Sequence record: MT133560.1 | Length of the DNA: 64,000 nt | Direction: 5' to 3' (one strand) | In this document: one piece after another, positions 1-64,000 of the stretch | How the letters are laid out: each line of letters begins with the position of its first letter | How positions within the stretch are numbered: the first letter of the stretch is position 1 | The notes under the pieces: generated by a model | What the model saw: only the letters and a program-made list of their open reading frames with translations | Told to the model about the DNA's origin: nothing | Databases searched by the model: none | Translations under genes and position numbers: made by a program

Positions 1-1560
1 GAGGTCACTGAGAACTCTATTGAACGTTTAAAAGAAGCAACTAATGATGGTCGTAATCTAGGTGTTGCAGCTGTACAGCAAATTGCAGCTGATGTGATCG
101 CACCACGTGCTCAAACTCAAGGCGAAGTCCCTATCGTCAATGGTTGGGGTGAACGCCGGTTTAGGTTCATGATGAAAGTATGGGAGAATAACCGTTTCTT
201 TGGTAATACCCGTACTTGCCGGATTCTATTTGGTTGCTCTGACCATTGCTCTATTAGTCCGCTTAGCAATAGTCTAGATCCTAACATGCGTATCTATTTT
301 AATAGTGAAACTGTTATTGTAGAGCGTCAACGACCAACTGAGTTTGGTGTGGTTAAACAAGCACATATCTTAGGTTCTAACCAGATCCTTGCACCCGTCG
401 ATATCATGAGTGATATTACTATCCCTCAGAACGGGTTTAGCATGTATACTGGAACTTCATCATATCTCCAACGGCCAGAAGATGTTTTCCAAATTCAGCA
501 AACGATGCAAGTAGCTAAACGCATTGAATCAACTGGACTACATCAAGGCGTATTTGACCGGATCATTGACCAACGCTCCAGTGTTGGTGAAGCAGGCACT
601 TTCCAATATTCAAATCGCCGTGATACTTCTCCTACTCGTTATCTATCTAGTACTCTTAATGCATGGCAGCATTCTGTTAAAGAAGCTGAGATGGCTAATA
701 ATGATAACGATAATATCTTTGGAGGTGTCTCTGATGAAGTGATGCTAGGCGATGCATCTGCTGTACTTCGAAATCAAGATATCCATTCCAATATGTTCAT
801 GCGCATTCTAAAAGAACGCTGCAATTACATGGAACGTGGCTTTGTTACACTGGCTGACCTACAACGAGTATTCCCTGAACTACTGGTTGATGGTGTAGTT
901 AAAGCTGGTATGGATAATGGTAATTCTCAACGCTTCGTTAACCGAGCAGAGCATTCCATGCATTGGGGTGGTGCAGATCATCACACTGTTGCAGCATCTC
1001 TACTTGCACAAGTAGTTCCAGCAATCATGATGGATAACTATTTCCGGGTAACCTCCTTTGCAATTACAAATGGACATGGAGCGAATAACTATCTATTCGA
1101 AATGCATCCAAATGGTACCAGGAGTATCATGGATGGAATTGATATGACTCCACAGATTAATGACTTTGAACGTCGTCTTATTACCGATGCGATTAACAGT
1201 ATCTCTTATGGTAACCAGATTCCGTTTAAAATTTCCATGCACTCTGACTTAGCTGGTGATACTGTTATTGATATCAGTCTAAATCATGAATCGGTAGAAC
1301 GATTTATTGCACCGACTTTCATTGATAGTCTGTTCAGTCCGGTTATTACTCGGGATGCTTCTGCACCAGCGATGATCTCCAATGACCTTACCTATCTTGT
1401 TAAGAATGTTATCCCCACTAAGACTCAACAAAACATTCTAAACAGTAGTGGTCAGCCGATTAACATGCAACCGTATCAGCACCCTGTGGCTCAACCTGCT
1501 CAAATCAATCCTAAATTTGGTGATAACAATGCCTACGATTTCTCTTTCCAAGTTCTATAG
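1..1560 (+). CDS. Non-virion RNAP promoter-specificity subunit (phiKZ gp68-like), 5'-truncated by window edge
   Basis: Frame 1 is open from base 1 (EVTENSIERLKE...) to TAG at 1558-1560, so the ORF-track start at 94 is not the real start. Identity from position upstream of the gp69/gp71-73/gp74 block as recalled for phiKZ. Confidence 0.7.
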   Translation, partial: EVTENSIERLKEATNDGRNLGVAAVQQIAADVIAPRAQTQGEVPIVNGWGERRFRFMMKVWENNRFFGNTRTCRILFGCSDHCSISPLSNSLDPNMRIYFNSETVIVERQRPTEFGVVKQAHILGSNQILAPVDIMSDITIPQNGFSMYTGTSSYLQRPEDVFQIQQTMQVAKRIESTGLHQGVFDRIIDQRSSVGEAGTFQYSNRRDTSPTRYLSSTLNAWQHSVKEAEMANNDNDNIFGGVSDEVMLGDASAVLRNQDIHSNMFMRILKERCNYMERGFVTLADLQRVFPELLVDGVVKAGMDNGNSQRFVNRAEHSMHWGGADHHTVAASLLAQVVPAIMMDNYFRVTSFAITNGHGANNYLFEMHPNGTRSIMDGIDMTPQINDFERRLITDAINSISYGNQIPFKISMHSDLAGDTVIDISLNHESVERFIAPTFIDSLFSPVITRDASAPAMISNDLTYLVKNVIPTKTQQNILNSSGQPINMQPYQHPVAQPAQINPKFGDNNAYDFSFQVL

Positions 1561-2908
1561 TGATCAAGTATTACCTGCTTTCCGATACAAAGTAGGTGAA
1601 GAGGATATGATCAGTATTCTCGATCCACTTGGTCGACCAGCACCTGCAAAGGTAGATGGTAAGCGACTAGTAGTACCTACTAAAGATTGGCTTCGTAAAG
1701 GGCTTGGCGATGATTACATCGCCTTCCACCCGCTATCTGAAAAGATCTCTCGGCTAGGTACTTCTCAAGTACTACAGCATATGCAGCGTCAAGTTAAGGC
1801 TAACCTAATGTTTACTGTGAAGTATCTTACTTCACGTATTTTAGAAGTAGCTGCCGACTCTACTCTGCATAAAGACATTCCACCAGAATGTTCAGACTTC
1901 CTAAAGAAACTATCCGGTGCTAAGCCAGATACCATTGAGTGGTTTAATAAGGTTGTCAAAGCTGCTGAAAAACGTTCACGTTTTGTAAGCGTGTATCTAA
2001 AAGCAAATGGTAAATTTGATGGGAAAACTGTTAACCGTATCTGCGTTATTCGGTTCCCTATCGTAGAGGATCTTTATTCTAAGGATGATATTCTTGGAGT
2101 AAATGTACCTAAGAAACAGCGGCCAGTTCTAATTGAACTATTTAAACTGGTTGTACCATTTGGTGATTCGCCAACCGAATATTCAGCAGGAACTGTTGAG
2201 CGAGTAGCACCTTATTTTGTATGTCTTATCCAGGCATTTAACAAAATCACTACTCAGCTAAATAGTGTTATTGATAAGTATCGTCTGATCTTCGATGATG
2301 CTATTCAACCTTATTCAAAAGTTGATGAGAAGGTGATTGCTGATTTTGCAAAGATGCAACGTGAGATCCCATCTCTTGATGGTAATGAAGGAGTCAGCAA
2401 TGAAGTAGAAGAAGAAGCTTCTGAAACTGTAAACCCAGTTGCCCAAATCCCTGTCCAGAAAAAGGATAATGTAGTTAAAGTGGGTAATACTGCTAAAGAA
2501 CAAACTACTTCTACTCGTGTACCAGTAGGCACAACTGTGAATGTTAATCCATCCATGAGTCAAGCAGTAGCAATGACTCAGGCACCTCAACGTCCCTTAC
2601 AGCAAGTTCAAACTAGCAATAAAGCATCTATCCAAGATCTTCTAAACGCTGGGCAGAAAAACCAATTTGCTCAACCCGGAATGATGCAACAACCTGTTAT
2701 GATGAACAATAACTTTGCAATGCCTGGGATGATGCAGCCACAGCAACCAATGATGGCTAATATGCATCCGCAGATGATGCAGCTCATGGGCAATCAAATG
2801 CCGATGGGTGGTGGATTTGCACAAGCACTAAACCCCTCTCTAGCTGGCAATGGTAACACTGCGATGATGAATCTAGGTGGAAACCAAATGATGGGTCGTC
2901 TACTGTAA
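1529..2908 (+). CDS. picA: phiKZ gp69-like; phage-nucleus protein import factor PicA/Imp1 by synteny; long M/Q/N/G low-complexity C-tail
   Basis: ATG at 1529 (MPTISLSKFY) overlaps the end of gp68 and is more plausible than 1448. Lies directly after gp68, as recalled for phiKZ gp69. No motif-level proof. Confidence 0.6.
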   Translation: MPTISLSKFYSDQVLPAFRYKVGEEDMISILDPLGRPAPAKVDGKRLVVPTKDWLRKGLGDDYIAFHPLSEKISRLGTSQVLQHMQRQVKANLMFTVKYLTSRILEVAADSTLHKDIPPECSDFLKKLSGAKPDTIEWFNKVVKAAEKRSRFVSVYLKANGKFDGKTVNRICVIRFPIVEDLYSKDDILGVNVPKKQRPVLIELFKLVVPFGDSPTEYSAGTVERVAPYFVCLIQAFNKITTQLNSVIDKYRLIFDDAIQPYSKVDEKVIADFAKMQREIPSLDGNEGVSNEVEEEASETVNPVAQIPVQKKDNVVKVGNTAKEQTTSTRVPVGTTVNVNPSMSQAVAMTQAPQRPLQQVQTSNKASIQDLLNAGQKNQFAQPGMMQQPVMMNNNFAMPGMMQPQQPMMANMHPQMMQLMGNQMPMGGGFAQALNPSLAGNGNTAMMNLGGNQMMGRLL

Positions 2909-2912
2909 CACG

Positions 2913-2946
2913 GCATAAACCAGGGGGCCTAAGGGTCCCCTGGCTT
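2913..2946. terminator. GC hairpin between convergent genes
   Basis: CCAGGGG..CCCCTGG stem at 2920-2943, preceded by GCATAA. Confidence 0.7.
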
Positions 2947-2949
2947 GCT

Positions 2950-3312
2950 TTAAAACTTTTTAGTTTGATATAAGCTAACGAGGTGTTGAATCATGTCGTT
3001 ATTCGGTATGATTAAATAACTGGTGTAATCATTAGCTGAAGGATCCCTTAGAACTTTACCAAAATCATAAGGGCTAACTAAACCATTAACGCGCATTTGA
3101 ATCCACCACATATCAGGATTGACACGGCGTTCTGCCATGTATCCATAAAAGTTTCCTTCGAACTGGTAATACAGTTCAGGTGGAATCTGAATACGTGTGG
3201 ATCTGACATTACGTAAGATATTCAAATGAGTCTCAATAATTAATCTGAACCCTGGTTCATAATAAACAGATTCACCTGAATCTGGCTGATTAGCTAACAG
3301 TGTGAATGCCAT
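2950..3312 (-). CDS. Hypothetical protein (gp70-like)
   Basis: ORF; ATG at 3312 (MAFTLLANQ) with GGAA upstream preferred over TTG at 3324. Confidence 0.75.
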   Translation of the reverse strand: MAFTLLANQPDSGESVYYEPGFRLIIETHLNILRNVRSTRIQIPPELYYQFEGNFYGYMAERRVNPDMWWIQMRVNGLVSPYDFGKVLRDPSANDYTSYLIIPNNDMIQHLVSLYQTKKF

Positions 3313-3333
3313 AATAAATTCCAATAAATTTTA

Positions 3334-3350
3334 TTTAAGATCTATATCAT
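3334..3350 (+). promoter_or_regulatory. Early (virion RNAP-type) promoter candidate
   Basis: TTTAAGATCTATATCAT; variant of the phiKZ early motif TATATTAC; shares TTTAAGATCTATAT with 59944-59957. Confidence 0.55.
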
Positions 3351-3376
3351 TGATTTGTAATTAGTAAACAGGAGGT

Positions 3377-3496
3377 ATGAGATTGGTGATACCAGACATT
3401 GAAGTCTTACAAAAGGCTATATCTAAAAACAGCGCAAATAAGAAATATAGTAGTACTGCATCTTGTCTAATTAATGGTGATAAACAAAATGGCTGA
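3377..3496 (+). CDS. 39-aa leader ORF (MRLVIPDIEVLQKAISKNSANKKYSSTASCLINGDKQNG) coupled to the RNAP beta gene
   Basis: Perfect SD AGGAGGT immediately before ATG 3377; TGA at 3494-3496 lies just past the ATG (3489) of the RNAP gene. Confidence 0.55.
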   Translation: MRLVIPDIEVLQKAISKNSANKKYSSTASCLINGDKQNG

Positions 3497-4667
3497 ACTA
3501 GGTAAACGTGAAATTGATCTAACCCTATTAGGGCATACTGGTTTAGATCCTTGGTATGGCACTACCTCATCTGCACGGGGTGCTATGTTTGTAACACACA
3601 TTGGACAGGCACCGGAAGTAAATGGAAATGAATCGCGTTATTTCCTAACGGGTGCTGAATTAGAGTATGCCAAGTATACACATGATGTTCGTTTTCCTGA
3701 GGATTGTCGTGTACTACACGTTCTTAGAAAATATCCAACGGGTATTGGTAAAGACAGTATCAGATCTAACCCGGTAACAACTATTATCTACGAAAACTAT
3801 TTTGACAAATATAAAACCATTGGTGTCTTACATGTTCCCGAATACATGAGCCATCACCAAGACTTTGGTTATGAACTTGTAAAGAATCGAGAAGTGTGGG
3901 AAACCATTGCCCCAAATGAAATGTTCTCTAAAGACACAGTAATTGCACAGTCTGGTGCAGTTAAGAAAGATGGTACTTTAGGGATGGGTGTTAATGCTAA
4001 TGTTGTATTCCTATCTGCCGCAGGTACCATTGAAGATGGATTCGTAGCTAATAAGAATTTCCTTAAAAGGATGATGCCAACTAGTTATAGCACGGCTGTA
4101 GCTAATGCTGGTAGGAAAGCTTTCTTCTTAAACATGTATGGCGATGATAAGGTCTATAAACCATTCCCGGACATTGGCGATGTTATCCGACCAGATGGTG
4201 TAATCTTCGCCATCCGTGACCATGATGATGATCTAGCTCCTGCCGAGATGACTCCTAGGGCACTTCGTACACTAGATAGAACTTTCGATAGAGCTGTTAT
4301 TGGCACACCTGGTGCGAAGGTTATTGATATTGATATTTGGCGTGATGAGCGTGTAAATCCATCCCCTACTCCAACAGGAATGGATGCACAACTAGTTAAA
4401 TATCATACTCATCTTAGCAGTTATTATCGAGAACTATTAAAGATCTATCGTGGTCTATTAGCACGTCGTAAAGATGATCTACATATCACTGAGGAATTTG
4501 AACGTCTTATTGTAACTGCACAGATGTTCCTACCTCAACCTGATAATGTCCGTAAACTATCTCGATTCTATCGACTAGACCCACTAGATGAATGGCGAGT
4601 CGAAGTAACTTACAAAGCCCAAAAGATGCCTGCTGGTGCTTTCAAGATGACTGATTTTCATGGTGGT
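3489..4667 (+). CDS. Non-virion RNAP beta subunit C-terminal half (gp71-73), exon 1
   Basis: Beta motifs GTIEDGFV and FKMTDFHGG. The frame stops at 4671-4673 in the middle of the GRHGNKG-type motif, which resumes at 4975. Confidence 0.92.
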
Positions 4668-4974
4668 AATTAATATCCATCCATCTCTCAGGAATGGATA
4701 TTGTCAAATTGCCTGCTTGATCTCGAAAGAGTCAAGTAAATCCTCTCTAATTGCTGGGACATCTCAATGAGACAATCAGCAGCGAAGCTTTCCAGAAATG
4801 GATTGAACGTTCAACGACTATCCGGTTACGCGGAGTACACTCAAGCGAGTGGAAATGGGAGGGACCTGACCACCTAGGGTGAAGGTTAAGATATAGTCTG
4901 GTCTGCATGGTGACATGCAGCTGCCTGCAATACGAGAGGCGGGGTAAGCGTAGCGAACTTACCTGAACATAACG
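4668..4974 (+). mobile_element. Group I self-splicing intron (IA-type), 307 nt, no endonuclease ORF
   Basis: P/Q/R/S cores AATTGCTGGG, AATCAGCAG, GTTCAACGACTA, AAGATATAGTCTG; P7 GACTA/TAGTC; P1 GGT|AATT pairs with AATTGCC (4707-4713) giving U-G at 4667; terminal G at 4974; P9 CATG-GTGA-CATG; splicing restores HGG|KGVI in frame. Confidence 0.93.
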
Positions 4975-5898
4975 AAGGGCGTCATCTGTAAGGTAATGGA
5001 AGATGAAGATATGCCTATTGACGAAAATGGTAATAGGGCAGATCTAATTATCTTTGGTGGTTCAACCATGCGTCGTTCAAATTATGGTCGAATTTATGAA
5101 CATGGTTTTGGCGCAGCTGCACGAGATCTAGCTCAACGCCTACGCGTTGAAGCTGGACTAGATCGACATGCCAAACCAACCCAGCAACAACTAAATAGTG
5201 TAATGGGTAATACGCAATGGGTTGATTATGCATTTAAAGAACTATTAGGTTTCTATGAGATCATTGCTCCAACAATGCATAGTAAAATGATGGAACACCC
5301 AAATCCAGCAGAACATGTTAAAACAGTACTAATGGATGGATTCCCATATATCTACGCACCAGTTGATGATCCAGTGGATCTAATGGCAGCAGTCAACAAA
5401 TTAATTAATAGCGATAAGTATCGACCACACTATGGGAAGGTATCTTATCGAGATCAAGCTGGTAAGTGGGTAACAACTAAAGATAATGTCTTAATGGGTC
5501 CACTTTACATGATGCTACTAGAAAAGATTGGTGAAGACTGGTCAGCAGCAGCATCTGTAAAAACACAACCATTTGGTCTACCTTCTAAGTTAAACAATGC
5601 TGATAGGGCTAGCACACCTGGTCGAGAAACAGCTATCCGGTCATTCGGTGAATCTGAAACTCGGTCATATAACTGTACAGTTGGTCCAGGTCCGACTGCT
5701 GAAATCTTAGACCAAACTAATAACCCATTGGCGCATGCTGCGGTTATCGAGTCTTGGCTAACAGCAGAAAAACCTTCATCTGTACCAGTTGCAGTTGATC
5801 GTGAAAAGATTCCATTTGGTGGATCTCGCCCAGTAGCTATGTTTGATCACCTGCTTGAATGTAGTGGTATTGCATTAGAATATGCCCCTGATCATTGA
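4975..5898 (+). CDS. Non-virion RNAP beta subunit C-terminal half (gp71-73), exon 2; spliced product 700 aa
   Basis: KGVICKVMEDEDMP, NGNRADLII..STMRRSNYGRIYE, GPLYMMLLEK and RSFGESE match beta C-terminal motifs. Confidence 0.92.
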   Translation, partial: KGVICKVMEDEDMPIDENGNRADLIIFGGSTMRRSNYGRIYEHGFGAAARDLAQRLRVEAGLDRHAKPTQQQLNSVMGNTQWVDYAFKELLGFYEIIAPTMHSKMMEHPNPAEHVKTVLMDGFPYIYAPVDDPVDLMAAVNKLINSDKYRPHYGKVSYRDQAGKWVTTKDNVLMGPLYMMLLEKIGEDWSAAASVKTQPFGLPSKLNNADRASTPGRETAIRSFGESETRSYNCTVGPGPTAEILDQTNNPLAHAAVIESWLTAEKPSSVPVAVDREKIPFGGSRPVAMFDHLLECSGIALEYAPDH

Positions 5899-5928
5899 TC
5901 AGGGGTTTAATAATACAAGAGGTAAATA

Positions 5929-7962
5929 ATGAATCTTAATCGTTATAAAGCGCGTGATCTTCTAAATCTAAGTTATGATGATTTATGGTCACTCCCTTCA
6001 GAATGGCATCTAATCGAATTTGATGATGGTAAAACGGTTGTGTCAGTTGACCGTATTACCAAATTATCCGTTCTGTGTTGGTATCCTCTTAAACATTATA
6101 AAGATTGCCCAATTCCATCTGATCACCATATCGATTTCAATCGCATCTTAACTGATAACCCTAAAGATTATCTAAATGTTGAAGGTGGCCGAGTAACATC
6201 TAAGGCCATGGTTAAGCATTTAAATAAGGCTATTTGGAACATCTATGATTGGTCAGGTGAAACAGTAGATCCTGAAGTACTATCTAAACTGGCTATTGAA
6301 GGTAAGAACTGGCTGTATAATCAGACCACTGTGAAACTGTCTGAATATCTAGCAACCTTGTCGATGTTTGATATTGCTGAAGTATATAATCATCCCAAGG
6401 TACGTGAGGCTAACCATAATATCGAACCAACTACTTATGGTATCGAAAAAATTAGTTATGGTAAAGTCAAAGAAGTATTTAATGATCCTACCCAATTCAT
6501 TGGTAACAGCATCATTGAAGGTCTTCGTTCTGGTACTCAGAAAACTGAACAGCTTCTACAAGCATTTGCTTGGCGGGGCTTTCCAACTGACATTAACTCA
6601 GATATCTTTAAATATCCGGTAACAACTGGTTATATTGATGGTATTTGGAATCTGTATGAGAATATGATTGAATCTCGTTCAGGTACTAAAGCACTACTAT
6701 ATAACAAAGAACTACTGCGAGTAACTGAATACTTTAACCGGAAATCTCAGCTTATTGCACAATATGTCCAAAGGCTACATCCTGGTGATTGTAAGACCAC
6801 AATCTTAGCTGAGTATCCTGTAACTAAGTTAACTTTAAAAGCATTCAAAGGAAAATATTATCAAAAAGAAGATGGTAAACTAGACTGGATCCGTGGAAAT
6901 GAAACACACCTAATTGGAACTAAACAGAAATTCAGGTCTGTATTTGGATGTAATCATCCAGATAGTCAGGGTATCTGTATGACTTGTTATGGCCGACTAG
7001 GTATCAATATTCCAAAAGGAACTAATATCGGTCAGGTTGCTGCCGTATCGATGGGTGACAAAATTACTTCAGCAGTATTGTCTACTAAACACACCGATGC
7101 GTCTTCTGCTGTAGAACAATATAAACTTGGCAAAATTGAAAGTAATTATTTAAGAACAGGTGAAATCCCAGAGACACTATATCTAAAGAAAGAACTTACT
7201 CAGAAGGATTATCGTTTAGTAATCGCACGGTCAGAGGCAGAAAACCTTGCTGACATTTTAATGATTGATGACCTTACTGCATATCCAGCTACTTCAGCTA
7301 CTGAACTAACCAGCCTGGCCCTAGTCTATGATGATGAGGTGAATGGTGAATGTGGTGATGTTCTGACTGTGTCGCTGTATAACCGTAGGGCTAGTCTATC
7401 TATTGAAATGCTAAAGCATATTAAGATGGTCCGTTGGGAACTAGATCAGCGAGACAATATCGTCATTAGTCTTCGTGGTTTTGATTTTAACCTACCATTC
7501 TTAACGCTACCAAATAAGCACGTAAACATGTATGAAGTAATGAAACGATTCCAAAGTTTCTTACATTCCGGTAGTGACTCAGCCGAGGCAGGTAAACTAA
7601 GCACTGAGAAAGTTGGATATACGTCTAAAACGTATCTTAAAAACTACAAGTCACCAATTGAAGCACTACCTGTATTTGCAACAATGGCTAATGAAAAGAT
7701 TAGCCTTAATATTTCCCATTGTGAGATCTTGATATACGCTATGATGATCCGTTCAGCTCAATATCGAGACTATCGCTTACCTAAACCCGGTATTAATGGC
7801 CAATTTGAAAAATATAATAGGCTAATGCAATGTCGTAGTTTAGGTGGTGCGATGGCTTTCGAAAAGCAGCATGAGCCACTAAATAACCCAGGCAGTTTCC
7901 TTAACAAGATGAGGAATGACCATCCATATGACTTACTAGTTAAAGGTGGTAAACTGCGATAG
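5929..7962 (+). CDS. Non-virion RNAP beta' subunit C-terminal part (gp74)
   Basis: Zn ligands GDCKT and CNH...CMTCYG; trigger-loop-like GQVAAVSMGDKITSAVLSTKH; 677 aa. Confidence 0.9.
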   Translation: MNLNRYKARDLLNLSYDDLWSLPSEWHLIEFDDGKTVVSVDRITKLSVLCWYPLKHYKDCPIPSDHHIDFNRILTDNPKDYLNVEGGRVTSKAMVKHLNKAIWNIYDWSGETVDPEVLSKLAIEGKNWLYNQTTVKLSEYLATLSMFDIAEVYNHPKVREANHNIEPTTYGIEKISYGKVKEVFNDPTQFIGNSIIEGLRSGTQKTEQLLQAFAWRGFPTDINSDIFKYPVTTGYIDGIWNLYENMIESRSGTKALLYNKELLRVTEYFNRKSQLIAQYVQRLHPGDCKTTILAEYPVTKLTLKAFKGKYYQKEDGKLDWIRGNETHLIGTKQKFRSVFGCNHPDSQGICMTCYGRLGINIPKGTNIGQVAAVSMGDKITSAVLSTKHTDASSAVEQYKLGKIESNYLRTGEIPETLYLKKELTQKDYRLVIARSEAENLADILMIDDLTAYPATSATELTSLALVYDDEVNGECGDVLTVSLYNRRASLSIEMLKHIKMVRWELDQRDNIVISLRGFDFNLPFLTLPNKHVNMYEVMKRFQSFLHSGSDSAEAGKLSTEKVGYTSKTYLKNYKSPIEALPVFATMANEKISLNISHCEILIYAMMIRSAQYRDYRLPKPGINGQFEKYNRLMQCRSLGGAMAFEKQHEPLNNPGSFLNKMRNDHPYDLLVKGGKLR

Positions 7963-7982
7963 ACGTGGAGGACGTGAGGTTT

Positions 7983-7999
7983 GGGGAGCACTGCTCCCC
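7983..7999 (+). terminator. Hairpin GGGGAGC-ACT-GCTCCCC between gp74 and the helicase
   Basis: 7-bp stem with a T-run at about 8014-8020. Confidence 0.45.
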
Positions 8000-8020
8000 T
8001 TACCGATCGTTGATTTTTTT

Positions 8021-9559
8021 ATGAAACCGATTCTTACAGCAGAACGATACACCCATGGTGTTCGTTTATCCGGTTACGATCGGGAAACATACTTAAAGAT
8101 GACTGGATATCTTAATAAACTGGTTTTAAAAGAACCTAAGAAGATACCTGGTCAACGCACCATAATGGAAATAAAGAAAAAATATTATGGTGAAACAGAA
8201 GATGGTAAATCTGTATTCATCCATCGTGAATGTCTTCAAGAACTTATTAATTATCTAGCCGATAAGAATATACCATCTACTAGAATTGAAATTGTAGATA
8301 TTCCTGTACCAACAGCTGTTAAAGTAGACTATACTTTATTTGAACATTATGTTCTAAGGGATTATCAGGAAACCATCCGCGAAGATATTCTAAGACCACA
8401 TTTACATTCAGCACGTGTTGATTTACAGACTGGTAAAGGTAAAACCTTAACTAGTTTAGCTTCAGTTGCAGTAATGAAAGAACGTGGTGTTGTTATGATT
8501 CCACCTAAATATTTCGGTATTTGGGAGAAAGCATTAAAAGAAACATTTGTTGGTTATGAAGATCAGCTAGGTATAAAATATTTAAAAGTATCTGGATCTG
8601 CTGAGTTACAGAATCTAATTAATCGCGGACTAGAGAATGATTTAGAGGGTGTTGAAATTATTCTCATTAGTTCTACAACATACCGTGCATATATCGATAC
8701 TTTTGAACGATTAGGTGAAAAAATCGATGTAGTTGGATTTAATGTACCACCACCTAGATTCCATGAGGTTATTGGAGCAGGTTGGCAGATCAATGATGAG
8801 ATTCAAGAAGATCCAGGATTAGTATTTCGTACTGATCTATATACCAATGTCAATAAACAAATCTATTTATCAGCTACTCCATACACTGGTAATCAGTTTG
8901 TTACTAAAATGATTGATGTCATGCTACCTGCCACTACAAAGTGTAGGTTACCTGCATATGACTCATACATCAATGTTATTGGCTTGTTATATAGTGAACC
9001 AACTATTAAACCTAAGGACTATTTAACTCCATTTAAAAATACATATAACCATGCTCGTTATGAAACAGTAATGATGAAGAATCCTAGGCGACTAGACTTC
9101 TATTTAAAGATGGTTAAACGTATTGTAGATGGCGTTTATATAAAGGATCGTATTGAAGGTCAGAAATGTTTGCTATTATGCGCGACTGTAAACTTTATCG
9201 ATGTACTGACAGCTTATCTTAAGAAACAATATCCAGATCTTCAGATTAATAGACATGTTTCGGGTAGTCCGTATGATAGATTAATGACTAATGATATCAC
9301 TGTATCAACTATTAAATCATCTGGTACTGGTGTTGATATTAGGAATTTAAGGGAAGTTATTCTATTACAAGCAACTGACTCTAAAAAGGACAGCATCCAA
9401 ATTCTTGGACGACTAAGACCATTGAAGAACTGGCCTGATGTAATACCAAGGTTAACATTCATGGTTTGTAATAACATACCTCATCATTGCAGATACGCTA
9501 GAAATAAAGAAAATCATTTCATGGGTAAAACTAAAAGTATGCGCATGATGCGTTTATAG
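8021..9559 (+). CDS. SF2 (UvsW-like) DNA helicase (gp75)
   Basis: Walker A QTGKGKT, motif II NDEIQ, motif III LSATP, motif VI QILGRLR; ATG 8021 preferred over 7946. Confidence 0.9.
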   Translation: MKPILTAERYTHGVRLSGYDRETYLKMTGYLNKLVLKEPKKIPGQRTIMEIKKKYYGETEDGKSVFIHRECLQELINYLADKNIPSTRIEIVDIPVPTAVKVDYTLFEHYVLRDYQETIREDILRPHLHSARVDLQTGKGKTLTSLASVAVMKERGVVMIPPKYFGIWEKALKETFVGYEDQLGIKYLKVSGSAELQNLINRGLENDLEGVEIILISSTTYRAYIDTFERLGEKIDVVGFNVPPPRFHEVIGAGWQINDEIQEDPGLVFRTDLYTNVNKQIYLSATPYTGNQFVTKMIDVMLPATTKCRLPAYDSYINVIGLLYSEPTIKPKDYLTPFKNTYNHARYETVMMKNPRRLDFYLKMVKRIVDGVYIKDRIEGQKCLLLCATVNFIDVLTAYLKKQYPDLQINRHVSGSPYDRLMTNDITVSTIKSSGTGVDIRNLREVILLQATDSKKDSIQILGRLRPLKNWPDVIPRLTFMVCNNIPHHCRYARNKENHFMGKTKSMRMMRL

Positions 9560-9565
9560 TAAATG

Positions 9566-9612
9566 GCATAAATGATCCCTCCCTTAGTTGGGAGGGATTA
9601 TGCTTTTTTTTT
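9566..9612 (+). terminator. Intrinsic terminator
   Basis: ATCCCTCCC-TTAGTT-GGGAGGGAT followed by a long T tract. Confidence 0.85.
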
Positions 9613-9631
9613 ATTTTTTGTATTTAAAGCA

Positions 9632-9649
9632 TTTTAAACAGTATATCAC
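9632..9649 (+). promoter_or_regulatory. Early promoter candidate
   Basis: TTTTAAACAGTATATCAC, near-identical to the elements at 46161 and 47348. Confidence 0.7.
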
Positions 9650-9678
9650 AAATGTGATAAAACTATAGGGTATTTACA

Positions 9679-9744
9679 ATGAAGAAAAAATTGATTATGA
9701 TTACAATTGTAGTTATAGCTTATAAACTATGGGAGTGGAAATAA
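9679..9744 (+). CDS. 21-aa membrane microprotein MKKKLIMITIVVIAYKLWEWK
   Basis: First ATG after the promoter, ATAGGG SD, TAATG coupling to the next gene; basic N-terminus plus hydrophobic stretch. Confidence 0.55.
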   Translation: MKKKLIMITIVVIAYKLWEWK

Positions 9745-10001
9745 TGTATACAGTTGATCAGATCTTTGGTGCAACATGGCTTCTAGTCAGTACTTTGATC
9801 TTAGTTGATATTCTTCTAACATGCATGCTGATATTTATTATTAAAACATATCTTGAGTTTAAAGATATCTTTAATAAAAGTGCATGCCAGTACGCTATGC
9901 TTTTTCTCTCCGTAAGCATTGTATTAGTTACCATATGGGTAAGTACTATTGTTAGTTGCTGGACTAACTATTCACTGACATGTACAACTTATCTATTTTG
10001 A
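9744..10001 (+). CDS. Small two-TM membrane protein
   Basis: GGAG SD and TAATG overlap place the start at 9744 (MYTVDQ); two hydrophobic helices. Confidence 0.75.
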   Translation: MYTVDQIFGATWLLVSTLILVDILLTCMLIFIIKTYLEFKDIFNKSACQYAMLFLSVSIVLVTIWVSTIVSCWTNYSLTCTTYLF

Positions 10002-10013
10002 TGAGGTGTCTAT

Positions 10014-10205
10014 ATGGCTCGGGTATTGTTATTTTTAGTACCACTATTAATTGCATTTAGTGGATTAATAACTTCAATTATATTTCTTGCTGCTGCTAAA
10101 ACAATCAAACAAAAAGCAATGATTGTAAGTGGCTTGATTTGCAGTATGTTTACCCTTATGTTAGGGTTGTGGTTATTTAATATGATAATCATGCATATTA
10201 AATAG
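10014..10205 (+). CDS. Small two-TM membrane protein (63 aa)
   Basis: GAGGT SD; two hydrophobic segments separated by KTIKQK. Confidence 0.8.
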   Translation: MARVLLFLVPLLIAFSGLITSIIFLAAAKTIKQKAMIVSGLICSMFTLMLGLWLFNMIIMHIK

Positions 10206-10260
10206 ACATGCTATGTAAGAACAATTGATCATTGTTCTCTAATAATAAGAGCATCCCACT

Positions 10261-10455
10261 ATGGTCTTTTTGTGTCAACTTATAGTAATAGCCCTTGTGG
10301 CTAGTATGGGATATAAAAGTTATCAGATTTATCTTTATGTCAAGTTTGACTTAGATAAAGATAGTATTAAATCCCGGTATGTTCGCCAAAAGACACTGCT
10401 TGTTGTTTTATATGGCTTCTTTGCTTTATTTCCATTAGGATATCTGATGGTTTAA
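10261..10455 (+). CDS. Small two-TM membrane protein (64 aa)
   Basis: ORF with N- and C-terminal hydrophobic helices. Confidence 0.7.
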   Translation: MVFLCQLIVIALVASMGYKSYQIYLYVKFDLDKDSIKSRYVRQKTLLVVLYGFFALFPLGYLMV

Positions 10456-10458
10456 TAA

Positions 10459-10491
10459 ATATTACCCCGCCTTTTATTGGTGGGGTAATAT
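10459..10491. terminator. 13-bp hairpin
   Basis: ATATTACCCCGCC-TTTTATT-GGTGGGGTAATAT. Confidence 0.7.
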
Positions 10492-10550
10492 GCCATCTTT
10501 ATATCAAAAGACTTTTGAATATCATATCCCATCCTGACAAGGAGTAGACC

Positions 10551-10694
10551 ATGCAAGTACGAATTGAGGTAATCAATAGTGAGGGTAATCTGGATATCGA
10601 AGAACGGGTTGATATCCACCCAATAAAAGGGTTAACGGCCTGGATGGTCGTTCTAGCTATCAAAGGTCTTGTAGCTAGCTTTGCACGTAAGTAA
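10551..10694 (+). CDS. 47-aa protein with C-terminal hydrophobic helix (MQVRIEVINSEGNLDIEERVDIHPIKGLTAWMVVLAIKGLVASFARK)
   Basis: AAGGAG SD; below the ORF-track cutoff; followed by a terminator. Confidence 0.65.
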   Translation: MQVRIEVINSEGNLDIEERVDIHPIKGLTAWMVVLAIKGLVASFARK

Positions 10695-10705
10695 GACGAC
10701 ATAAA

Positions 10706-10746
10706 CCCCTCTCCATGTGGAGAGGGGCCTGTCTTTATTTTTTTTT
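10706..10746. terminator. Terminator between convergent genes
   Basis: CCCCTCTCC-ATGT-GGAGAGGGG followed by a T tract. Confidence 0.85.
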
Positions 10747-11242
10747 ATTTAGTTAACGGCTTGTTTAATTCATTTAACTGGTTATTGTTATTAACAGCCT
10801 CATTATGAGTAATATTCCTACATAATTCAATTATGTATTCTACCTCAGAATAAGCTAATTCAAAGAATTCAGTTAATGACATATTAGATAAGCTACCTAC
10901 TTTATACTTGAAGAAATCTCTAGTCAGTCTCCTTCTCAACCCACCTTCGATAAAATCCTCTTTAGGATTTACTTTATTTAACCACATGGGTCCGTTTTCT
11001 GGTGAACCGATATCGTAATCAAGTAGATATGCTTCTCTTGTTAAACGTGCTGCTGTAGACGGTCTTACTGCCCCTACTGTCGATAATAGTCTATCTAAGT
11101 GTGTATCATCTTCAGTTAACTTATCATAACCAAAGTTTGGATGTAGGATGTGGCCACTATCTTCCGTGAAAGTGGCCTCAAGACGACTATATCTCAGATC
11201 ATTAACTACACCATCCGGTTTGACTTCGAGGCCGCCAAAGTA
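10745..11242 (-). CDS. T4 gp51-like / 'T' frame of a tail-assembly chaperone, probably reached by -1 frameshift from the upstream gene (gp76-like)
   Basis: Frame is open from 11260 to the stop at 10745 with no ATG/GTG/TTG for about 90 codons before the ATG at 10987; SLTEFFELAYSEVEYIIEL resembles gp51/T-type segments. Confidence 0.65.
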   Translation of the reverse strand, partial: YFGGLEVKPDGVVNDLRYSRLEATFTEDSGHILHPNFGYDKLTEDDTHLDRLLSTVGAVRPSTAARLTREAYLLDYDIGSPENGPMWLNKVNPKEDFIEGGLRRRLTRDFFKYKVGSLSNMSLTEFFELAYSEVEYIIELCRNITHNEAVNNNNQLNELNKPLTK

Positions 11243-12807
11243 AAAAAAGTTGACAGCATGTCAATAGGGATTAAGTGTGGGAAACGTTCTTTAAATTTAG
11301 TAGCAGCAGGTGACTCACATACTGGACAATTCCAACTTGTAATTGCAATCATTCCAATTAGTTGTGAATCAATGAAGTTACTCACCGCATTAATAAAGCG
11401 GTCATTATATTCCGGTGTGGATAGAATATTAGTTAAGAACTTTTCAATAGTTTCACGATTAGTGGTTGCAGTACGAATATTGTCTTCAGAACTTTCACCA
11501 TCGTCATCTTCACGTACTTTAATTTCTTTAACAAAATGTGAGAACTGACGGGCAATAGAGATCTTTTGTAAACGTGCAATATACTGAGAACGTTGCGGAC
11601 CATCGACTGGTTCATTAAAACTACCTTGAGTCATATCGATAATTGAGTTAATCCAACTATCACCAGACTCTCGGCGATCAGCAATTGTACACATCTCAAG
11701 AACAACACCAACGTCACCAAACATTTCAGTTACTTGAGTTTCAATACGGAATCCTTCTTTATAAGTCTTAAGATCAGATTCAGTACATGCATTAAACTTA
11801 CGTGCAATATATTTCTTTTGTTCTTCTGAGAATGCCAGTAGATCATATTGAACAAGCGTTGACATATTAAGTTTCGCTGTTTCAATATGGTTACATGTAT
11901 TGGCATCTGCAATGCATGGATAACTATAATTAAATCCATCTGGATACATAGTCGCCGCTAGTGCGTGATGCAAGAACGGCTCATCAGCTACTGAGATAAC
12001 ATGCTCTAGATCAGTTGGGGTGTTGAACTTATAGTTGGATTGAATAACACATGCAAGTGCTAAACTACTAACCATGTTAAGTAACACAGCTGCCATGTTT
12101 GAGAACAGCATACCTTTTGATTCAGCGCCTAGCCGGATCTTTAATTGTGCTAGACGTGCTTGTAGGGCAGCTACTTCAGTACCAGTAGGTGCACGTAGTT
12201 TTACCCAAATACCTGAATGAGGTAGGAAAGTATCATATGGCGTACCGATGTTAGCTTTACGTGTTAGGAAAACTAGAGTTTCATCATCGGTCATTTTACG
12301 ACCATTGGTATTAAATACAGGTCGGCCTGGTCGAATGATCTTTTCACCATAAGGAATTTCACTAGACCATTCAGAACCTTCTCGGGCAGTTGCACCGATT
12401 GGTGCATCTTCAACAATAGAGTGAGCTAAGCCTTCCAGAATAGCAGCTGTCCACTTTACACCGTCACTAGTGTCATCTACTTTATTATCAGCAAATGCTT
12501 TAAATAGTTCTTTATTGTGATCCAGGAAATTATAAACAGTCTGGGGATTCTCACGTAGTAAAGTAAGAATGCTAGCACTATCTTTAATAGCCGGTTCAGA
12601 AGCATCCCGGATATTTCCAGTTTTAGCATTACGTGGAATACGTAGTTTAATTTCTTTTTGATCAGGAACGAAAGGTGGAGTTTCCACCTCGTCATTATTT
12701 TCAATACTAGAGTCAGGATCGTGTTGCGCATTGATCTCATCAATTTGATCTAGTAAATTCTCTTCTGGAGTATCATCGTACTCATTATCGAAGTCAGCAG
12801 TAGCCAT
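11206..12807 (-). CDS. gp77-like; putative T4 gp26-like tail/baseplate assembly chaperone
   Basis: 533 aa; VKLRAPT, Cys pairs YPC..TCNH and WNCPVC, and a terminal 'STFF', all reminiscent of gp26; family assignment is inference. Confidence 0.6.
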   Translation of the reverse strand: MATADFDNEYDDTPEENLLDQIDEINAQHDPDSSIENNDEVETPPFVPDQKEIKLRIPRNAKTGNIRDASEPAIKDSASILTLLRENPQTVYNFLDHNKELFKAFADNKVDDTSDGVKWTAAILEGLAHSIVEDAPIGATAREGSEWSSEIPYGEKIIRPGRPVFNTNGRKMTDDETLVFLTRKANIGTPYDTFLPHSGIWVKLRAPTGTEVAALQARLAQLKIRLGAESKGMLFSNMAAVLLNMVSSLALACVIQSNYKFNTPTDLEHVISVADEPFLHHALAATMYPDGFNYSYPCIADANTCNHIETAKLNMSTLVQYDLLAFSEEQKKYIARKFNACTESDLKTYKEGFRIETQVTEMFGDVGVVLEMCTIADRRESGDSWINSIIDMTQGSFNEPVDGPQRSQYIARLQKISIARQFSHFVKEIKVREDDDGESSEDNIRTATTNRETIEKFLTNILSTPEYNDRFINAVSNFIDSQLIGMIAITSWNCPVCESPAATKFKERFPHLIPIDMLSTFFTLAASKSNRMV

Positions 12808-12818
12808 TTAAAACTCCA

Positions 12819-13313
12819 TTATTGTTGAATTAGTTTTTCGTCCCAACCAGCTTCTCGAAGAGTGCCGATCATCGCTAGGATTACACCATCAATACCGCGT
12901 TCAATAGCACCTTCAATACCAGTGTATTTAGTAACAAGTTCACTGATGAGTTTTAGTTCATCTTCATTATTTGCTGGACCAGCCTTACCTTGATGTTGTG
13001 CATATAGGACACTGATAATTTTAGTTAGTCGATTAAGGTCAGCAATAACTGTTTGTAGGTTCTTTTGGAATCCAGTAGGATCAGATAACGTCGGAATGAT
13101 TTCATTGATCTTATTGATAACTGGATTAATGAATACTTCAGTTTGTAGAATACGTTTACCTACGGAACCTGCTAGTACATTGACAACATCCCAACCATCG
13201 CGGTTAAGAATATGATCAGCTGCGGCAGCTGATGCTCCAACTGCACGTTCAAATAGACGTAGCGTCTTTTCCTGTTCTTTAGTTAGAGTTGGTTCTTTAG
13301 CTTTATTTGACAT
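12819..13313 (-). CDS. Hypothetical protein (gp78-like)
   Basis: 164-aa ORF, GGAG SD. Confidence 0.8.
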   Translation of the reverse strand: MSNKAKEPTLTKEQEKTLRLFERAVGASAAAADHILNRDGWDVVNVLAGSVGKRILQTEVFINPVINKINEIIPTLSDPTGFQKNLQTVIADLNRLTKIISVLYAQHQGKAGPANNEDELKLISELVTKYTGIEGAIERGIDGVILAMIGTLREAGWDEKLIQQ

Positions 13314-13483
13314 CTTGTTATACTCCGATAGAGGCTTAATTTAATATTTGCCAATATAAATTGACAAATGAAAAAATGATTAGTTCAACATATATTTAAC
13401 ACATTTGGTAATTTTACACTATATTAAAGAATAACTATCTGTCCAACCCTATGTTAATAATTCCATATAAAAAGGATATCGTC

Positions 13484-14341
13484 ATGAAAGATTTCATTGA
13501 TAGTTATCTTACGCCTCTTATACATGAAGAGCGTAAAGAAGTTATCCTAGACTGCGTGGCATCTTTTGAAAAGATCAATTATGTTGCAGCTCTAGATGAA
13601 TTAAATACAGTATGTCAGATTCAATCAGGTATCTCAGATAATGCAATGCTTCTTTCTCGTATTGATGATATCATTCGCATTGCACAAGATGAAATTCTAA
13701 ATGAACATCTTATTAAAATTAGTGATGAAGCAACTCAGGCCGAACGGCAAGCTGTTGTTAATACACTCCTTAGTTTAGAAGATTACATTATTCCAGATGA
13801 AGTGAATGATATCCTGTTAGCTGAATATTCACCCGAAGAGACATTAGCACATCTGGTAGAACTTATCGATACAAGTGTAGATTTCTTAAATATCATTGAC
13901 TTAATTGAAAGTGTATCGCCAACACTTATTAGTAATATTACATCATTTATTCAGTCAGTACTTACTACCCGTGGTCAAGCATATGGAAATGTAAGTAATG
14001 TCGAACGGATTAATTTAATTAATCGCCTTATTCGTATTCATACGCGTGCATCATTTAAGTTAGCTATGGAACTAGTTAATGCGGGATTACGTGTTGGTAA
14101 AAGGAATATTGATGACCTATTACAAATTTCATTTGGCCCATTAGATGCTATGACACCTATTGAAGTTGCTAAAGAAATTGTCGGATTAGTATTAATTTCA
14201 AATACTGAACAGAATGAAATTAGTAGAACCGTAATGAGTATTATAGATGATTTCACATCTAACAATATTGAACGATCTATTATGGAAAATGAAGCTAAAA
14301 AGATTTTAAATAGCATAGGTGATACTAATGAAATTACGTGA
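13484..14341 (+). CDS. Hypothetical/virion protein (gp79-like)
   Basis: AAGGA SD before ATG 13484; overlaps the start of gp80. Confidence 0.8.
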   Translation: MKDFIDSYLTPLIHEERKEVILDCVASFEKINYVAALDELNTVCQIQSGISDNAMLLSRIDDIIRIAQDEILNEHLIKISDEATQAERQAVVNTLLSLEDYIIPDEVNDILLAEYSPEETLAHLVELIDTSVDFLNIIDLIESVSPTLISNITSFIQSVLTTRGQAYGNVSNVERINLINRLIRIHTRASFKLAMELVNAGLRVGKRNIDDLLQISFGPLDAMTPIEVAKEIVGLVLISNTEQNEISRTVMSIIDDFTSNNIERSIMENEAKKILNSIGDTNEIT

Positions 14342-15677
14342 TTATTTTCTAATGGGTATCAATGCTGGATTAGATAAGAAACGAGCATGGGTTAACGTTT
14401 TATTTAATATCGTTTATAACCCAAATGATGGCGGTGAATATCTATACAAGCCATATTTCAAAGATGGTAAAATGTTCTTCTATAAAGAAGGTGATTCTAA
14501 TGATGAAGTTGTTTATATCGACGATTATGTTGAAGGTAAACAACCATTAGCGTTTCGAGATGAATTCATTTTACAACCTGGTGAAATTGAAAACTATAAA
14601 GGACCGGGTGCATTAAGAACAACTTATGGTAACGTTTTTGTTAACCATTTAGTATTGTGTTTACCTTTCGGTGATCTGTTCCCATTCCAATCTGGTTATT
14701 TTGATATTGGTAAAATTGAGAAAGAAATTCTTAACCGCATGATCGATGATCCAATTGATGATGATAATCCACCGCGTGCAACTGATGGTAAGTTATATGT
14801 ATGGCAATATCGGATGTTTGCAGATCATTGTTTAGCATTACCTGCGTATGCCAGTACCTTGGTAACATCCATTACTGAGAAATCAATGACCTCTGCACCA
14901 GACAGAGATAAATTACGTAAAGAACTAGAAGAGAAATATAAAGATCGGTTAGATGATCCGGCTGTTATTGCAGAGATGGGTAATGCATTAATCAAGCTAG
15001 ATGAGGACTATCTAAAAGACGATCCTTCTTATGAGTTCTACGACACTAAACATAGTAAATTATTTGGTGGCGTGCGTAAGAAAGTATTTGGTATGTTTGG
15101 TGGGGAAGCGCCATTCCAAGACGGTACATCAGTTGAATATATCGGTAAATCATTGGAAGAAGGCATTGACACTGACCATATGCCAGTAATGAATAACTCA
15201 TTACGTTATGGTTCATATAACCGTGGAGCACAAACAGCCCTTGGCGGTGAGTCAACTAAAACGATTTATCGAATGGTTGGTACAGTCAGGATTATTATGG
15301 AAGACTGCAATACATGGATAGGTATTCCAACTACTGTTCACCAATTTAATAAGAAAGATTTCATTGGCTTGTCTTATGTTAAGAATGGGAAATCTATCCT
15401 TATTGAAGAAACTAATATTGATGAACTAGTTGGCACTAAGATTGAACTACGTGGTCCAATGACATGTAAGGCCGGTGGTGATCCAGCTAATGGTGTAATA
15501 GGTAGAGGTAAGAACGTATGCGCTGTCTGTATGGGTAAACAAATGTCAGAGAACCCTAATGGCATACCGGCAGCGGCAGCAGGTGTTGGTGGTCGATTCC
15601 TATCCATCTTCATGTCTAAAATGCACAGTGCTGTTCTTAAGACTGTTAAATGGTCTTATCGCGATCGCATCAGTTAA
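14328..15677 (+). CDS. Virion RNAP beta' subunit part (gp80)
   Basis: EDCNT and CAVCMG Zn ligands; AAAAGVGGRFLSIFMSKMH parallels the beta' trigger-loop region of gp74. Confidence 0.85.
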   Translation: MKLRDYFLMGINAGLDKKRAWVNVLFNIVYNPNDGGEYLYKPYFKDGKMFFYKEGDSNDEVVYIDDYVEGKQPLAFRDEFILQPGEIENYKGPGALRTTYGNVFVNHLVLCLPFGDLFPFQSGYFDIGKIEKEILNRMIDDPIDDDNPPRATDGKLYVWQYRMFADHCLALPAYASTLVTSITEKSMTSAPDRDKLRKELEEKYKDRLDDPAVIAEMGNALIKLDEDYLKDDPSYEFYDTKHSKLFGGVRKKVFGMFGGEAPFQDGTSVEYIGKSLEEGIDTDHMPVMNNSLRYGSYNRGAQTALGGESTKTIYRMVGTVRIIMEDCNTWIGIPTTVHQFNKKDFIGLSYVKNGKSILIEETNIDELVGTKIELRGPMTCKAGGDPANGVIGRGKNVCAVCMGKQMSENPNGIPAAAAGVGGRFLSIFMSKMHSAVLKTVKWSYRDRIS

Positions 15678-15682
15678 AATAG

Positions 15683-15708
15683 ATGGAGAAGTTACTCAGC
15701 TTCTCCAT
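15683..15708. terminator. Hairpin ATGGAGAAG-N8-CTTCTCCAT
   Basis: 9-bp perfect stem in the intergenic gap. Confidence 0.5.
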
Positions 15709-15739
15709 TATTTAGATTATAACCCGAAAGGAACTAGTA

Positions 15740-17161
15740 ATGTCTAAAAAGAATCAACGATTTGGAAAGTTTCCTCAACTCAATCGTTTACCTGAAAAAC
15801 CCATTGTCAAAGACGAAGTTTTATCAGAAGCAACTGAAGATAAGCCAACTTCTGAAATTGGTCGAGGATTAACAAATATTGAATTAGTATCTCCTGAGGA
15901 AGTATATGCTACAGCAGATGATATTAATTCTTCAGTTAATACAGATAACGATACCTCAGAATTAGCTGAAGTTAATGTAAATGCACTGCGTACTGACTTC
16001 GATATTCCTGAAACATGGACAGATGAAAATGTCATTGAATGGTTTACCAATGATGGCATTGCTAAAGGTAAAACTGAACTCGGTAGCTTTGTATTTGACC
16101 CAACCCGTAAATATCGTCCTTATGATGAATGGTCAGATGATGAACTAATCGATGCTGCTAACCATCGTCTAACTGGTGTAGTTAATGATATTGCCGATAT
16201 TGCTGATGATATTTTAACTAAACGGGCTAAAGAGAATGAGACTACTGAGGAAGTAATTGTACCGGTAGTTAATGAAGATACTCTGAAACAAGATATTCGC
16301 AATACTGAAGACAGTATCAAGCTTGAAGAATTAGTCAAGCAACTGCGTATTCACACTAGTGATATTCCACTAGATTGGTCTACCCAAGAAGTGGTTGATT
16401 TTGTTAAACAAGGTATTACTCCACCAAAAACACTACGTGGTAGTTGGGTTAATAGTGTTATTCGTGATAATGCTCCACCTACCGATTGGACGACAGCAGA
16501 GCTTGAAGACTGGGCTGAAGGACTTATTAAAAATAGTAATTTGATAAAAGATTTTAAAATTGCTATTGAGTTACGCGATCGTTTATTCTTACCTACCACT
16601 AGTCAAGATATTGAAACTATTGTTGAACAATGGAAAGTATTCTCTGGTAAAGATGATATTAAACCAACCGGGGAAGTTAAAATCTTGAATAGTGAATCAA
16701 CATCTAATGAACCTGTACTTCGTAAAGGTATGACCAAAATGAACCAAGTATTTATCGAATCTCGTCTAGAGCAGTTTGCCACTGGTGCTAAACCTGGTGA
16801 CTATATCACTATCGAACGTGGTGGAGATGCACAAAAGAAACTAGATGATGTATTCAACTACGTAATGACAATCGAAGATATTGAAGGCTTTAAATCAGGC
16901 ATGGATATTATCTTTGATTTCGTTAAGAAAAATCGTAATACCCTATTTAGTGAATCTAACGCACTTCGCTTTGTTGCTACTCTACCTACTCAGAATAACC
17001 GTCAAGAAGCACACATTAATCTTCTTACTCTATTCTGCCTATTTACTAGTGATGTATCAGATGCGCTTTATCAAGTAGATATCAACTATCTTGCACGTTT
17101 CATCCCTGAAGGTAAACGGCAACTCGTTCTACACTTCTTCCGGCAGAAAGCTGGTATGTAA
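15740..17161 (+). CDS. Hypothetical protein with internal duplicated Trp-containing domain (gp81-like)
   Basis: 473 aa; DIPETWTDENVIEWF and DIPLDWSTQEVVDFV repeats. Confidence 0.8.
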   Translation: MSKKNQRFGKFPQLNRLPEKPIVKDEVLSEATEDKPTSEIGRGLTNIELVSPEEVYATADDINSSVNTDNDTSELAEVNVNALRTDFDIPETWTDENVIEWFTNDGIAKGKTELGSFVFDPTRKYRPYDEWSDDELIDAANHRLTGVVNDIADIADDILTKRAKENETTEEVIVPVVNEDTLKQDIRNTEDSIKLEELVKQLRIHTSDIPLDWSTQEVVDFVKQGITPPKTLRGSWVNSVIRDNAPPTDWTTAELEDWAEGLIKNSNLIKDFKIAIELRDRLFLPTTSQDIETIVEQWKVFSGKDDIKPTGEVKILNSESTSNEPVLRKGMTKMNQVFIESRLEQFATGAKPGDYITIERGGDAQKKLDDVFNYVMTIEDIEGFKSGMDIIFDFVKKNRNTLFSESNALRFVATLPTQNNRQEAHINLLTLFCLFTSDVSDALYQVDINYLARFIPEGKRQLVLHFFRQKAGM

Positions 17162-17162
17162 A

Positions 17163-17192
17163 CATATTGCCTCCCCTAGGGGAGGCTTTATG
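17163..17192. terminator. CATA...TATG-flanked hairpin
   Basis: CATATT-GCCTCCCC-TA-GGGGAGGC-TTTATG. Confidence 0.7.
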
Positions 17193-17262
17193 CTGATTAT
17201 TACTTTTACTAGGTACTAATATAGTACGTAGATAAATATCAATATGTGCTGAGGTTATAGCA

Positions 17263-19179
17263 ATGTCTAATGAACAACAGGTTACAAATAAGAAAAAGAT
17301 TAAGGGCATTGAAGCCAAACATATTACTTATTGTACTGATCAATTTGGTAAGTTTACAGATGCACATTTCGTTAAAGAACGAATTCATTTTGAAGATGGT
17401 ACAACTGCAAATAATTTAAGGATGTGGGAAAACTACCAGCGTCCTTTTTGGATTACCTCAAAAGGAATGCGTAACCATAAAGAAAAGAAAGATTACGAAT
17501 ATGAGCGTAACTTAGTTAAATATATGTCAACTCAAATTGACATGAAACGTAAGATTAGTAAAATCCTAGGTGACTATTCGGCTAGATCTCTTCGTCAACT
17601 AGCGCGTAGTCCTTACCTATATGGCAGTGATGTTAGTTCAACCTGTTATCTGAAGCATGATTATCAAGAACGTTATCCTGGTCTAATCTCTCTAAACACT
17701 GTTGCTGGTGGTGACATCGAAACCAACGTTTATGAAGCTGAGAACGATGGTCAGATTATCTGTATGTCAGTCACACATAAGAACAAAGCTTTCTTAGCCT
17801 ATTTAAAACGATGGGTTAGTGATATTGAAGATCCAGTGAAAGAGACATTAGAACAAGCACAAAAAGAAGAGGTGCTATCGCATCTAATTAAAGAACGTGG
17901 TCTAGATATTGAAGTAATGGTTGTTGAAACACCAGTAGATATTATTATTGAATGTTTTAAACGACTACATACCTGGAAACCAGATTTCTTCGCATTCTGG
18001 AATATTAGCTTCGACATTGGTAGAATCTTAAAAACATTAGAACATTATGGTGTTAATCCAGCTGATGTTTTTTCTGATCCATCGGTACCTAAGAATTATA
18101 GGTATTTCCATTTTAAGATTGACGAACCTATGACCACCACTGCATCTGGGGTCACCAAATCTAAAGGACCGGAGGATCAATGGCATTGGATTACAGCACC
18201 CTCTAGTTTTCAATGCATCGATTCTATGTCAACTTATCGTGTAACTCGATTAGCTAAAGGACGTGATCCTAACTATCGATTAGAGTCTATTCTTAGAAAA
18301 GAACTAAACATCGATAAATCTACGACCATTAAAAATGATAAGGACTTAGAAGATTTTATTGAAGGTTTTAATAAACAACTAGTTGACAGGCCAGGCGGAG
18401 TTATTACTAAATATATTAAAAATGTAGGTAGTAATGAATGGGTACCGGTGGATGATTTTATATTAAATAATAACTTTACCTATGGTGATTCTATTAGATA
18501 TGTAATGGAATTTGGTAAGTTAACCTTTAAAGAAACTGCACATCTTGGTGGTATCGACTGGCACCGTGAGATGCAGACTAAACATAAAATCAAATATGGT
18601 CTTTATAACATCATCGACTCCATTCGACTAGAACAACTTGATGAACAAGTAAATGACCTTGGTCGTTCTATAAGTCTATTCTCTAAAGCATCCGATTATA
18701 AGAACTTTAGCTCTAACCCAAAACGACTATGTGATGACATGCATTTCTGGTATCTAAATAGACCAGATCCATGTGTTATTGGTTCGAGTTCTGATCAGAT
18801 GGTACATGAGTTAGATCAGTATGTTATTGGTCATAACGACTGGATTGTTACATTGCCATCTTACATGGCAGGTCCAAATGGATTACAGTGCGTTAAAGAT
18901 TTACCAAATTATAAAACCTTAATCTTCTGCCATATCGCCGACCTTGACATCGTGTCGACATATCCTAACGTTAGTCAGATTCTAAATATTGCACGTGAAA
19001 CATGTGTAATGGAATTCTCGATGATGGAAGGAATTAGTGAACACCATCGCCGCGAAGTTGGCGTAAACTTAACAGGCGGTAGGGTTAATGCTATTGAAAT
19101 CACACAGAAGATCATGGGCGCTCCTAAAATGGATACCCTACTAGAGAAGTTTATTAATACCTATAAGAACCCAAAGTAA
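17263..19179 (+). CDS. Split family-B DNA polymerase subunit: 3'-5' exonuclease plus palm motif A (gp82-like)
   Basis: ExoI GDIETN, ExoII FWNISFDI, ExoIII YNIIDS, motif A DLDIVSTYPNVSQILNIARET; motifs B and C absent. Confidence 0.85.
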   Translation: MSNEQQVTNKKKIKGIEAKHITYCTDQFGKFTDAHFVKERIHFEDGTTANNLRMWENYQRPFWITSKGMRNHKEKKDYEYERNLVKYMSTQIDMKRKISKILGDYSARSLRQLARSPYLYGSDVSSTCYLKHDYQERYPGLISLNTVAGGDIETNVYEAENDGQIICMSVTHKNKAFLAYLKRWVSDIEDPVKETLEQAQKEEVLSHLIKERGLDIEVMVVETPVDIIIECFKRLHTWKPDFFAFWNISFDIGRILKTLEHYGVNPADVFSDPSVPKNYRYFHFKIDEPMTTTASGVTKSKGPEDQWHWITAPSSFQCIDSMSTYRVTRLAKGRDPNYRLESILRKELNIDKSTTIKNDKDLEDFIEGFNKQLVDRPGGVITKYIKNVGSNEWVPVDDFILNNNFTYGDSIRYVMEFGKLTFKETAHLGGIDWHREMQTKHKIKYGLYNIIDSIRLEQLDEQVNDLGRSISLFSKASDYKNFSSNPKRLCDDMHFWYLNRPDPCVIGSSSDQMVHELDQYVIGHNDWIVTLPSYMAGPNGLQCVKDLPNYKTLIFCHIADLDIVSTYPNVSQILNIARETCVMEFSMMEGISEHHRREVGVNLTGGRVNAIEITQKIMGAPKMDTLLEKFINTYKNPK

Positions 19180-19547
19180 TATATCAGTGGAAGCGCCGAG
19201 GAGGATATGAATGTTCATCTGTTGGTGACAAAAGATTCTCGGCTCTTTACGCAAGGCTTCCTGATGGTAGAACAATTGAGGAAGCTTGGCAGTTAGATTG
19301 TAAAGGATATCGCAAATACTCCAACCACTGGAAAGCTGGTAAAGGAAAACCACCACTAGACGGATATAATCCTAAATATGATGATTATAAAAATCTGTGG
19401 AAAGTATGGGCTGTATCTAATAAACATCTAATGGATGAATTACGTCAGAATGCAAAAGAACATGATAACTATCTTTCTGATGTTTTTGCTTCTACTGATA
19501 TTTCACAGGCACGTGCTTTAGCAGAACTACTCAATGAAGGATATTAA
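19176..19547 (+). CDS. Hidden 123-codon start-less ORF, NADAR (T4 gp30.3)-like; probable -1 frameshift extension of the polymerase subunit
   Basis: Hand translation VIYQWKRRGGYECSSVGDKRFSALYARLPDGRTIEEAWQLDCKGY...QARALAELLNEGY*; first in-frame ATG only at 19431; C_CCA_AAG at 19170-19176. Confidence 0.75.
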   Translation, partial: VIYQWKRRGGYECSSVGDKRFSALYARLPDGRTIEEAWQLDCKGYRKYSNHWKAGKGKPPLDGYNPKYDDYKNLWKVWAVSNKHLMDELRQNAKEHDNYLSDVFASTDISQARALAELLNEGY

Positions 19548-19613
19548 AAATGGAAGGTATTCCTAATTAAATATTATCAATTGATCATTACTGCTAATAT
19601 AAACTTCGACACA

Positions 19614-19646
19614 TCATAAAACCCTCCCATTACGGGAGGGTTTATT
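19614..19646. terminator. Bidirectional terminator hairpin
   Basis: CATAAA-ACCCTCCC-ATTAC-GGGAGGGT-TTATT between convergent genes. Confidence 0.8.
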
Positions 19647-19649
19647 TCG

Positions 19650-21164
19650 TTAACTAATTTGGTATTTTAAATTCTGATTACCGTTTAGAACATAAATCTT
19701 ACCATCGTTATTAAACGTATTGGCAAAACCTGCATCCACTAAACCAGTTTCTAAATTACCTAAATTTATCCATCGTGCTAATCGTGGTTCATAATACTTA
19801 ATTGGTGCATTATTTTGATTTTCACCAGCGATTACATAAAGTTCACCAGATGGGCGTATATTAATAGCTGCACCAAGAGGTATACCTGTAGTTATTGGTT
19901 TAGACCAATTATTGTTGGTTTGATTGTACGATATGATTCCAGTATTAACACCGGCACCAACCATACCACCAATAACACATACGCTATTATTATAAACACT
20001 CACTGAATAATCTTGGGTATATACCCCAGTATCATTAAATGCTGCACCACTGGTATATGTATCTGTAGTTGGATTGTACATTAATGTAAATCCACGATTA
20101 TTTGTTGCAGTTGTATCAGCTGCACCTAATATGTAGATTAACCCATTAAGACTAGTTCCACGTGCATACCGACAAGCTATCGTACCTGGTGATTTTATTT
20201 CCCATGTATTAGTTGCAGGATCATAACACTGCATACCTTTAGTGAGTACACCATCTGTGGCACTTTCACCACCATAGAAATATACTTTACCATTAAATGC
20301 AACAGCCGAGCATTGTTTAACTGCTATAGGTGTACCAGTTGGTTGTAATGTTGTTAACTTACCCGTGGCTAAATTCAATGTACGTAGAGCAGTATTAGCA
20401 TTATTCTTACCACCGTAATAATAGACTAAGTTACCTATTTGGGCACCTGCTGCCATTTCGTTATCAGTTTCAAAATCAGTAAGTTTAATAACATTATCTT
20501 TAACGAATGGATATGTACCACTAGCATAAACCACTGGACGCCAACCTTGGGTTGCAGCACCCGTTTCACTACTTGACGAGCTAGTTATATCAATCGCATA
20601 GTAGCCACGATAGAGCTGGTCATTAACTGGATCACTACCTGGGTCTCTTCCCCAGTTAGTAGTACCATCAGTGCTAATACCACCAGCGACCGCTTGGTTA
20701 ATACCTAAGTCATTATCTGTAAATTTATAAGGCCAGTTAGCACCATTTAAATTAGATACGTGAACATTATAAAGTAACCTTTGCCATTCTGATGTGGCAC
20801 CAGCCATTGTTAATAAACCAAATTTATAAATGTTCCCCATAAATCTAACTTCATAGTCACCATTACGGAGTCCGGCATTATTAAGCCGTGATTTTTGTAT
20901 TGATTTACGAGCTGGTTTCTTTGGTATGTAACAAGTAACATTTTTATTAGAGAACTTTAACCATGGTTGTCCATCATTGATTACTGTTCCAAATGTCATA
21001 TTAACTAATTTAGCTGCATCATCATAACCAAATAATTCTGAAGATGTTGTTTCACCATACAAACCTAATTCCCTTGTCCCAGCTATCAGTGTTTTAGGAC
21101 CTGGATAAGGATCGGAATATATAGGCGTATTTGTTAGTCCAGAAGACAACAATAACTCAAACAT
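19650..21164 (-). CDS. Virion (tail-fibre-like) protein with C-terminal Kelch beta-propeller (gp83-like)
   Basis: Repeats VYYYGG, VYFYGG..YDPATNTW, IYILG..YNPTTDTY, VCVIGG, LYVIAG; N-terminal PGPKTL..G..WLKF module typical of phiKZ virion paralogs. Confidence 0.75.
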   Translation of the reverse strand: MFELLLSSGLTNTPIYSDPYPGPKTLIAGTRELGLYGETTSSELFGYDDAAKLVNMTFGTVINDGQPWLKFSNKNVTCYIPKKPARKSIQKSRLNNAGLRNGDYEVRFMGNIYKFGLLTMAGATSEWQRLLYNVHVSNLNGANWPYKFTDNDLGINQAVAGGISTDGTTNWGRDPGSDPVNDQLYRGYYAIDITSSSSSETGAATQGWRPVVYASGTYPFVKDNVIKLTDFETDNEMAAGAQIGNLVYYYGGKNNANTALRTLNLATGKLTTLQPTGTPIAVKQCSAVAFNGKVYFYGGESATDGVLTKGMQCYDPATNTWEIKSPGTIACRYARGTSLNGLIYILGAADTTATNNRGFTLMYNPTTDTYTSGAAFNDTGVYTQDYSVSVYNNSVCVIGGMVGAGVNTGIISYNQTNNNWSKPITTGIPLGAAINIRPSGELYVIAGENQNNAPIKYYEPRLARWINLGNLETGLVDAGFANTFNNDGKIYVLNGNQNLKYQIS

Positions 21165-21265
21165 TTTGTGTGCGCCTCTTTTATAATACGTAGTGCATAA
21201 GATTGAATTCTATACAACGCAGCCTTATCTTTATGATTATAAATTAATACTGGTAGAGATATAAA

Positions 21266-22507
21266 ATGCTACATACGATAGAAATCTCTAATGAAGTGTT
21301 AGATGTGAATGTTAAGCGTGACTTAGGTCCATTGATCGAAGAACATCTAACCAAGATTCGTGATAAATTAGATAATCAACAGAGAATAGATATTAATGAT
21401 TTTAGGTCACTGAGTGATGATGTTTCTAAGATCCTCAATATGAATATAGAGTTTACACACCTGGATGATCAGGGTATAATGGGTGGTGCATACACATCCT
21501 TTACAGTTGGACATACTGGTAGTAAATTTGACAATATTAATCGAGTTACTTTAGCAACTGAGCAAGGTGTCAATACATTCATTAATATTGATTTAACAAA
21601 TTTAAAAGTTACGGGTGAGGCTGTTTCAACTTTTAAATACAAGGTCGGTTTATCTATTGGTTTATTATCGGCTATTAACCGTGTTAGTATAGCAGAAGCT
21701 ACTGCCATTACATTACATGAAATTGGGCATTGTTGGGAAACACTGGCTACAATGGGTGACTACGTCTATCTTAACTATGCACTTACTGAAGGTATACTTA
21801 TCTTACAGGGTAGGAAAGCTAATAAGTATAAGATTCAATTATTGGATGAAACATGGTTAAAGAAAAACGTTGATCCAGCCGATTATGAGAAGTTTGCTAA
21901 TGATAGGACTGAAGGAAATATTCGTAAAGTCATTCTATCATCATTTAAGAAAGCGCAACGTCCGCATTTAACTGGTGATGTTCAATCACGTAAACGCGAT
22001 GAACAATTAGCTGATTTATTCGCCACTCGATTAGGTTATGGAAGGCCACTGGCAACGGCATTAACTAAATCAGGTCGGTATTATAATGACCGTGAATATA
22101 AATCTGTTTCTAGCCATATTACTGCTGAGGTATTCAAAGGTCTATTTATGATCATTGGTTTACCTGTTACGCTAGGTATCATTGCCGGTAATTTAAAAGT
22201 TGGATATGATCCAATTAGTTCACGTTATGACAAACAACGACAACGTTTAATGAAAATTAAACAAGATCTAGTAGCACAACTTAAATGGGTAAAGGACTCA
22301 TCACTAAAACCAGGAATTGATGATGACATTAAAGTAATTGATTCATTGATAAATGATTTAGCTAATGAGTGGACCATTTTTGATAAAATTTTAGATTTCC
22401 TTAGTCCCCAGCGTCGTAAAGATAAACGGGCTACTGAATTAGAAGATACTTTAGAAAGTCTATTAAATAATGACTTATTTGTAAGAGCCTACCGCTTAAC
22501 TAAATAG
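21266..22507 (+). CDS. Virion protein with zincin metallopeptidase motif (gp84-like)
   Basis: ITLHEIGHCW (HExxH) and EQLADLFATRLGYG third-ligand region. Confidence 0.7.
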   Translation: MLHTIEISNEVLDVNVKRDLGPLIEEHLTKIRDKLDNQQRIDINDFRSLSDDVSKILNMNIEFTHLDDQGIMGGAYTSFTVGHTGSKFDNINRVTLATEQGVNTFINIDLTNLKVTGEAVSTFKYKVGLSIGLLSAINRVSIAEATAITLHEIGHCWETLATMGDYVYLNYALTEGILILQGRKANKYKIQLLDETWLKKNVDPADYEKFANDRTEGNIRKVILSSFKKAQRPHLTGDVQSRKRDEQLADLFATRLGYGRPLATALTKSGRYYNDREYKSVSSHITAEVFKGLFMIIGLPVTLGIIAGNLKVGYDPISSRYDKQRQRLMKIKQDLVAQLKWVKDSSLKPGIDDDIKVIDSLINDLANEWTIFDKILDFLSPQRRKDKRATELEDTLESLLNNDLFVRAYRLTK

Positions 22508-22518
22508 AGAGAAAAATC

Positions 22519-22968
22519 ATGCAACAATTAGGTTTTGAACTTTCCCGTATTCTAAAGCAACTGCCTAACTTAGGTGGTTCTGATCGTAAAACCCGCGCAA
22601 TGCTCCTAGCTAATGCGGTGGCATTACAGATTCCATTTGAGATTTTACTTGATTTCAATGAACAACAGGATAAAGCTGTTGCTAAATTTAAGAAAATCTT
22701 AAGTAAAGTTAATGAGAATATTGCAGTTGATACTAAACTAGCCGTAACATATTTTAACAATATTCTTCGCATTCGCCAAAGTCTTATCAACGGTATTACT
22801 GATCCATGTCTTGTCAAAGCTGTACTGACATCTGATACCGCTAATGATTATCTAACTGTCGATGATATCAATATTGTCTCTGCCGTTGTTAATGGCCCAG
22901 ATTATAACCGTATCCAAGCAGACATGGGTAATGCATTAAATCAATTAATCGGTAGTATTGATGAGTGA
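22519..22968 (+). CDS. Head/minor capsid protein (gp85-like)
   Basis: 149-aa ORF in the structural operon; synteny. Confidence 0.65.
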   Translation: MQQLGFELSRILKQLPNLGGSDRKTRAMLLANAVALQIPFEILLDFNEQQDKAVAKFKKILSKVNENIAVDTKLAVTYFNNILRIRQSLINGITDPCLVKAVLTSDTANDYLTVDDINIVSAVVNGPDYNRIQADMGNALNQLIGSIDE

Positions 22969-24247
22969 GGTTAAACCCATGTCTCATGTTAAAGAAGTAG
23001 ATGTCGAAGAGGAAAAACTTTTCTTTGATGAGAACCAACCAGAGATGGTTGAAGGCGAAGAAGAGACTGTTTCAAGTGCCTCGGCTCCTGAAATTTTAGC
23101 TAAGATGTGTGTAGCTGTCGAAGCGATTCATCAGCTATCTGATATTTATGCAATCACTAAACTTGAAGGCGTATCAAAACCAGATGTTGATGGTATTCGA
23201 GCATTAGTTAAGCGCATGAGCACTGAAGGGTTTGAAGCTCCTAAGAAAGCAGTAGCTTCACTTGAGCAATATGCTTCTATGTTTACACCAACCCGTAGTA
23301 CTCTTAATGTGACTATTTCTCAAGAGGCAGTGATGGCTACCATCATTAATACTCTTAAGACTTGGTTTGAGAAACTAATGGAACTATTTGCTAAGCTGAT
23401 GCGTTGGATTAGTGATTTTAAGAAGCGCGATGTTGTTGTAGCAACTCGTTATGGAAAGATTGTCCGGGCAGTTGATCAAGCACGTACTCTCTTTCAAGAG
23501 TTACTAGTTAAAAATCGATTAGGTAATCGAAAGGATGCGCTACTAGAAAAGTTTGATGCAATTGCACAATCAATCATTGATGATCCTAAAATCCTAGCTA
23601 GTCGTGTATATGCTGCTGCATTTGGTAGTGTATACTACCAGAAAGAAATCATTAATATTAATAATGAAGCACGTACTGAACTAGGTACAATGGAAAAGCT
23701 AGTTGGCACTATCATTGAATATGTTAATTACAATGGTGATGATTATCGTGCACTTATGCCTATCGCTAATATCCGTGAGATTGGTAAACTAGCTACCCGG
23801 TGCAATGAACTATCTACAGTGTATCCTGATCATTCAAGCATTCCAGATTTCCCTGATAAGAATTTCTGGAAAAACTCACATCTGTTAAAAGATCGTTTTG
23901 TCGCACCACTTGATGATTTGTTAAAAGCATATCGCAATAGCAGTGATACTCTACGTAAGTTAAAGCAACTATCACGTAATTATAGTCAAGAAACTATTGA
24001 TGCTATTGGTGAGTCTGTTCAATTAATCAACACTTCCCTTGAAGGTATGCGTCGTATTACTGATACGATGTTTGAATATTCTCAAGCACAATATCTAGCA
24101 GCTAGTTGCGTACTTAACTATTATGGTAAGTGTGCATATGAAGTTAGTGAAGATTATAAGATCCATGGCTTCAATGATGCTATTCGCGAATGGCAGCGTC
24201 GATTTGATAAAGTCATCGATGACTTTAAACGTGGTTATGCAATGTAA
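22961..24247 (+). CDS. Internal head protein (gp86-like)
   Basis: Acidic N-terminus with head-protease-type S-x-E sites (STE, SLE, SQE). Confidence 0.7.
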   Translation: MSEVKPMSHVKEVDVEEEKLFFDENQPEMVEGEEETVSSASAPEILAKMCVAVEAIHQLSDIYAITKLEGVSKPDVDGIRALVKRMSTEGFEAPKKAVASLEQYASMFTPTRSTLNVTISQEAVMATIINTLKTWFEKLMELFAKLMRWISDFKKRDVVVATRYGKIVRAVDQARTLFQELLVKNRLGNRKDALLEKFDAIAQSIIDDPKILASRVYAAAFGSVYYQKEIININNEARTELGTMEKLVGTIIEYVNYNGDDYRALMPIANIREIGKLATRCNELSTVYPDHSSIPDFPDKNFWKNSHLLKDRFVAPLDDLLKAYRNSSDTLRKLKQLSRNYSQETIDAIGESVQLINTSLEGMRRITDTMFEYSQAQYLAASCVLNYYGKCAYEVSEDYKIHGFNDAIREWQRRFDKVIDDFKRGYAM

Positions 24248-24254
24248 AATACAA

Positions 24255-24285
24255 CATAATGCCCTCCCCTAGGGGAGGGCTTATG
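24255..24285. terminator. CATA...TATG-flanked bidirectional hairpin
   Basis: CATAAT-GCCCTCCCC..GGGGAGGGC-TTATG between convergent genes. Confidence 0.8.
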
Positions 24286-24288
24286 ACC

Positions 24289-28260
<3,972 letters not shown>

Positions 28261-28296
28261 TTATAACTCTCTGCAAACCCATATAGGAAGAGAAAA

Positions 28297-29460
28297 ATGC
28301 CATTACCTGTAATCGCCGGAGCAGTAAGTTCTGCTCTGATGACTGTTGCTGCTGATCAAGGTGTACGTGGTCTAATGCAGACTGTCCTACAAGCCACTAA
28401 AAATGGTGTAGAGATTTCTTCTCTAACCGATCTAGCACGTCCAACTCGTGTTGAACCATTGGTCATCGTAGACCAAACCTTAGTTGATCAACCTTACATG
28501 AAAGACGTTATGAAATTTGTTTCATCGTCTTTTACTGGTTATTATCTACAAGCTGTTAATATGCTTCTAGGTGTGGATAAGATTGATACTTTAAAAGTAT
28601 TCGATACTATTAATCCTAACCGTACAGGTGTAACTCGCACTAGTGTATTCTCTGCCGAAGAGTATTCTGATGGTCTTCCTTCATTAGAGCCTTTTGAGAA
28701 GCCTGTGCATTTACCAAATATCGTCGCTGAACACTCACATGAGCGTTGGGTAGCTTCAATGGAAGCGAATGACGAAAGTACAAGTGCACAAAGTATTTCT
28801 AGTGGTGATACACAAAAGATTTATGAAGTTGAAAACCTTGCCGTTGGTAAGCTGGTTAACGTTGATGTTAAATCAGGAAAGCAGAAAGCTAAAATTCCTG
28901 TTATGATCCGTTTAATTCCAGCCGCTGTTAGTCCTCAGATTATTGCGCACATCTTTAGTGCTGGTGGACGAGATACTTGGCTACATCGCCTATTTCTAGT
29001 AAAAACTGGTCAAATTAAATTCTGGCGTGACTTCGTTCTAGGTCAAGATATGATCGATGAACATTATCGCATTCTAATGAATGATAAGTCAGGTGTTTAT
29101 AAACAAATCACCGATCGTCGCCGTAACAACTGGAAACAATCTGTTCGCAGTGGTACGGTTTCATTAGCAGATGCATCAAATATCGCGATTGTATCAACTT
29201 CAACTCTTAAAGCTGCTTCTAATTCTCTTTATGGTCGTATTGATGATTTCGCCACTCGGCAAAAGATCTTTGACAATAGCTATCTAATGATGCTTGTTGT
29301 TATCGATGACCGTTATGAGCGAGTAACTATTTATCATCGTGGGGTTGATCTATCTACATCCCACCGACTTGATGAAATTAAAATGGCTGAAAAGAATAAA
29401 GGTCCGGATATCACTGAGATCTTTAAAATGATGAATAAAACCATGTCTACCAATATTTAA
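28297..29460 (+). CDS. Internal head protein (gp89-like)
   Basis: 387 aa; SME cleavage-type site; synteny. Confidence 0.7.
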   Translation: MPLPVIAGAVSSALMTVAADQGVRGLMQTVLQATKNGVEISSLTDLARPTRVEPLVIVDQTLVDQPYMKDVMKFVSSSFTGYYLQAVNMLLGVDKIDTLKVFDTINPNRTGVTRTSVFSAEEYSDGLPSLEPFEKPVHLPNIVAEHSHERWVASMEANDESTSAQSISSGDTQKIYEVENLAVGKLVNVDVKSGKQKAKIPVMIRLIPAAVSPQIIAHIFSAGGRDTWLHRLFLVKTGQIKFWRDFVLGQDMIDEHYRILMNDKSGVYKQITDRRRNNWKQSVRSGTVSLADASNIAIVSTSTLKAASNSLYGRIDDFATRQKIFDNSYLMMLVVIDDRYERVTIYHRGVDLSTSHRLDEIKMAEKNKGPDITEIFKMMNKTMSTNI

Positions 29461-29470
29461 GGACTGAGTG

Positions 29471-30400
29471 ATGAGAATTATTGATTATGTACGTGAACTC
29501 GCACCAGTTACTGAACGTCGTGAACTATTAAATCAAATCCGTTCATTACGTGAAGAATATGATGCAACTCTCGCACCAATTATTGACGATGTAGGTGAAG
29601 TATTTGGTAATATGCAACTTAAATCAGATTTAGGTATGCGGTTATCTACTGAACTACGGCGAGCGATTAGTTTTAATACTGAACCGATTAAACTAGTACT
29701 GGATACTCTTTCAAATATTCGTGGTAGCTTTGATATGATCGAAAGCGAAATCCGGCGTTTATTTGCTATTCAGTTTACTAACTCTAATCTAACCTTTGAC
29801 CGTGCAAATATGCTACGTTTTGTTGATGGTCTTAGTTTCTATATTCGTTATGGCCGTAAACTACTACTAAATCTAATTGCACAAGAAGCAATGAAATTAG
29901 GTAAGGCTACAGAATTAAAATCATCTCGTGCTGAGAAAGAATGGCTATACACCAATATGGCACAATTCATTACTCTGTATCCAGCAATGAGTCTTAAGAC
30001 TAATGAACTGAAACAACGCTTAAGCCGTGCATCTAGTGCTGAAGTCAATGAAGGTACTTATGATGTAGCTGTGAGTGCTCTCTCTATAGCTCAACGTGAT
30101 CCACTTAACATGGATGGCTTCTCACCTCGTCAGAACCCGTTCGTGTTATTTGGCAAGTTCTTAGCTGAGTATCAGGTTGAACGTTTTAAAGAAGCTGAGC
30201 AAGAATTCCTTGCACTTCAACTACGTTTACAAGAAATGCGGGAAATGCAAAGTAATGGTAAAGTGGATGCACGCCTACAGAAGCTTATTAAAGAGTATGA
30301 AATTCGTATTTCTGATTATAACTATCGCCTAGGTATGATCCAAGATCGCGCATCTGAGTTCTTTGCTAACCATCGTGATCTACTATCTCTTGGTCACTAA
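29471..30400 (+). CDS. Internal head protein (gp90-like)
   Basis: Helical ORF of about 310 aa; synteny. Confidence 0.7.
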   Translation: MRIIDYVRELAPVTERRELLNQIRSLREEYDATLAPIIDDVGEVFGNMQLKSDLGMRLSTELRRAISFNTEPIKLVLDTLSNIRGSFDMIESEIRRLFAIQFTNSNLTFDRANMLRFVDGLSFYIRYGRKLLLNLIAQEAMKLGKATELKSSRAEKEWLYTNMAQFITLYPAMSLKTNELKQRLSRASSAEVNEGTYDVAVSALSIAQRDPLNMDGFSPRQNPFVLFGKFLAEYQVERFKEAEQEFLALQLRLQEMREMQSNGKVDARLQKLIKEYEIRISDYNYRLGMIQDRASEFFANHRDLLSLGH

Positions 30401-30414
30401 TGGAGGGCATTGAT

Positions 30415-30945
30415 ATGCCAGCAACTAATGCTGTACGCCCATTTGGTCGTAATTACTCAGGTGGTCAACAACAGGCCATTTCACGGTTCACTGCTCGTCC
30501 CGGTGATCCTCAAGTTGAAGAACTATATCTTATCTTTACCAACTTTCCTGCACAAACTGCATATTGGGAATTCCATAAGAAAGTTCTAGCTTGTGCTATT
30601 CGTCTTTTTAGCGGAAACTATAATTGGTTTATTCTACAGGACAATAATAGTAATATTGATAGTTATAATTATCAATTCCTATTAGATACTGTTCGATACA
30701 TTGCTACGGGTCATCGACGTATTTCAATTACCCAATGGCCAATGTTACTAGCTACTGAACCAGATGCTGGTGCACAACTCATTGAACCGCGCGCTGAAAT
30801 TGCTACTCTCTTTAATGAGTTAAAATTAGATCTAGATACCGTTTCAATGATCCAGAATTGGGTTAAACACAAAAACGGTATGAATGATCTAATGTATACC
30901 CTACATCTACTATTTGGATCTGTAGAAGTAATAGATAAGGACTGA
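30415..30945 (+). CDS. Head protein (gp91-like)
   Basis: GGAGG SD favours ATG 30415 over 30400. Confidence 0.65.
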   Translation: MPATNAVRPFGRNYSGGQQQAISRFTARPGDPQVEELYLIFTNFPAQTAYWEFHKKVLACAIRLFSGNYNWFILQDNNSNIDSYNYQFLLDTVRYIATGHRRISITQWPMLLATEPDAGAQLIEPRAEIATLFNELKLDLDTVSMIQNWVKHKNGMNDLMYTLHLLFGSVEVIDKD

Positions 30946-30954
30946 GGACTATCT

Positions 30955-32277
30955 ATGACTAATAATTCACTTAGTCATTCGGTCTTACTTGAATCAATCG
31001 ACGGGGACAGCCCCGTCGATATGATCGCTACATGCGATGGATATCTAAAAGAATTATTGCCATCAATTGAAGATATTCAAAGTAGATTAGAATGCACTGA
31101 AAAAGACATTTTAGTTAAAACCTATACCGATGGCTTATTTCAAAAATATGCAGATAACCAAGATGTTGTTAGTGAACACATTCTAAAAACTGAGAATGTG
31201 TCATTAGAAGACCTATCTAAGACAGCACGAAATACCTGGGATGAAATGAAAAAATCCCAAGCAAAGCATCGAGATGAGTTAAAAGAGTATGCACGTGTTA
31301 TTACACAAGGTAATCAACGTACTCTTGAACGAATAAACATGCTTTTAGAAAGAGCTGAAAATATTAAGCATGAGCCATTTAAGCAAGAATTAAAATTTAA
31401 AAATACTAAACGATTTAGTATTGATGGTAAATTCGAACCGACTACAGTTGATCCGATACTCATGCAAGTTAACAACTTGATAGCTTTCTATGATAAATCC
31501 CTACTCTTGTATATCCAATCTGTAGCGGATATCCTTAGGAAATTATCATTTGATGAAAAATGGACTGATAGAGCTGCACAAGACTTTAGTAAGTTTAATG
31601 TTAAGAACTGGATGAAGGGTGCAGTACCTATTAAGAAAGATGATAGATTTAGAGTAAGTTCTACAGTTTATCGTAGTATGCCAGTTCAAGGTAATAAGAC
31701 TTTATTTGGCGCAGGGCCAACTGAAACACAGACTGAAGAGATCAGGGATTGGGATTTTTTAGTAAATACTGTCCGTGATTTTGCCTTTAAGTTTTATACT
31801 ATTCCTACTATGAAGGATGCACCTGAAGGTAACAATACCTTTAAGGTTAATGATACGAGTTCAATTGGAAGACGGTTAGTATTATTAAGCGAAATGGCTA
31901 AACGTATAGATGCTAGAAAAGATTATGCAACTAAACTAGATTTTGAATTTGGTAGGTTAATGCAGTTAGCCGAGACTAATCGTCAACAAGCTGGTAGGAT
32001 TCGGGCACAACAATCTAATATGCGAAATCGTCAAGCAAAAGTTCAAGATCCTGATGCACCTGATGGCATCCCTGCTATCTCAAATATCATTAATTCAATT
32101 ACATTAATGATCAATAATGTAAGTCGCGTTGTAACAGATTTTAGTAATGCTCTTGCTGGTTTAGTCAGAGTAATGGGTCGACTAGTATTCGTGACCGAGT
32201 TAGAATTAAAAGCTTACCAGCGTCCAATTCAAAGACCTACGCAAGAACAAGTAAATAATCCCTCCCAGGTAAGGTAA
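30955..32277 (+). CDS. Internal head protein (gp92-like)
   Basis: 440 aa; LLE/SLE sites near the N-terminus. Confidence 0.7.
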   Translation: MTNNSLSHSVLLESIDGDSPVDMIATCDGYLKELLPSIEDIQSRLECTEKDILVKTYTDGLFQKYADNQDVVSEHILKTENVSLEDLSKTARNTWDEMKKSQAKHRDELKEYARVITQGNQRTLERINMLLERAENIKHEPFKQELKFKNTKRFSIDGKFEPTTVDPILMQVNNLIAFYDKSLLLYIQSVADILRKLSFDEKWTDRAAQDFSKFNVKNWMKGAVPIKKDDRFRVSSTVYRSMPVQGNKTLFGAGPTETQTEEIRDWDFLVNTVRDFAFKFYTIPTMKDAPEGNNTFKVNDTSSIGRRLVLLSEMAKRIDARKDYATKLDFEFGRLMQLAETNRQQAGRIRAQQSNMRNRQAKVQDPDAPDGIPAISNIINSITLMINNVSRVVTDFSNALAGLVRVMGRLVFVTELELKAYQRPIQRPTQEQVNNPSQVR

Positions 32278-32282
32278 TTAAC

Positions 32283-33581
32283 ATGTCTCTACTTAAAATG
32301 CTAGACAAACTATCACTTGAATCAATTGAAGATCAAGGTACTATGATTCATGGTGACGTTGAATTAGTCGTTGAAAATGAAACTTCTGCTGACGTGTCGT
32401 CTGTATTAGCAGAAGTTGATCAGATTGAAAATAACCCTGTAGAAGAAGTCCTTGATCCAGATGATGTTGTTCAACCCAATACGCTAGACACTGAAGTAAC
32501 CATTGTCCAAGCTGAAGACGAACTAGGTCAGATTGAGAACGCTAAAGAAGCACTTGAAAAGTTTCAAGGTCTTTTACTTCAAGCTGGTGAGGATGGCATT
32601 TCTCGACAAGCAGCAGCCTTCATGCATGTCGGTATGGAATCAATCGACCGTATTCTAGGTATTGAGAAATCAGAGTTAACTGCGGCACTTGAAAATTATG
32701 ATGCTTCTCCACGTAGCGCTATCCAGAAAGCAGCAGTTATCTCTCTTGAAGATATTAAAGAGAAACTGAAGGAAGCAGGTAAGAAGGCTTTAGAAATCAT
32801 CAAAAAGATTATTGCTATGCTAAAGCAAAAGATTAAAGATTTTAATCCAAAGCTAGTAGCACTAGAAATGCGCATCGACAAAACCATCGATGGTGTAAAG
32901 ACAGTTAAAGCAAGTAGTCTTAAGAAAGAAGAAGTTAAGTTTACACCCACAAAGTACATGATGTCTAGTGATGGCTTTATTGCTAATAATCCAAAAACAA
33001 TTGCAGACTTCATGACTGTTTTCTCAACTCAGTATGTATCGGCTATTAAGAAGTATAATGAAGTTGCTATCCGTCATCTTAAAAATGGTGATGAGGTTGA
33101 CGCAGATAAATATATCGATATGAAAATGGCTGACTCGATTAAGAAGGCAGTTGAGAAGGCACCTGGTGATATCAAGCTAGAGGTTGAGGCCTCATCTAGT
33201 GGTGTAAATAAATGGGTAGTTGTTGAGAGCGATAAACCTACTGAAGCACATGAAATTAGTGTTGAAGTACGTCAACCAAGTAAGATTCTAACTCATCTCA
33301 ATATTCTTAAAGGTCTTATTACTAAATTACGCGATTTTAATAATCTTGACTATACTCTTTCAGAGAACCTTGAGAAAGCACTAGAAGACTGGGATCCTGA
33401 AAAGAGCGGTATGTCAAAAGAAGCCGTACGTAACGCTCTGAACATTGGTTCCATTGATAATAGCGAACTAGTTAATTACATCGCTAAGTGTATCTCAGCG
33501 CAATACACCTTTATTGTTAAGCATGAACTTACAGCTTATGGTAAAGAAGCTTCAAAAGCCCCTGAGAACGACGAGAAGTAA
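32283..33581 (+). CDS. Internal head protein, gp93 paralog family
   Basis: Acidic propeptide; ALEKF..LLLQAGEDGISRQAAAFMH..ALENY..ISLEDIKE. Confidence 0.8.
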   Translation: MSLLKMLDKLSLESIEDQGTMIHGDVELVVENETSADVSSVLAEVDQIENNPVEEVLDPDDVVQPNTLDTEVTIVQAEDELGQIENAKEALEKFQGLLLQAGEDGISRQAAAFMHVGMESIDRILGIEKSELTAALENYDASPRSAIQKAAVISLEDIKEKLKEAGKKALEIIKKIIAMLKQKIKDFNPKLVALEMRIDKTIDGVKTVKASSLKKEEVKFTPTKYMMSSDGFIANNPKTIADFMTVFSTQYVSAIKKYNEVAIRHLKNGDEVDADKYIDMKMADSIKKAVEKAPGDIKLEVEASSSGVNKWVVVESDKPTEAHEISVEVRQPSKILTHLNILKGLITKLRDFNNLDYTLSENLEKALEDWDPEKSGMSKEAVRNALNIGSIDNSELVNYIAKCISAQYTFIVKHELTAYGKEASKAPENDEK

Positions 33582-33588
33582 TAAATAT

Positions 33589-33617
33589 AACGAGGAACCC
33601 TCAGGGGTTCCTCTTAT
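33589..33617 (+). terminator. Hairpin followed by TATG
   Basis: GAGGAACCC-TCAG-GGGTTCCTC-TTATG. Confidence 0.7.
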
Positions 33618-33651
33618 GCTATGTAATTAAATATTCTTGAGGGATTGTAAA

Positions 33652-35169
33652 ATGAACTTAAATAAATTACTTGATAGCTTAGAAGCTTACGGTACTATTG
33701 AAGTAAAAGAAAAAGTCGCGAAAGCCAAACTAAAGCATGCTGCTATAGATGACAAGCAAATATCTAAAGAACCAGAAGAAGCTGCCAAATTAATTGATGA
33801 ATTACCAAATGATGTAAAAGCAACTAATAATGGGTTAGATGTTGAAGAAGCACATAAACCTAATATCCATTGGAAATCAGATCGTGGTTTAGTTACTGAA
33901 GTTGATTCATTTGGTAAAACATACGTCGCATCAGAAGAATATCCAGCATCACCCCATGATACCCGAGAAAGTCCTGATAATAGACCTACACCAGTGGATG
34001 GTAAAGATTTAGATAGTGATGATGATCATTTAAATATCTTTGCGTATGATACACCTCCATCTCAAAACATGACATATCAGCTAAATCAATTACTGCATGC
34101 GCGTACTAGTTTAGAATGTTTTATAGATTTATTAAATACCGCTGGTGATAGAGGTATTACTAAACAATCAGCTGCTTTTATGCACGTTACATTAGAATCA
34201 ATTGATAAGCTTATCGGCTTTGAAAAGATTAGTATTGAAGATTTTAATGCAACCCCTAGCAGCGCTATGCGTTTTGTAAATATTTCTCAAGAAGAAATAA
34301 AAGAACGTATTGAAAGTATAGGTAAAAAGATACTTGCTTTAATAGTCCATGTTATTGAACAAGCTAAAGTAGCGGCACAGCGTGTACTAACTGGAATCAA
34401 ATCAGTTGAAGATAAAACTGATGAGTTAATTGAAAAAGCGAAAAGTTTAATCAATAAGCCAACTGTATCAAATGAAAGGGTAACACCTGATTTTGATATG
34501 TCAATTAAAATTGACAATCCTAAAATGTTATTCATTGGTGATGAATTTGTTTTAGACGATTTAACTAATGAAACAAAAGTTAGTCAATTTCTAGCTAAAG
34601 AATGGCCAAATATAGCTAGATCAAACATTGATAAAGTAGTTAAATTAATTAAAGACTACGACTTAGAAGATAATGAACTAGATAAGTTTAAAGAGGCTTT
34701 TGAATTTATTGGTGAAGCTAATCAGTTAGATAAAGTAAAAGATACTTCTCTACCTGGTAATAGTAAACTTATATTCCAGAAAGATAAATATGCTCCACGA
34801 CTTGGTGAAGATAAACATGGTGATGGTCCAGATACAATCACGATCGAGCCAAGGCCGCCTGTTGAAGTGCGTAAAACATTAGAAGTTAATAAAGAAGCTA
34901 TTCGTCGTTTAGGTGATCTATTTAAAGCTGAAAAAGATGTCCTTGAACAACTGAAGAAGGTTGCACAGGGCATTGAGGACATGGAGCTACGTAGGTCTAA
35001 AGCTATTTGGAAAGGTGCTCGTGATGATGCAAATGAGATTATATCTTTAGTTAATGGCTTTATTACCGATATGTCACCAGAATACGCAACACTAATTAGT
35101 TACCTATTACGTATTGCAAAGCAACGAAATGCTGTTTGTAATATGGAATTAGAAAGATATGGCCAATAA
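33652..35169 (+). CDS. Internal head protein, gp93 family (gp94-like)
   Basis: SLECF..LLNTAGDRGITKQSAAFMH..SIEDF..ISQEEIKE matches the gp93 motif. Confidence 0.8.
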   Translation: MNLNKLLDSLEAYGTIEVKEKVAKAKLKHAAIDDKQISKEPEEAAKLIDELPNDVKATNNGLDVEEAHKPNIHWKSDRGLVTEVDSFGKTYVASEEYPASPHDTRESPDNRPTPVDGKDLDSDDDHLNIFAYDTPPSQNMTYQLNQLLHARTSLECFIDLLNTAGDRGITKQSAAFMHVTLESIDKLIGFEKISIEDFNATPSSAMRFVNISQEEIKERIESIGKKILALIVHVIEQAKVAAQRVLTGIKSVEDKTDELIEKAKSLINKPTVSNERVTPDFDMSIKIDNPKMLFIGDEFVLDDLTNETKVSQFLAKEWPNIARSNIDKVVKLIKDYDLEDNELDKFKEAFEFIGEANQLDKVKDTSLPGNSKLIFQKDKYAPRLGEDKHGDGPDTITIEPRPPVEVRKTLEVNKEAIRRLGDLFKAEKDVLEQLKKVAQGIEDMELRRSKAIWKGARDDANEIISLVNGFITDMSPEYATLISYLLRIAKQRNAVCNMELERYGQ

Positions 35170-35256
35170 ATATATCTAAGTGTTCATTTTTATCTAAGTA
35201 CCTAATTCTATGGTTTATTGTTAAACGCGCGCAAAGAAATTCCTTGAGGAAATAAC

Positions 35257-36900
35257 ATGACATTTAAACTCAATGAGTATCTAGATAGTCTAGAAGACTA
35301 TACTGAGGTACCTATTCCTGAAACAGCAGTTGATAAAGTAGCAGCCATGACTAGTGGCGATTGTATTTCTGAAGACGCTGTACCTGAAAATACTATTCAA
35401 GATGTGACTGACAATAATGTTGGTGTAACACCAACTGCACCAGTGGATGCAGATACCACTATTGTTAATACTCCTAATAATGGCGTTATTGTTGAGACTC
35501 CAGCTGCTACTCTAGTTGAACAACCAGCTGTACCAGTTACCGTAGTTGAAACAGATGTAGTAACAGAAGTACCCCCTATTCCTGAACAACCTAATATTGC
35601 TGTTGAAACAGTTATTCCAGCAGGTGCCGAAGGAGAGGAACCACAAGGTGGTGAAACAGTAACTCAGCAAATCGCTGATCAGGCTGCCAAAGATAGTTCT
35701 ATTCCACTAGCGCATAATGGCGTGGTGCCACAGATCGCTGTTGCAGTGGATATGGATAAACCTACTGATTTCATGGACATTGGTAATGCACAAGTAGTTA
35801 CTACAGCAGTGCAAGATATTAATCAAGGTCTAAATACCGCATATGCCCTAGAGTCGATTAAAGCTCTTGTTCGACAAGCTGGTATTAATGGTATCAGTCA
35901 AAGTACAGCTGCATTTATTCATTCTGCACTCTTACCACATCGTCATGTACTTGGTGATAATACTTTAACTAGCTCATTAGAAAACTATACGACTGGTGGT
36001 AAAAGTCATTTATATCCAGTTAAGATTTCAACTGAGGATATTAAAGAGTTAAGTCGTAAGGCGCTTGCTTATATCAAGAAAGCTATTGCTAAACTACGTG
36101 AAATTATTAGCCACGTATGGGATAGTCTTAAGAATAGTGTACCGCGTGTGAGCGTAAAAGTTGATGAACTCATTTTAGCTATCCAAAATGCTAAGTTTGA
36201 AAATATACCCAGTGAATTAACGGTTCCTGTTAAAAATGGTGGACCCGTATTTGCTAATGGTAAATTCATTCAGCCTTCAGCTAACGTTGGATATGGCCCT
36301 ATTGTTAAATGGATGGCATCTGTATATGCAAAAGACTATGCTACCTACCTAACGAATATTGGCACTGTGCTTAAAGCTTGGGATCCAGAGCGTAATGATG
36401 CTAGCGAACTAGTTGAGAAGATGGACAAACTTCAAGATGGGCCTCTCAAACACTACGCTAGTACATCTAACACTTTACCGGGTAATAAGCTTGTAACTAC
36501 GACTGCTACTCAAGTATATCTAACGGATGATGAGACAGCCGCAGAACCTGGCGCTGAAGTGACTTTAAAGAACTTTGATAAGAGTCAAGCTAAGAAAGAA
36601 GCAGTAGCTCTACGTAATCTGGTTGATGATGCAGCTAATGTTATCACTGGCGGACGGAACATTGTTAAAGCCATTAAGCAACTTGAAGATGATGTTGATC
36701 AACTTTCACGGAAACTAGAGAGTGATAAAATCGACGATGTTTCTAAAGAACAGATCGAAGAAGTATCACGTAAGGTAGCATCTATTATTACAGATAGTGC
36801 ACCTAAACATGACTCCATTATTCGTGAAGCAATGCGTTACGCAAATACTGCAACTGGACTTTATAATAGTGTAATTAACACTAAATTCCAAGCAGAATAA
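35257..36900 (+). CDS. Internal head protein, gp93 family (gp95-like)
   Basis: ALESIKALVRQAGINGISQSTAAFIH..SLENY..ISTEDIKE. Confidence 0.8.
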   Translation: MTFKLNEYLDSLEDYTEVPIPETAVDKVAAMTSGDCISEDAVPENTIQDVTDNNVGVTPTAPVDADTTIVNTPNNGVIVETPAATLVEQPAVPVTVVETDVVTEVPPIPEQPNIAVETVIPAGAEGEEPQGGETVTQQIADQAAKDSSIPLAHNGVVPQIAVAVDMDKPTDFMDIGNAQVVTTAVQDINQGLNTAYALESIKALVRQAGINGISQSTAAFIHSALLPHRHVLGDNTLTSSLENYTTGGKSHLYPVKISTEDIKELSRKALAYIKKAIAKLREIISHVWDSLKNSVPRVSVKVDELILAIQNAKFENIPSELTVPVKNGGPVFANGKFIQPSANVGYGPIVKWMASVYAKDYATYLTNIGTVLKAWDPERNDASELVEKMDKLQDGPLKHYASTSNTLPGNKLVTTTATQVYLTDDETAAEPGAEVTLKNFDKSQAKKEAVALRNLVDDAANVITGGRNIVKAIKQLEDDVDQLSRKLESDKIDDVSKEQIEEVSRKVASIITDSAPKHDSIIREAMRYANTATGLYNSVINTKFQAE

Positions 36901-36913
36901 TGATAGGTGACGA

Positions 36914-36948
36914 CATATTGACGGGGCTCGGAAGAGTCCCGTCTTATG
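36914..36948 (+). terminator. CATA...TATG-flanked hairpin
   Basis: CATATT-GACGGGGCTC-GGAA-GAGTCCCGTC-TTATG. Confidence 0.7.
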
Positions 36949-36961
36949 TTAGGAGTTAGCA

Positions 36962-38077
36962 ATGGAATTAATTGATATTTATAAAGATACACCAGATGAA
37001 ATGATTATTGATCTTGATGAACCTAAAAGACTTGCAGATTTATTATCAGGCGATGAAGCATTAGCTAGGCGAGTGATGGATCTATTAGGTGGTATGGAAG
37101 ATTATAATCAGATCCAAGGGGTTATCAAAGAATTAGAGGATGTGGTATCTACTGAAGATATTAGTGATACTATTAAACATGTCATTGATCGAGTTATTAA
37201 ACTATTTGTCACCACTATTGAGAAACTAATGGATAGTGGAGTAGTATTAGCAGCTACAGCTGAATATGTTGCAATTCGAGCAGAAAACTTACGAGTTAAC
37301 AGTCGTGCTAGAACTCGTAAAAATAAGAATCCTACATTCCTAATTACAACTCGTATTCAGAACCTAAGTGTTAGATATAAACCTATTACCAATAGTGCTA
37401 ATTTGTTATCTCACTTACGCGTATTGGAGACAGTAGTTGATGGGTATATCAATGGATTAGACAATGTGATTCTAAGGCCAGCTAATATCATACCTTCGTA
37501 TATGAATCCAAATGCTAGTCCAGATGCTTTAGCAGAACTACTATTAAATAGTGCCCCAACTAAAATAACCACACCATCTGTTTATCGCGATCAAGGTAAT
37601 CGATTTGTATCATTGCATTTGCTAGGTAATCATCAGATTGTAATTAACTATAATCCCGATAAGAATGCAAGTGCTTATGATCAGTGTAGGGATATTTCTT
37701 CACGGTTAGTTCCATCTGAAGAAACCCCTAGACCACTACCAGTCGAAATAGAATTTGAACATTTCAACCATCAAGTTACTGAAAGTATTATTGATCGAGT
37801 TGTTAAGGTAGTTGATAAGATCAATCGTGCAAATGCTGCATCAATGCGTACTCGTCGAAATGAACGGTTAAGGACTCTTAAAGGTGCATTAATCAGGTTT
37901 AGAGATGAACTAACACGTGCTCGTAATGAAGGGCGACCTGATAGAGAAATACAAGAACTTGTTTCATTGGTAGAAACATATGTTGATTGGTTGGCTATTC
38001 CTTATCACGACCTATTTAAATTAACATGTCGTAATTTGACTGCCATACTCAATGTATGCGATGAAAATCTAAAGTAA
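36962..38077 (+). CDS. Internal head protein (gp96-like)
   Basis: 371 aa; GME/STE sites near the N-terminus. Confidence 0.7.
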   Translation: MELIDIYKDTPDEMIIDLDEPKRLADLLSGDEALARRVMDLLGGMEDYNQIQGVIKELEDVVSTEDISDTIKHVIDRVIKLFVTTIEKLMDSGVVLAATAEYVAIRAENLRVNSRARTRKNKNPTFLITTRIQNLSVRYKPITNSANLLSHLRVLETVVDGYINGLDNVILRPANIIPSYMNPNASPDALAELLLNSAPTKITTPSVYRDQGNRFVSLHLLGNHQIVINYNPDKNASAYDQCRDISSRLVPSEETPRPLPVEIEFEHFNHQVTESIIDRVVKVVDKINRANAASMRTRRNERLRTLKGALIRFRDELTRARNEGRPDREIQELVSLVETYVDWLAIPYHDLFKLTCRNLTAILNVCDENLK

Positions 38078-38176
38078 GATTCCAGCGCAATATTTTGAAT
38101 GTTAACGTTCGTCGCTTGGAGTTATGACTAAGACGAATAGCATAACTCATAAACTCTGTACAGAAGGTATATTAAC

Positions 38177-40627
38177 ATGATGGTAAATATTCACAAATAT
38201 GTAGCCAGCCTTGAGAACCAAGATGGTACGGCTGTGGAACAGGATGTATCCAAAGTCGAGACATCTGTTAAAGATGATCATGAACTAGTTCAAGATTTAA
38301 AGAAAGATAATGATGCATCTGCAACTATTGAGAATGAAACTGTTAAAACAGATACTGATATTATCTCTGCTGAAGAACATGAAGAAACAGCACATGCTGC
38401 TGATAAGTCAGCAGTAATTGTTGAAGAAGTTGTACCAGAAGAAACTGTTGTTGAGGAAAGTATTCCTGAACCGCTAGCTACTACTAGTGTCGAAGAAGGC
38501 GAAGAAGCAGTTAAAGTTGCTGAAGCTGAAATCGCTGAAGAAATCGGTACAATTTCTGAAGGTGGTAAAGAGGTTTTAGATTCAACCACTGAAATTATTG
38601 AAGCTGCACAAGATGCGGCTGATGATACTGAACTAGTGCCTGTTGCAGAAGCACCTGGTGAAACAGCAGTGGAATTAACTCCCACTGAAGAAACCCCACT
38701 TGGTGACGAAACTCCGCCGCCTGCACCACTGTCCGAAGAACTTCCAGCTGGTGATGAACCCGTGTCATCCACTATGGATACACTACCGGATGAAGTATTA
38801 GATGCTGGTGAAGTTGTAAGCGAAGCAGTTCCTGGTATCGATGATGATGTGACACCGGAAGAAGCCGGTGCTGAACAGACAACTGCTGATGAAAGTTCCA
38901 ATGATGAACCTGATGCAGAGATTACTGAAACTGAAGAAGTCGATGTTACTGAACCAGCTGTAGCTGATGCTGAAACAGAAGTTGTTGAAACCGTGGAAGA
39001 CACGCCGGATACAACTGATAGTGAAGTAGCTGAAGTAGTAGAGACGGAATCTGAAAGTATCCCTGCTGAAGCTGAACCGGATGAAATCGTAGCAGTTGAT
39101 GAAGAAGTAGCTGTAACTGATCCAATTGTAGAAGAAGCTGCCGAAACAGCAGAAGTAGCTGAAGACGGCTTAAGTGAATTGGAAGAAGTTCGGGATGAAG
39201 CTGAAGAAGAATTAACTAATGATGACAGTGATTCTACTGATGTATTAATTAATGAAGCTGAAACTGAAGAAACAGTTGCTGAAACTGAAACAGCATCTAC
39301 TATTGCTGAACCAACAATTGAAGAAGGTGCAGTTGAAGATGATAGTGAAACAATTGTCGCTGAAGCTGATGATGATGTTTCAGAAGATGACATCGAAGAA
39401 AAGTTAGCTGAAGGTGAAATTGATATTCCAGATGTCGATGTAGAAGTAACTGAAGATGATGTTGAAGAAGCAGATGAAGCTGCTGATGAGGCAGTTGCTG
39501 AAGCTGATGATCTTGAAGATGAAGTTGAGGACAGTAAGAAGACCATTGGTCAATTACTTGAAGAGCAGGCATCAAATGAATCAATGCTTGAGATTCTGCA
39601 TTATGGACTAGAGCATAAACAGTATAGCCCTCAGTTCATCGTTCATGCTAATAGCTGCTTAGAACGTCTACACAATGCCTTTGATGTCTATTCACCTGGT
39701 ATTCCAGCAATGGAAGATTATGGTTATGGTAATCTAGAAGATTACTATAAGGCGATGGTTACTTCACTAGAATCATTTAATAGCACTATTGGTAAGTTTG
39801 TTCGAAATATTATCGACAATATTGCTGAAGGTGCAAATGCATCCATCCATGTTAAAGCTAACCAAAAAGAACTCGCCGCAGCTAATACTAAAGCTGACCA
39901 ACTTCTAGTTAAGCTTAAAGACACTGATAATTTTGAAAGTAAAGAAATCAAAATTAATGGTATTCTAAAAGGTGATGATAATCTAGTGCGTGGTGTTGCT
40001 GGAGAGGTTCGTCGTATTAGCGATATTATTAACAAATGCTTTAAAATCGATGGTGAATACATCGAACGTTTAGTTGGTCATCTAGCAACCGCTATTGAAG
40101 CTGATAGTGAAGAAGCTATTGATAAGGCTCTAGAAGAAGCAACTAAATTAGAAGTACCTGTTAAGAAATATCCTGAGAGTTCATTTATCAGTGGAAAACT
40201 AGAAGGTAGTTTTACCTTCGAGAAGTCTGGCCGTGATGTAACTGGTCGCACTAGTAAAGATATTGAACGATTAGCTGCTATTGCACTTCCAACTGGTGAA
40301 TGGGGTGCTACCGGTACTGCTACTGCTAAAGTTAGCCGTAAGGACGTTACTGAACTAATGAAACTTTCTAAAGTTCTAATTGGTCTTGGTAATGCCTCTC
40401 TAAAAGTTAGCGGTAACCGCGGTGTACGTCGTCTTGACCAAGCTAACCGTGATATCTCTAAAGTGGCTAGCATGGATAGTAAAGCCGGTAAAAAGAAAGT
40501 CCGGCAACTAGCTAGTGCAGTATGGGAAGTTGTTGGCCAATCGGCTGAAAACCACACCGTTCTAGTTGATTACATTGTAGCTCTTACCAATGCAATTAAC
40601 ACTGCTGTGAATCGTGCCATTAAGTAA
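38177..40627 (+). CDS. Internal head protein with very long acidic propeptide (gp97-like)
   Basis: 816 aa; roughly the first 450 aa are E/D/A/V-rich; AME/SLE sites precede the mature domain. Confidence 0.8.
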   Translation: MMVNIHKYVASLENQDGTAVEQDVSKVETSVKDDHELVQDLKKDNDASATIENETVKTDTDIISAEEHEETAHAADKSAVIVEEVVPEETVVEESIPEPLATTSVEEGEEAVKVAEAEIAEEIGTISEGGKEVLDSTTEIIEAAQDAADDTELVPVAEAPGETAVELTPTEETPLGDETPPPAPLSEELPAGDEPVSSTMDTLPDEVLDAGEVVSEAVPGIDDDVTPEEAGAEQTTADESSNDEPDAEITETEEVDVTEPAVADAETEVVETVEDTPDTTDSEVAEVVETESESIPAEAEPDEIVAVDEEVAVTDPIVEEAAETAEVAEDGLSELEEVRDEAEEELTNDDSDSTDVLINEAETEETVAETETASTIAEPTIEEGAVEDDSETIVAEADDDVSEDDIEEKLAEGEIDIPDVDVEVTEDDVEEADEAADEAVAEADDLEDEVEDSKKTIGQLLEEQASNESMLEILHYGLEHKQYSPQFIVHANSCLERLHNAFDVYSPGIPAMEDYGYGNLEDYYKAMVTSLESFNSTIGKFVRNIIDNIAEGANASIHVKANQKELAAANTKADQLLVKLKDTDNFESKEIKINGILKGDDNLVRGVAGEVRRISDIINKCFKIDGEYIERLVGHLATAIEADSEEAIDKALEEATKLEVPVKKYPESSFISGKLEGSFTFEKSGRDVTGRTSKDIERLAAIALPTGEWGATGTATAKVSRKDVTELMKLSKVLIGLGNASLKVSGNRGVRRLDQANRDISKVASMDSKAGKKKVRQLASAVWEVVGQSAENHTVLVDYIVALTNAINTAVNRAIK

Positions 40628-40631
40628 CAAA

Positions 40632-40664
40632 CATAACGGGGAGCCTTCATGGCTCCCTTTTATG
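40632..40664 (+). terminator. CATA...TATG-flanked hairpin
   Basis: CATAAC-GGGAGCC..GGCTCCC-TTTTATG. Confidence 0.7.
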
Positions 40665-40692
40665 CTGTTAGACCATGATCTTATGATCTTAA

Positions 40693-43748
<3,056 letters not shown>

Positions 43749-43752
43749 TACC

Positions 43753-45730
<1,978 letters not shown>

Positions 45731-45742
45731 TTTAGGTGTATT

Positions 45743-46165
45743 ATGGAACAACTATTTATACGAGTTGATGTGAGGTGGTCACAACAATTCTTTTCTGAAT
45801 TAAAACAATACTTTAATTATACCGCAAAAGATGAAGATGATCTTAACTACTTGATCATTCTTTATATTAAAGAACGACATAATTTCTTTTGGACATGTGT
45901 TCCAGATAGATACAATGATGTAATGTGTAGTTTCTATAAATCAATTTGTGGTTATCCAATAAATCCTAATATCATTGCAAATAGATTTGATCAACTCTAT
46001 CGTGAGATTATGAATAGCTTATTACAAATAAAAGGTATTATCAAAGATATAGTTGCTGTTAAAACAAAAGAAGGGGATATCGAGGGATTCATTATACATT
46101 CTGAATCACTACCTAGGTCCTATCCAAGACCTACTAATTGGAAAGGTGTATTTGAAAGATCTTAA
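45743..46165 (+). CDS. Hypothetical protein
   Basis: AGGTG SD before ATG 45743 (MEQLFIRV). Confidence 0.75.
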   Translation: MEQLFIRVDVRWSQQFFSELKQYFNYTAKDEDDLNYLIILYIKERHNFFWTCVPDRYNDVMCSFYKSICGYPINPNIIANRFDQLYREIMNSLLQIKGIIKDIVAVKTKEGDIEGFIIHSESLPRSYPRPTNWKGVFERS

Positions 46166-46177
46166 ACAGTATATTAC
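46161..46177 (+). promoter_or_regulatory. Early promoter
   Basis: CTTAAACAG-TATATTAC, an exact phiKZ early motif. Confidence 0.75.
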
Positions 46178-46204
46178 ACATATGAACTAATGTGGAGTAT
46201 ATAC

Positions 46205-46330
46205 ATGGAAAACATCCCTTTAAATAAACCTAAACAACCGGTAGTACCTGAAACATGGATAAAACTTCATCATGTGGTCGTGTTATTCATTCTCTCACTA
46301 ATAGGAACTTTAATCTTCAATGGTATTTAG
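46205..46330 (+). CDS. 41-aa single-TM microprotein MENIPLNKPKQPVVPETWIKLHHVVVLFILSLIGTLIFNGI
   Basis: GGAG SD; first gene after the early promoter; below the ORF-track cutoff. Confidence 0.65.
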   Translation: MENIPLNKPKQPVVPETWIKLHHVVVLFILSLIGTLIFNGI

Positions 46331-46338
46331 GAGGACAT

Positions 46339-46731
46339 ATGTCATTTATAATTGCTATATGTCTAGCAGTAATGGTAATAGGTATTTTTACTATTGGATC
46401 TAAAGTTAGAGCTTTATGGTATCTTATAAATGGTAAAACTTTAAATGAGCATAAGAAATGGCGCGCAGACTTCAATGAAGTAATTCAATGGCTTCATGAA
46501 GGTGCTTTCTTTACTAAATCAGGTTTATTTAAAGATCAAGCTATCTCGATTAGATTGTGTGAGCTATCGCGCAGTAAGAAATTATTCCCAATGCTACGGC
46601 GTTCTAAGTTCGAAGTTATAACTGCTAAGGTATTTAGGGAAATAACTGGTGAGCCTTCAGAGTATAATTATTACTTGAAATTTAATAAGGCTTATATTGG
46701 CTTCTACAACGCTAATCCAGAAATCCAATAA
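46339..46731 (+). CDS. N-terminally anchored membrane protein (130 aa)
   Basis: GGAGG SD puts the start at 46339 (MSFIIAICLAVMVIGIF). Confidence 0.8.
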   Translation: MSFIIAICLAVMVIGIFTIGSKVRALWYLINGKTLNEHKKWRADFNEVIQWLHEGAFFTKSGLFKDQAISIRLCELSRSKKLFPMLRRSKFEVITAKVFREITGEPSEYNYYLKFNKAYIGFYNANPEIQ

Positions 46732-46811
46732 GCCTGGAAATGCACCCAATCTAATGAGAAGGTCTATGTTTTGATCTTCTCATTAGTACTCTTGTAGAAG
46801 GAGCCATTATC

Positions 46812-47300
46812 ATGGCTGAATTTATTATAGGTAAAGATATATTCAATGTACCTGGTGATCTTTATCTAATCACTGTTAATGTTGTTGGCGTCATGGGCGC
46901 TGGTTTAGCCAAATCGTTTAAAGAAAAGTATCCTGAACTTTTTGAAAGATACAAACACGATTGCAAAAAGAGAATTATTACTATTGGTAATCCGGTTATT
47001 TACAAAGCATCCGATGGTAAACGTTTCATGATGTTTCCTACTAAGGATAACTGGCGGAACCCATCTCAAATTAGTTTCATTGAACGTGGTCTAGAGTGGA
47101 TGATGGAGAACGTATCGGATTCTGCGGAAAATGAAGAAGACTGTATTCATCCAGATTGGAAAATTATCATACCACCTCTAGGGTGTGCTAATGGTGGATT
47201 AGATTTCTCTGATGTTAGAACAATCATTGAAGATTGGTCTAATCACATGCCTAACCAGATTGTGGTTGTTTATCCACCGTGGATAGATTCATCGGTTTAA
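46812..47300 (+). CDS. Macrodomain ADP-ribose hydrolase, DarG-like (gp104-like)
   Basis: TVNVVGVMGAGLAKSFKEKYP, FPTKDNWRNPS and IPPLGCANGGLDF are DarG-type macro signatures. Confidence 0.88.
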   Translation: MAEFIIGKDIFNVPGDLYLITVNVVGVMGAGLAKSFKEKYPELFERYKHDCKKRIITIGNPVIYKASDGKRFMMFPTKDNWRNPSQISFIERGLEWMMENVSDSAENEEDCIHPDWKIIIPPLGCANGGLDFSDVRTIIEDWSNHMPNQIVVVYPPWIDSSV

Positions 47301-47331
47301 CATTGGCCTTCCCTCAGGGGAAGGCTTTATG
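47301..47331 (+). terminator. Hairpin followed by TATG
   Basis: GCCTTCCC-TCAG-GGGAAGGC-TTTATG. Confidence 0.7.
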
Positions 47332-47347
47332 TCGTATATTCAAACCA

Positions 47348-47365
47348 TTTTAAACAGTATATTAC
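47348..47365 (+). promoter_or_regulatory. Early promoter
   Basis: TTTTAAACAG-TATATTAC. Confidence 0.75.
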
Positions 47366-47423
47366 ATTTGTGACAATACTGTAAACATTATCATACAACT
47401 TAATGTAAATAGGTGGAAATAAA

Positions 47424-47870
47424 ATGGCAAAGACTAAAAAGCAGAAAGTGCAAGAGGCGATTACTCGTAAATTGATCAAGTTCTATAGTGATACATTTCC
47501 GGAGTTGATGAAAGCTATTGAAAACTGTGATAGCAGTGGCGAAGAGCATAACCTCCACAATGTATTTGATAATTATAAGAAAACCATTAAAATGGCAGAA
47601 GAAGCCAAGGTTGACCTTAGTCTTTATGGAGTAAATTTAATTGACAAGGATACATACACGAGTCTTTTGTGGTTTATCGAAGGTTGCTATGTATGGGACA
47701 TGATTAAAAAACTTAACAAAGCAAAATATGACAATGTTCCTGAACTGGCCAGAATTACACAATGGGATGAACTGGATGACGCAAAGAAACTTCAATTCAA
47801 TAAAAGTCGAGATTACATCATCAAACGACTGAAAGAAGTAACGACTTGTGAACATTTCAGAAACTATTAA
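47424..47870 (+). CDS. Hypothetical early protein
   Basis: 148-aa ORF, AGGTGG SD. Confidence 0.8.
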   Translation: MAKTKKQKVQEAITRKLIKFYSDTFPELMKAIENCDSSGEEHNLHNVFDNYKKTIKMAEEAKVDLSLYGVNLIDKDTYTSLLWFIEGCYVWDMIKKLNKAKYDNVPELARITQWDELDDAKKLQFNKSRDYIIKRLKEVTTCEHFRNY

Positions 47871-47904
47871 ATAGTTTTAATATTAGTAAATAGGAATATT
47901 TATT

Positions 47905-48243
47905 ATGAAATTCAATACGATTGCAAAAGGTGTATCTTTTCTTCTGGCCACTGCATCACTGGCTGGAACTGGGTATGTTATCTACAAGAAGGCTAAAGAG
48001 ACTAAAGCCAACTTTGACAAACTCATGGGTTTCAGGGATCAGTTTAAAAGTATTTCAAAAGAGTATGGTGAATCAGATGAGTTCATGATGTTCGTCAATG
48101 CTGCAATGACTGAGACAATGGATAGTGCTGTTGCTGAGAGCAATATTGAAAAACATCGACTGGATGTAATTCGTAATAAGCTGTCGATCATTTATGGCGA
48201 TGACTATACGAATCAAGTATTCGATACAGTTCGTAAGATGTAA
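47905..48243 (+). CDS. Hypothetical protein with N-terminal membrane anchor
   Basis: FLLATASLAGTGYVIYKK hydrophobic helix followed by basic residues. Confidence 0.8.
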   Translation: MKFNTIAKGVSFLLATASLAGTGYVIYKKAKETKANFDKLMGFRDQFKSISKEYGESDEFMMFVNAAMTETMDSAVAESNIEKHRLDVIRNKLSIIYGDDYTNQVFDTVRKM

Positions 48244-48252
48244 AAATGGATA

Positions 48253-48269
48253 GGGCCTCACTGAGGCCC
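48253..48269 (+). terminator. Hairpin GGGCCTCA-C-TGAGGCCC
   Basis: Perfect inverted repeat after the stop codon. Confidence 0.55.
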
Positions 48270-48351
48270 CATTCAAATATAATTACGATAATAAAATTAT
48301 ATTTGAATGAGTTTGTTAAACCTTCAATTAATCGTAAAAAGGAAAATACAA

Positions 48352-48513
48352 ATGAATATTGATAAAGTTAAACTTCAAAAACTTATCGCGGATGTGCCCG
48401 AGGCACCTAAACATAAGAAGATTAAAAACGTCATCACCAAATATGCGGAGATAGCACTAGGAGTATATGTTGGTATTATAATAGCTAAACGTGTTCTAAA
48501 TATCAAGTTTTAA
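48352..48513 (+). CDS. 53-aa protein with C-terminal TM helix
   Basis: AAGGA SD favours ATG 48352 (MNIDKVK). Confidence 0.7.
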   Translation: MNIDKVKLQKLIADVPEAPKHKKIKNVITKYAEIALGVYVGIIIAKRVLNIKF

Positions 48514-48558
48514 TATAATCAAAATAAATCTACATTCATTAACTAATAGGATATTATC

Positions 48559-48876
48559 ATGCTTTCCATTATCGGTAATGTTGTAAAAACTGGTCTCATG
48601 CTGGCTGGTACCATCTATGTGTTCGAAGTCAGTGTGACTGTTTATAATGAGATTAAATTAGAAAAGAATATCCGTGAAAAAGTAAAGGACTATTCCGATT
48701 ATATCAAATCTAATTCAGATAATACCACCGTGGAAGTAATGACGGACTTTATTGAAGTAGAGCTTATATACGTTATTAATGATGGATTGGATATGTTTAA
48801 CACCATCAGTGATAAACATCGAATTAAATCAAAAATCCGTAACTGGATTAAGGATGCAATTAACAATGAACTCTAA
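48559..48876 (+). CDS. Hypothetical protein, N-terminal hydrophobic helix
   Basis: 105-aa ORF, AGGA SD. Confidence 0.75.
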   Translation: MLSIIGNVVKTGLMLAGTIYVFEVSVTVYNEIKLEKNIREKVKDYSDYIKSNSDNTTVEVMTDFIEVELIYVINDGLDMFNTISDKHRIKSKIRNWIKDAINNEL

Positions 48877-49306
48877 GCTATCTCTTACATTAGGGATGGT
48901 AAGTGGAGCCGTACTCGGTAAGCTTGCTTGGGATTCTAGAGAAAAACTCTATGAATTCTATTATGGACGAATTATTATCCATAAACTGAAAGCTTATCAA
49001 AAGACCATGGATGTCGATAAACTACCGTTCCATCCAGCAACAGCAATGGCCCATTATCTTAAGGCTAGCATTAATGCATCCAAGGAGACACTTGTGTCAC
49101 TGGATCTTCTTGAGAGCATTAATGAAGTAGGGCTTAAATATATTGAATCAGTGCGATGCCGTTATGATACTGCATGGCAAATGAGTCTGCACAGGAGGCT
49201 TGTCAAACGGCAGAAAGAGATTGAAGAAGAGAATCGTCGTATCGAAGAAGAAGAACGACGTAATCGGAAACAACTTGATCTGTTCGATGATGTGTCAGAT
49301 GTGTAA
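48866..49306 (+). CDS. Hypothetical protein, N-terminal GxxxG helix, C-terminal coiled coil
   Basis: AAGGA SD before ATG 48866 (MNSKLSLTLGMVSGAVLG). Confidence 0.75.
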   Translation: MNSKLSLTLGMVSGAVLGKLAWDSREKLYEFYYGRIIIHKLKAYQKTMDVDKLPFHPATAMAHYLKASINASKETLVSLDLLESINEVGLKYIESVRCRYDTAWQMSLHRRLVKRQKEIEEENRRIEEEERRNRKQLDLFDDVSDV

Positions 49307-49314
49307 CTGATAAT

Positions 49315-49341
49315 GGGAGTCTTCGGACTCCCTTTTATTTT
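49315..49341 (+). terminator. Intrinsic terminator with UUCG tetraloop
   Basis: GGGAGTC-TTCG-GACTCCC-TTTTATTTT. Confidence 0.85.
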
Positions 49342-49393
49342 CTACATCGTATTATTTTTTAATCACTTCAATAAACGTAAATAGGTATACAAA

Positions 49394-49750
49394 ATGAATA
49401 TTGATAAAGTATCACTCTGTCTTGGTATTTTTGTTGGTTCAGTTACAATGTGTGCAGTTGGTAAAATCTATCATAAAACTGTTATTGATGTAAAAATCAA
49501 TAAGTTGCGTAATGCTGCTTCAGTGTCTAATGAAATTCTTACAATGCTTTCTAAGCGTGCCTCTGTTATTCGCGCTGAGGTTATGCCAACCGCAGAAGAC
49601 TTTATCGATTGTGAAGGTAAAGTACACAACAAACTCACTGAAGAGTTACAGGACATCGTCGCTGGTTTTAAAGTAGCGCCTGAACACGGGGCTAGTGTTA
49701 ATACACGTATTAATGATTGGTTCCTACAAACGTTCCCAACTGTTTACTAA
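49394..49750 (+). CDS. Hypothetical protein, N-terminal membrane anchor
   Basis: MNIDKVSLCLGIFVGSVTMCAVG. Confidence 0.8.
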   Translation: MNIDKVSLCLGIFVGSVTMCAVGKIYHKTVIDVKINKLRNAASVSNEILTMLSKRASVIRAEVMPTAEDFIDCEGKVHNKLTEELQDIVAGFKVAPEHGASVNTRINDWFLQTFPTVY

Positions 49751-49760
49751 TAGGTGATAT

Positions 49761-50183
49761 ATGTCAAAAGTAGTATTTCCTAATGGTCTACTAATAGCGC
49801 TCATGCAAAACTTCGATCACACTCTCGAATGTTTTGATCATGATGTTAGTGTTTTTAAAAAGGCACTCAGTGACCTAGATAATAAAATTAAAGGTGGTAT
49901 TAAGTCACTTGATAATGATTACCCTAATGCTAAAATTGCATTAGAACGCATTCTTGAAGAACTTTTTAAAAGAGGATTACATATCCCTGGGCCTTCTGGA
50001 AAAGCATTTGTCATTGAAAAAGTTCACATTGTAGATAGCACAGGTGTGGCTAAGGCATACCGTGTCAGTTACAATGATGAAAAAGCTATGCCTGAATATG
50101 TATCAGCCGATAATGTATGGGGTGCACTAATTTCATATCAAAAACGTAGTCGTAGTGCAAATCCATTCAAACCAACTGCGTGA
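49761..50183 (+). CDS. Hypothetical protein
   Basis: 140-aa ORF, AGGTG SD. Confidence 0.8.
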   Translation: MSKVVFPNGLLIALMQNFDHTLECFDHDVSVFKKALSDLDNKIKGGIKSLDNDYPNAKIALERILEELFKRGLHIPGPSGKAFVIEKVHIVDSTGVAKAYRVSYNDEKAMPEYVSADNVWGALISYQKRSRSANPFKPTA

Positions 50184-50254
50184 AAAGGATCTGATGGTTA
50201 AAGCCATAATCCATTATCGTATTACATAATACCTGCAAAAGAAGGAATAAGTCA

Positions 50255-50506
50255 ATGAGCGAATCTAAAGAAGTTATCAACATGGTGGAATGTTTTATCA
50301 GTGAATCTTACATGGAGCCAGGTGTTGACCACAATCGTCGGATTTTGATGCGTGAATACGGGATCAACCCTAACAGCGGTATACCACTTCGGGGGAACTG
50401 GGTTCTGCGTAACATGCTCACTGGGGAATTTATCGACAATGATAAATACCTCAACGATATTGTTGAACGTAATTCCATCCAATTCGAACGCAATACCTTC
50501 GTCTAG
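50255..50506 (+). CDS. Hypothetical protein, paralog of 51500-51775
   Basis: REYGINP..P.RG.WV.R...TG.FID motif. Confidence 0.8.
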   Translation: MSESKEVINMVECFISESYMEPGVDHNRRILMREYGINPNSGIPLRGNWVLRNMLTGEFIDNDKYLNDIVERNSIQFERNTFV

Positions 50507-50541
50507 CTATAATTAATCCAAATCTGAAAATAGGTCAAACC

Positions 50542-50925
50542 ATGAACGAACACATTCAAAAGAAAATCAACCAGGGTACTGGCAGACTGGCTATGTGCAA
50601 CTTCGACAAAATGAACTATGTTCAGGGTCGTGAGTACTATGCCATCTCAGATAGTGGTTTACTTGAACAAATCGTTGCTCTATGCGCAGTTCAGTGGCCT
50701 CAGGAAATGGCCAACTACCTGCATGATGAAAGCGCTCTGTTCTGGGCTCTTTTCGACCGTGGTATCGTAGCTGATGGTAAACCTCGCGCCGACCGTAAAG
50801 ACTTCATCTACGAACGCCTTGGTTTCATCCACAAGAAGAAGTTCAAAAAATACGGCTTGTCTATTCTACAGCGTGCGCGCACCCGCTCGATGGCTAGTTT
50901 TGAGAAAGCTCAAGAGACTTGCTGA
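50542..50925 (+). CDS. Hypothetical protein
   Basis: 127-aa ORF, AGGT SD. Confidence 0.8.
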   Translation: MNEHIQKKINQGTGRLAMCNFDKMNYVQGREYYAISDSGLLEQIVALCAVQWPQEMANYLHDESALFWALFDRGIVADGKPRADRKDFIYERLGFIHKKKFKKYGLSILQRARTRSMASFEKAQETC

Positions 50926-50960
50926 GCTATGCTGCAACACCAATACGAGGATCGTTAATT

Positions 50961-51458
50961 ATGAACCGCATGATTCCTGCAAATGAGCGTGACAGTGAAC
51001 TCAGTCTCTATGGCTATTTGACCTCTGTTGTAACTGGTGGGGTTGCTTGGGATTATAACCCTATCGTTCTGCTGGAGAAGATGTGTAATCGTGATGATGA
51101 GGCCATCTGCATGGGTGAACCCAATTACGATCAATTACGTTTGATCGGTGCAAGGGGTATGTTCGAACAGATCTCTGAAAACATCCTGTCTCGCAATGAA
51201 CAAATCATGGATGGTGTTCGTGATTTCTTCAAAGATGGTCTCCAGTTGAAAACCAATGTAGATGACATGTTGGTGAGACTGAATTATCAAACTGTGCATA
51301 ACGGGACTGATATGGATGAGGTGATCATGGTAAACTTGTTCAAAAAAATTGATGGTGATTATGTGGTTGCTCATAAGTGCACATATGACCCTCAAGATTG
51401 GAAACATGCGTTATATTACTTCACCAATGCCTCCATGATCAGTCAAAAACAAAAATAA
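50961..51458 (+). CDS. Hypothetical protein
   Basis: GAGG SD before ATG 50961 (MNRMIPANE). Confidence 0.75.
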   Translation: MNRMIPANERDSELSLYGYLTSVVTGGVAWDYNPIVLLEKMCNRDDEAICMGEPNYDQLRLIGARGMFEQISENILSRNEQIMDGVRDFFKDGLQLKTNVDDMLVRLNYQTVHNGTDMDEVIMVNLFKKIDGDYVVAHKCTYDPQDWKHALYYFTNASMISQKQK

Positions 51459-51499
51459 ATATCATGCATATCCCTTCAGGTAATTTTAGAGAGGTTATT

Positions 51500-51775
51500 A
51501 TGAGCAATAAAGATGTATCAATGATCCCAGTTTATGAAAATCACTTTGTCACTACTGGTGCTACTCCACGACATGAAGCAATTGTGGTATGTCGTGAATA
51601 TGGTATTAATCCATTAGATGATGCACCATTTCGGGGTTCATGGGTGATGCGCTACCGAGAGACTGGCAAATTCATTGATTGTTCCAGGGATATTGATGAT
51701 TTAGCTAAGAAATATAATCTGACCATTCATAAACCAACCATTGAATTATACACCAGCACGTATATTGGTCAATAG
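51500..51775 (+). CDS. Hypothetical protein, paralog of 50255-50506
   Basis: GAGGT SD before ATG 51500; shared REYGINP motif. Confidence 0.8.
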   Translation: MSNKDVSMIPVYENHFVTTGATPRHEAIVVCREYGINPLDDAPFRGSWVMRYRETGKFIDCSRDIDDLAKKYNLTIHKPTIELYTSTYIGQ

Positions 51776-51778
51776 AAA

Positions 51779-51804
51779 AAAACCACCCTATATAAGGGTG
51801 GTTT
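51779..51804. terminator. Hairpin AACCACCCT-ATATA-AGGGTGGTT
   Basis: Perfect stem with A-rich left flank and T-rich right flank. Confidence 0.65.
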
Positions 51805-51820
51805 ATAAAAGAGGTGAAAT

Positions 51821-52084
51821 ATGCATAAACTTAATCCTGGTTGTTATCCATTAACTATAAATCCTAATGGTAAGTTTCTGAATAAAGACGATTTACGGAA
51901 TCTTCCCAATGGGATTTATGTAACTTCTCCGTTACATGGTCCTAGGGTATATAGCCATGATCGACGCGTTATGGTTGATGGTGATTATTGTTATCTAATC
52001 ACTGCACCGAACATAAAATTCAAGGTAAGTGATTTCTTTAAATATAATGTAGTTTATTATCCGAGCATTTACCTCAAGAGGTAA
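51821..52084 (+). CDS. Hypothetical protein, paralog of 52440-52667
   Basis: NLPNGIYVTSPLHGPRVYSHDRR. Confidence 0.8.
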   Translation: MHKLNPGCYPLTINPNGKFLNKDDLRNLPNGIYVTSPLHGPRVYSHDRRVMVDGDYCYLITAPNIKFKVSDFFKYNVVYYPSIYLKR

Positions 52085-52091
52085 TAAATAA

Positions 52092-52376
52092 ATGGCAAAC
52101 GAATGCACTCCCGGTGTCTGGGATACACTAGTTGACTCGACAAAAGAAACTGAAAACCTACGTATCCGTTCCCAACTCATGCGGGCTCTCACCCGTACTA
52201 TAAAGGGCTGGGATCTTCCGCAAAAAGACGCTGCTGCTCGCCTACATGTTACGCAACCGAGATTGAATGATCTTCTCAAAGGCAAGATTGACAAGTTCTC
52301 TCTGGACGCCCTGGTAAACCTACTGGACGCGGCTGATCTGACTCTTGAGATATCAGTGATCCCACGTGCAGTATAA
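52092..52376 (+). CDS. XRE-family HTH (HTH_37 / HigA-like antitoxin-type) protein
   Basis: VWD..D.....N..IRSQLM...QKDAAARLHVTQPRLNDLLKGKIDKFSLDALVNLL; about 49% GC by hand count versus about 34% in the upstream gene. Confidence 0.88.
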   Translation: MANECTPGVWDTLVDSTKETENLRIRSQLMRALTRTIKGWDLPQKDAAARLHVTQPRLNDLLKGKIDKFSLDALVNLLDAADLTLEISVIPRAV

Positions 52377-52439
52377 ACCATGGGGACGCAGCTTGATACG
52401 GCCACCGGGTGGTTTCATGACAGCAAGGAAATAAAGAAA

Positions 52440-52667
52440 ATGACAACTGATAAAAAGTTTAGCATTAAAGAACTCGGATGGGAAAAAGCCACTAATCTAC
52501 CCGATGGTGAATACTACACTATTCCTAAACATGGACCACAAAACTGGCGGTATGATCGCAAGATTATCAAAACCAAGAACAGTGTAAAACTGGTAAATGA
52601 ACCAGATTATAGCTGGTCAGCCCCATTCTTTTTCGAGGCAAATAACTTGTTAATCGAAGAACCATGA
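52440..52667 (+). CDS. Hypothetical protein, paralog of 51821-52084
   Basis: AAGGA SD before ATG 52440; NLPDGEYYTIPKHGPQNWRYDRK. Confidence 0.75.
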   Translation: MTTDKKFSIKELGWEKATNLPDGEYYTIPKHGPQNWRYDRKIIKTKNSVKLVNEPDYSWSAPFFFEANNLLIEEP

Positions 52668-52825
52668 CTATGAAACGATCACCAGGTTATTTTAAAAGAG
52701 TAGTAAAAGAACTAACTGAGCGAGAGAATATTATACATCAGAAAGTTCTTAAATACATCAATGATAATCCGAATATTTCTTATAAAGAAGCACGTCAGAT
52801 AGTAACTAAGGAGATTATAAAGTGA
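52664..52825 (+). CDS. 53-aa basic protein (MTMKRSPGYFKRVVKELTERENIIHQKVLKYINDNPNISYKEARQIVTKEIIK)
   Basis: Fills the gap exactly with ATGA and GTGA overlaps on both sides. Confidence 0.7.
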   Translation: MTMKRSPGYFKRVVKELTERENIIHQKVLKYINDNPNISYKEARQIVTKEIIK

Positions 52826-53034
52826 CTATTTCAATTCCTGCATCAGTTCGTGGTGAGTTTGGAATTTATTACAAAAATAATAAGAATCTTCGACTGGGTC
52901 AGGCATGGCATAATTACATGCGTCTTGAAAATATCCAAAATGAAATGGATAAAGAATGGGCTGATAAACTCTGGAATGCTTCTGATAAAGAAGCAGCTGA
53001 TATGGTTGATGAAGCCACTAATTGGACTATGTAA
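52822..53034 (+). CDS. Hypothetical phage protein (R.GQA..N motif)
   Basis: AAGGAG SD, GTG start. Confidence 0.75.
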   Translation: MTISIPASVRGEFGIYYKNNKNLRLGQAWHNYMRLENIQNEMDKEWADKLWNASDKEAADMVDEATNWTM

Positions 53035-53073
53035 CTAAACAATATTTACTATAGTAAATAAGGAGAAATACAA

Positions 53074-53217
53074 ATGACTAATGAAGAAATTATCGTAGAT
53101 GAAAGTAAATGGGCCGATGACAGCGAGATGGTTGGCTGTAAACCAGTTGATCTGTTTATTGATTTTTACTGGGTAGAGCCCACTCATCATACTCAAGAAG
53201 GAAAAGAGGATAATTAA
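53074..53217 (+). CDS. 47-aa acidic protein (MTNEEIIVDESKWADDSEMVGCKPVDLFIDFYWVEPTHHTQEGKEDN)
   Basis: AAGGAG SD; fills the gap before 53219. Confidence 0.65.
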   Translation: MTNEEIIVDESKWADDSEMVGCKPVDLFIDFYWVEPTHHTQEGKEDN

Positions 53218-53218
53218 C

Positions 53219-53494
53219 ATGGGTGAATATACACAGAATGGTATTCGTCATTTTCGTCCGGATGATACCGAAGATACCTTTTATATCTTGGGTGATTGTT
53301 ATGTAGCCAATACTATCGCCGATATTATCGAGATGGCAACTAAGAAATGGGGTGATGGTATTACTCTTGATATGATTAATATCAGTACTGAATATATTCA
53401 TACAAGTTGTCTAGGGTATGATGAGTACGACCCCAGCGATTACAGTAATTATTTATGCATCTCTCGTGTTAGGGAAACATCGCTGGTTAAATAA
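53219..53494 (+). CDS. Hypothetical phage protein
   Basis: 91 aa; EYIHTSCLGYDEYDPSDY. Confidence 0.8.
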   Translation: MGEYTQNGIRHFRPDDTEDTFYILGDCYVANTIADIIEMATKKWGDGITLDMINISTEYIHTSCLGYDEYDPSDYSNYLCISRVRETSLVK

Positions 53495-53502
53495 ATTAAC
53501 GA

Positions 53503-53535
53503 CATAAGCCCTCTCCTTCGGGAGAGGGCATTTAT
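53503..53535 (+). terminator. Terminator hairpin with UUCG loop
   Basis: CATAA-GCCCTCTCC-TTCG-GGAGAGGGC-ATTTATT. Confidence 0.8.
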
Positions 53536-53564
53536 TCAGTTAAACTTTTTAAGAATAAAAGAAT

Positions 53565-53592
53565 TAGCCCTACTGTTACAGCAGTAGGGCTA
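53565..53592. terminator. 11-bp hairpin
   Basis: TAGCCCTACTG-TTACAG-CAGTAGGGCTA. Confidence 0.55.
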
Positions 53593-53660
53593 TATGCCGT
53601 TGAGTAAAAAATACTCAACATTTTCGCCCAAGTGGGCTTGGATTAACAAGAGGAACAATC

Positions 53661-53966
53661 ATGTTAATTCCAGTTACCGCTAACAATGTTAGCCCTGACC
53701 TGCACAGAATGCAGGAAGTAGGTTTCTTTTTCAAGAGACCCGATGGATCAACCCATAGCATGTCGGTTGCGAAAACGCAAGCCGATAATGTTATCCAATG
53801 TCGAAATCGTAGAGGTAACTTCATTGGTTATTGGGCTGGCCCTACAATAGGATACGTCAACAACGCAGGTTTAGCCGTATCCATCAACCCCTTCGACAAT
53901 TTCATAGTAACATACACTGACATGGATCAGAAGAAGTTCTATGTAACCGAAAGGAGAAGCCTATGA
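53661..53966 (+). CDS. Hypothetical protein (stand-alone unit)
   Basis: 101 aa, GAGGA SD, flanked by hairpins. Confidence 0.8.
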   Translation: MLIPVTANNVSPDLHRMQEVGFFFKRPDGSTHSMSVAKTQADNVIQCRNRRGNFIGYWAGPTIGYVNNAGLAVSINPFDNFIVTYTDMDQKKFYVTERRSL

Positions 53967-53973
53967 TAAACAA

Positions 53974-54016
53974 CCCCTCTCCTAAAGGAGAGGGACTTAT
54001 CTGAATTCTTTTTTTG
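53974..54016 (+). terminator. Intrinsic terminator
   Basis: CCCTCTCC-TAAA-GGAGAGGG followed by a T run. Confidence 0.75.
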
Positions 54017-54025
54017 TTTAAGTGA

Positions 54026-54500
54026 GAGCCGCCCGCTAAAGCGGCTCCCAAGTGGAGTTAAGTCTCCCGCTAAAGAGAAACTCCAGAATACATGGGGTAG
54101 CGACTCCTCATGTAGATATCCTAATTAATCTCTTTAGCTAGTAATCAATACCCGTTATCACTCGTTGATAATTGATTTGTTTATTAACTAATTTGACTTA
54201 ATCAGAATGATCAATACATATTGTTAATAATCTAGTATATTATTACCAGTATCATTGAGTAATACTGGTAATCAAATATTACTCATGAATCTTACCTAAT
54301 GTGGAACTGAGGAATCGGATCGCCCCGTAGGGGCTTTTATTTCATAATAAACTATACCGAAGGTATATCCTTATTCTAATAATAAACAATATTAGCATTA
54401 TTCTAATAGCGTTAGCTAATACATACTGTCTCCCTAAAAGGAGACACAGTATAGATTATATTTTTTTTTAATTAAAAATAATAAGTCTAGAGATAGACTT
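54026..54500. other. Hairpin-dense non-coding island (candidate ncRNA or replication origin)
   Basis: At least 8 inverted repeats, two with the identical loop CCGCTAAA; AT-rich core; no credible ORF. Confidence 0.55.
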
Positions 54501-54578
54501 TCTTTATGCCTTTAATACCTTCTAATTTGCTCTATAATCGATTTTATTCGTTATTCACTAGCATATTAGCCATACGAC

Positions 54579-54608
54579 ATAAAAGCCCTCCTATGAGGGC
54601 TTAAATGC
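54579..54608 (-). terminator. Terminator hairpin for the dnaB operon
   Basis: CATAAA-AGCCCTC-CTAT-GAGGGCT-TAAATG. Confidence 0.7.
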
Positions 54609-54609
54609 T

Positions 54610-54846
54610 TTATTTTTCATTAGTCGGATATAGGAGTACAATAGACTCTGCGCATACTTTAATAACTTGGATATTTTCACTGTCATTATTTTTTGATTGT
54701 TTATTTTTAACGCAGTATTCAAATTGTTGGGATTTGAGTTTATATACGTTATTGTTCTCTTCTCCCAGTATTCCTCCAAATACCAATCCTAGGATAAATA
54801 TTAATAAACCACCAATAAAGATAATATAAACATTACCATAGTACAT
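54610..54846 (-). CDS. Small membrane-anchored protein
   Basis: 78 aa; N-terminal TM (IIFIGGLLIFILGLVFGGILG). Confidence 0.75.
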   Translation of the reverse strand: MYYGNVYIIFIGGLLIFILGLVFGGILGEENNNVYKLKSQQFEYCVKNKQSKNNDSENIQVIKVCAESIVLLYPTNEK

Positions 54847-54847
54847 A

Positions 54848-55216
54848 TTACATTAACTCCTTTACATCATCTGGAATAGATTCACACCGATCTAAATCCC
54901 AGTATATATGCGTGTAATGATCTTGATTTACAATACTGATGAAATCCCCATTAGGATCAGGTAAAGGTTTACGGATCACATCGACATAGATAGTGTAGTA
55001 CAGATATAGATCACTGATAAGTTCATCGATATTTAGGTTATTGCCTTCTGCATATTTACCATATTTAAAATAATGGGCTTCTTCTGCTACAGCATAACGG
55101 ATTTTATCGTAATTTTGTGATGCGGCATATACACGTGCAAATAGGGGCCGATTAAACTTTCTACATTCACTAATATTCTTTCTTAAAGTATTTACTAAAT
55201 TATCAATTGCACTCAT
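54848..55216 (-). CDS. Hypothetical protein
   Basis: 122-aa ORF, AGGT SD. Confidence 0.8.
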   Translation of the reverse strand: MSAIDNLVNTLRKNISECRKFNRPLFARVYAASQNYDKIRYAVAEEAHYFKYGKYAEGNNLNIDELISDLYLYYTIYVDVIRKPLPDPNGDFISIVNQDHYTHIYWDLDRCESIPDDVKELM

Positions 55217-55241
55217 TTAGATTACCTATTAAAATTATAGT

Positions 55242-55270
55242 GCTCTCCCCGAAGGGAGAGCTTTATGTTG
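55242..55270 (-). terminator. Hairpin downstream of dnaB
   Basis: GCTCTCCC-CGAA-GGGAGAGC (UUCG loop on the minus strand). Confidence 0.7.
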
Positions 55271-56818
55271 TTAATATCCCCAGTCATCTCCACCAGTTGC
55301 TTGCATATTACTAAGACTTGGTACGAAATCCATGTAATTGTTTTCTTCTTTATCGATATCCCATCTAATGCCACCGATACGGTCTGGATCAAACGGCATA
55401 ACAAAATAGTGATGCTTACTATCACTTACAACGTTACGGTGTTTACCACGTTGTACAGTTAGATAATACTTACCACTTACTTTAACAATGTGGAAGAAGA
55501 ATTCCAGATCAGGTTCTTGTCCAAGTCGACGACAACCATCATAGTAACCTTTGTTAGCAACTTGTTTAACAAAGTCTTCTGGTGGGATATTATCCCTGAT
55601 TAGTTCTAATGCCTGAGAACTTAACTGATGCGGACTAAAGAATGTGATACCACGTGGTGCAGTATAGTTACGCATTCGCCTAAATAGGAGACGAACATCA
55701 TCACCTGCTACACTGGTCACTAATCCAGTTTTAGGCAACATGTTTAGATAATCTACGCAGAGATATTGTAGTTCATAACCACGTGCTTGATATGTATCTA
55801 GGTAGTTAACTAAACCAGCAATCGTAAATTCAGTTGGGTCAAAACGATACATTACTGGTTCAAAACCATTTTCACGGAGACGAGCTGATACATATTCAGC
55901 TGCTTCAGCTTTACTAATAGAACTACGATCTACCTTGATACCTGTTTCATTTTCGTAAATATACTCATAAATGAAAATAAGGTTATCCGGAATCTCATTC
56001 TCAAGAGTAATAAACATTACTAATGGTTTCTTATTGATATCACGCATGTATGGTTTATTAAATAGACACACATGGCAAAATAGACTCATAGAAACGCCAG
56101 ATTTATATTGATGTTGTAGGCCACCACCGATAATAAATTCACCACGTTTTAATGCACCCAGATCACCAAGCATCCTGTTAAAACCTTTCCATCCAGTACG
56201 GAAAGCACCATTTGGGGAAAGAATAGTTTTAGCTTCCTCAAAGAAGCCTTCAATAGAATCTAAATTACCAAAATCAAGTGCACCCATTTCAGCTGGGTGT
56301 TTCTCTTCAGCACGCGCGCGAATATATGGGTCAGCTCTGGTTGCCATTTCATTAATGATTGCCGGAATATCAGCAGAGCCTCTATTGAAAAGAATTTTTG
56401 ATGAACATTCTTTTACAATAGCTTTTACCTTTTCATCAGCTAAGTAGCTATTTAGATCACGACGATATGAAGTTACACGCATGGCTAATGCCATGCCATT
56501 TGGAAATTCTTCTTCTACTGCATTTTTAACAGCATCGTATAGATAACTTTCTTCACGACAACATACTTGTAGTGATTGTAATACCTGTTGGGTAGCTGGG
56601 AAATATGCTTTCTGTTTCTTATTTAGATCCACTAGTAGATTACGAAGATCTAAAAATGTTTGTCGACCATGATCTACATCTAATGTACCACCCTTATCAT
56701 TTAGAGTATCAAGAATCTCGGTAACCAATTCATTGGATGGCTCCACAGGAGAATCTTCTCGATTTTCTAAACATAATAGAGTGATACATGAAACGAGTAA
56801 TTGTTTTGGACTTGACAT
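55271..56818 (-). CDS. dnaB: DnaB-like replicative helicase (gp118)
   Basis: FRTGWKGFNRMLG, divergent Walker A GGLQHQYKSG, FITLEN, Walker B CVDYLNML, SPHQLS, KHRN. Confidence 0.9.
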   Translation of the reverse strand: MSSPKQLLVSCITLLCLENREDSPVEPSNELVTEILDTLNDKGGTLDVDHGRQTFLDLRNLLVDLNKKQKAYFPATQQVLQSLQVCCREESYLYDAVKNAVEEEFPNGMALAMRVTSYRRDLNSYLADEKVKAIVKECSSKILFNRGSADIPAIINEMATRADPYIRARAEEKHPAEMGALDFGNLDSIEGFFEEAKTILSPNGAFRTGWKGFNRMLGDLGALKRGEFIIGGGLQHQYKSGVSMSLFCHVCLFNKPYMRDINKKPLVMFITLENEIPDNLIFIYEYIYENETGIKVDRSSISKAEAAEYVSARLRENGFEPVMYRFDPTEFTIAGLVNYLDTYQARGYELQYLCVDYLNMLPKTGLVTSVAGDDVRLLFRRMRNYTAPRGITFFSPHQLSSQALELIRDNIPPEDFVKQVANKGYYDGCRRLGQEPDLEFFFHIVKVSGKYYLTVQRGKHRNVVSDSKHHYFVMPFDPDRIGGIRWDIDKEENNYMDFVPSLSNMQATGGDDWGY

Positions 56819-56907
56819 TTTTATAGATTTCCAATTGTGAAATTAAGAGATGTACAGTGTATCATTTAGATAGCTAGTAATTTTAGTGAATGTATTTGCT
56901 ATATTGC

Positions 56908-56911
56908 TATG
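56908..56911 (+). promoter_or_regulatory. Late (nvRNAP) promoter TATG candidate upstream of gp119/gp120
   Basis: TATG 47 nt upstream of the gp119 ATG; phiKZ late promoters are defined by TATG; a short motif, so weak on its own. Confidence 0.45.
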
Positions 56912-56957
56912 TAGACAGTTCCCAAAAGCCTAAAGTTACAATATAGGTACTTTCACA

Positions 56958-57491
56958 ATGACCCAAGTTCTGGTTATGCCAAAAGCTGTTTTTGAATCAT
57001 ATAAAACAGCAGGTGTACAATTTAACAAATTGTTAGACACCAACTATATAGTTTCCGAAACCTCCGTAAATGATCTTGCGGAGATACATCAGGCTTTAAC
57101 TGCTTTCCCCTTTCTATTACCAGAAAAACTAGATATTAAGTTAGCAGTAAGCCCGATAATCAAAGTTGCTGAGCTAGGTGAAATAGACGGTCCTGAACAA
57201 TTTAAGATGAAGGATTTACACAATCGTTTAGAGAGCCGCCTAGCGACTAATGAACTTAGGGATGCAGGTAACCGTAATTTAGTGTACGATTATTACCTAT
57301 ATCCTGTAGATGAGAATCTGTGGGTTGCGGTGCAGCAGAGTGCGCACATTGCAAGTAGCGATCCTAGACGTGTCTCAATTCAACTTAACCATACTTTCTT
57401 TGATAGTATGATAAATGAAATGTTGAACACCCGTCCACGTGAATCCGTGGCGTCAACACAAATTTTTACCTATTATTTGGAGAGCTGCTAG
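56958..57491 (+). CDS. Head/minor capsid protein (gp119-like)
   Basis: 177 aa immediately upstream of the capsid gene. Confidence 0.7.
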   Translation: MTQVLVMPKAVFESYKTAGVQFNKLLDTNYIVSETSVNDLAEIHQALTAFPFLLPEKLDIKLAVSPIIKVAELGEIDGPEQFKMKDLHNRLESRLATNELRDAGNRNLVYDYYLYPVDENLWVAVQQSAHIASSDPRRVSIQLNHTFFDSMINEMLNTRPRESVASTQIFTYYLESC

Positions 57492-57563
57492 GTTGATTCC
57501 GGAAAAGATGCTTAGTAGACCCAAATTTTTAAACCAAAAACTCATCCTACGTAGGAATAAAAA

Positions 57564-59807
57564 ATGAGCGTACATGCCCTAAGAGAACTGTTTAAACACA
57601 AAGGCGAAAAGAAATACGAAGTCTTCTCAATGGAAGATTTCATTGGCCGCCTAGAAAGTGAAATTGGTCTAAATGACAGCGTTGTTAGTCAAGGTCGTTC
57701 CCTTGTTAGCACCATTTCACATGAAAACTTCGGTACCGTACAAGCTACCGACGTTCAAGATGCTGCTGCAATTTATAACAAAATGCAAATGCTCGTTAAC
57801 GACTATGGTTTCGAACGAGTAAGTTCCAGTGATCCTCAAGTACGCGCTCGTGAAGAACGTGTTCGTGAGAACCAGATCACTGCTGCTACCATGGCTGCTA
57901 TCGCCTGTGCTGATGAAACTAAATATATCCGTGCACTACGTGGTATTACCAAAGCTAAAGCTTCTAATGAAGATCATGTTAAGGTTGTACAGCATCAGTT
58001 CAATGGCCCCGCTGGTGGCATTCAAGTATTCGAAAATGGTGTTGGTCTAGAGAACTATAACGAGAAGTCACAGCGTGATTTCCGTGTTGTAACTATTGGT
58101 TATAACCTAGCTGCTAGCCGTCAGGATGAATTCGCTGAGCGTATCTATCCGACCACCGTTATCAACCCGATTGAAGGTGGTGTTGTTCAGGTTCTTCCTT
58201 ACATCGCTGTAATGAAAGACGTTTACCACGAAGTATCCGGCGTTAAGATGGATAACGAAGAAGTGAACATGGTAGAAGCCTATCGTGATCCTTCCATCCT
58301 CGACGATGAAAGCATTGCGCTAATTCCTGCCCTAGATCCGGCTGGTTCCAATGCTGACTTCTTCGTAGACCCGGCTCTTGTTCCTCCGTACACCATCAAG
58401 AACGAGCAGAACCTAACTATCACTACTGCTCCGCTAAAAGCGAACGTACGTCTTGATCTAATGGGTAACTCCAATGCTAACCTACTCATCCAGCGTGGCA
58501 TGCTTGAAGTTTCTGACACCATTGATCCGGCTGGTCGTCTAAAGAACCTATTCGTTCTACTCGGCGGTAAAGTTGTTAAGTTCAAGGTTGACCGTCTACC
58601 TCGCGCTGTGTTCCAGCCCGATCTAGTTGGTGATACCCGGAACGCTGTTATCCGTTTCGATAGCGATGATCTAGTTGTTAGTGGCGATACCACTTTCATC
58701 GATGGTTCAGCTGACGGTGTTATCAATGATCTTAAGACCGCTAAACTAAGCCTACGTCTAAGCGTTGGTTTTGGTGGTACTATCAGCCTATCCAAAGGCG
58801 ATTCTAAGTTTGGTGCTACCGACACTTACGTCGATAAAGTTCTAAACGAAGATGGTCAGGTAATGGATAATGCTGACCCGGCTGTTAAAGCTATTCTAGA
58901 TCAGCTAACTGACCTAGCTGTTATCGGTTTCGAACTAGACACTCGCTTCACCAACACTAACCGTCGTCAGCGTGGTCACCTACTACAGACCCGTGCACTA
59001 CAGTTCCGTCATCCGATCCCGATGCACGCTCCTGTAACTCTACCGATGGACACCATGACCGATGAAGGTCCGGGTGAGGTTGTTAAAGCTCTAACTGTTA
59101 ACACCAACATCCGTAACAGCAACAACGCTGTTAAGCGCATGCTTAACTACCTTGCTCAACTACGTGAAGTTGTACACAATGGTTACAACCGTCCGAAGTT
59201 TGGTATCATCGAAGGCGCACTATCCGCTGTAATGCGTCCGACCTATCGTTACAAAGAACTAGATCTTGAGAAAGTCATCGACACCATCAAGTCTAAAGAT
59301 CGTTGGGACGACGTTTGCGCTGCGATCCTAAACTGTGTTAAAGCTGAGCTATTCCCGGCTCACCGTGATTCCAACATTGAAGCTGCCTTCCGTGTTATCT
59401 CCGGTAACCAGGATGAAACTCCGATGTATCTCTTCTGCTCCGACAAAGAGATTGCTAACTATCTAATGACTAAAGGTGACGACCGTACTCTAGGTGCTTA
59501 TCTCAAGTACGATATCGTTTCCACCAACAACCAGCTATTTGATGGTAAGCTAGTTGTAATTCCGACCCGCGCAGTACAACAAGAAAACGACATCCTCTCC
59601 TGGGGTCAGTTCTTCTACGTATCTACTGTTATCGCTGACCTACCGATCACTCGTGGTGGTCACCAGGTTACTCGCGAAATCGCGGCCATTCCGTTCAACC
59701 TACACGTCAACAACATTCCGTTCGCGCTAGAGTTCAAGATCACTGGCTTCCAGAAAGTCATGGGTGAAACTCAGTTCAACGGTAAGCTTGCTGATCTTAA
59801 GCCGTGA
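57564..59807 (+). CDS. Major capsid protein (gp120)
   Basis: 747 aa, strongly biased high-expression codon usage, G-L-E protease site ending at residue 163; length and position match recalled phiKZ gp120. Confidence 0.93.
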   Translation: MSVHALRELFKHKGEKKYEVFSMEDFIGRLESEIGLNDSVVSQGRSLVSTISHENFGTVQATDVQDAAAIYNKMQMLVNDYGFERVSSSDPQVRAREERVRENQITAATMAAIACADETKYIRALRGITKAKASNEDHVKVVQHQFNGPAGGIQVFENGVGLENYNEKSQRDFRVVTIGYNLAASRQDEFAERIYPTTVINPIEGGVVQVLPYIAVMKDVYHEVSGVKMDNEEVNMVEAYRDPSILDDESIALIPALDPAGSNADFFVDPALVPPYTIKNEQNLTITTAPLKANVRLDLMGNSNANLLIQRGMLEVSDTIDPAGRLKNLFVLLGGKVVKFKVDRLPRAVFQPDLVGDTRNAVIRFDSDDLVVSGDTTFIDGSADGVINDLKTAKLSLRLSVGFGGTISLSKGDSKFGATDTYVDKVLNEDGQVMDNADPAVKAILDQLTDLAVIGFELDTRFTNTNRRQRGHLLQTRALQFRHPIPMHAPVTLPMDTMTDEGPGEVVKALTVNTNIRNSNNAVKRMLNYLAQLREVVHNGYNRPKFGIIEGALSAVMRPTYRYKELDLEKVIDTIKSKDRWDDVCAAILNCVKAELFPAHRDSNIEAAFRVISGNQDETPMYLFCSDKEIANYLMTKGDDRTLGAYLKYDIVSTNNQLFDGKLVVIPTRAVQQENDILSWGQFFYVSTVIADLPITRGGHQVTREIAAIPFNLHVNNIPFALEFKITGFQKVMGETQFNGKLADLKP

Positions 59808-59888
59808 GCTGGAAAGGGTTACCGTTATCTAGAAAATGGGACTATCCGTTATTTGGAAGACGGTAATGCCCGGAAGTTAGAAGAGTAA
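59808..59888 (+). CDS. In-frame 26-aa extension after the capsid UGA (AGKGYRYLENGTIRYLEDGNARKLEE), candidate readthrough domain
   Basis: Same frame as the capsid gene, no own start, internal RYLE[ND]G repeat, overlaps a long RNA hairpin, and lies inside the transcript before the terminator. Confidence 0.6.
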   Translation, partial: AGKGYRYLENGTIRYLEDGNARKLEE

Positions 59889-59892
59889 CAGA

Positions 59893-59925
59893 CATAGGCC
59901 CTCCCTTCGGGGAGGGCTTTATGTT
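59893..59925 (+). terminator. CATA...TATG-flanked hairpin ending the capsid transcript
   Basis: CATAG-GCCCTCCC-TTC-GGGAGGGC-TTTATG. Confidence 0.8.
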
Positions 59926-59943
59926 GTATTACATTAAAAAAAG

Positions 59944-59960
59944 TTTAAGATCTATATTAC
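59944..59960 (+). promoter_or_regulatory. Early promoter
   Basis: TTTAAGATC-TATATTAC. Confidence 0.7.
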
Positions 59961-60003
59961 AGTAATGATCATGATCTTCTAATTTAAAAATAGGTTAATC
60001 CAA

Positions 60004-60456
60004 ATGAACGTTCAATTATTTCCAGAAGTCATCGAAAGATGGCAGGATGCCCTGAGGGTATCTCTTATAGAAAAAAATACCATGGTAGATAATAAGATGT
60101 CTACCGTAGATGATGATAAATACATTAATACTTTCTTTGAAGAATTCCATCCTGTTCAGGATGCCTTTATGCCCAAAGGGCTAGAGGACTTTATTACAGA
60201 TTATGCCAAGAAAAACACTGAGGAGATCCCTCAAGAAAAACAGTTTAAGCGGGCCACCGAAAAGTTATATTGTTCGAGTGACCCGCATAAATGGCAGAAG
60301 TCAAGTAATAAGGAAAAGAGTGAATCCTTTAAGGGAAGGTCCGTACATCAAACTAAAAAGAGGCTCCCCAACATTGTAGATTTGGAGGCCGTTGTGATTA
60401 AGGTAGATTTCAATGGTAACACTAAAAATTGCGGGGCTTACTCAAGTATCAGTTAA
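60004..60456 (+). CDS. Hypothetical protein (gp121-like)
   Basis: 150-aa ORF, AGGT SD. Confidence 0.7.
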   Translation: MNVQLFPEVIERWQDALRVSLIEKNTMVDNKMSTVDDDKYINTFFEEFHPVQDAFMPKGLEDFITDYAKKNTEEIPQEKQFKRATEKLYCSSDPHKWQKSSNKEKSESFKGRSVHQTKKRLPNIVDLEAVVIKVDFNGNTKNCGAYSSIS

Positions 60457-61495
60457 GCCTACTATCGATCACCCGTATGATAAGAAATCGGGAACTGCAT
60501 ACACTAAGGGTGATCCATACGCTAATTGGAATCTCCCTGTCTCACGTTTTGTTGAGTATCGGAATGAATCATTTCATCGTATTACTGTAGTTGATTCGTC
60601 TGGTCACGCTATCAATATTGGGACATCCCGTAAGTATGTAATGTCTAATAGACTGGTAGTTAAGGTCATTTACCGATGGAGTGGTGATGATAGTTTTAAC
60701 TATGAAGTTATGGCTAAATCTATTCCAGGTTTTACACCTGAGGAAATGTTAGAATATATTCAGTCATTTAGTCGACAGACATTCGATCAGTTTAATAACC
60801 AGTTATCTGAGATTACTATTTGGTATTCAATTGACTTATCAAAACTAGTAGATCAGTATCATGGTGGTTGGATTCAGAGTTTAGGTATCCAAGTATTTAA
60901 AACTGAGTATAGTCAGTATTTTGAATTTTATCCAAATAGAAATATTAGTCCTCCTGGTTACAGCGGACTTAGTCCAGAAGAAGAAGCACTTTCTAATCAA
61001 GTATGGAATGAAACATATTCTTTAACGTATAATACTGACATCAATAAACCAGATAAATTGTTTTATGTAATGGCTGGCAGAATTATGGCCATTGAGTCAA
61101 TCTACAATCCATCATTAGATCCTGGTCTTATTGTTAATATCCGTGGTAAACATGGATGTATTAGTCATAATGGCGAAAAGAGATATGTAATACCTCCTGA
61201 ACAGTTCCATGAAAATGGTTTCTTTAGAACACATGAAGAAGCTGCTGCAATGGTTGGAATTAAAGATAAGAAAGTTATTGAACGTCTTAAGACTGCACTC
61301 TTAACAGCAGCTGATATTAAGGAAAGGGAAGCCCAGGAAAAAGCAGCTGGTACGTTTGATAAAGAATTCAAACCAAAAGATGTTGTATTGATTCATGGTC
61401 TAAAATGGGGTGATCTAAACTCCATTGCCTCTGATCTAGTATCATCCATTAAAATTGTAGGTTCACTGATGGATTTAATTTTGCCAAAAGTTTAG
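60413..61495 (+). CDS. Hypothetical protein (gp122-like)
   Basis: 360-aa ORF. Confidence 0.8.
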   Translation: MVTLKIAGLTQVSVKPTIDHPYDKKSGTAYTKGDPYANWNLPVSRFVEYRNESFHRITVVDSSGHAINIGTSRKYVMSNRLVVKVIYRWSGDDSFNYEVMAKSIPGFTPEEMLEYIQSFSRQTFDQFNNQLSEITIWYSIDLSKLVDQYHGGWIQSLGIQVFKTEYSQYFEFYPNRNISPPGYSGLSPEEEALSNQVWNETYSLTYNTDINKPDKLFYVMAGRIMAIESIYNPSLDPGLIVNIRGKHGCISHNGEKRYVIPPEQFHENGFFRTHEEAAAMVGIKDKKVIERLKTALLTAADIKEREAQEKAAGTFDKEFKPKDVVLIHGLKWGDLNSIASDLVSSIKIVGSLMDLILPKV

Positions 61496-61504
61496 GAGTT
61501 TATA

Positions 61505-63136
61505 ATGCCGGATCCATTTCTAATTGAAAAGATTCGTGAAAATACGCCTTGCATGAATCCAACACTAGCAAATGGTATCACAGTCGAGCACACCATGACT
61601 CGTGATCCAAATACTGGTGTTAATATGACCAGGCGTTATATTGATTCTTTATTTGATATCAGTTCAGTTCTATTTCCCGATGGCTTCAAATATGAAGGCA
61701 ATCGTGCATGTACACCGCTTAAGCATTTTGAAGAGATTACTCGGGAATATAATGCTAAGCGTATTGCCAATATTGCTCCAACTGATATGTACATGATTGA
61801 CCTAATGTTTAGTTACAAAGGGGAAATGCTTTATCCTCGCCCAATGTTGTTACCAGCTTTTAAGAGAGGCAATATGGTAACTATCAATGGTGCGAAATAT
61901 ATCGGTTCACCAGTATTAACTGATGTTGGGTTCTCTGTACTTAATGATAGTATCTTCATCCCGTTTCGTCGTACTAAGCTAACCTTTAAACAAACTGACC
62001 ACCATTACATGTGCAATGGTCAGCGTAAAATCATGTATGTGATCTGGTCACAGATTCACAATGAAATGGCTAAGCGTACTAAACGAGATCTGGATAATCG
62101 ACCACACATTGAGTCATGTTTAGCTCATTATTTCTTCTGTCAGTTTGGAGTAACTCAAACTTTCAAACAATGGGCTAATGTAGATATTAAGTGTGGACTA
62201 CTGTCTGATTTTCCTGAAGAAGAATATCCACGTGAAAAGTGGAATATTTATTCCAGTGCAACGTTAAAAGGCAAACATCCCACCGGTGAAATGGTTCTTG
62301 TTATACCTCGTCATCAAGAATCTATTTTTGCTACACGACTTATCGCTGGTTTCTGGTATGTGGTCGATGCATTTCCAATGCGGTTTACTCGACCTGAATA
62401 TGTAGATAGTACCAACTTATGGCGTGTTATCCTAGGTCACATGGTGTTTGGTGATTTTGAGCACCAAGGTAAAGTAGAGGAAAACATTGATTCACACCTA
62501 CACAGTTTCTGTAATTCACTAGACGAAATGACTATTGAAGAACTTAAAACAGTTGGTGTCAATGTAAGTACTATTTGGGAACTTCTTTACGAGATCATGA
62601 CTAGTTTGGCTCATCATCTTTATGCTACTGATATTGATGAAACTAGTATGTATGGTAAAAGGTTAACAGTACTACATTACTTGATGTCAGAGTTTAACTA
62701 TGCTGTAAGTATGTTTGGCTATATGTTCCAGTCTAGGCGTGATCGTGAATGGACTGTGCAAGAGCTAAATGAAGGTTTAAAACGTTCCTTTAAACTACAG
62801 ACAGCTATTAAACGATTAACAGTGGATCATGGTGAACTCGATACAATGAGTAATCCAAACTCCAGTATGTTGATTAAAGGGACATCTATCCTAGTTACAC
62901 AGGATCGAGCTAAAACAGCTAAGGCGCATAATAAGTCTCTAATCAATGACTCATCTAGGATTATTCACGCATCTATCGCTGAGGTAGGTCAATATAAAAA
63001 CCAACCTAAGAATAACCCGGATGGTCGAGGTAGACTTAATATGTATACCAAAGTTGGTCCAACTGGACTAGTTGAACGTCGTGAAGAAGTACGTGAAATA
63101 ATTGACAATGCTCAGTTAATGTTCCGTGCAAAATAA
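61505..63136 (+). CDS. Non-virion RNAP beta subunit N-terminal half (gp123)
   Basis: 543 aa; MVTINGAKYIGSPVLTD resembles the beta N-terminal region; AGGAG SD; synteny. Confidence 0.82.
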   Translation: MPDPFLIEKIRENTPCMNPTLANGITVEHTMTRDPNTGVNMTRRYIDSLFDISSVLFPDGFKYEGNRACTPLKHFEEITREYNAKRIANIAPTDMYMIDLMFSYKGEMLYPRPMLLPAFKRGNMVTINGAKYIGSPVLTDVGFSVLNDSIFIPFRRTKLTFKQTDHHYMCNGQRKIMYVIWSQIHNEMAKRTKRDLDNRPHIESCLAHYFFCQFGVTQTFKQWANVDIKCGLLSDFPEEEYPREKWNIYSSATLKGKHPTGEMVLVIPRHQESIFATRLIAGFWYVVDAFPMRFTRPEYVDSTNLWRVILGHMVFGDFEHQGKVEENIDSHLHSFCNSLDEMTIEELKTVGVNVSTIWELLYEIMTSLAHHLYATDIDETSMYGKRLTVLHYLMSEFNYAVSMFGYMFQSRRDREWTVQELNEGLKRSFKLQTAIKRLTVDHGELDTMSNPNSSMLIKGTSILVTQDRAKTAKAHNKSLINDSSRIIHASIAEVGQYKNQPKNNPDGRGRLNMYTKVGPTGLVERREEVREIIDNAQLMFRAK

Positions 63137-63171
63137 ATTAAATCTTTAACTACTTAATAGGTATTATTCAC

Positions 63172-64000
63172 ATGAACTATGCACAGTACAATCTACCTGT
63201 CGATTTTGAGAGTGTAGATACCAGTACTTTCGATCCTAACCTACCTAATGGGAATTATCTGTTTAGCCTACCGCTACAGTTATCACCACATCAACAACAT
63301 CCTCAACTACAACCATATTTCAATGGTGTAATTGGACTGTTCCGGCTGAATGCTCAAAATGCTGCTACTACCACCCAGCTTCATGCATTTGCGTATAATC
63401 TGCTATCTAGTAATGGTTTTCAGAATAACTATTATCAGCAGTGGGCTCAGAAAGTTATTGACTTTCTAGAGTTTCTATTTATTCATCGTCAAATGGTGAA
63501 CAACCCACAGCAGGCAATGCAGCAAGCTGCATCTCTAGTATGGTCTGGTTTTGTTGGTAAATGTGCTCAAACCTTCCCGCAGCTACAAAGTCTAGTTCAA
63601 CATCTAATGCCGAATATCCAACAGGCACTTGGTGTAATCGGACAGATTGAATCAGATATCCAAAAGATGCGTATGGGTGGCAACACCATGATGCAGGGTG
63701 GATATCAACAACCTGGTGTACAGCCTGGAGGTTTCCCTGGGATGGGTGCAGCAATGGGTCGTCCTGGCATGGGTTCACAACTACCTCCAATTAATGCAGG
63801 TATCCAACAGACCTATGGTCAACCGGCTACCATGACTAATCCACAGCTGAACATTCCAGGGGCATATACACCAACAACTAATCATGACACTGGTTCATCA
63901 ATTGCAAATGCCGCATATGACGTACCTGGTTCTTCTCCTTTCCTGGAAAATAAACCAGTCATGCAACCTAAAGACTCTTGGGGTGCCACTGTTGAAGTAT
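63172..64000 (+). CDS. Hypothetical protein with Q/G/M/P-rich low-complexity region (gp124-like), 3'-truncated
   Basis: ATG 63172 (MNYAQYNLPVDF), AGGT SD; frame open to the window end by hand translation. Confidence 0.85.
   Translation, partial: MNYAQYNLPVDFESVDTSTFDPNLPNGNYLFSLPLQLSPHQQHPQLQPYFNGVIGLFRLNAQNAATTTQLHAFAYNLLSSNGFQNNYYQQWAQKVIDFLEFLFIHRQMVNNPQQAMQQAASLVWSGFVGKCAQTFPQLQSLVQHLMPNIQQALGVIGQIESDIQKMRMGGNTMMQGGYQQPGVQPGGFPGMGAAMGRPGMGSQLPPINAGIQQTYGQPATMTNPQLNIPGAYTPTTNHDTGSSIANAAYDVPGSSPFLENKPVMQPKDSWGATVEV

Follow-up and report, generated by a model that had tools for sequence, protein, structure and literature searches.

Gene 77 of phiKZ-type phages probably yields two proteins, the second by way of a programmed −1 ribosomal frameshift, a reading to which we give a probability of about three in four. 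We propose that most ribosomes would read through the heptamer U_UUU_UUU at positions 11248-11242 and stop 11 codons later, yielding the 533-aa gp77. A minority would slip back by one base, with both Phe-tRNAs on the run, and continue for 165 codons in the −1 frame. The resulting product of about 687 aa would have its first 522 residues in common with gp77, followed by 85 unannotated codons and PHIKZ076.4. By far the best reading of the locus is the one put forward in an earlier note on this DNA, a −1 frameshift on the U-run by which gp77 gains about 165 residues, and it is conserved well beyond phiKZ. None of the 19 phage records inspected carries an annotation of the signal. A search of the available literature revealed no earlier mention of this frameshift or of the function of phiKZ gp77, and no proteomic or ribosome-profiling statement on a transframe product; the matches to “gp77” found there are genes of other phages.

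The locus lies in a window of 64,000 nucleotides (record MT133560.1) from Pseudomonas phage fnug, a phiKZ strain, and is organized as follows.

12819..13313, minus strand: gp78 homologue (164 aa) from the ORF list, first gene of a conserved three-ORF module.
11206..12807, minus strand: gp77 zero-frame ORF (533 aa), with the stop TAG at 11208-11206.
11242..11248, minus strand: putative slippery heptamer T_TTT_TTT (mRNA U_UUU_UUU), made up of the last base of the Thr520 codon and the codons of Phe521 and Phe522.
10745..11242, minus strand: predicted −1 frame extension of 165 sense codons plus TAA, the last 80 codons of which (10987..10745) are annotated as PHIKZ076.4.
11206..11241, minus strand: predicted dual-coding overlap, read in frame 0 as the last 11 gp77 codons and the stop, and in frame −1 as the first 12 extension codons.
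10706..10727, both strands: terminator-like G+C-rich hairpin between convergent genes, with a 9-pair stem on the plus strand and 6 pairs on the minus strand.

In frame 0, positions 11250-11239 of the minus strand read ACT TTT TTT ACT, which places a canonical X_XXY_YYZ heptamer in phase, and the run of seven T residues described in the earlier note is indeed present near the end of gene 77. The −1 frame is opened by the TGA at 11263-11261, four codons ahead of the U-run, and stays open from 11260 to the TAA at 10747-10745 for 171 sense codons. Within it, the earliest ATG, GTG or TTG comes 91 codons in, at 10987 (ATG). These coordinates agree with those given earlier, as does the arithmetic of the predicted transframe product (522 + 165 = 687 aa), compared to 533 aa for the frame-0 product. 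Judged by sequence, the architecture is thus a short frame-0 product and a longer −1 product with a common N-terminus. The hairpin at 10706..10727 closes the unit of gp78, gp77 and the extension, and no terminator-like site is reported between the gp77 stop and 10745.

Profile searches placed gp77 in phrog_4585 (E 7e-196) and the gp78 homologue in phrog_14050 (E 9e-75), whereas the match of the extension to phrog_12109 begins only at residue 33 of the open frame. Public data contain no fewer than 1,684 sequence clusters of the gp77 family, and in each relative with an annotation a small gene lies directly 5' of the gp77 homologue. The surroundings of gp77 hold gp78, gp79, the vRNAP gene gp80, the DNA polymerase gene gp82, the helicase gene gp75 and the nvRNAP genes gp73/74, and relatives have a similar kind of neighbourhood. 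The site is far from the tail genes, as had been pointed out, its neighbours being a helicase, RNA polymerase subunits and a DNA polymerase. gp77 is the Chimalliviridae core gene cg18, entered as a hypothetical protein (Table S3, PMC10299810). In the phiKZ and 201phi2-1 records, virion-protein flags are carried by the neighbours gp79-81 and gp138, and not by gp77 and gp136.

The comparison set consisted of 39 loci from more than 20 lineages, with gp77 identity down to about 16-20%. Its sources include phages of Pseudomonas, Salmonella, Serratia, Ralstonia, Erwinia, Xanthomonas, Klebsiella, Vibrio, Aeromonas and Bacillus, Halocynthia-associated phages and IMG/VR contigs. In all 39 loci the downstream ORF occupies the −1 frame (null probability 1e-10 over 21 clades), and in all 39 it overlaps an N_UUU_UUN run (T5-T9) at the homologous Phe-Phe position. 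The distance from the run to the −1 stop is uniform, at 152-182 codons in the 38 loci whose contig reaches the stop. All 34 loci compared have TTT as the first Phe codon of the pair (P about 1e-11 over 21 clades), whereas elsewhere in these genes TTT accounts for 0-77% of the Phe codons, with 0/14 in Xoo-sp14. Moreover, the first Phe codon is preceded by T in 17 of the 21 clades against 32% expected (P = 6e-6), so that the canonical U_UUU_UUN is found in 17/21 clades and N_UUU_UUY in the remaining ones. A non-T first base (A_ or G_UUU_UUY) occurs in four Pseudomonas lineages, and PA1C has only T5; both forms are weaker classical slip sites. The Phe-Phe dipeptide falls within the predicted C-terminal helix of gp77 in the AF2 model, and part of its conservation could therefore be structural.

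The −1 frame is conserved as protein well ahead of any start codon. With tblastn, the 171-aa frame aligned from residue 1-6 in 21 distant phages (E 1e-18 to 2e-26), and the 72 codons that follow the gp77 stop and precede the ATG at 10987, taken alone, matched the −1 frames of relatives with E from 1e-13 to 3e-6. The protein-level conservation upstream of 10987 on which the earlier claim depended is thus found, and the start-less stretch is, on these comparisons, protein-coding. In addition, the PHROG families of the downstream ORF have matches in all distant lineages. Within the overlap, identities over 16 pairs of relatives were 137/238 in frame 0 and 125/215 in frame −1; as both frames are about 58% identical, conservation of the overlap alone cannot tell which frame is read.

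The alternative that no recoding takes place, and that the downstream ORF is a separate gene started from its annotated ATG (80 aa in phiKZ), from an unusual start or by re-initiation after the gp77 stop, fits the GenBank records, every one of which, among those inspected, carries two separate CDS. A TTG overlaps the gp77 stop in 201phi2-1, and in Psa21 an ATG lies 8 codons past it, as this alternative would expect. However, the first start codon after the run lies anywhere from 10 to 104 codons downstream, at non-homologous places and inside conserved protein sequence, which such starts would cut. In phiKZ, the AgentSmith group, LAh10, Ea35-70 and the loci L033 and L026, 62-104 codons of this conserved stretch contain no ATG, GTG or TTG at all. 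The phiKZ ATG at 10987 has no Shine-Dalgarno sequence ahead of it, whereas gp77 and gp78 each carry a GGAG, 6 nt and 10 nt ahead of their ATGs, respectively. A separate gene would also leave the invariant −1 phase, the invariant U-run and the TTT codon bias unexplained, and we regard it as quite improbable.

Homopolymers are the commonest site of sequencing errors and the finding rests on one window, so that a miscounted run in the assembly, or a gene broken in this strain, has to be considered. Against this, gp77 is full length in 13/13 records of at least 99% identity among the matches listed (47 matched), and the −1 ORF in 41/41 such records among those listed (46 matched). These phiKZ-type records keep the same frames, and all distant lineages examined, from several sequencing eras, keep the same arrangement, which together exclude a sequencing slip in one genome. 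Furthermore, a single-frame fusion of gp77 and the extension was found in none of the best 150 of the 1,684 family representatives, each of which ends within about 26 residues after the gp77-profile match, nor among the matches of a homologous-protein search. An artefact or gene decay is accordingly extremely improbable. Near the C-terminus, 151/151 proteins (P0001, P0002 and 149 representatives) keep a Phe-Phe or Phe-Leu pair, and the last such pair is followed by a median of 13 residues. The lack of a fused form among the best 150, together with the retained C-terminal pair, indicates that neither the stop nor the shift has been lost.

A slip at the run could also take place during transcription, if stuttering of the RNA polymerase of phage or host on the T-run gave a fraction of the mRNAs a changed number of U residues; both frames would then be continuous in the altered mRNAs, and ribosomes would not shift. 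Most lineages have T7-T8 and the metagenomic lineage L053 has T9, and T7-T9 are the lengths at which polymerases stutter, as in Thermus dnaX, IS elements and Ebola GP. The lack of RNA structure alongside the run also fits this explanation, as does the use by phiKZ of its own unusual polymerases, encoded next door. By contrast, the run is just T6 in many lineages and just T5 in PA1C, lengths at which known polymerases would not stutter appreciably, and these short-run lineages keep the ribosome-type N_UUU_UUY pattern. The enrichment of T at the X position is expected under both models and does not decide between them. Altogether, we infer slippage by the ribosome and not by the polymerase, and stuttering as the general cause is unlikely, although both kinds of slippage may contribute in the T8-T9 lineages.

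Stimulatory elements of −1 frameshifts, either a hairpin or pseudoknot 5-9 nt downstream or an upstream Shine-Dalgarno sequence, are common but not obligatory. The earlier note had proposed two competing stems past the slip site of gene 77.

11152..11233, minus strand: the two proposed competing stems, stem 1 pairing 11233-11224 with 11182-11174 and hairpin 2 spanning 11177-11152.

Both complementary stretches of stem 1 are present, 8 nt past the slip site, and the stem has −10.9 kcal/mol on its own. Its ensemble probability is, however, about 1.6% and it is not conserved, so that a stimulatory role for it is not supported. Hairpin 2 has an ensemble probability of about 98% and begins 64 nt past the run, and nothing indicates that it stimulates slippage either. 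The 90 nt past the run fold no better than shuffled sequences in the window (z = −0.85), and over the 22 lineages folded z is mostly between −1 and +1. Among 14 sequences of the Pseudomonas clade, RNAalifold gave no conserved stem (−1.28 kcal/mol, 4 pairs only), an Rfam search of the site returned no match, and a non-systematic look upstream of the run showed no Shine-Dalgarno-like motif. What is conserved at the site is thus the U-run, in 39/39 loci, and not the stem. With no conserved hairpin or pseudoknot downstream, the efficiency of slippage may be low; as in lambda G/GT, where no stimulator is seen either, the slip appears to be inefficient.

The −1 frameshift of the lambda G/GT tail assembly chaperones was described by Levin, Hendrix and Casjens (1993) and Xu, Hendrix and Duda (2004), as cited in PMC8570332 and PMC9024508. 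Like lambda G/GT, gene 77 has a heptamer for a putative −1 slip close to where the upstream ORF ends, a shorter frame-0 product and a longer transframe product with a common N-terminus, and conservation over a large group of phages; if the fold match described below is right, both are also non-virion morphogenetic factors. The lambda frameshift is not known to need an RNA stimulator, and no strong one was seen for gene 77. The differences are equally clear. Lambda G has about 140 aa and the slip site G_GGA_AAG, whereas gp77 has 533 aa and a U-run. Unlike the lambda pair, gene 77 is not flanked by the tube and tape-measure genes, and no Pfam, PHROG or PDB link connects the two families. Membership of gp77 in the lambda G/GT tail-assembly-chaperone family was therefore rejected on position, size and sequence, and the earlier view of the locus as the phiKZ-family equivalent is not supported in that sense. 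Gene 77 is probably expressed in the same way as lambda G/GT, as its sequence suggests, though it is not a member of the family.

A parallel at the slip site itself is the P2 tail gene E/E+E', which reportedly uses a −1 frameshift on a U-run of the T6G type (Christie et al. 2002). Both genes have a −1 frameshift on a U-run, established for P2 and predicted for gene 77, and that of P2 is a myovirus morphogenesis gene. The P2 products, however, belong to the small chaperones of the G/GT class, their gene adjoins the tape-measure gene, and no sequence relation of gp77 to them was detected. Bacterial −1 frameshifts on X_XXY_YYZ, such as those of E. coli dnaX (tau/gamma) and of the IS3-family orfA/orfAB, set a fixed ratio of two proteins, with orfAB as the longer transframe product. 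Their sites combine A_AAA_AAG with an upstream Shine-Dalgarno sequence and/or a downstream hairpin or pseudoknot, whereas the gene 77 site has a U-based run and no detectable stimulator.

The earlier note had also seen in the two frames a pair like T4 gp26/gp51, a likeness that may stand for gp77, at the level of fold only. A Foldseek search with the AF2 model of gp77 (pTM 0.80) against the BFVD predicted structures revealed five matches named baseplate hub assembly protein or chaperone, with E from 1.5e-4 to 2.5e-3, a probability of 1.00, a target-normalised TM of 0.52-0.59 and an RMSD of 6.7-10.8 Å. On this model, gp77 is probably a remote relative, in fold alone, of the T4 gp26/gp51-type hub assembly chaperones. 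Some annotators label gp77 homologues “putative baseplate hub assembly protein”. T4 gp26 and gp51 are hub assembly chaperones (Table 2, PMC3004832). Both match PF12322 (T4_baseplate) with E from 1e-52 to 1e-64, as well as phrog_150, whereas no match to PF12322 was found in gp77 or in 15 diverse homologues. Comparison of the gp77 alignment with T4 gp26/gp51 by hhalign gave probabilities of 0.7%, 19% and 8.6%, none significant, and aligned only CPxC motifs. Sequence and profile searches likewise placed gp77 in no known TAC family. Searches of Pfam, NCBIfam and PDB returned no match for gp77, gp78 or the extension, and the PHROGs that they match are all of unknown function.

The extension has no counterpart detected by hhalign in T4 gp26/gp51 and no detectable relatives outside these phages. 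Single-sequence AF2 prediction gave a pLDDT of 38, which is unusable, and a word-based homologue search with the extension found only one partial homologue, as gene callers shorten this ORF. Since the extension resembles neither gp51 nor anything else, a gp26/gp51 pair is not supported. gp77 is twice as long as T4 gp26 or gp51, and no frameshift is annotated in gene 26 or gene 51 of the T4 record. Nevertheless, T4 also makes more than one such polypeptide, as is proposed for gp77, namely the two paralogues and the internal-start product 26'.

We infer that gp77 acts as a non-virion morphogenetic chaperone, presumably in hub assembly, for which a fixed ratio of the short and long forms matters. 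A more speculative and rather doubtful extension of this proposal is that one frameshifted gene does the work that T4 splits between gp26 and gp51, as an ancient and obligatory feature of jumbo phages. In this scheme, gp77 would be a chaperone of the hub or of another large assembly, the two forms would be made in a fixed ratio, the extension would recruit a second partner, and the bare U-run, which is retained with no RNA stimulator in hosts from Bacillus to Pseudomonas, would serve as a host-independent slip signal. The slip on such a run might further be tuned by the transcription and translation environment of the phage, for example by stuttering of the nvRNAP or by export from the phage nucleus.

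If gene 77 is expressed by a −1 frameshift as we propose, every record inspected mis-annotates the locus, with the small ORF shortened to lineage-specific and probably spurious starts, and a protein of about 687 aa is missing from the records. It would be another −1 frameshift on a bare U-run with no detectable stimulator, and would give phiKZ-like phages, therapeutic and model ones alike, a conserved recoding event. The pair of short and long proteins would then offer a practical way into the function of cg18 in the nucleus-forming phage family, and on how a baseplate hub is built without recognisable chaperone genes of the T4 or lambda type.

The 2.3 kb around the gene 77 site matches Pseudomonas phage fnug at 100% identity and phiKZ at 99%. 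The genes and signals of this region are as follows.

Features around the gene 77 site
13313..12819, minus strand: homologue of PHIKZ078 (gp78)
12807..11206, minus strand: homologue of PHIKZ077 (gp77), 533 aa
11263-11261, minus strand: TGA that opens the -1 frame
11248-11242, minus strand: T7 run; canonical heptamer (X_XXY_YYZ) with gp77 codons ACT TTT TTT ACT
11208-11206, minus strand: gp77 stop TAG, 11 codons past the run
10987..10745, minus strand: homologue of PHIKZ076.4, within the -1 frame
10747-10745, minus strand: TAA that closes the -1 frame
10727-10706: terminator-like hairpin past the -1 stop

The earliest ATG, GTG or TTG of the -1 frame is at 10987, 91 codons in. No Shine-Dalgarno sequence precedes this ATG; GGAG is found 6 nt before the gp77 start and 10 nt before the gp78 start. 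The predicted products are 533 aa and, after a slip, 522 + 165 = 687 aa. The run, the frames, the start-less stretch and the lengths described in the earlier note all proved correct. No terminator-like site was found between the gp77 stop and the hairpin at 10727-10706. In the segment 10706-10747, the TAA of the -1 ORF abuts ten A's followed by a 9-bp G+C-rich hairpin common to the convergent gene, which looks like a bidirectional terminator.

The 171-aa translation of the -1 frame, called from its opening stop, matches PHROG 12109 starting at residue 33. In a tblastn search, 21 distant Pseudomonas phages, including PA1C, phiPA3, 201phi2-1, Psa21, Phabio and Noxifer, align to this translation from residue 1-6, with 34-40% identity (E 1e-18 to 2e-26). 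Moreover, the 72 codons between the gp77 stop and ATG 10987, searched alone, match the -1 frames of relatives at E 1e-13 to 3e-6; their position past that stop and ahead of that ATG rules out any contribution of the gp77 frame to this similarity. The earlier note had made its proposal depend on protein-level conservation of the codons upstream of 10987, and both searches found them conserved. On this evidence the start-less part of the -1 frame is protein-coding sequence.

A comparative survey covered 39 loci from annotated phages, IMG/VR contigs and one Logan contig, with phages of Pseudomonas, Salmonella (SPN3US), Serratia (PCH45), Ralstonia (RSF1), Erwinia (Ea35-70, Wellington), Xanthomonas, Klebsiella, Vibrio, Aeromonas and Bacillus (AgentSmith) in addition to one Halocynthia-associated phage. 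Over these loci the identity of gp77 drops to 16-20%. All 39 have an ORF downstream of the gp77 homologue in the -1 frame, which is open ahead of a T5-T9 run; the run coincides with the homologous Phe-Phe pair (in rare cases Phe-Leu), confirming the conservation of the U-run among relatives. The frame-0 ORF ends 8-44 codons past the run, and the -1 frame spans 152-182 codons from it in the 38 loci whose contig reaches the stop (the contig of L052, an IMG/VR relative of AgentSmith, ends earlier). The earliest -1 start codon lies 10 to 104 codons past the run, at non-homologous places and often within conserved sequence. The downstream ORFs are mutually homologous (PHROGs 12109, 7580 and 13274), and every phiKZ-type record among the matches listed has the same two frames, which excludes an assembly error. 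As judged from sequence, the locus shows the pattern that textbooks describe for programmed -1 recoding.

The extension is in the -1 phase in 21 of 21 clades, for which a null of one in three gives a probability of 1e-10. In 34/34 loci TTT is the codon of the first Phe (P about 1e-11 over 21 clades, with pseudocounts); other Phe codons of the same genes are TTT in 0-77% of cases, including 0/14 in Xoo-sp14 and 2/21 in phiPA3. The base preceding it, X of the heptamer, is T in 17/21 clades versus 32% expected (P = 6e-6). A full HMMER scan of 1.84 billion representatives yielded a gp77 family of 1,684 clusters. Each of the best 150 of these 1,684 ends at most about 26 residues past the end of the gp77-profile match, and a long C-terminal extension is absent from all of these 150. 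A Phe-Phe or Phe-Leu pair is present near the C-terminus of all 151 proteins analyzed (149 of the best 150 representatives, plus the proteins P0001 and P0002), with a median of 13 residues past the last pair. The uniform ends without a fused form, together with the retained Phe pair, show that stop and shift alike are maintained, as would be predicted if two products were needed.

We favor ribosomal slippage at the run, with a probability of roughly three in four, because many lineages possess only T6 and PA1C only T5, yet N_UUU_UUY is kept in phase. Known polymerases would not be expected to stutter on runs of T5-T6. Transcriptional slippage, namely stuttering of the polymerase on the T-run, is a rather improbable origin of both products but a serious rival, above all in the T8-T9 lineages and in view of the unusual polymerases of the phage itself. 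T8-T9 runs, the longest seen, occur in the IMG/VR relatives of AgentSmith L053 (2612-2620), L049, L050 and L052, and in L049 and L050 the first -1 start codon is 103-104 codons past the run, the longest start-less stretches seen. These four lineages are the best place for a search for transcriptional slippage.

As to the RNA downstream of the run, the complementarity of the stimulatory stem proposed in the earlier note is real, but the stem has an ensemble probability of about 1.6% and is outcompeted by a hairpin at 11177-11152, 64 nt from the slip site. In 22 lineages the downstream sequence showed no more folding than its shuffled versions, the consensus fold of the Pseudomonas clade has only four pairs and -1.28 kcal/mol, and an Rfam scan of the region gave no match. 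In the overlap, relatives share about 58% identity in either frame, and this dual coding accounts for the strong nucleotide conservation directly past the run. On these results, ribosomal slippage would probably be unstimulated and inefficient, in which we infer a likeness to lambda G/GT. Gene 77 would share this mode of expression with the lambda G/GT chaperones but differs from them in position, size and sequence, which define that family, so that the proposed G/GT type applies to expression only. Its neighbors, the helicase gp75, the non-virion RNA polymerase subunits gp73/74, gp79, the virion RNA polymerase gp80 and the DNA polymerase gp82, are not a tail module, in agreement with the proposed distance from tail genes.

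The protein gp77 corresponds to the Chimalliviridae core gene cg18, which is listed as a hypothetical protein (PMC10299810, Table S3), and had no match in Pfam, NCBIfam and PDB sequence searches. Its AlphaFold2 model, built from 20 homologues, is confident (pTM 0.80). Comparison with solved structures gave no match (best E = 2.1); among predicted viral structures, jumbo-phage homologues came first, followed by five proteins named "Baseplate hub assembly protein, T4-like" or "hub assembly chaperone" (E 1.5e-4 to 2.5e-3, target-normalised TM 0.52-0.59). The two hub assembly chaperones of T4, gp26 and gp51 (PMC3004832, Table 2), both belong to PF12322 and phrog_150, the family of these fold matches. 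As the link is undetectable by sequence-level comparison, the model makes "gp26/gp51-like" a reasonable but unproven description of gp77 at the fold level. The proposed gp26/gp51-like pair thus holds for gp77 in fold alone, and the extension had no relatives outside these phages and yielded no usable structure model.

Four cysteines of gp77, nearly invariant in 16 very diverse homologues, form C-x6-C and C-P-x-C motifs on the minus strand (Cys298, 11914-11916; Cys305, 11893-11895; Cys494, 11326-11328; Cys497, 11317-11319), pointing to a structural zinc site. An invariant C-x2-C is common to T4 gp26 and gp51, and hhalign aligned the C-P-x-C motifs of gp77 and T4 without significance. In T4 (genes 26, 26' and 51; L045 15803-17229), a single Pfam/PHROG family includes gp26 and gp51 as paralogues, and the annotation gives gene 26 another product from an internal start; T4, too, thus has several related polypeptides of this type of chaperone, though by a different route. 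In Bacillus phage AgentSmith and Erwinia phage pEa_SNUABM_43, the gp77 homologue carries the label "putative baseplate hub assembly protein". In Churi, a 47-aa PHIKZ076.3 homologue on the opposite strand (L002 3707-3850, corresponding to window 10551-10694, plus strand) is labelled "baseplate hub protein"; PHROGs gave only a family without assigned function, and the label is probably mislaid.

Every annotated relative has a small gene (113-231 aa) at the gp78 position immediately upstream of the gp77 homologue, and hence, by position, the conserved unit comprises three ORFs. The gp78 gene (12819-13313, minus strand) matches phrog_14050, and its counterpart in one record is named metallophosphoesterase. 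In the Enterobacteria phages SPN3US (L034 3410-4575) and Wellington (L044 3183-4152), the genes for a gp79-like protein and the beta subunit of the virion RNA polymerase lie downstream of the module on the same strand, whereas phiKZ has them upstream and on the other strand, indicating that the block cg18-cg19-cg20 was kept together but inverted. A 96-aa "hypothetical protein, partial [Klebsiella pneumoniae]" (P0170), on a 288-nt contig, shares 89% identity with the phiKZ -1 ORF; its most likely source is phage DNA that entered a bacterial assembly, not a Klebsiella gene.

The two ORFs are joined in the annotation tables of 0/19 phage records, and the literature searched holds no mention of a frameshift here or of a function for phiKZ gp77. 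Altogether, the site is very probably a new instance of a classical mechanism, with recoding conserved in a gene that belongs to the core set of an entire phage family.

What the first reader, a model, noticed from the sequence alone, without database searches (positions are those of the whole stretch)
19168..19547. Candidate programmed -1 frameshift fusing the DNA polymerase subunit to a NADAR-like ADP-ribose eraser
Seen: the PolB subunit ends ...AAC CCA AAG TAA, with a canonical X_XXY_YYZ slippery heptamer C_CCA_AAG (19170-19176; A_AAG is the dnaX/lambda-G type) directly before the stop. The -1 frame is open for 123 codons to TAA at 19545-19547 and has no ATG/GTG/TTG until 19431. A stem with 11 of 12 pairs (19191-19202 with 19236-19247) lies 14 nt downstream, longer than the usual 5-9 nt spacer. 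Inference: a fraction of ribosomes make a 761-aa polymerase carrying a NADAR-like domain, which would place a guanine-ADP-ribose eraser at the replisome against DarT1-type defence. Alternative: a stand-alone gene whose TAATG-coupled ATG became ATA (19179).
Basis: partly seen in the sequence, partly recalled or inferred. Interest (0 to 1): 0.92.

Follow-up and report, generated by a model that had tools for sequence, protein, structure and literature searches.

The report
Frameshift extends phiKZ-type DNA polymerase
In phiKZ-like giant phages, the DNA polymerase gene ends in a classic ribosome slip site, so a share of polymerase molecules most likely carry an extra, unannotated 123-residue enzyme-like domain; related phages keep this link by three different slip sequences, by a leaky stop codon or by outright gene fusion.

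Summary
The window is a Phikzvirus (100% identical to phage fnug). Its polymerase ORF (phiKZ gp82) ends C_CCA_AAG_TAA, and the -1 frame is open for 123 codons with no start codon before 19431.

That frame encodes a real, strongly conserved domain (phrog_9995; dN/dS 0.02-0.08). In unrelated phages it is a stand-alone ~125-aa protein with its own ATG.

The case for -1 frameshifting is comparative and strong:
- I found 35 distinct polymerase-to-domain junctions.
- In all 26 where the domain lies in the -1 frame, exactly one X_XXA_AAG heptamer (C_CCA_AAG, G_GGA_AAG or A_AAA_AAG) sits where the -1 frame is already open. The background rate is 4 in 13,900 in-frame positions.
- 20 of these 26 have no start codon.
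- Three lineages have the domain in frame after a TAG.
- One close relative and one distant relative have a plain fusion ORF.

There is no experimental proof here, and no conserved stimulatory RNA structure.

The "NADAR-like" label is weak. Pfam and profile-profile tests are negative. NADAR/YbiA structures give only the best, non-significant, fold matches (TM about 0.5).

The DarT counter-defence idea is untested. No paper or GenBank record I could search describes this recoding.

The parts
17169..17186 (+). Terminator-like hairpin upstream of the polymerase gene. It marks the 5' boundary of the polymerase-plus-extension transcription unit.
17263..19179 (+). DNA polymerase ORF (phiKZ gp82 homolog), 638 aa, the zero frame. 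It carries a PolB motif-A-like DLDIVSTYPN.
   Evidence: phrog_3011, E 1.3e-241; distant homolog P0222 weakly hits PolB models
19170..19176 (+). Slippery heptamer C_CCA_AAG in X_XXY_YYZ phase: the proposed -1 shift site.
   Evidence: conserved or replaced by G_GGA_AAG / A_AAA_AAG in all 26 -1 junctions
19177..19179 (+). Zero-frame TAA stop directly after the heptamer. It may act as a 'shifty stop' stimulator (inferred).
   Evidence: a stop directly follows the heptamer in 14 of 26 junctions, as TAA, TAG or TGA
19176..19547 (+). -1 frame extension: 123 sense codons (VIYQWKRRGGYECSS...NEGY) plus TAA. It encodes the conserved phrog_9995 domain.
19179..19181 (+). ATA codon that aligns with the initiator Met of stand-alone homologs. 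PhiPA3 has ATG here. It is not a canonical start.
19187..19252 (+). It is moderately stable and not conserved.
19431..19547 (+). The only piece annotated in phiKZ (PHIKZ082.1, 38 aa). It is simply the C-terminal third of the domain.
   Evidence: phrog_33573 = residues 86-123
19619..19643 (+). Intrinsic-terminator-like hairpin after the extension, between convergent genes. No terminator lies between the polymerase stop and the domain.
   Evidence: weak Rfam hits here are terminator look-alikes

Best explanation
The gp82-type DNA polymerase gene of phiKZ-like phages carries a programmed -1 ribosomal frameshift site at its last two sense codons (C_CCA_AAG, followed by TAA). Most ribosomes terminate and make the 638-aa polymerase. 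A fraction slip back one base, either by tandem slippage on CCA-AAG or by slippage of the P-site lysine tRNA from AAG to AAA while the stop waits in the A site. These ribosomes read on through ...N-P-K-V-I-Y-Q-W-K... for 123 more codons, giving a 761-aa polymerase with a compact, enzyme-like C-terminal domain (phrog_9995 family). Shown here: the anatomy, the coding status of the extension, and the evolutionary conservation of a slip site or an equivalent device (readthrough, fusion). Inferred: that the shift happens in vivo, how efficient it is, and what stimulates it. The domain's chemistry is unknown. It is probably an enzyme that acts on nucleic acid or a nucleotide adduct at the replication fork. 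Tethering it to the polymerase would also carry it into the phage nucleus (speculative).
For: (1) Anatomy confirmed.
(2) The unannotated 84 codons upstream of ATG 19431 are under strong purifying selection in the -1 frame only. dN/dS is 0.05 against PA7, 0.02 against PhiPA3 and 0.08 against L016; the other two frames give 1.6-2.2 and contain stops. The AlphaFold model has pLDDT 96.9.
(3) Of 35 distinct polymerase-to-domain junctions, 26 have the domain in the -1 frame. All 26 have exactly one X_XXA_AAG heptamer inside the stretch where the -1 frame is already open: C_CCA_AAG 14, A_AAA_AAG 10, G_GGA_AAG 2. The background rate is 4 per 13,900 in-frame positions. The joint chance probability for the 19 lineages in hand at that call is 1e-49 if they are treated as independent.
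(4) In the C_CCA_AAG clade the codon before CCA encodes N, P, S, A, L or V but always ends in C. This points to nucleotide-level, not protein-level, constraint.
(5) These are exactly the three heptamers reported as highly shift-prone in E. coli (PMC5009743).
(6) 20 of the 26 junctions lack any ATG/GTG/TTG near the domain N-terminus. The codon at the Met position is ATA, GTA, ACA, ACT, GTT, GTC, AGC and so on. In non-polymerase contexts, 46 of 59 homologs have a nearby start (40 of them ATG) and the other 13 lie inside long ORFs.
(7) In A_AAA_AAG lineages the polymerase zero frame continues 24-96 nt past the slip site, beyond the domain N-terminus. Termination-reinitiation cannot serve there.
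(8) The device changes on the tree while the linkage stays. A TAG in-frame clade is nested in the A_AAA_AAG clade, and G_GGA_AAG arose twice.
(9) True fusion ORFs exist. L121 is 201phi2-1-like and encodes exactly the predicted trans-frame peptide PKVVSPSIVYTWKR. P0222 is a 698-aa protein from a distant phiKZ-MCP phage, with a polymerase 23-30% identical and the domain in frame at residues 562-678.
(10) Two relatives without the domain downstream (L118, L135) have no such heptamer at the polymerase 3' end.
(11) The polymerase and the extension share one terminator-bounded unit.
Against: There is no direct evidence of the trans-frame protein, and I could find no proteomic or ribosome-profiling report. 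No conserved stimulatory RNA structure was found: the alifold consensus is -5.95 kcal/mol, z-scores range from +1.4 to -3.7, and no upstream SD-like element is evident. Rfam gives no frameshift-element hit. Six -1 lineages do have ATG or GTG at the Met position (PhiPA3, L102, 201phi2-1, Viktualia, PS119XW, L128), so a free domain may also, or instead, be made there. A sister clade (D6, Psa21, L098, L103, L104) has the domain in the +1 frame without a recognisable shift site. Junctions are phylogenetically related, so the 1e-49 figure overstates independence; the tree needs about 6 changes of device. Whether Pseudomonas aeruginosa decodes AAG with a single tRNA-Lys(UUU), which underlies A_AAG shiftiness in E. 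coli, was not checked.
Confidence: 0.85

Rival explanations
1. The domain is a stand-alone gene translated by termination-reinitiation or leaky initiation at the non-canonical ATA (19179) that overlaps the TAA stop. The heptamer is only the codons for a conserved Pro-Lys C-terminus.
For: ATA aligns with the initiator Met of the family. PhiPA3 and L102 have TAATG at the same spot, and 201phi2-1, Viktualia and L128 have GTG. Stand-alone homologs are the rule outside jumbo phages.
Against: 20 of 26 -1 junctions have no start. The codon at that position is not even near-cognate in many (ACA, ACT, AGC, CAG, CCC). In A_AAA_AAG lineages the polymerase stop lies 24-96 nt downstream of the slip site. 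The base before CCA is always C whatever the amino acid. The heptamer switches to G_GGA_AAG or A_AAA_AAG rather than decaying. Sister taxa L016 (ACA) and L102 (ATG) show the start is dispensable while the heptamer is fixed. Plain fusion ORFs exist.
Confidence: 0.07
2. The fusion is made at the nucleic-acid level rather than by the ribosome: RNA-polymerase slippage at the short C or A runs, or a subpopulation of genomes with a 1-nt indel.
For: L121 differs from 201phi2-1 by one extra C in the C-run and so encodes the fusion directly. A6 runs are present in the A_AAA_AAG lineages.
Against: Runs of 3-6 bases are far shorter than those known to support productive transcriptional slippage (about 9 or more, established knowledge). 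The constraint is on the X_XXA_AAG phase relative to the zero frame, which matters only to ribosomes. All 47 Phikzvirus genomes have the same run length.
Confidence: 0.04
3. The stretch 19176-19430 is an untranslated remnant. Only the annotated 38-aa PHIKZ082.1 (19431-19547) or nothing is made.
For: This is how GenBank records annotate the region.
Against: dN/dS of the unannotated part is 0.02-0.08 in the -1 frame, even between two lineages that both lack a start (window against L016). This part holds the family's most conserved motifs (GYECSS.GD.RFSA, DGRTIE). The 38-aa piece is only the last helix of a single compact fold.
Confidence: 0.02

Closest known systems
Phage lambda G / G-T tail assembly chaperone frameshift (G_GGA_AAG) and its equivalents across tailed phages
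   Same: A -1 frameshift near the 3' end of an upstream phage ORF joins it to a downstream ORF that lacks its own start, giving a minor C-terminally extended product. The arrangement is conserved by position while the slip sequence varies between lineages. G_GGA_AAG is used here in L018 and L132.
   Different: The gene class is different: a replicative polymerase plus an enzyme-like domain, not a morphogenetic chaperone. Here some relatives use TAG readthrough or a plain fusion instead.
Bacterial dnaX tau/gamma frameshift (A_AAA_AAG)
   Same: The same heptamer class in a replication gene; A_AAA_AAG is used in 10 of the junctions. It produces two replisome proteins in a fixed ratio (PMC5009743).
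   Different: The dnaX shift truncates the protein after one codon and relies on an upstream SD-like element and a downstream hairpin. Here the shift adds a 123-aa domain, and no conserved stimulator was found.
Gag-Pol type expression in retroviruses and related elements, where relatives interchange -1 frameshifting, stop-codon readthrough and direct fusion
   Same: The same evolutionary pattern. The linkage of two modules is kept while the recoding device changes: -1 heptamers, in-frame TAG, fusion ORFs.
   Different: This is a prokaryotic system with different genes. The readthrough cases here are inferred from sequence only.
NADAR / YbiA family (Pfam PF08719)
   Same: YbiA (2b3w, TMq 0.53) and Phytophthora NADAR (8bau, 0.43) are the best TM-score matches in the PDB search. 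Seven NADAR proteins appear among the weak BFVD matches. Like NADAR, the domain is found fused to DUF4326 (PMC9503650).
   Different: No sequence or profile similarity: Pfam gives nothing and hhalign gives probability 0.1%. All fold E-values exceed 0.1. The domain is about 30% shorter.
Stand-alone phrog_9995 proteins (e.g. PhiPA3 gp084, 201phi2-1 gp143, Delftia phage RG-2014, Achromobacter N4-like phages, Sphingomonas phage PAU gp29)
   Same: The same protein family, at 50-87% identity, E down to 1e-70.
   Different: Outside polymerase contexts these have their own ATG or lie inside larger ORFs. Their function is uncharacterised.

Membership tests
Programmed -1 ribosomal frameshift site (bacterial X_XXA_AAG class) | Slippery heptamer X_XXY_YYZ in phase with the zero frame | tested here: met
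   C_CCA_AAG at 19170-19176 in phase with the ORF 17263..19179
Programmed -1 ribosomal frameshift site (bacterial X_XXA_AAG class) | -1 frame open from the slip site into a conserved coding region that has no start codon of its own | tested here: met
   123 open codons, first start at 19431; dN/dS 0.02-0.08
Programmed -1 ribosomal frameshift site (bacterial X_XXA_AAG class) | Slip site conserved, or replaced by an equivalent slippery heptamer, across diverged relatives beyond what amino-acid conservation explains | tested here: met
   26 of 26 -1 junctions, three heptamer types, variable preceding residue with a fixed third base, background 4 per 13,900
Programmed -1 ribosomal frameshift site (bacterial X_XXA_AAG class) | Stimulatory element (downstream structure, upstream SD-like element, or adjacent stop) | tested here: inconclusive
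   phiKZ stem z = -1.9. No conserved structure. A stop directly follows the heptamer in 14 of 26 junctions but lies 24-96 nt away in the A_AAA_AAG lineages.
Programmed -1 ribosomal frameshift site (bacterial X_XXA_AAG class) | Trans-frame protein demonstrated and its efficiency measured | not testable with these tools
   Needs mass spectrometry, western blot, ribosome profiling or reporter assays. No report found.
NADAR / YbiA (PF08719) | Match to the Pfam NADAR model | tested here: not met
   No NADAR hit for the window protein or any of 61 family members, even at E <= 10
NADAR / YbiA (PF08719) | Profile-profile similarity to a YbiA-family alignment | tested here: not met
   hhalign probability 0.1%. 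Only FSAL/FSNF...DG[KR] aligned, 13 columns. Both profiles have low diversity (Neff 2.3-2.6).
NADAR / YbiA (PF08719) | Same fold as solved NADAR structures | tested here: inconclusive
   2b3w TMq 0.53 and 8bau TMq 0.43 are the top TM scores, but E is 2.8-4.1. Several NADAR proteins score TMq 0.42-0.53 in BFVD with E of 0.6 or more.
NADAR / YbiA (PF08719) | Catalytic residues and N-glycosidase / ADP-ribose-removing activity | not testable with these tools
   Family-invariant polar residues exist (E11, S13, D17, R31, E34, Q38, D40, K42, D101, Q110). Their equivalence to NADAR catalytic residues was not established.
phrog_9995 (uncharacterised phage protein family) | Full-length match to the family profile | tested here: met
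   E 2.5e-55, residues 3-123 on profile positions 2-123 of 124. 693 homologs found and 839 representative clusters.

The most novel reading that the evidence does not exclude
The appended module is a miniaturised NADAR/YbiA-like N-glycosidase. Nucleus-forming phages smuggle it into the phage nucleus by translating it as a minor, frameshift-dosed extension of the replicative polymerase. At the fork it would strip base adducts, such as DarT-type ADP-ribosylation, from template DNA. Recoding, rather than a simple fusion, would set the ratio of plain to 'repair-armed' polymerase.
Probability: 0.15. Interest if true: 0.9.

Novelty: new member of a known kind. Interest (0 to 1): 0.75.

Why it matters
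phiKZ is the model nucleus-forming jumbo phage. Its polymerase gene gp82 is used in knock-down and localisation studies, yet the 3' extension is unannotated or mis-annotated in every record I inspected. If the frameshift is real, three things follow.

- The replisome contains two polymerase isoforms, one carrying an uncharacterised, widely distributed enzyme-like domain. Phenotypes assigned to gp82, such as Pf4 induction on knock-down (PMC12571901), may partly belong to that domain.
- It would add a replicative DNA polymerase to the short list of phage genes with conserved recoding (tail chaperones, capsid, dnaX-like). It would also give a natural series of -1 heptamer, readthrough and fusion variants for studying how recoding devices are exchanged.
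- It gives a functional handle on phrog_9995, a family with hundreds of members in phages, mobile elements and giant multi-domain proteins. The handle is that the domain works next to DNA synthesis.

It also flags a systematic annotation gap for gene callers in jumbo phages.

Tried and rejected
- **Domain family searches.** Pfam, NCBIfam and PADLOC scans of the domain gave only noise.
- **PDB sequence searches.** Searches with the domain, its profile and the polymerase found nothing relevant.
- **hhalign against a YbiA-family alignment.** Negative in local and global modes.
- **Foldseek.** No significant non-family hit.
- **Pfam scans of multi-domain relatives.** DUF4326, DUF488-N3a and RNase H fusions were found. 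Seven giant proteins of 1,360-4,206 aa had no Pfam hit at all.
- **Genomic context of stand-alone homologs.** Sak, RecD2-like helicase, SNase, KfrA, ParB and integrase neighbours indicate mobile-element replication and recombination modules but no specific function.
- **RNA structure.** RNAalifold and per-lineage folding found no conserved stimulator. Rfam found no frameshift element.
- **SD-like GAGGAGG plus ATG at 19207 / 19211.** I considered it as an internal start. Both ATGs are out of frame with the domain and give 29-aa and 5-aa ORFs. The motif is just the R-G-G codons and is absent in many relatives.
- **TAG as a general sense codon in the in-frame lineages.** Rejected: long neighbouring ORFs are intact under the standard code and contain no internal TAG.
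- **-2 or +1 slippage on GAA_AAG_AAG in the +1 clade.** I could not make a convincing mechanism; it is left unexplained.
- **Literature searches.** Nothing found for this frameshift.
Full report
**What the window is.** The 1.1 kb around the finding is 100% identical to Pseudomonas phage fnug, 98.8% to phiKZ, and 95.6-95.9% to the PA7/SL2 group of Phikzvirus genomes; 47 records match in all. The ORF 17263..19179 is phiKZ gp82, annotated 'DNA polymerase' (phrog_3011, E 1.3e-241). The region downstream of its stop is unannotated except for a 38-aa ORF from ATG 19431 (PHIKZ082.1). Some records also carry a spurious 29-aa ORF.

**Check of the observation.**
- The ORF ends AAC CCA AAG TAA, and C_CCA_AAG at 19170-19176 is in X_XXY_YYZ phase.
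- The -1 frame is open from 19176 for 123 codons to TAA at 19545-19547, and it has no ATG/GTG/TTG before 19431.
- The stem 19191-19202 / 19236-19247 has 11 of 12 pairs. It is part of an MFE fold of -22.5 kcal/mol with z = -1.9.

**The -1 frame is a real gene product.**
- The 123-codon translation matches phrog_9995 end to end (E 2.5e-55, profile positions 2-123 of 124).
- It has 693 homologs in the word-indexed search and 839 representative clusters in the exhaustive one.
- Most homologs are stand-alone proteins of about 122-130 aa that begin M-[YF]-x-W-x-R. The phiKZ ATA codon at 19179 aligns with their initiator Met.
- The 84 codons upstream of the annotated ATG hold the family's most conserved motifs. 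They evolve under strong purifying selection in the -1 frame only: dN/dS is 0.05 against PA7, 0.02 against PhiPA3 and 0.08 against L016. The control frames give 1.6-2.2 and contain stops.
- AlphaFold2 with the family alignment gives one compact domain with mean pLDDT 96.9. The 38-aa annotated ORF is only its last helix.

**How is it translated? Comparative evidence.** I collected polymerase-to-domain junctions from GenBank phages, IMG/VR and metagenome contigs. I analysed them with one script. There are 35 distinct junctions.

*The 26 junctions with the domain in the -1 frame.*
- Every one has exactly one X_XXA_AAG heptamer, in phase with the polymerase frame, inside the stretch where the -1 frame is already open.
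- C_CCA_AAG occurs in 14: phiKZ group, PhiPA3, 201phi2-1, PS119XW, Phabio, Viktualia, L016, L019, L102, L105 and L128.
- A_AAA_AAG occurs in 10: Noxifer, L023, L024, L026, L051, L061, L107, L109, L126 and L129.
- G_GGA_AAG occurs in 2: L018 and L132.
- Outside these windows the motif occurs 4 times in 13,900 in-frame positions of the same polymerase ORFs.
- In the C_CCA_AAG clade the residue before Pro-Lys is N, P, S, A, L or V, but its codon always ends in C. The constraint is therefore on the nucleotides.
- These three heptamers are the ones singled out as highly shift-prone in E. coli (PMC5009743).

*Start codons.*
- 20 of the 26 have no ATG/GTG/TTG within 15 nt of the Met position. The codon there is ATA, GTA, ACA, ACT, GTT, GTC, AGC, CAG, CCC and so on.
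- In the A_AAA_AAG lineages the polymerase zero frame runs on for 24-96 nt past the slip site, into the domain. Reinitiation after termination cannot explain expression there.
- By contrast, of 59 distinct homologs in non-polymerase contexts, 46 have a nearby start (40 of them ATG) and the other 13 lie inside long ORFs.

*Other devices that keep the same linkage.*
- Three junctions (L073/L075, L090, L127) have the domain in frame directly after a TAG, with no start. In all three the TAG is followed by C-T.
- Neighbouring long ORFs are intact under the standard code, so TAG is not a general sense codon there.
- L121, a 201phi2-1-like contig, has one extra C. It encodes as a single ORF exactly the trans-frame product predicted for 201phi2-1 (...PKVVSPSIVYTWKR...). 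A homopolymer assembly error cannot be excluded for this one.
- P0222 is more telling. [quoted passage not shown] Its polymerase is only 23-30% identical to gp82, with the domain fused in frame at residues 562-678.
- Two relatives whose polymerase is not followed by the domain (L118, L135) have no such heptamer at the 3' end.

*Phylogeny.* A maximum-likelihood tree of polymerase C-termini gives this picture.
- A_AAA_AAG sits on the deep branches.
- C_CCA_AAG plus an adjacent stop sits in a well-supported crown clade (100/98).
- G_GGA_AAG appears twice.
- The TAG clade is nested within A_AAA_AAG lineages.
- Start codons are scattered at the tips; for example L102 has ATG while its sister L016 has ACA.

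The device changes while the linkage persists.

**Mechanism proposed.**
- A minority of ribosomes shift -1 on C_CCA_AAG. This could be tandem slippage, or slippage of the P-site lysine tRNA from AAG to AAA while the adjacent stop occupies the A site.
- The second route is an inferred 'shifty stop' effect. A stop of any of the three kinds directly follows the heptamer in 14 of the 26 junctions.
- These ribosomes produce ...NPK-VIYQWK..., 761 aa in total.
- I found no conserved stimulatory RNA. The phiKZ stem is not kept in PhiPA3 and others. The alifold consensus is weak (-5.95 kcal/mol). Folding z-scores of the 70 nt after each heptamer range from +1.4 to -3.7. Rfam finds no frameshift element.
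- The polymerase and the extension lie in one unit bounded by terminator-like hairpins at 17169-17186 and 19619-19643.

**What the domain is.**
- There is no Pfam, NCBIfam or PADLOC assignment and no PDB relative by sequence.
- Foldseek finds no significant non-family match. However, the only PDB hits with TM above 0.4 are E. coli YbiA (2b3w, TMq 0.53) and a NADAR-ADP-ribose complex (8bau, 0.43).
- In BFVD, seven NADAR and five DUF4326 proteins populate the weak tail.
- A profile-profile test against a YbiA-family alignment is negative: probability 0.1%, with only FSAL/FSNF...DG[KR] aligned.
- The domain occurs fused to DUF4326, DUF488-N3a and RNase H, and inside giant proteins. DUF4326 is reported to be fused to NADAR, Macro and SLOG domains and to replication components (PMC9503650, PMC7824862).
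- My reading is that this is an enzyme-like module working on nucleic acid or a nucleotide adduct, possibly a very remote NADAR-fold relative. The chemistry is unknown, and the anti-DarT1 role is untested.

**Why a fusion?** This part is inference.
- Among the phages in the tblastn search, the only ones with a gp82-type polymerase that carry the domain are the Pseudomonas jumbo phages, and there it always follows the polymerase gene.
- Non-jumbo phages carry it as a free early-region gene.
- Riding on the polymerase would deliver it into the phage nucleus and to the fork. Recoding would keep it sub-stoichiometric.

**Novelty.** No record annotates a slippage join, and no paper in the searchable library mentions it. 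The mechanism class is classical, so I rate this as a new member of a known kind. Its gene context (a replicative phage polymerase) is unusual, and the comparative support is unusually rich.

**Caveats.**
- All evidence is computational.
- Junctions are related by descent.
- Efficiency is unknown.
- A free domain may also be made where a start exists.
- The +1-frame clade is unexplained.
- The host tRNA-Lys repertoire was not checked.

Noticed in passing
L009 1190-1225 (phage D6), L010 (Psa21), L098, L103, L104: A clade sister to phiKZ has the domain in the +1 frame, overlapping the polymerase 3' end. All five share GAA_AAG_AAG just upstream of the domain. D6 and L103 have GTG and Psa21 has TTG at the Met position. 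L098 has only a TTG 12 nt upstream, and L104 has no start within 45 nt. I found no convincing +1 or -2 slip mechanism.
   Followed up: partly
L073 2495-2500, L090 2480-2485, L127 (metagenome): The domain lies in frame directly after the polymerase TAG stop, with no start codon. The TAG is followed by CTA or CTG in all three. Neighbouring ORFs use the standard code. These are candidates for programmed readthrough or suppressor-tRNA decoding.
   Followed up: partly
L141 4001-6097 (JAXDEL011023356.1) and L121: These are plain in-frame polymerase-domain fusion ORFs. P0222 (698 aa) comes from a distant phage with a phiKZ-type capsid gene. L121 is a 201phi2-1-like contig with one extra C in the C-run; an assembly error is possible for L121.
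   Followed up: yes
L113 2501-2806 (PhiPA3, NC_028999.1): A group I intron (Rfam RF00028, 71.7 bits, E 5e-17) interrupts the PhiPA3 polymerase gene between residues equivalent to gp82 562 and 563, just before the motif-A-like DLDIVSTYPN. This explains why the PhiPA3 'DNA polymerase' CDS is annotated as ending about 580 nt before gene 084. L115 has a gap of about 370 nt at the same site, with no Rfam hit.
   Followed up: partly
window 19198-19296: An SD-like GAGGAGG followed by ATG (19207) opens a 29-aa ORF that one record (KEN49) annotates as a gene. It is out of frame inside the conserved domain, and the motif is just the Arg-Gly-Gly codons. It is probably spurious.
   Followed up: partly
window 17263-19179 (gp82): A published antisense knock-down of phiKZ082 induced the host Pf4 prophage (PMC12571901). 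Blocking translation of gp82 would also remove the frameshift extension, so that phenotype cannot be assigned to the polymerase part alone.
   Followed up: no
P0136, P0148, P0155, P0158, P0170, P0192, P0216: The same domain sits inside giant predicted proteins of 1,360-6,146 aa. The seven I scanned (1,360-4,206 aa) have no Pfam hit at all, so their nature is unknown.
   Followed up: partly

What the first reader, a model, noticed from the sequence alone, without database searches (positions are those of the whole stretch)
19176..19547. Unannotated ORF with NADAR (T4 gp30.3/AdfN-like) signatures
Missed by the ORF track because it has no start codon. The translation YECSS..RFSALY..PDGRTIEEAWQLDCK..WKAGK..YKNLWKVWAVSNKHLMDEL..YL follows the order of NADAR motifs as I recall them for T4 gp30.3 (EIRS, LSNF, DG..LEGFLQGCK, AGR, Y...A.QN..F...L). 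Established: NADAR enzymes reverse DarT1 guanine ADP-ribosylation, and T4-like phages use them against DarTG1.
Basis: partly seen in the sequence, partly recalled or inferred. Interest (0 to 1): 0.72.

Follow-up and report, generated by a model that had tools for sequence, protein, structure and literature searches.

The report
Frameshift-appended domain on phage DNA polymerase
A conserved 122-codon gene with no start codon lies directly after the DNA polymerase gene of this phiKZ-type giant phage; comparison with relatives indicates it is made when ribosomes slip back one base at the end of the polymerase gene, which would add an extra, probably NAD/ADP-ribose-related, enzyme domain to the replicative polymerase.

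Summary
Frame 19167-19547 (+) is open for 127 codons and has no ATG/GTG/TTG before 19431. It is a full-length member of a widespread ~122-aa phage family (phrog_9995, E=2.8e-55; 855 representative hits). ATA at 19179 sits where relatives have their start codon.

The window is a phiKZ-like phage, 100% identical to phage fnug. The upstream gene is gp82, the N-terminal subunit of the split replicative DNA polymerase. The ORF lies in the -1 frame relative to gp82. The canonical slippery heptamer C_CCA_AAG (19170-19176) is in phase and immediately precedes the gp82 stop.

Nine start-less relatives all carry an in-phase C_CCA_AAG, G_GGA_AAG or A_AAA_AAG at the same junction. Two phiKZ-like contigs encode polymerase and the domain as one in-frame ORF. 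Within the phiKZ group dN/dS is 0.03.

Best reading: programmed -1 frameshifting makes a 761-aa gp82-X fusion.

NADAR homology is not demonstrated. Pfam and hhalign are negative, and Foldseek gives only TM 0.41 at E=7, whereas an AdfN control hits NADAR structures clearly. However, fusions and gene neighbourhoods (DUF4326, SLOG, NadV) put the domain in the NAD/ADP-ribose network where NADARs are found.

No experiment supports any of this yet.

The parts
17263..19179 (+). gp82 homologue: DNAP-N, the N-terminal subunit of the split B-family replicative DNA polymerase (638 aa). This is the zero frame. Stop TAA at 19177-19179.
   Evidence: phrog_3011 'DNA polymerase', E=1.3e-241. Annotated as PHIKZ082 DNA polymerase. 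The gp82+gp50 complex has a solved structure in bioRxiv 10.64898/2026.09.30.755723.
19170..19176 (+). C_CCA_AAG, a canonical X_XXY_YYZ -1 slippery heptamer. It is in phase with the gp82 frame (codons CCA-AAG = Pro637-Lys638) and is followed directly by the gp82 stop.
   Evidence: It is one of only two in-phase positions available between the last -1-frame stop (19164-19166) and the gp82 stop. C_CCA_AAG, G_GGA_AAG and A_AAA_AAG are described as the highly shift-prone heptamers in E. coli (PMC5009743).
19176..19547 (+). -1 frame read after the proposed shift: GTA (Val), then the 122-codon X domain (ATA 19179 to TAT 19544), then stop TAA at 19545-19547. Predicted transframe product: gp82 residues 1-638 plus 123 residues = 761 aa.
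19179..19181 (+). ATA codon at the position where relatives have the start codon of the domain gene. PhiPA3 has ATG here. 201phi2-1, RVTF4 and D6 have GTG and Psa21 has TTG at this position. PS119XW starts at a GTG one codon upstream.
19278..19304 (+). Codons for the invariant E34 (19278), Q38 (19290) and K42 (19302) on the first helix of the domain. These are the candidate catalytic residues.
   Evidence: Invariant columns in the 109-sequence alignment A2. Helix 33-41 in the model.
19431..19547 (+). The only piece annotated in phiKZ (PHIKZ082.1, 38 aa). It is the C-terminal fragment of the domain, starting at an internal Met.
   Evidence: phrog_33573 is that fragment.
19619..19643 (+). Intrinsic-terminator-like hairpin that ends the gp82+X transcription unit. 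Its partner upstream of gp82 lies at 17169-17186.

Best explanation
The ORF is a functional gene for a compact catalytic-looking domain, here called X (the phrog_9995 family). In the phiKZ group X has lost its own start codon. I propose it is translated by programmed -1 ribosomal frameshifting at the end of the DNA polymerase gene.

Proposed mechanism (inferred): ribosomes translating gp82 (DNAP-N) reach C_CCA_AAG (19170-19176) with the TAA stop next. A fraction slips back one base, so that tRNA-Pro moves from CCA to CCC and tRNA-Lys from AAG to AAA. Those ribosomes continue with GTA-ATA-TAT-CAG-TGG and so on. The product would be a 761-aa protein: the full gp82 with X on its C-terminus. The remaining ribosomes terminate and make plain gp82.

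Shown here by computation: the gene is real and under purifying selection. The heptamer is in phase and sits in the only place where a shift can work. The same arrangement recurs with three different shift-prone heptamers in start-less relatives. Natural in-frame polymerase-X fusions exist.

Inferred only: that frameshifting occurs, its efficiency, and the function of X. My best guess for function is a hydrolase of the NAD/ADP-ribose network, possibly a pared-down NADAR-like N-glycosidase. It would act on adducts in or near replicating phage DNA and would be carried to the fork, and into the phage nucleus, by the polymerase.
For: 1. Reality and selection. phrog_9995 E=2.8e-55 over the full length. 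dN/dS is 0.03 within the start-less phiKZ group and 0.03-0.13 against relatives. The junction 19141-19230 is 100% identical in 42 of 47 genomes and at least 96.7% in the rest.

2. Geometry. X is in the -1 frame of gp82. The -1 frame opens at 19167. The heptamer at 19170 is in phase and abuts the stop.

3. Comparison across relatives. Nine lineages have a gp82-like gene upstream and no ATG/GTG/TTG at or near the family N-terminus. Every one has an in-phase X_XXA_AAG inside the permissible window:
- C_CCA_AAG in the phiKZ group, L015, L018 and Phabio;
- G_GGA_AAG in L017, where the polymerase tail changes from PK to GK;
- A_AAA_AAG in L022, the Noxifer group (L023, L056), L047 and L060/62.
The per-lineage chance is 6e-4 to 1.3e-2, with a product of about 1e-23 if the lineages are treated as independent. 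In the C_CCA_AAG lineages the codon before Pro encodes N, P, S, A, V or L but always ends in C.

4. Other start mechanisms fail. The codon at the family's Met position in start-less lineages is ATA, ACA, ACT, GTA or GTT, so near-cognate initiation does not explain them. In the A_AAA_AAG lineages the polymerase stop lies 24-63 nt downstream of the heptamer and beyond X's conserved N-terminus in most of them, so reinitiation after termination does not explain them either.

5. Natural fusions. P0343 (698 aa, next to a PhiKZ-type capsid gene) is an in-frame DNAP-N+X fusion. P0260 (236 aa, next to gp85/gp86 homologues) is the polymerase C-terminal piece plus X in one ORF.

6. The three heptamers seen are exactly those named as highly shift-prone in E. 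coli (PMC5009743).

7. Transcription. gp82 and X lie between two terminators, with none between them.

8. Function. The model has pLDDT 97. D17, E34, Q38, K42, K55 and D101 are invariant. X is fused to DUF4326 in about 20 of 148 representatives, in both orders. It is also fused to SLOG, RNase H, and SprT plus helicase. In 16 of 64 non-polymerase viral loci its neighbours are NadV/NAMPT, YAcAr-SLOG or DUF4326.
Against: - There is no experimental evidence. No paper in the searchable library mentions gp82.1 or frameshifting in this gene.
- The recent polymerase structure paper expressed only the annotated gp82 and obtained an active enzyme with gp50. X is therefore not needed for core activity.
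- I found no conserved downstream RNA structure and no upstream Shine-Dalgarno-like stimulator. The phiKZ hairpin has z=-2.0 and is not shared with relatives. Efficiency could be low.
- Several relatives (PhiPA3, L092, PS119XW, 201phi2-1, Viktualia) have both the heptamer and their own ATG or GTG. Psa21, RVTF4 and D6 have X in the +1 frame with GTG or TTG and no heptamer. X can therefore work as a free protein, and part of the heptamer's conservation could be shared descent.
- The lineages are not fully independent, so the combined probability is overstated.
- A_AAA_AAG sites in metagenome contigs could in principle be homopolymer assembly errors hiding in-frame fusions. However, the isolate Noxifer has the same site.
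- The functional assignment rests on context and a weak fold resemblance only.
Confidence: 0.65

Rival explanations
1. X is made as a free 122-aa protein. Initiation would be at the near-cognate ATA (19179), or by termination-reinitiation of ribosomes finishing gp82 at the overlapping TAA (TAATA). This would be a leaky version of the TAATG or GTGA coupling seen in PhiPA3 and PS119XW.
For: Relatives have their start codon at or one codon before this position, overlapping or next to the polymerase stop. One G-to-A change separates the phiKZ junction from either the PhiPA3 or the PS119XW arrangement. X works as a free protein in many phages.
Against: ATA is a very weak initiator. There is no Shine-Dalgarno sequence upstream; the GAGGAGGA at 19198-19205 is downstream. 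Other start-less lineages have ACA, ACT, GTA or GTT at that codon. Others have the polymerase stop well downstream of X's N-terminus. Neither arrangement can be explained by this mechanism, whereas all have a slippery heptamer. Low-level initiation may still coexist with frameshifting.
Confidence: 0.15
2. The ORF is a recently dead gene. It lost its start codon and is no longer expressed, or only the annotated 38-aa tail is made.
For: There is no start codon, and genome annotators skipped it in all 47 genomes.
Against: The ratio of 8 synonymous to 1 non-synonymous change between phiKZ-group members gives dN/dS 0.03. Five of those synonymous changes lie upstream of the internal ATG. The frame is intact in 47 genomes. 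Start-less versions persist in at least nine diverged lineages.
Confidence: 0.03
3. One reading: X is a true NADAR homologue, like T4 gp30.3/AdfN. It would remove ADP-ribose from guanine in DNA and protect the phage from DarTG1.
For: - NADAR proteins have the highest TM scores among the non-significant fold matches (8bau 0.41; viral NADARs 0.41-0.59).
- The secondary-structure order is colinear with AdfN.
- The motif order RFSA / DGRT / E-x3-Q-x3-K resembles NADAR's FSNF / DG.T / E-x3-Q-x2-K.
- The fusion partners and neighbours are those typical of viral NADAR and Macro domains (PMC9503650).
- phiKZ already carries a nuclear macrodomain, AdfM, against DarT2 (PMC13309987). A guanine-specific partner would make sense.
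Against: - There is no sequence or profile support.
- Foldseek gives probability 0.04, against 0.97-1.00 for the AdfN control.
- X lacks the roughly 40-residue middle segment. In NADAR structures that segment holds the residues that bind the adenine and pyrophosphate of ADP-ribose (PMC11543638).
- The Glu-Lys spacing differs by one residue.
- Nothing here links X specifically to DarT1.
Confidence: 0.2
4. X is a non-enzymatic accessory module of the replisome, for example a DNA- or protein-binding domain, or a handle for import into the phage nucleus. It would have no link to NAD/ADP-ribose chemistry.
For: X is tightly linked to the polymerase gene in Pseudomonas nucleus-forming phages. It is fused to RNase H and to a SprT-helicase protein elsewhere. 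The model is basic and rich in aromatic residues.
Against: The invariant D17, E34, Q38, K42, K55 and D101 look like an active site. X occurs in many phages with unrelated polymerases (N4-like and others). Its commonest partners are DUF4326, SLOG and NadV, not replisome parts.
Confidence: 0.15

Closest known systems
E. coli dnaX (tau/gamma) -1 programmed frameshift at A_AAA_AAG
   Same: A canonical X_XXA_AAG heptamer inside a replicative DNA polymerase subunit gene gives two products in a fixed ratio. The A_AAA_AAG relatives found here use the identical heptamer (PMC5009743).
   Different: In dnaX the shift truncates the protein, and an upstream Shine-Dalgarno-like element and a downstream hairpin stimulate it. 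Here the shift would extend the protein by a whole extra domain, the stop codon abuts the heptamer, and no conserved stimulator was found.
Phage lambda G/GT tail-chaperone frameshift (G_GGA_AAG) and E. coli copA/CopA(Z) (C_CCA_AAG)
   Same: The heptamers are the same. As with lambda GT, the shift near the end of the upstream gene would produce a C-terminally extended fusion alongside the short product.
   Different: The gene class is different: a replicative polymerase plus an enzyme-like domain, rather than a tail chaperone or a metal chaperone. That copA uses C_CCA_AAG is from my own knowledge. The library only confirmed that copA frameshifts (PMC9548414) and that the heptamer is shift-prone.
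NADAR superfamily (YbiA, DarG1, T4 gp30.3/AdfN)
   Same: X is also a small alpha+beta domain with an invariant Glu and Lys on the first core helix. The order of secondary-structure elements is similar. The genomic company (SLOG, DUF4326, NadV) is the same.
   Different: There is no significant sequence, profile or Foldseek similarity. X is about 40 residues shorter and lacks the ADP-ribose-binding middle segment. The Glu-Lys spacing is 8 rather than 7.
phrog_9995 (PhiPA3 gp084, 201phi2-1 gp143, Delftia phage RG-2014 protein A0A097PAI7)
   Same: X is a full-length member at 87%, 68% and about 51% identity respectively. The predicted fold is the same (TM 0.90, E=2.6e-13 to the RG-2014 protein).
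   Different: Those proteins have their own ATG or GTG and are annotated as free-standing hypothetical proteins. None has a known function.
phiKZ AdfM (gp104), the nuclear macrodomain that reverses DarT2 ADP-ribosylation of DNA
   Same: Same phage. X would be the same kind of task if it acts on DNA adducts, and it would need to be in the same compartment (PMC13309987).
   Different: The fold is unrelated. AdfM is a separate gene with its own import. X would ride on the polymerase.

Membership tests
phrog_9995 (uncharacterised ~122-aa phage protein family) | Full-length profile match | tested here: met
   E=2.8e-55; residues 6-126 of the 126-aa translation match profile positions 2-123 of 124. 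87% identical to PhiPA3 gp084.
Canonical -1 programmed ribosomal frameshift site | X_XXY_YYZ heptamer in phase with the upstream (zero) frame | tested here: met
   C_CCA_AAG at 19170-19176; CCA and AAG are gp82 codons 637 and 638.
Canonical -1 programmed ribosomal frameshift site | Downstream ORF in the -1 frame, open from the shift site, with no initiation codon of its own | tested here: met
   The -1 frame is open from 19167. The first ATG/GTG/TTG is at 19431, 84 codons into the conserved domain.
Canonical -1 programmed ribosomal frameshift site | Shift site conserved, or replaced by an equivalent heptamer, in relatives independently of the encoded residues | tested here: met
   Three heptamer types occur in nine start-less lineages. 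The codon before Pro varies in amino acid but keeps its third-position C.
Canonical -1 programmed ribosomal frameshift site | Stimulatory element (downstream hairpin or pseudoknot, or upstream Shine-Dalgarno-like sequence) | tested here: inconclusive
   Only a modest hairpin 14 nt downstream in the window (z=-2.0). Nothing is shared across ten lineages. [quoted passage not shown]
Canonical -1 programmed ribosomal frameshift site | Transframe protein detected | not testable with these tools
   No proteomic or ribosome-profiling data are at hand. No paper mentions it.
NADAR superfamily (Pfam PF08719; AdfN/gp30.3 PF08010) | Significant match to the family's sequence models or profiles | tested here: not met
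   No hit at E<=1 for X or for 19 relatives. The PDB sequence profile search found no NADAR. hhalign probability is 0.14-0.27%.
NADAR superfamily (Pfam PF08719; AdfN/gp30.3 PF08010) | YbiA-like fold: helical core flanked by two small beta sheets | tested here: inconclusive
   8bau gives the best TM among PDB matches, but only 0.41 at E=7.3 and probability 0.04. 2b3w and 8bat are not listed. Viral NADARs give TM 0.41-0.59 at E>1. The AdfN control gives E=1.4e-4 to 0.12 and TM 0.55-0.67. Element order is colinear apart from the middle insert.
NADAR superfamily (Pfam PF08719; AdfN/gp30.3 PF08010) | Catalytic Glu and Lys seven residues apart on the first core helix (E88/K95 in E. coli C7 NADAR; E36/K43 in AdfN) | tested here: inconclusive
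   E34, Q38 and K42 are invariant on helix 33-41, but the Glu-Lys spacing is eight residues. Reference residues are from PMC11543638 and PMC11257639.
NADAR superfamily (Pfam PF08719; AdfN/gp30.3 PF08010) | Middle helical segment carrying the residues that bind the adenine and pyrophosphate of ADP-ribose | tested here: not met
   X has about 25 mostly non-helical residues (43-66, with the invariant GKGKPP) where AdfN has helices 47-66 and hairpin 76-85. The binding residues are listed in PMC11543638.
NADAR superfamily (Pfam PF08719; AdfN/gp30.3 PF08010) | ADP-ribosyl (N-glycosidic) hydrolase activity | not testable with these tools
   This needs biochemistry.
Viral NAD/ADP-ribose network (contextual class, Iyer et al. 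2021 and 2022) | Recurrent fusion or neighbourhood with SLOG, DUF4326, Macro/NADAR or NAD-salvage genes | tested here: met
   DUF4326 is fused to X in about 20 of 148 representatives, in both orders. YAcAr/YpsA SLOG fusions occur. NadV/NAMPT, YAcAr, DUF4326 or SLOG-like neighbours occur in 16 of 64 loci. The criteria are taken from PMC9503650 and PMC7824862.

The most novel reading that the evidence does not exclude
Nucleus-forming Pseudomonas phages use a conserved -1 frameshift at the end of the polymerase gene to put a previously unseen enzyme on a set fraction of their replicative polymerases. The enzyme would be a stripped-down NADAR-like hydrolase of the NAD/ADP-ribose network. The polymerase would then carry its own eraser of DNA base adducts, such as DarT-type ADP-ribosylation, to the replication fork. 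The small enzyme would also enter the phage nucleus by riding on an imported protein. X would be a fourth, overlooked component of the phiKZ replisome.
Probability: 0.25. Interest if true: 0.88.

Novelty: new variant of a known kind. Interest (0 to 1): 0.78.

Why it matters
phiKZ is the model nucleus-forming phage. Its DNA polymerase was reconstituted and solved only in late 2026 from the annotated genes gp82, gp50 and gp155. If a share of gp82 carries a 123-residue extension, the replisome studied so far is incomplete.

It would also be a clear case of recoding that attaches an accessory enzyme to a phage replicative polymerase, conserved through three interchangeable slippery heptamers.

The domain is common: 855 representative proteins, including giant multi-domain proteins. 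It has no known function, no solved relative and no Pfam family. Its company (DUF4326, SLOG, NadV) ties it to NAD/ADP-ribose conflicts between phages and bacteria. A function for it would annotate hundreds of phage and mobile-element proteins, and it may reveal a new counter-defence.

On the practical side, 47 deposited phiKZ-like genomes, several of them therapy candidates, lack this gene in their annotation. Several related genera annotate it truncated.

Tried and rejected
- Pfam, NCBIfam and PADLOC scans of X found nothing relevant.
- A PDB sequence-profile search gave only chance-level ribosomal protein hits.
- Foldseek against the PDB gave no significant match.
- hhalign against T2 gp30.3, a YbiA/NADAR alignment, an AdfN-family alignment and a merged one, also with a wider X alignment built from 142 representative domains, stayed below 0.3% probability. 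One forced global alignment does line up FSAL with FSNF, DGRT with DGKT and IEEAWQ with SEHYFQ, but its statistics are chance-level, so I give it no weight.
- A search for a conserved downstream frameshift stimulator in ten lineages found nothing.
- An Rfam scan of 17000-20000 found only sub-threshold, terminator-like matches.
- Recoding of TAG as a sense codon to explain L071/72 is not supported by the ORF pattern of that locus.
- Pseudogene and 38-aa-peptide readings are rejected on dN/dS.
- Sequencing error as the cause of the frame change in the phiKZ group is rejected. 47 independently sequenced genomes share the junction, and it has no homopolymer longer than three bases.
- Transcriptional slippage is unlikely for C_CCA_AAG, which has only three A's.
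I did not resend that sequence. I used an AdfN-family protein returned by the homology search (P0391) as the control instead.
- Four giant proteins carrying X (1,537-2,690 aa) gave no Pfam hits, so they were uninformative.
Full report
**What is there.** The window is a phiKZ-like Pseudomonas phage. The region 18600-19700 is 100% identical to phage fnug and 95.7-99.9% identical to 46 other Phikzvirus genomes. The other two + frames are full of stops. No ATG, GTG or TTG occurs in the open frame before 19431. The mechanical ORF list therefore shows only a 38-aa ORF, and phiKZ annotates only that tail as PHIKZ082.1.

**It is a real gene.** The translation matches phrog_9995, a 124-position family of unknown function, end to end at E=2.8e-55. 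There are 229 homologues of about 122 aa, led by PhiPA3 gp084 (87% identity) and 201phi2-1 gp143 (68%). A profile search of 1.84 billion representatives finds 855 proteins, 595 of them below 1e-10. In the alignment the family N-terminus 'MY.WKR' falls exactly on ATA-TAT-CAG-TGG-AAG-CGC at 19179. The gene is complete, at 122 codons from 19179 to 19544, except that ATA stands where the start codon should be. Within the start-less phiKZ group it is under strong purifying selection. Window versus PA7 shows 8 synonymous and 1 non-synonymous difference (dN/dS 0.03), and five of the synonymous changes lie upstream of the internal ATG. The protein is 97.5-100% identical in all 47 genomes.

**Context.** The upstream gene, 17263-19179, is the homologue of phiKZ gp82 (phrog_3011, E=1.3e-241). 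[quoted passage not shown] That paper cloned only the annotated gp82 and mentions neither the downstream ORF nor any recoding. gp82 and the ORF lie between two terminator-like hairpins, at 17169-17186 and 19619-19643, with none between them.

**The junction.** The ORF is in the -1 frame relative to gp82. The last two sense codons of gp82, CCA-AAG, together with the preceding C, form C_CCA_AAG (19170-19176). This is a textbook X_XXY_YYZ heptamer in the correct phase, followed at once by the TAA stop. The -1 frame is closed by a TAA at 19164-19166, so only two in-phase positions could support a productive shift, and the heptamer occupies one of them. After a tandem -1 slip the ribosome would read GTA, ATA, TAT, CAG, TGG and onward. 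The product would be gp82(1-638) plus Val plus the 122-residue domain, 761 aa in all.

**Comparative test: isolate genomes.** I collected the same junction from annotated relatives.
- PhiPA3 has TAATG, an ATG overlapping the stop.
- PS119XW has GTGA, a GTG overlapping the stop.
- 201phi2-1 and Viktualia have a GTG 11-14 nt further on, with the -1 frame open in between.
- All of these keep the in-phase C_CCA_AAG.
- Psa21, RVTF4 and D6 have the gene in the +1 frame with TTG or GTG starts and no heptamer. Their annotations start it too late.
- Phabio, like phiKZ, has no start codon (GTA-GTA-TAT) and keeps C_CCA_AAG.

**Comparative test: viral contigs.** I then fetched 80 viral contigs encoding the domain. 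Sixteen of them have a gp82-like gene directly upstream. Counting the window, nine distinct lineages lack any ATG/GTG/TTG at or near the family N-terminus. Every one has an in-phase X_XXA_AAG between the point where the -1 frame opens and the polymerase stop:
- C_CCA_AAG in the phiKZ group, L015, L018 and Phabio;
- G_GGA_AAG in L017, where the polymerase tail changes from ..PK to ..GK;
- A_AAA_AAG in L022, the Noxifer group (L023, L056), L047 and L060/62.

A review of recoding names exactly these three as the highly shift-prone -1 heptamers in E. coli (PMC5009743). The chance of such a heptamer in each permissible window is 6e-4 to 1.3e-2. The product over nine lineages is about 1e-23. That figure overstates the case, because the lineages share ancestry, but the switch between three heptamer types cannot be inheritance. 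In the C_CCA_AAG lineages the codon before Pro encodes Asn, Pro, Ser, Ala, Val or Leu and always ends in C, so the nucleotide is conserved rather than the amino acid.

**Why the alternatives fail.** Two facts exclude other routes for most lineages. First, the codon at the Met position is ATA, ACA, ACT, GTA or GTT, which are mostly not near-cognate starts. Second, in the A_AAA_AAG lineages the polymerase stop lies 24-63 nt beyond the heptamer and past the conserved N-terminus of the domain in most of them, so reinitiation after termination would lose it.

**Natural fusions.** The representative search also returned P0343 (698 aa), from a contig with a PhiKZ-type capsid gene next door. It is a gp82 homologue and the domain in one uninterrupted ORF. 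It also returned P0260 (236 aa), next to gp85/gp86 homologues. It is the last roughly 90 residues of the polymerase subunit plus the domain in one ORF. These Rosetta-stone fusions show that a covalent polymerase-domain protein is viable and selected in this phage group.

**Weak points of the frameshift case.**
- I found no conserved downstream hairpin or pseudoknot and no upstream Shine-Dalgarno-like element. The phiKZ hairpin has z=-2.0 and is not shared. [quoted passage not shown]
- Relatives with their own start codon show that the domain also works as a free protein.
- The core polymerase is active without it.
- Nothing has been seen experimentally, and the searchable literature is silent.

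I put the frameshift fusion at about 0.75 on its own. Combined with an enzymatic role for the domain, I put the joint explanation at 0.65.

**What the domain is: the negative evidence.** With a 109-sequence alignment, AlphaFold2 gives a very confident model (pLDDT 97, pTM 0.90). It has a short N-terminal strand, a helix at 33-41, a largely non-helical stretch at 43-66 containing the invariant GKGKPP, two long helices (67-80 and 82-94), a strand and a C-terminal helix. Invariant residues are G16, D17, S21, A25, E34, Q38, K42, K55, G56, Y70, W74, W77, L88, D101, Q110, A111, A113 and L114. That pattern suggests an active site.

- There is no Pfam match to PF08719 or to PF08010, the gp30.3/AdfN family.
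- The PDB sequence profile search finds no NADAR.
- hhalign probabilities stay below 0.3%, even with broader alignments.
- Foldseek against the PDB has no significant hit. The Phytophthora NADAR 8bau appears at rank 25 (E=7.3, probability 0.04), although it has the highest TM score of the list (0.41).
- As a control, a model of an AdfN-family protein (pLDDT 93) finds YbiA 2b3w, 8bau and 8bat as its top three hits (E=1.4e-4, 0.019 and 0.12; TM 0.67, 0.55 and 0.60).

A known divergent NADAR is therefore recognised clearly by this test, and the domain is not.

**What the domain is: the positive hints.**
- In the viral structure library, after four true family members, the non-significant list is crowded with NADAR proteins (TM 0.41-0.59) and DUF4326 proteins.
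- The order of secondary-structure elements matches AdfN once its middle segment (helices 47-66 and hairpin 76-85) is removed.
- E34, Q38 and K42 sit where NADARs have their catalytic Glu, Gln and Lys. AdfN has E36 and K43; E. coli C7 NADAR has E88 and K95. In X the lysine is one residue further along.
- The missing middle segment is the part that binds the adenine and pyrophosphate of ADP-ribose in the solved complex. If the domain is a NADAR derivative, its substrate recognition must differ.

**Context is the strongest functional evidence.**
- Among the 148 best representatives, about 20 carry DUF4326 fused to the domain, in both orders.
- Others carry YAcAr or YpsA SLOG domains, DUF488, RNase H, or a SprT-like domain with a PIF1/RecD-type helicase.
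- 38 of the 148 are proteins longer than 1,500 aa.
- In the 64 viral loci without a gp82-like neighbour, recurrent same-strand neighbours are NadV/NAMPT (6 loci), YAcAr SLOG (5), DUF4326 (4), a SLOG/DprA-like protein (4) and a dCTP deaminase-like protein (4). Sixteen loci have at least one neighbour from the NAD/ADP-ribose network, often directly adjacent.
- Iyer and colleagues describe just this company (SLOG, DUF4326, NAD salvage) for viral NADAR and Macro domains. They note that DUF4326 bridges these systems with DNA replication and restriction-modification components (PMC9503650, PMC7824862).
- One stand-alone homologue sits among a Sak recombinase, a RecD2-like helicase, a nuclease, ParB and KfrA in an integrase-bearing element.

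I conclude that the domain probably belongs functionally to the NAD/ADP-ribose conflict network (about 0.5). It may be a stripped-down NADAR relative (about 0.3). A specific anti-DarT1 role is possible but untested (about 0.15-0.2). phiKZ already has a nuclear macrodomain, AdfM (gp104), against DarT2 (PMC13309987).

**How it most likely works.**
- Shown by computation: the gene, its selection, the in-phase heptamer and its equivalents, and the natural fusions.
- Inferred: a fraction of ribosomes shift at C_CCA_AAG and produce gp82-X. The extension hangs from the C-terminus of DNAP-N, which lies in the palm insertion where the polymerase is split.
- Speculative: tethering brings a small hydrolase to the fork and into the phage nucleus, where it removes a base or ribosyl adduct that would block replication.

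**Novelty.** Frameshifting at these heptamers is well known from dnaX, lambda G/GT and copA. A frameshift that appends an accessory enzyme domain to a phage replicative polymerase, kept through three interchangeable heptamers, is not something I could find described. The domain family itself has no Pfam entry, no solved relative and no known function. I rate it a new variant of a known kind, with interest 0.78.

Noticed in passing
L004 (PhiPA3 HQ630627) 1911-2216: The PhiPA3 gp82 homologue (gene 085) is interrupted by a group I intron (Rfam RF00028, 71.7 bits, E=1e-16) directly after the catalytic Asp of motif A (..ADLD). The deposited CDS stops there, and the last roughly 70 codons of the polymerase subunit are unannotated.
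   Followed up: partly
L071 and L072 (IMG/VR contigs) about 2230-2670 and 2995-3000: A structured insertion of about 400 nt sits at the same polymerase site as the PhiPA3 intron. It contains an AGATATAGTC-like core but stays below the Rfam threshold. In these contigs the X domain follows the polymerase in the same frame, separated only by a TAG (GAT TAG CTA ACC..), and has no start codon. That suggests stop-codon readthrough or a suppressor tRNA. The ORF pattern of the locus gives no sign of general TAG recoding.
   Followed up: partly
L007 (Psa21), L011 (RVTF4), L012 (D6), L006 (PS119XW), L008 (Phabio), L009 (Noxifer), L010 (Viktualia): The deposited annotations start the X gene 20-25 codons too late, at an internal ATG, or split it into fragments. 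The true N-terminus overlaps or abuts the polymerase gene. It uses GTG or TTG in Psa21, RVTF4, D6 and PS119XW, and has no start codon in Phabio and Noxifer.
   Followed up: yes
window 19207-19296 (+): A 29-codon ATG ORF in the +1 frame inside the X gene is annotated as a CDS in phage KEN49 (CDS0328). It overlaps a conserved, selected frame and is most likely an annotation artefact. The GAGGAGGA just upstream of it (19198-19205) encodes the conserved Arg-Gly-Gly of X.
   Followed up: partly
P0254, P0255, P0269, P0274, P0276 and about 30 other representatives: The X domain is embedded in very large proteins of 1,500-6,100 aa. The four scanned (1,537-2,690 aa) had no Pfam hit at all. They may be polyvalent proteins of phages or conjugative elements, but their origin was not examined.
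   Followed up: no
P0295 (603 aa) and P0298 (1110 aa): X is fused N-terminally to an RNase H domain in P0295, and to a SprT-like domain plus a PIF1/RecD-type helicase in P0298. The RNase H fusion is notable because the phiKZ polymerase works with an RNase H-clamp protein (gp155).
   Followed up: no
L054 (Achromobacter phage Axy12) 1490-2241, and the other N4-like phages: In N4-like Achromobacter and Delftia phages the X gene lies 1-7 kb from the left genome end, which is the early region. In Axy12 it directly follows a YAcAr-type SLOG gene.
   Followed up: partly
window 19650-21164 (-): The convergent neighbour is the gp83 homologue (504 aa), annotated as a virion or head structural protein in phiKZ. 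It ends at the shared terminator hairpin at 19619-19643.
   Followed up: no
BFVD hits F8SK47 (PhiPA3 protein 174) and A0A1Y0T067 (Phabio): Two other small chimallivirus proteins of unknown function give weak fold matches to X (TM 0.45-0.50, E>1). They might be further members of the same structural class in these genomes.
   Followed up: no

Follow-up and report, generated by a model that had tools for sequence, protein, structure and literature searches.

'5'UTR-p40' of phiKZ-type jumbo phages re-read: an abundant folded RNA from a gene-free island beside the DnaB-like helicase operon

To our knowledge, phages encode few non-coding RNAs, and hardly any of these has a known function. One that has been described is '5'UTR-p40' of the jumbo phage phiKZ, which Gerovac et al. 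2021 (mBio, PMC8545117) reported as a non-coding RNA of approximately 180 nt with an additional form of approximately 880 nt, present 10 min after infection and confirmed by northern blot. In gradients (Grad-seq), the same authors found that the RNA sediments broadly, including in fractions with RNA polymerase and 30S subunits, and that the long form occurs in heavier, mRNA-like fractions. Putzeys et al. 2024 (microLife, PMC10914365) detected the same RNA again by ONT-cappable-seq, with a length of 196 nt. A 2026 review says only that phiKZ expresses non-coding RNAs, with no function shown, and the phiKZ non-coding RNAs were not among the targets of a 2025 antisense-oligomer screen.

We analyzed a 64,000-nt stretch of DNA from sequence record MT133560.1 (the window), in which a position equals the phiKZ position minus approximately 60,706. 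The window belongs to a phiKZ-type jumbo phage: the 1.9 kb around the island described here are 100% identical to Pseudomonas phage fnug and 98.2% identical to phiKZ, and the whole 1.9-kb stretch is present in 47 Phikzvirus records. The plus-strand gp110-116 block ends to the left of the island. To the right, on the minus strand, lie PHIKZ117.3, PHIKZ117.4, and the gene for a divergent DnaB-like helicase (PF20307, E 1e-146), with plus-strand genes (gp119, major capsid protein) beyond this operon, so the island is a convergent junction. Its ORF-free part, 53967 to 54609, is 643 nt long, contains no ORF of at least 50 aa wholly inside, and is bordered by terminator hairpins at 53972-53997 and 54584-54601, in agreement with an initial annotation of the window that described an island without a credible gene between two terminators. 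The two borders are as follows.

53972 to 53997, plus strand: left border, a GC-rich terminator hairpin with a T-run after it (sequence, repeat finder, terminator scan)
54576 to 54605, minus strand: right border, formed by the terminator of the DnaB-like helicase operon (a hairpin and TTTTATGTCG), with an RNA 3' end at 54576

For comparison among relatives, we collected 47 full-length Phikzvirus copies of the island, all at least 96% identical, and aligned 14 of them; island identity within the genus is 96 to 100%. In four of the 14 aligned relatives (ANB1, SL2, T2P, and OMKO1), a 196-nt deletion, 54636 to 54831, takes out most of PHIKZ117.3, which indicates that this small membrane-like protein is dispensable. 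The helicase gene itself is annotated in two pieces in PhiPA3 (L018 3001-6326), with approximately 1.8 kb and a putative endonuclease gene between them, an interruption that looks like an intron- or intein-type insertion.

The island is rich in predicted stems. Every stem listed in the initial annotation was present in the sequence and recovered by a repeat finder.

54026 to 54047: stem of 7 bp, extendable to 54023-54050
54054 to 54084: stem
54089 to 54114: stem
54155 to 54171: stem within a longer imperfect hairpin, 54142-54176
54242 to 54272: stem of 11 perfect bp within an imperfect 20-nt palindrome, 54233-54281
54322 to 54334: stem
54353 to 54367: stem
54423 to 54452: stem
54483 to 54500: stem with a GAGA loop

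The first two stems do carry identical 8-nt loops, reading CCGCTAAA on the plus strand, which sit in a 15-nt direct repeat (54027-54041 and 54061-54075), and the direct repeat noted in the AT-rich core is also there, as a 16-nt repeat of TTATTCTAATA. The 9-mer CCGCTAAAG occurs twice in the 278,899-bp fnug genome, both times in the island. Elsewhere in the window, CCGCTAAA occurs twice in the capsid gene and once in another place, giving a total of five matches against 1.2 expected; this total was equalled in 1 of 100 shuffles, and the three matches outside the island are close to chance expectation. We considered pairing of the CCGCTAAA loops with capsid mRNA and dropped it, given that the copies outside the island are at chance level and CCGCTAAAG is confined to the island. 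Both strands of the 643-nt island are far more stably folded than dinucleotide shuffles (plus, z = -7.1; minus, z = -7.9), and terminator-like sites are enriched nine-fold (7 found, 0.8 expected). Rfam at gathering threshold returned no match in the island and only one in the whole window, a group I intron at 4692-4920 (plus strand; RF00028, 84 bits, E 6e-20); because this intron separates ORFs 3474-4673 and 4996-5898, the two are probably exons of one gene. A relaxed Rfam search of 53450-54700 gave chance-level matches only (E 0.4 to 5), and in three genomes searched for island paralogues, the only matches were the palindrome to itself and generic terminator hairpins.

The left part of the island is already known. 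The northern probe that Gerovac 2021 (PMC8545117) used for '5UTR PHIKZ_p40', JVO-18831, has a single exact match, at 54151-54179, and its sequence is in plus-strand sense, therefore the probe detects a minus-strand RNA; PHIKZ_p40 is PHIKZ117.2 in the annotation. This part of the island thus holds no new object, and the identity of its RNA has been published. The initial annotation proposed a structured non-coding RNA, which is right for the left third of the island, except that this RNA had already been described and is read from the minus strand, where its loops read UUUAGCGG.

We read the island as a transcription unit with an upstream spacer that makes an abundant regulatory or antisense RNA, which stands alone and has an attenuator-like 5' domain, rather than an mRNA leader, and we give this reading a probability of roughly 75%. 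In such a unit, a promoter around the palindrome at 54233-54281 would fire leftwards, on the minus strand, early in infection, and its product would be the very abundant, highly folded '5'UTR-p40', of approximately 190 to 220 nt, carrying in its 3' portion two hairpins with the repeated motif UUUAGCGG. Most transcripts would stop at these hairpins, either by premature termination or by trimming to stable stems, while an abundant remainder would run approximately 0.5 kb further, to a hairpin-TTATGTC terminator at 53501, as an extension antisense to a conserved plus-strand ORF at 53661-53966. The two RNA features are given here with the evidence that defines them.

54016 to 54239, minus strand: body of the abundant small RNA, '5'UTR-p40' (probe match, nanopore depth, poly(T), fold with z = -5.5)
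53501 to 53530, minus strand: hairpin with a TTATGTC tail, 3' end of the long minus-strand transcript (adapter remnant, depth drop, terminator scan)

The RNA data were public runs in the form of Logan contigs, which do not show strand, level, or ends directly; strand was called from adapter remnants, poly(T) remnants, and the published probe. Transcription of the island, which the initial annotation had proposed to check by RNA-seq with strand assignment, proved abundant and from the minus strand. Across runs, island depth was 4 to 90 times that of neighboring operons. In run X1, contigs covering 53501-53949 and 53920-54605 had depths of 6396 and 3345, whereas the operon upstream had 72 and the helicase operon 801, an excess too large to come from contaminating DNA; at 53501, contig depth falls from 6396 to 72. 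One contig in run X6, from a second study, spans 53501-54466. In nanopore cDNA run X11, from a third study, depth was highest, at 30605, in 54076-54239 and was 0 in 54240-54403. A raw-read run, X24, contained no phage reads.

An identical Illumina read-2 adapter remnant lies directly before 53501 (run X1) and directly before 54576 (runs X1 and X6). Because 54576 must be the 3' end of the minus-strand helicase operon, the same remnant at 53501 places a minus-strand 3' end there too, and both sites have a minus-strand hairpin followed by TTATGTC. The hairpin at 53501-53530, which shares this tail motif with the helicase-operon terminator, also resembles a plus-strand terminator of the gp116 operon. 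Run X11 has a poly(T) loose end before 54009, indicating the tail of a minus-strand RNA. We regard this run as trustworthy for ends, since one of its strand-switch primer remnants, at 56911 (the G of TATG), falls exactly at the published start of the late promoter P119L (Yakunina 2015). Upstream of gp119, such remnants mark two plus-strand 5' ends, 56911 and approximately 56597, each at the G of a TATG motif; the second site falls within the 5' part of the helicase gene, in antisense orientation.

The 5' end of the small RNA lies on the minus strand between 54213 and 54239, an approximate placement, and its 3' ends lie at approximately 54050 and at 54016-54022. Depth and the sharp 5' edge at or below 54239 are compatible with an RNA of 170 to 225 nt, a range rather than a length because contigs give no exact ends. 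Candidate starts are A54238, which is 22 nt downstream of a TACT, and G54217, the G of a TATG, which has another TACT approximately 20 nt upstream, preceded by an A-rich repeat. The published 196 nt would end at 54022, just past the second of the two motif hairpins, if counted from G54217, and at 54043, between the two hairpins, if counted from A54238. A minus-strand start further upstream, inside the conserved module described below (approximately 54337-54343), would fit the approximately 880-nt band; we rejected it as the main start, given a nanopore depth of zero at that place. The following element lies at the RNA start or just upstream of it.

54233 to 54281: imperfect 20-nt palindrome with 11 perfect bp (54242-54252 with 54262-54272)

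This palindrome is the presumed promoter or operator region of the small RNA. TACT is a feature of middle promoters (Wicke 2020), and the start region may, from its sequence, belong to the middle class or to another. The canonical early-promoter core of phiKZ, TTTAAACAGTATATTACA, has no match in the island; we derived this core in the present analysis, and the class assignment built on it is an inferred one. This motif, which recurs at intergenic positions, probably represents the early-promoter core of phiKZ: allowing up to three mismatches, the fnug genome has 13 matches (12 forward and one reverse), and the window has three, at 9633-9650, 46161-46178, and 47349-47366 (plus strand), besides a weaker one at 59944-59961. 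A sigma-70 scan found two sites against six expected, i.e., no enrichment. Within the palindrome, the 9-nt spacer 54253-54261 is exactly reverse-complemented in five of the 14 relatives (FBPa36, 30-1, PA7, Wadjak 2, and SL2), with a distribution independent of neighboring SNPs, a small flip-flop inversion at the presumed promoter.

Down to 53501, the long RNA would measure 717 to 738 nt, somewhat less than the published estimate of approximately 880 nt. What it covers is annotated in conflicting ways: the phiKZ RefSeq record places genes on the minus strand (53615-53923), namely PHIKZ117.1 (p39, 69 aa) and PHIKZ117.2 (p40, 31 aa), whereas most other records call one ORF on the plus strand.

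53661 to 53966, plus strand: ORF of 101 aa (fnug_143, PHROG 25431) with an AAGAGGA ribosome-binding site, covered in antisense by the long minus-strand RNA

In the published interpretation, the RNA would be a cis-acting 5' leader of the p40-p39 mRNA, in which termination at the second stem-loop tunes both proteins and the short RNA is a by-product. The long form was indeed published from mRNA-like gradient fractions (Gerovac 2021, PMC8545117), Putzeys 2024 (PMC10914365) lists many 5'UTR premature-termination RNAs in phiKZ, and p40 is intact in all 14 aligned relatives, compatible with a small protein. However, p40 has accumulated five non-synonymous and two synonymous changes, and p39 is interrupted by stop codons in three of the 14 relatives (ANB1, Wadjak 1, and 124.01), which arose by two independent substitutions, one of them synonymous in the plus-strand ORF. 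No ribosome-binding site (Shine-Dalgarno) precedes p39 or p40 in the sequence, whereas the opposite 101-aa ORF, the one called by most annotators, has the strong AAGAGGA and is intact in 14 of 14 relatives. Judged by these patterns, the minus-strand ORFs p39 and p40 look spurious. Given the p39 interruptions, the pattern of changes in p40, the lack of ribosome-binding sites, and the always intact plus-strand ORF with its own, it seems more probable that the long RNA is not an mRNA but an abundant transcript antisense to the plus-strand gene, and '5'UTR' would then be a misnomer. Overall, we consider the leader explanation unlikely.

The stand-alone RNA that we favor can form, by prediction, the following three hairpins.

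54023 to 54050, minus strand: hairpin B, with the second UUUAGCGG copy, strongest stem of the RNA (-20 kcal/mol)
54054 to 54084, minus strand: hairpin A, with the first UUUAGCGG copy (-10.7 kcal/mol), competing with the helix 54069-54078 / 54129-54138
54142 to 54176, minus strand: imperfect hairpin that contains most of the published northern-probe site

The minus-strand RNA from 54238 to 54016 has a minimum free energy (MFE) of -68.4 kcal/mol (z = -5.5 for the near-identical 54239-54016), and the MFE fold consists of a long 5' hairpin, the probe hairpin, a long-range helix, and hairpin B. The long-range helix joins 54129-54138 to 54069-54078 in 10 of 10 perfect base pairs and takes in most of the first motif copy. 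When this helix is blocked, the best fold reaches only -59.7 kcal/mol, a cost of 8.7, and only then does hairpin A form. The segment 54129-54138 is complementary to both motif copies, with 10 bp to copy 1 and 7 bp to copy 2, and this shared upstream complement offers a structural reason for the duplication of the motif. In the models, the 10-nt repeat most plausibly offers 54129-54138 a choice of two partners to pair with, rather than loops for a protein to bind, which hints at an attenuator-like structural switch; the great stability of hairpin B keeps that switch hypothetical.

Hairpin B is a candidate for either a premature terminator or a 3' protective hairpin. The TTAT tail that phiKZ terminators typically have is missing after both hairpin A and hairpin B; processing or exonucleolytic trimming is as likely as termination. 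As for covariation across relatives, another check proposed in the initial annotation, the 14 aligned copies vary too little for it to tell the competing pairings (hairpin A or the long-range helix) apart, and none of the eight substitutions in the RNA body is compensatory. These substitutions spare hairpins A and B except for one in the internal loop of hairpin A (54079); two weaken predicted pairs, and overall predicted stability is unchanged. RNA polymerase co-sedimentation had suggested a 6S-like RNA, which we rejected because the predicted fold is multi-hairpin rather than a rod with a central bubble and matches no 6S model.

The initial annotation took the repeated loops as a sign of protein sponging, i.e., a trans-acting RNA that titrates an RNA-binding protein through two identical hairpin loops. 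The uniqueness of the motif within the genome, its invariance across all 14 relatives, the great abundance of the RNA, and its broad sedimentation, which includes RNA polymerase and 30S fractions, would all suit a sponge. On the transcribed strand, however, the loops read UUUAGCGG, and both can close to UAGC tetraloops via U-G pairs; copy 1 is preferentially buried in the 10-bp helix of the MFE fold. Furthermore, two copies are few, the loops contain no RsmA-type GGA or other known protein-binding motif, and the Rfam searches returned no family. Sponging is therefore unsupported, and we rate it as distinctly improbable.

Beyond the genus, the RNA is not deeply conserved. At this junction, the sister genus Pawinskivirus carries an island of 417 nt from which the RNA body is entirely absent, and Psa21, a phage of a related genus, has only 54 nt there, so the small RNA is a Phikzvirus-specific insertion. 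The only part common to the Pawinskivirus island lies upstream of the RNA, in the right half, whose features are listed here.

54330 to 54387: 58-nt module, present once per genome, made of a T-run, TAATAAAC, the palindrome ATACC-GAA-GGTAT, and TCCTTATTC
54322 to 54342, plus strand: 5-bp GC hairpin followed by TTTTATTT, in the shape of an intrinsic terminator; the stem sequences differ in three lineages and the shape is kept
54366 to 54408: 16-nt direct repeat (54366-54381 and 54393-54408, spacing 27), overlapping inverted CTAATA/TATTAG
54423 to 54500: hairpin 54423-54452, A/T-tract palindrome 54461-54481, and hairpin 54483-54500

The module is 90% identical in Pawinskivirus, in the same syntenic spot (L003 3501-3558), whereas the helicase proteins are 63% identical and no 58-nt stretch of the neighboring genes exceeds 86%. 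A third, more distant copy came from a single metagenome scan (L019, approximately 948-1005, minus strand), on a 1.2-kb contig that has a leftward ORF on one side of it and, on the other, a rightward gene homologous to that of a jumbo-phage virion protein; a search of IMG/VR with the module pattern found nothing. The three lineages share a layout of GC hairpin, TTTTATTT, TAATA, the palindrome ATACC-GAA-GGTAT, and TCCTTATTC, the last repeated 27 to 43 nt downstream; this second copy is imperfect here (CATTATTC) and reads TCCTTATTC in the two other lineages. The pair flanking the palindrome is T-A in fnug and A-T in PS119XW. Nanopore depth over the module is zero, indicating that it is not part of the abundant RNA, and it may act as a terminator-promoter cassette or as a protein-binding site, or else give rise to a short RNA that escaped the long-read protocol.

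The repeat at 54366-54408 is iteron-like in appearance, the T-run of the palindrome 54461-54481 varies in length among isolates, and the nanopore cDNA contigs cover none of 54423-54500, which is the AT-richest part. From this architecture, the poorly transcribed right half (54300 to 54575) could be a DNA-level control site, and by analogy possibly a replication origin, with its hairpins as single-strand loading sites, as the initial annotation suggested, or fired via the strong minus-strand promoter with the folded RNA as an R-loop primer, in the manner of T4 oriF or ColE1. We know of no origin that has been defined for any nucleus-forming jumbo phage, and we found no literature on a mapped phiKZ origin or initiator. 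The low GC content (24% over 54335-54560), the direct repeats 27 nt apart, the palindromes and A/T tract, the conservation of a single-copy module across genera, and the adjoining strong promoter and DnaB-like helicase gene are what one could cite for it. However, comparably AT-rich spots occur at 13.3, 34.5, and 48.3 kb, Psa21 makes do with its 54-nt junction, and the module of the metagenome relative lies beside a virion-protein gene, not a helicase gene. The skew check proposed in the initial annotation showed no switch: across the 64-kb window, cumulative GC skew rises to 54 kb, dips over the minus-strand genes (54 to 60 kb), and keeps rising beyond, and the dip is local, given that it coincides with the minus-strand operon. 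An origin at this site thus lacks support, and we regard it as very improbable.

Least probable, and already disfavored, is an inert spacer, a decayed remnant between convergent terminators with leftover hairpins and read-through noise for transcripts. It would fit the frequency of terminator-like hairpins in phiKZ, the variation within the island in T-run length and loop orientation, and the dispensability of gene 117.3 in four of 14 relatives. It is at odds, however, with a depth 4 to 90 times that of the flanking operons, a sharp 5' edge, a published discrete northern band, and a 58-nt module whose conservation exceeds that of every 58-nt stretch in the helicase and gp119 genes.

The RNA is among the most abundant early transcripts of phiKZ, a model jumbo phage and phage-therapy relative. 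Since the 'genes' behind it look spurious, it may be a stand-alone antisense or regulatory RNA instead of an mRNA leader; the upstream complement of its duplicated motif suggests a structural switch, and the 58-nt element next to it is kept almost unchanged across genera. Antisense status, switch, and element are all open to the antisense-oligomer and Cas13 tools that exist for phiKZ.

Among known systems, transcript-primed origins are represented by the R-loops of T4 oriF and oriG and by ColE1 RNA II. They combine a strong promoter, a folded and prematurely ending RNA, an AT-rich repeat region, and a replication gene, as does this locus, but the likeness is one of resemblance only, and no skew change was found here. 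Closer are the 5'UTR premature-termination RNAs of Pseudomonas phages (17 candidates in phiKZ, Putzeys 2024, PMC10914365; 11 sRNAs in 201phi2-1, PMC11512511), which have a promoter, a stable hairpin within 250 nt at which most transcripts end, and an abundant short form with a minor full-length form. The same pattern is found in the island; unlike in those RNAs, its 3' hairpins have no TTAT tail, and the read-through part appears to be non-coding and antisense to another gene. Closest is the phiKZ '5'UTR-p40' RNA itself, which matches in phage species, place, and strand, in early expression and strong folding, and in having a longer read-through form, and whose size (approximately 180 to 196 nt) is compatible with the range estimated here. 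The two are the same object, with no essential difference, and to the published description we add a strand-aware anatomy of the RNA that includes the repeated motif and its upstream complement, doubt about the downstream 'gene' (p39/p40), and a comparison of the island across relatives with its conserved module.

Follow-up and report, generated by a model that had tools for sequence, protein, structure and literature searches.

The major capsid protein gene of phiKZ-type phages ends in a TGA codon which is followed, in the same frame, by a short open coding stretch and a pronounced hairpin, and the question raised by this locus is whether the stop is leaky, giving a minor extended capsid isoform, and whether the hairpin is a selected part of the signal. 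The DNA analysed here (the window) is a stretch of 64,000 nucleotides from record MT133560.1, which belongs to a phiKZ-type phage, being 100% identical to phage fnug and 99.4% to phiKZ over 701 nt. On comparative sequence evidence, without protein-level data, a small share of the capsid subunits probably carries an extra 26-residue tail that has not been reported, while the hairpin looks like a side-effect of how that tail is encoded.

The 3′ end of the capsid gene

The 747-codon capsid open reading frame ends in TGA, and the same frame then reads AGKGYRYLENGTIRYLEDGNARKLEE up to a TAA codon. The features of the region are as follows:
57564–59804 (+), major capsid protein gene (phiKZ gp120), 747 sense codons, with 99–100% identity to annotated major head/capsid genes of phiKZ-type phages
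59805–59807 (+), TGA stop of the capsid gene, the proposed leaky stop, with G as the next base
59808–59822 (+), variable Gly/Lys-rich linker codons (A-G-K-G-Y), differing between clades (xGKG/RNPG) and holding 3-nt indels
59823–59846 (+), repeat unit 1, R-Y-L-E-N-G-T-I
59847–59870 (+), repeat unit 2, R-Y-L-E-D-G-N-A
59871–59885 (+), truncated repeat unit 3, R-K-L-E-E, the C-terminus of the proposed extended isoform
59886–59888 (+), second stop (TAA), ending the extension
59816–59871 (+), RNA hairpin, preceded by an 8-nt spacer (59808–59815) and judged a by-product of the repeat coding
59896–59929 (+), intrinsic terminator (GC stem 59896–59919 plus T-rich tail), closing the capsid transcript after the extension

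The hairpin showed a minimum free energy (MFE) of −24.7 kcal/mol, with about 22 pairs (five of them G-U) and a 6-nt loop, and scored z = −5.4 against dinucleotide shuffles, none of 200 shuffles folding as well. The initial annotation, which described the TGA, the spacer, the hairpin and the 26-codon extension from the sequence alone, was therefore accurate as an observation, and the fold is far better than base composition alone would give. The terminator, conserved across five genera, lies after the second stop, so the extension is on the capsid mRNA.

Conservation of the stop, the frame and the repeat motif

To test whether the extension frame holds in relatives, a condition named beforehand as one that could refute readthrough, the capsid gene 3′ ends of related phages were compared. 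The TGA, the open frame and the motif were conserved in all 22 distinct extension-bearing relatives, namely phiKZ, PhiPA3, PS119XW, Phabio, 201phi2-1, Psa21, Noxifer and 15 metagenomic lineages, from seven or more genera with capsid C-terminal identity down to about 61%. The extension comprised 24–30 open codons in all of them. The first stop was always TGA, although TGA accounts for only about 20% of stops on long ORFs of the phiKZ genome (53 of 260), whereas the second stop varied among TAA, TGA and TAG. In eight phiKZ-type genomes the GAG codon at 59883–59885 is TAG, which ends the peptide exactly at ...RKLE. The base following the first TGA was a purine in 21 of 22 lineages.

The extension frame contained 0 stops in 491 codons, against 29 and 22 in the other forward frames and 12–30 in the reverse frames, with about 22 expected from composition. 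All 25 internal gaps of a frame-blind nucleotide alignment were 3 nt long. The pN/pS ratio was 0.64 in frame, against 0.84 and 1.02 out of frame; this value is only moderately low, and the linker part is poorly conserved. The invariant Arg, Glu and Gly columns were encoded by 2–4 synonymous codons, including both CGN and AGR for Arg, and the Arg column of repeat unit 2 used CGT, CGG, AGG and AGA.

The eight loci (six distinct sequences) lacking the extension all ended the capsid gene in TAA. The tree needs at least three independent losses of the extension, each coinciding with TAA, and the extension is dispensable in at least three lineages. In one lineage (L054) a deletion of roughly 57 nt left an out-of-frame remnant.

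The peptide is a short linker plus three RxLE[D/N]G units, and it fits the motif definition of two or more tandem 8-residue units R-x-[LYT]-E-[DNS]-G-x-x followed by R-x-L-E. In the alignment R, E, G and G were invariant and R, E, L and E near-invariant. It aligned in register, including its C-terminal end, with the genuine C-termini of homologues of virion protein gp143 in seven genera, and these two were the only copies of the motif in the phiKZ genome. The family of phiKZ gp143, 201phi2-1 gp228 and PhiPA3 gp162 (PHROG 2935, virion structural protein; “lysis regulator” in PMC12894885) carries the same three-unit motif, ending 0–2 residues after the last L-E, and co-occurs with the capsid extension in the same 69 Pseudomonas phage records. 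In gp143, however, the tail is an ordinary part of the ORF, appended to a 150-residue globular protein whose fold resembles a phiKZ baseplate-periphery protein, gp143 itself not being in the PDB, whereas in the capsid gene the tail lies behind a stop codon.

A profile of the motif found 65 proteins at E ≤ 1e−3, many with the motif at the extreme C-terminus of phage tail and fibre proteins. The profile scored the window peptide at 53.9 bits, although this is circular because the peptide is part of the profile. The capsid extension ended 0–3 residues after the last L-E in most lineages, as in gp143 homologues and many database hits. No Pfam match was obtained with the 26-aa peptide, a PDB profile search with the tail motif gave nothing below E = 0.8, and a literature search for the motif strings returned only noise. 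The genomic context of two database hits led nowhere, one (P0019) being a free-standing 61-aa gene and the other (P0017) not being in frame with its upstream gene. AlphaFold models of the tail alone (pLDDT 62) and of gp143 (tail pLDDT about 58) were too uncertain to give a structure, and suggest only short strands around the EDG turns and a flexible appended tail.

A proposed minor capsid isoform

These data are best explained by occasional readthrough of the capsid UGA, a reading in which we have fair confidence. In this view, most ribosomes translating the very abundant late capsid mRNA terminate at UGA 59805–59807 and make the 747-aa gp120, whereas a small fraction decode the UGA and continue for 26 codons to UAA 59886–59888. 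Decoding would most likely be by a near-cognate host tRNA, since ARAGORN on the window and on the remainder of the phiKZ genome found seven tRNAs (Thr, two Asn, Asp, Met, Pro and Leu) and no suppressor with a UCA anticodon. The product would be a 774-aa isoform ending in a short flexible linker plus three RxLE[D/N]G units, which probably form short beta-strands joined by NG/DG turns. In the solved phiKZ capsid (PMC11297242) the C-terminal arm of the capsid protein is modelled to residue 747, and the arms meet on the capsomer axis, forming a six-helix bundle in hexons and reaching the outer protein gp244 in pentons; the tail would therefore emerge at capsomer centres. With about 1,615 subunits per head, 1–3% readthrough would give roughly 15–50 tails. 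Since the same tail is the natural C-terminus of gp143 (also described as a holin regulator) and of many unrelated phage tail, fibre and cement proteins, it is most likely a portable docking or adhesion tag. What the comparison itself demonstrates is the conservation of the stop, the frame and the motif, together with the homology; that translation occurs, its frequency, the decoding tRNA and the function of the tag are inferred. The published phiKZ proteomics and cryo-EM papers that were read do not mention an extended isoform, although the capsid has been solved at 3.5 Å and the virion proteome catalogued several times.

The interpretation given in the initial annotation was thus only partly supported: its central inference, a minor 774-aa isoform made by UGA readthrough and carrying a repeat tag, passes the conservation test named there and is supported by the comparative data, which strongly support a translated extension, whereas its proposal that the hairpin is a selected, readthrough-stimulating structure was not supported.

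If confirmed, this would be, to our knowledge, the first UGA-readthrough capsid extension in a tailed dsDNA phage; phiKZ is the reference jumbo, nucleus-forming phage. In Q-beta (Allolevivirus) a leaky UGA at the end of the coat gene is occasionally read through to give the A1 protein, a minor extended coat isoform built into the capsid; Q-beta, however, is a small ssRNA phage whose extension is a folded domain of about 196 aa needed for infectivity, whereas here the phage is a 280-kb tailed dsDNA phage and the extension is a 24–30-aa repeat tag, dispensable in some lineages and shared with other virion proteins. In T7 (capsid protein 10B), Listeria phages A118/PSA and other tailed phages, including those with Ig-like domains added by programmed frameshift, a minor C-terminally extended isoform of a major structural protein is likewise produced by recoding and displayed on the virion surface, but by −1 or +1 frameshifting at slippery sites into another frame, while here the extension is in frame behind a stop and no slippery site is needed. 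Each head would carry tens of copies of a surface tag that symmetry-averaged cryo-EM cannot see, the capsid would be linked to gp143 and to a widespread, uncatalogued tail motif of phage fibre and tail proteins without known function, and a natural low-copy display site would be offered for engineering phiKZ-type capsids.

A more speculative reading, unlikely but not excluded, is that the RxLE[D/N]G tail is a portable C-terminal docking tag used by many phages, and that the capsid readthrough fraction and gp143 compete for, or share, one binding partner. This would couple capsid accumulation or virion assembly to lysis timing or to capsid trafficking and docking, with the readthrough level setting the dose. 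A related possibility is that capsid-gene UGA readthrough is a general display platform in this lineage, as contig L028 has replaced the tag with an in-frame Ig-like (Big_2) domain behind a retained TGA, while its closest relative uses TAA.

The hairpin and other readings of the region

Among the alternatives, the one ranked marginally highest, although unlikely, is that readthrough occurs and the long hairpin 8 nt downstream of the UGA is its selected stimulator. The hairpin and spacer exist in phiKZ, and every lineage has some stable local structure after the stop (MFE −23 to −34 kcal/mol). Composition is, however, the wrong null here. When the 26 codons were re-drawn synonymously using capsid-gene codon usage, the mean MFE was already −22 to −24 kcal/mol, and the native sequence was only z = −1.0 to −1.5, with 8–15% of recodings folding as well; across lineages z was mostly between −1.5 and +0.8. 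The coding DNA of the gp143 tail, lying inside an ORF where no readthrough is needed, forms the same inner hairpin. Stem positions and spacing from the UGA are not conserved, and the RNAalifold consensus is only 8 pairs at −7 kcal/mol, built from conserved Arg and Asp-Gly codons, so that the G-U richness taken in the initial annotation as typical of selected structure carries no independent weight. The hairpin is mainly a consequence of encoding the repeats: Arg codons preceded by C (CCGN) pair with Asp-Gly codons (GACGG), and CUAGA is self-complementary. MuLV gag-pol and alphavirus signals also have a stop codon, a short spacer and a downstream RNA structure, to which phiKZ corresponds at least formally, but they act on eukaryotic ribosomes and their structures are conserved with covariation; structure-stimulated readthrough is established for eukaryote-infecting viruses and has not been established for bacterial ribosomes. 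The case is also a caution, as a striking hairpin with z = −5.4 can be produced purely by a repeated peptide coding sequence.

It is likewise unlikely that the stretch is an untranslated 3′ UTR element, for example an mRNA-stabilising or processing hairpin ahead of the terminator, which resembles coding sequence only incidentally. Besides the strong fold in phiKZ, a 5-bp CCGU/ACGG stem is kept in 16–18 of 18 sequences, two pairs show double changes, the third base of the codon before each Arg is C in 15–18 of 19 sequences whatever the amino acid, and two lineages (L027 and L025) fold better than 97–100% of synonymous recodings. Some RNA-level constraint therefore cannot be excluded. The architecture of the MFE fold nevertheless differs between lineages, only the 5-bp core being shared, the covariation term of the consensus is −0.8, and most lineages fold no better than recoded controls. 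An Rfam scan of 59700–60010 at E ≤ 10 gave only weak terminator-like and leader-like hits, with no SECIS or readthrough element. An RNA element does not explain the absence of stops in one frame only, the 3-nt indels, the CGN/AGR exchange at an invariant Arg, the in-register match to real protein C-termini or the TGA-to-TAA switch on loss.

That the extension is a decaying, untranslated relic of a longer capsid C-terminus cut off by a nonsense mutation is very unlikely. It has been lost several times without obvious harm, but the TGA is at the same position on both sides of the midpoint root of the tree, and the motif has been kept while the capsid C-terminus diverged to about 61% identity and the extension itself to about 40–50%. 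A relic would have accumulated stops and frameshifts, and none is seen; when the extension is lost, it goes by deletion and the stop changes to TAA.

Selenocysteine insertion, already ranked as the less likely alternative in the initial annotation, is the weakest reading, since, although the apical loop starts about 33 nt after the stop codon and begins with G, which fits loose bacterial SECIS descriptors, hairpin architecture and loop are not conserved among relatives that keep the UGA and the peptide, neither the Rfam scan nor the phage tRNA search revealed a SECIS or a tRNA-Sec, and the low capacity of the Sec pathway would fit poorly with the most abundant late mRNA.

An independent small ORF or reinitiation was rejected, as there is no conserved in-frame ATG, GTG or TTG after the TGA, an in-frame ATG occurring only in two lineages, inside repeat 1. 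An opposite-strand gene was rejected from the stops in the reverse frames. The “hypothetical protein” annotated over the region in HPP-Temi is an out-of-frame overlapping call and is not relevant. The Goslar capsid gene also ends in TGA-A with 28 open codons, but that peptide has no motif and no relative anywhere else in the phage collection, and is probably due to chance.

The 3' end of the capsid gene and its relatives

The sequence analyzed belongs to a phiKZ-type Pseudomonas phage, being 100% identical to phage fnug and 99.4% identical to phiKZ over 701 nt. Inspection of the region confirmed the following features:

57564-59807, major capsid protein gene (gp120) of 747 codons, ending in TGA
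in-frame continuation after this TGA, AGKGYRYLENGTIRYLEDGNARKLEE, to TAA at 59886-59888
59816-59871, long hairpin starting 8 nt after the capsid stop codon (MFE -24.7 kcal/mol; z = -5.4 against dinucleotide shuffles)
59896-59919, GC-rich intrinsic terminator

Thus, the initial annotation of this region, describing an open frame and a long hairpin behind the capsid stop codon, was accurate.

A blastn search showed that the similarity to phages of other genera does not stop at the TGA but runs about 160 nt further. The corresponding regions of phiKZ, PS119XW (Pawinskivirus), Phabio, 201phi2-1 (Serwervirus), and Psa21 (Tepukevirus) were aligned, and all of them were found to keep the TGA, an open frame of 26-28 codons, indels in multiples of three, and a peptide of the form xGKGxFRxLEDGTxRYLEDGxARxLE. 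A scan of IMG/VR with a capsid C-terminal profile added 26 loci, a metagenome scan added seven, and the Noxifer and HPP-Temi sequences were retrieved separately. Every one of the 22 distinct sequences with the extension ends the capsid gene in TGA, followed by 24-30 open codons with the motif, whereas the second stop is TAA, TGA or TAG. Eight loci (six distinct sequences) without the extension all end in TAA. Among 47 phiKZ-type genomes the only variation seen in the extension was a natural G-to-T polymorphism at position 59883, converting the last extension codon (GAG in the sequence analyzed) to TAG in MZ444140 and seven other phiKZ-type genomes (locus L062, 136-138), so that the peptide ends exactly at ...RKLE, the conserved end of the motif.

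Several independent lines of evidence indicated that the stretch is coding. Across 18 unique extension sequences the capsid frame contains 0 stops in 491 codons, while the other forward frames contain 29 and 22, the reverse frames 12-30, and about 22 are expected from composition. A nucleotide alignment made without reference to any frame showed 25 internal gaps, all of them 3 nt long. The pN/pS ratio was 0.64 in frame, as compared with 0.84 and 1.02 in the shifted frames. In addition, the invariant Arg, Glu and Gly columns are written with two to four synonymous codons, as exemplified by one Arg column using CGT, CGG, AGG and AGA. No start codon is conserved after the TGA, so that a separate peptide is not a consistent reading.

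A maximum-likelihood tree of the capsid C-terminal regions placed extension-bearing lineages on both sides of the midpoint root and requires at least three losses of the extension: in the group of capsid loci L029-L035, in locus L056, and in locus L054, which is nested among near-identical extension-bearing sequences. Each loss coincides with a change from TGA to TAA, and in L054 a deletion of about 57 nt removed the extension and left an out-of-frame remnant of its last codons. In the phiKZ genome TGA accounts for only 53 of 260 stops on long ORFs, while TAA accounts for 177. A weak stop kept only where something useful lies behind it is the signature expected of functional readthrough.

In IMG/VR contig 3300043122_000192 (L028, 2533-3147), from a clade whose other members end the capsid gene in TAA with no extension, the TGA-A is kept and is followed in frame by a 203-codon ORF with a Big_2 Ig-like domain (E = 4e-9). 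Since this ORF also has its own ATG 6 nt after the stop and an AAGGG just upstream, it could be either a readthrough-displayed Ig domain or a coupled separate decoration gene. The major capsid gene of Escherichia phage Goslar (L049, 986-1075) ends in TGA-A followed by 28 open in-frame codons (TTVAASLDDILDDNVADGFIAPDIHPAP) and then TGA, but this peptide has no RxLEDG motif and no similar sequence in any other phage record, and therefore it is probably due to chance.

A C-terminal motif shared with gp143

A tblastn search with the 26 residues also hit the C-termini of annotated virion structural proteins in Phabio and Noxifer. The phiKZ homologue is gp143 (phiKZ locus L009, 21694-22227, outside the sequence analyzed), which ends ...IRLLENGAARYLENGQIRYLES. 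The gp143 homologues in seven genera all end in three such units, usually ...RELEH, and align in register with the capsid extensions, including the position of the C-terminus. They occur in 69 phage records, all from Pseudomonas phages of the same genera as the 69 records that matched the 3' end of the capsid gene. A six-frame profile search of the whole phiKZ genome found exactly two copies of the motif, the capsid extension and the gp143 tail.

The gp143 protein is reported as a virion protein and, more recently, as a regulator of the gp142 holin (PMC12894885). Its globular part was confidently modelled by AlphaFold (pLDDT 80-94), while the tail was of low confidence and appended. The predicted fold of the globular part resembles a 150-residue chain of the outer peripheral region of the phiKZ baseplate (PDB 9xqd chain 0; Foldseek E = 4.5e-7, TM 0.58/0.67, 19% identity), and a weak match to Pfam DUF7941, below the curated threshold, was also found. 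On the basis of this model gp143, described as a holin regulator, thus belongs to a virion structural fold family.

A profile of the tail searched against 1.84 billion representative proteins gave 65 hits at E<=1e-3. In these proteins tandem RxLE[D/S/N]G units form an uncatalogued motif found mostly at the extreme C-terminus of small proteins and of proteins assigned to phage tail-fibre, minor-tail, fn3-bearing major-tail and cement-domain families, and some proteins carry 4-9 copies. No Pfam family or solved structure covers the motif.

RNA structure and decoding of the UGA

The initial annotation also proposed the hairpin as a selected structure stimulating readthrough. Dinucleotide shuffling is the wrong control for a repeat-coding sequence, and therefore the 26 codons were redrawn synonymously with capsid-gene codon usage. 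The recoded sequences already folded to a mean of -22 to -24 kcal/mol, and the native phiKZ sequence was then at z = -1.0 to -1.5, with 8-15% of the recodings folding as well. Most other lineages were found between z = -1.3 and +0.8, and only lineages L027 (-2.9) and L025 (-1.7) stood out. The cause is visible in the codons, since Arg codons preceded by a C-ending codon (CCGN) pair with Asp-Gly (GACGG), and Leu-Glu written as CUAGA is self-complementary. Furthermore, the gp143 tail lies inside an ORF, where no readthrough is needed, yet its DNA forms the same inner hairpin. RNAalifold over 18 lineages left only 8 pairs, with a consensus energy of -7.0 kcal/mol and a covariation term of -0.8. 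A residual RNA-level constraint cannot be excluded, since the codon preceding each conserved Arg (59820-59822, 59844-59846 and 59868-59870) ends in C in 15-18 of 19 lineages whatever amino acid it encodes (NNC-CGN), suggesting either a codon-pair preference or weak RNA-level selection for CCG/CGG pairing, and two pairs show double changes. Even so, the long G-U-rich hairpin is not independent evidence of a selected structure.

The sequence analyzed and the remainder of the phiKZ genome encode seven tRNAs (Thr, two Asn, Asp, Met, Pro and Leu), none of which is a suppressor, Sec or Trp tRNA. No SECIS or other Rfam family matched, and the hairpin that a SECIS would need is not conserved. Near-cognate decoding of UGA by a host tRNA is therefore the simplest mechanism. 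UGA is the leakiest bacterial stop and is the one used by Q-beta. The base after the stop is a purine in 21 of 22 lineages.

The inferred capsid isoform and the downstream region

The main interpretation of the initial annotation, a minor readthrough capsid isoform with a repeat tag, is strongly supported by the comparative evidence, although still without protein evidence, whereas its proposal of the hairpin as a stimulator and the less favoured selenocysteine alternative are not supported; overall, that interpretation was partly supported. What the analysis shows is thus the conservation of the TGA, of the frame and of the motif shared with gp143, while production of the isoform, the way in which the UGA is decoded and the number of tails per head are inferred. 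Full-text literature searches on phiKZ in connection with readthrough or ribosome profiling, and on stop-codon readthrough of major capsid proteins, found no paper describing an extended gp120 isoform, and none of the capsid, whole-virion, transposon, transcriptome and proteomics papers examined mentions it. The closest known system is the Q-beta A1 readthrough protein, and functionally the proposed isoform also resembles the frameshift-extended capsid and tail isoforms of tailed phages. Leaky-stop extension of a coat protein is thus already known, and the additional interest here lies in the uncatalogued RxLE[D/N]G tail shared with gp143.

In the 3.5 A phiKZ capsid structure the C-terminal arm of the capsid protein (residues 728-747) is modelled to the last residue; the six arms of a hexon form a central six-helix bundle around a 9 A pore, and in pentons the arm reaches the junction of two outer gp244 subunits (PMC11297242). 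A flexible 27-residue addition on a few percent of subunits would emerge at capsomer centres and would be invisible after icosahedral averaging. With about 1,615 subunits per head, 1-3% readthrough would mean roughly 15-50 tails, a figure that is inferred.

Just downstream of the capsid terminator and upstream of gene 121, the motif TCTATATTAC at 59951-59960 (within the A/T-rich stretch 59930-59965), preceded by an A-run, is nearly invariant in the alignment of five genera. It looks like the phiKZ-type early promoter consensus, although a sigma-70 scan found nothing there. The blastn search with the 701-nt query (59400-60100) gave 2-6 separate matching places per phiKZ-type genome, and therefore some short part of it, probably the terminator or the promoter-like stretch, is repeated elsewhere in the genome.
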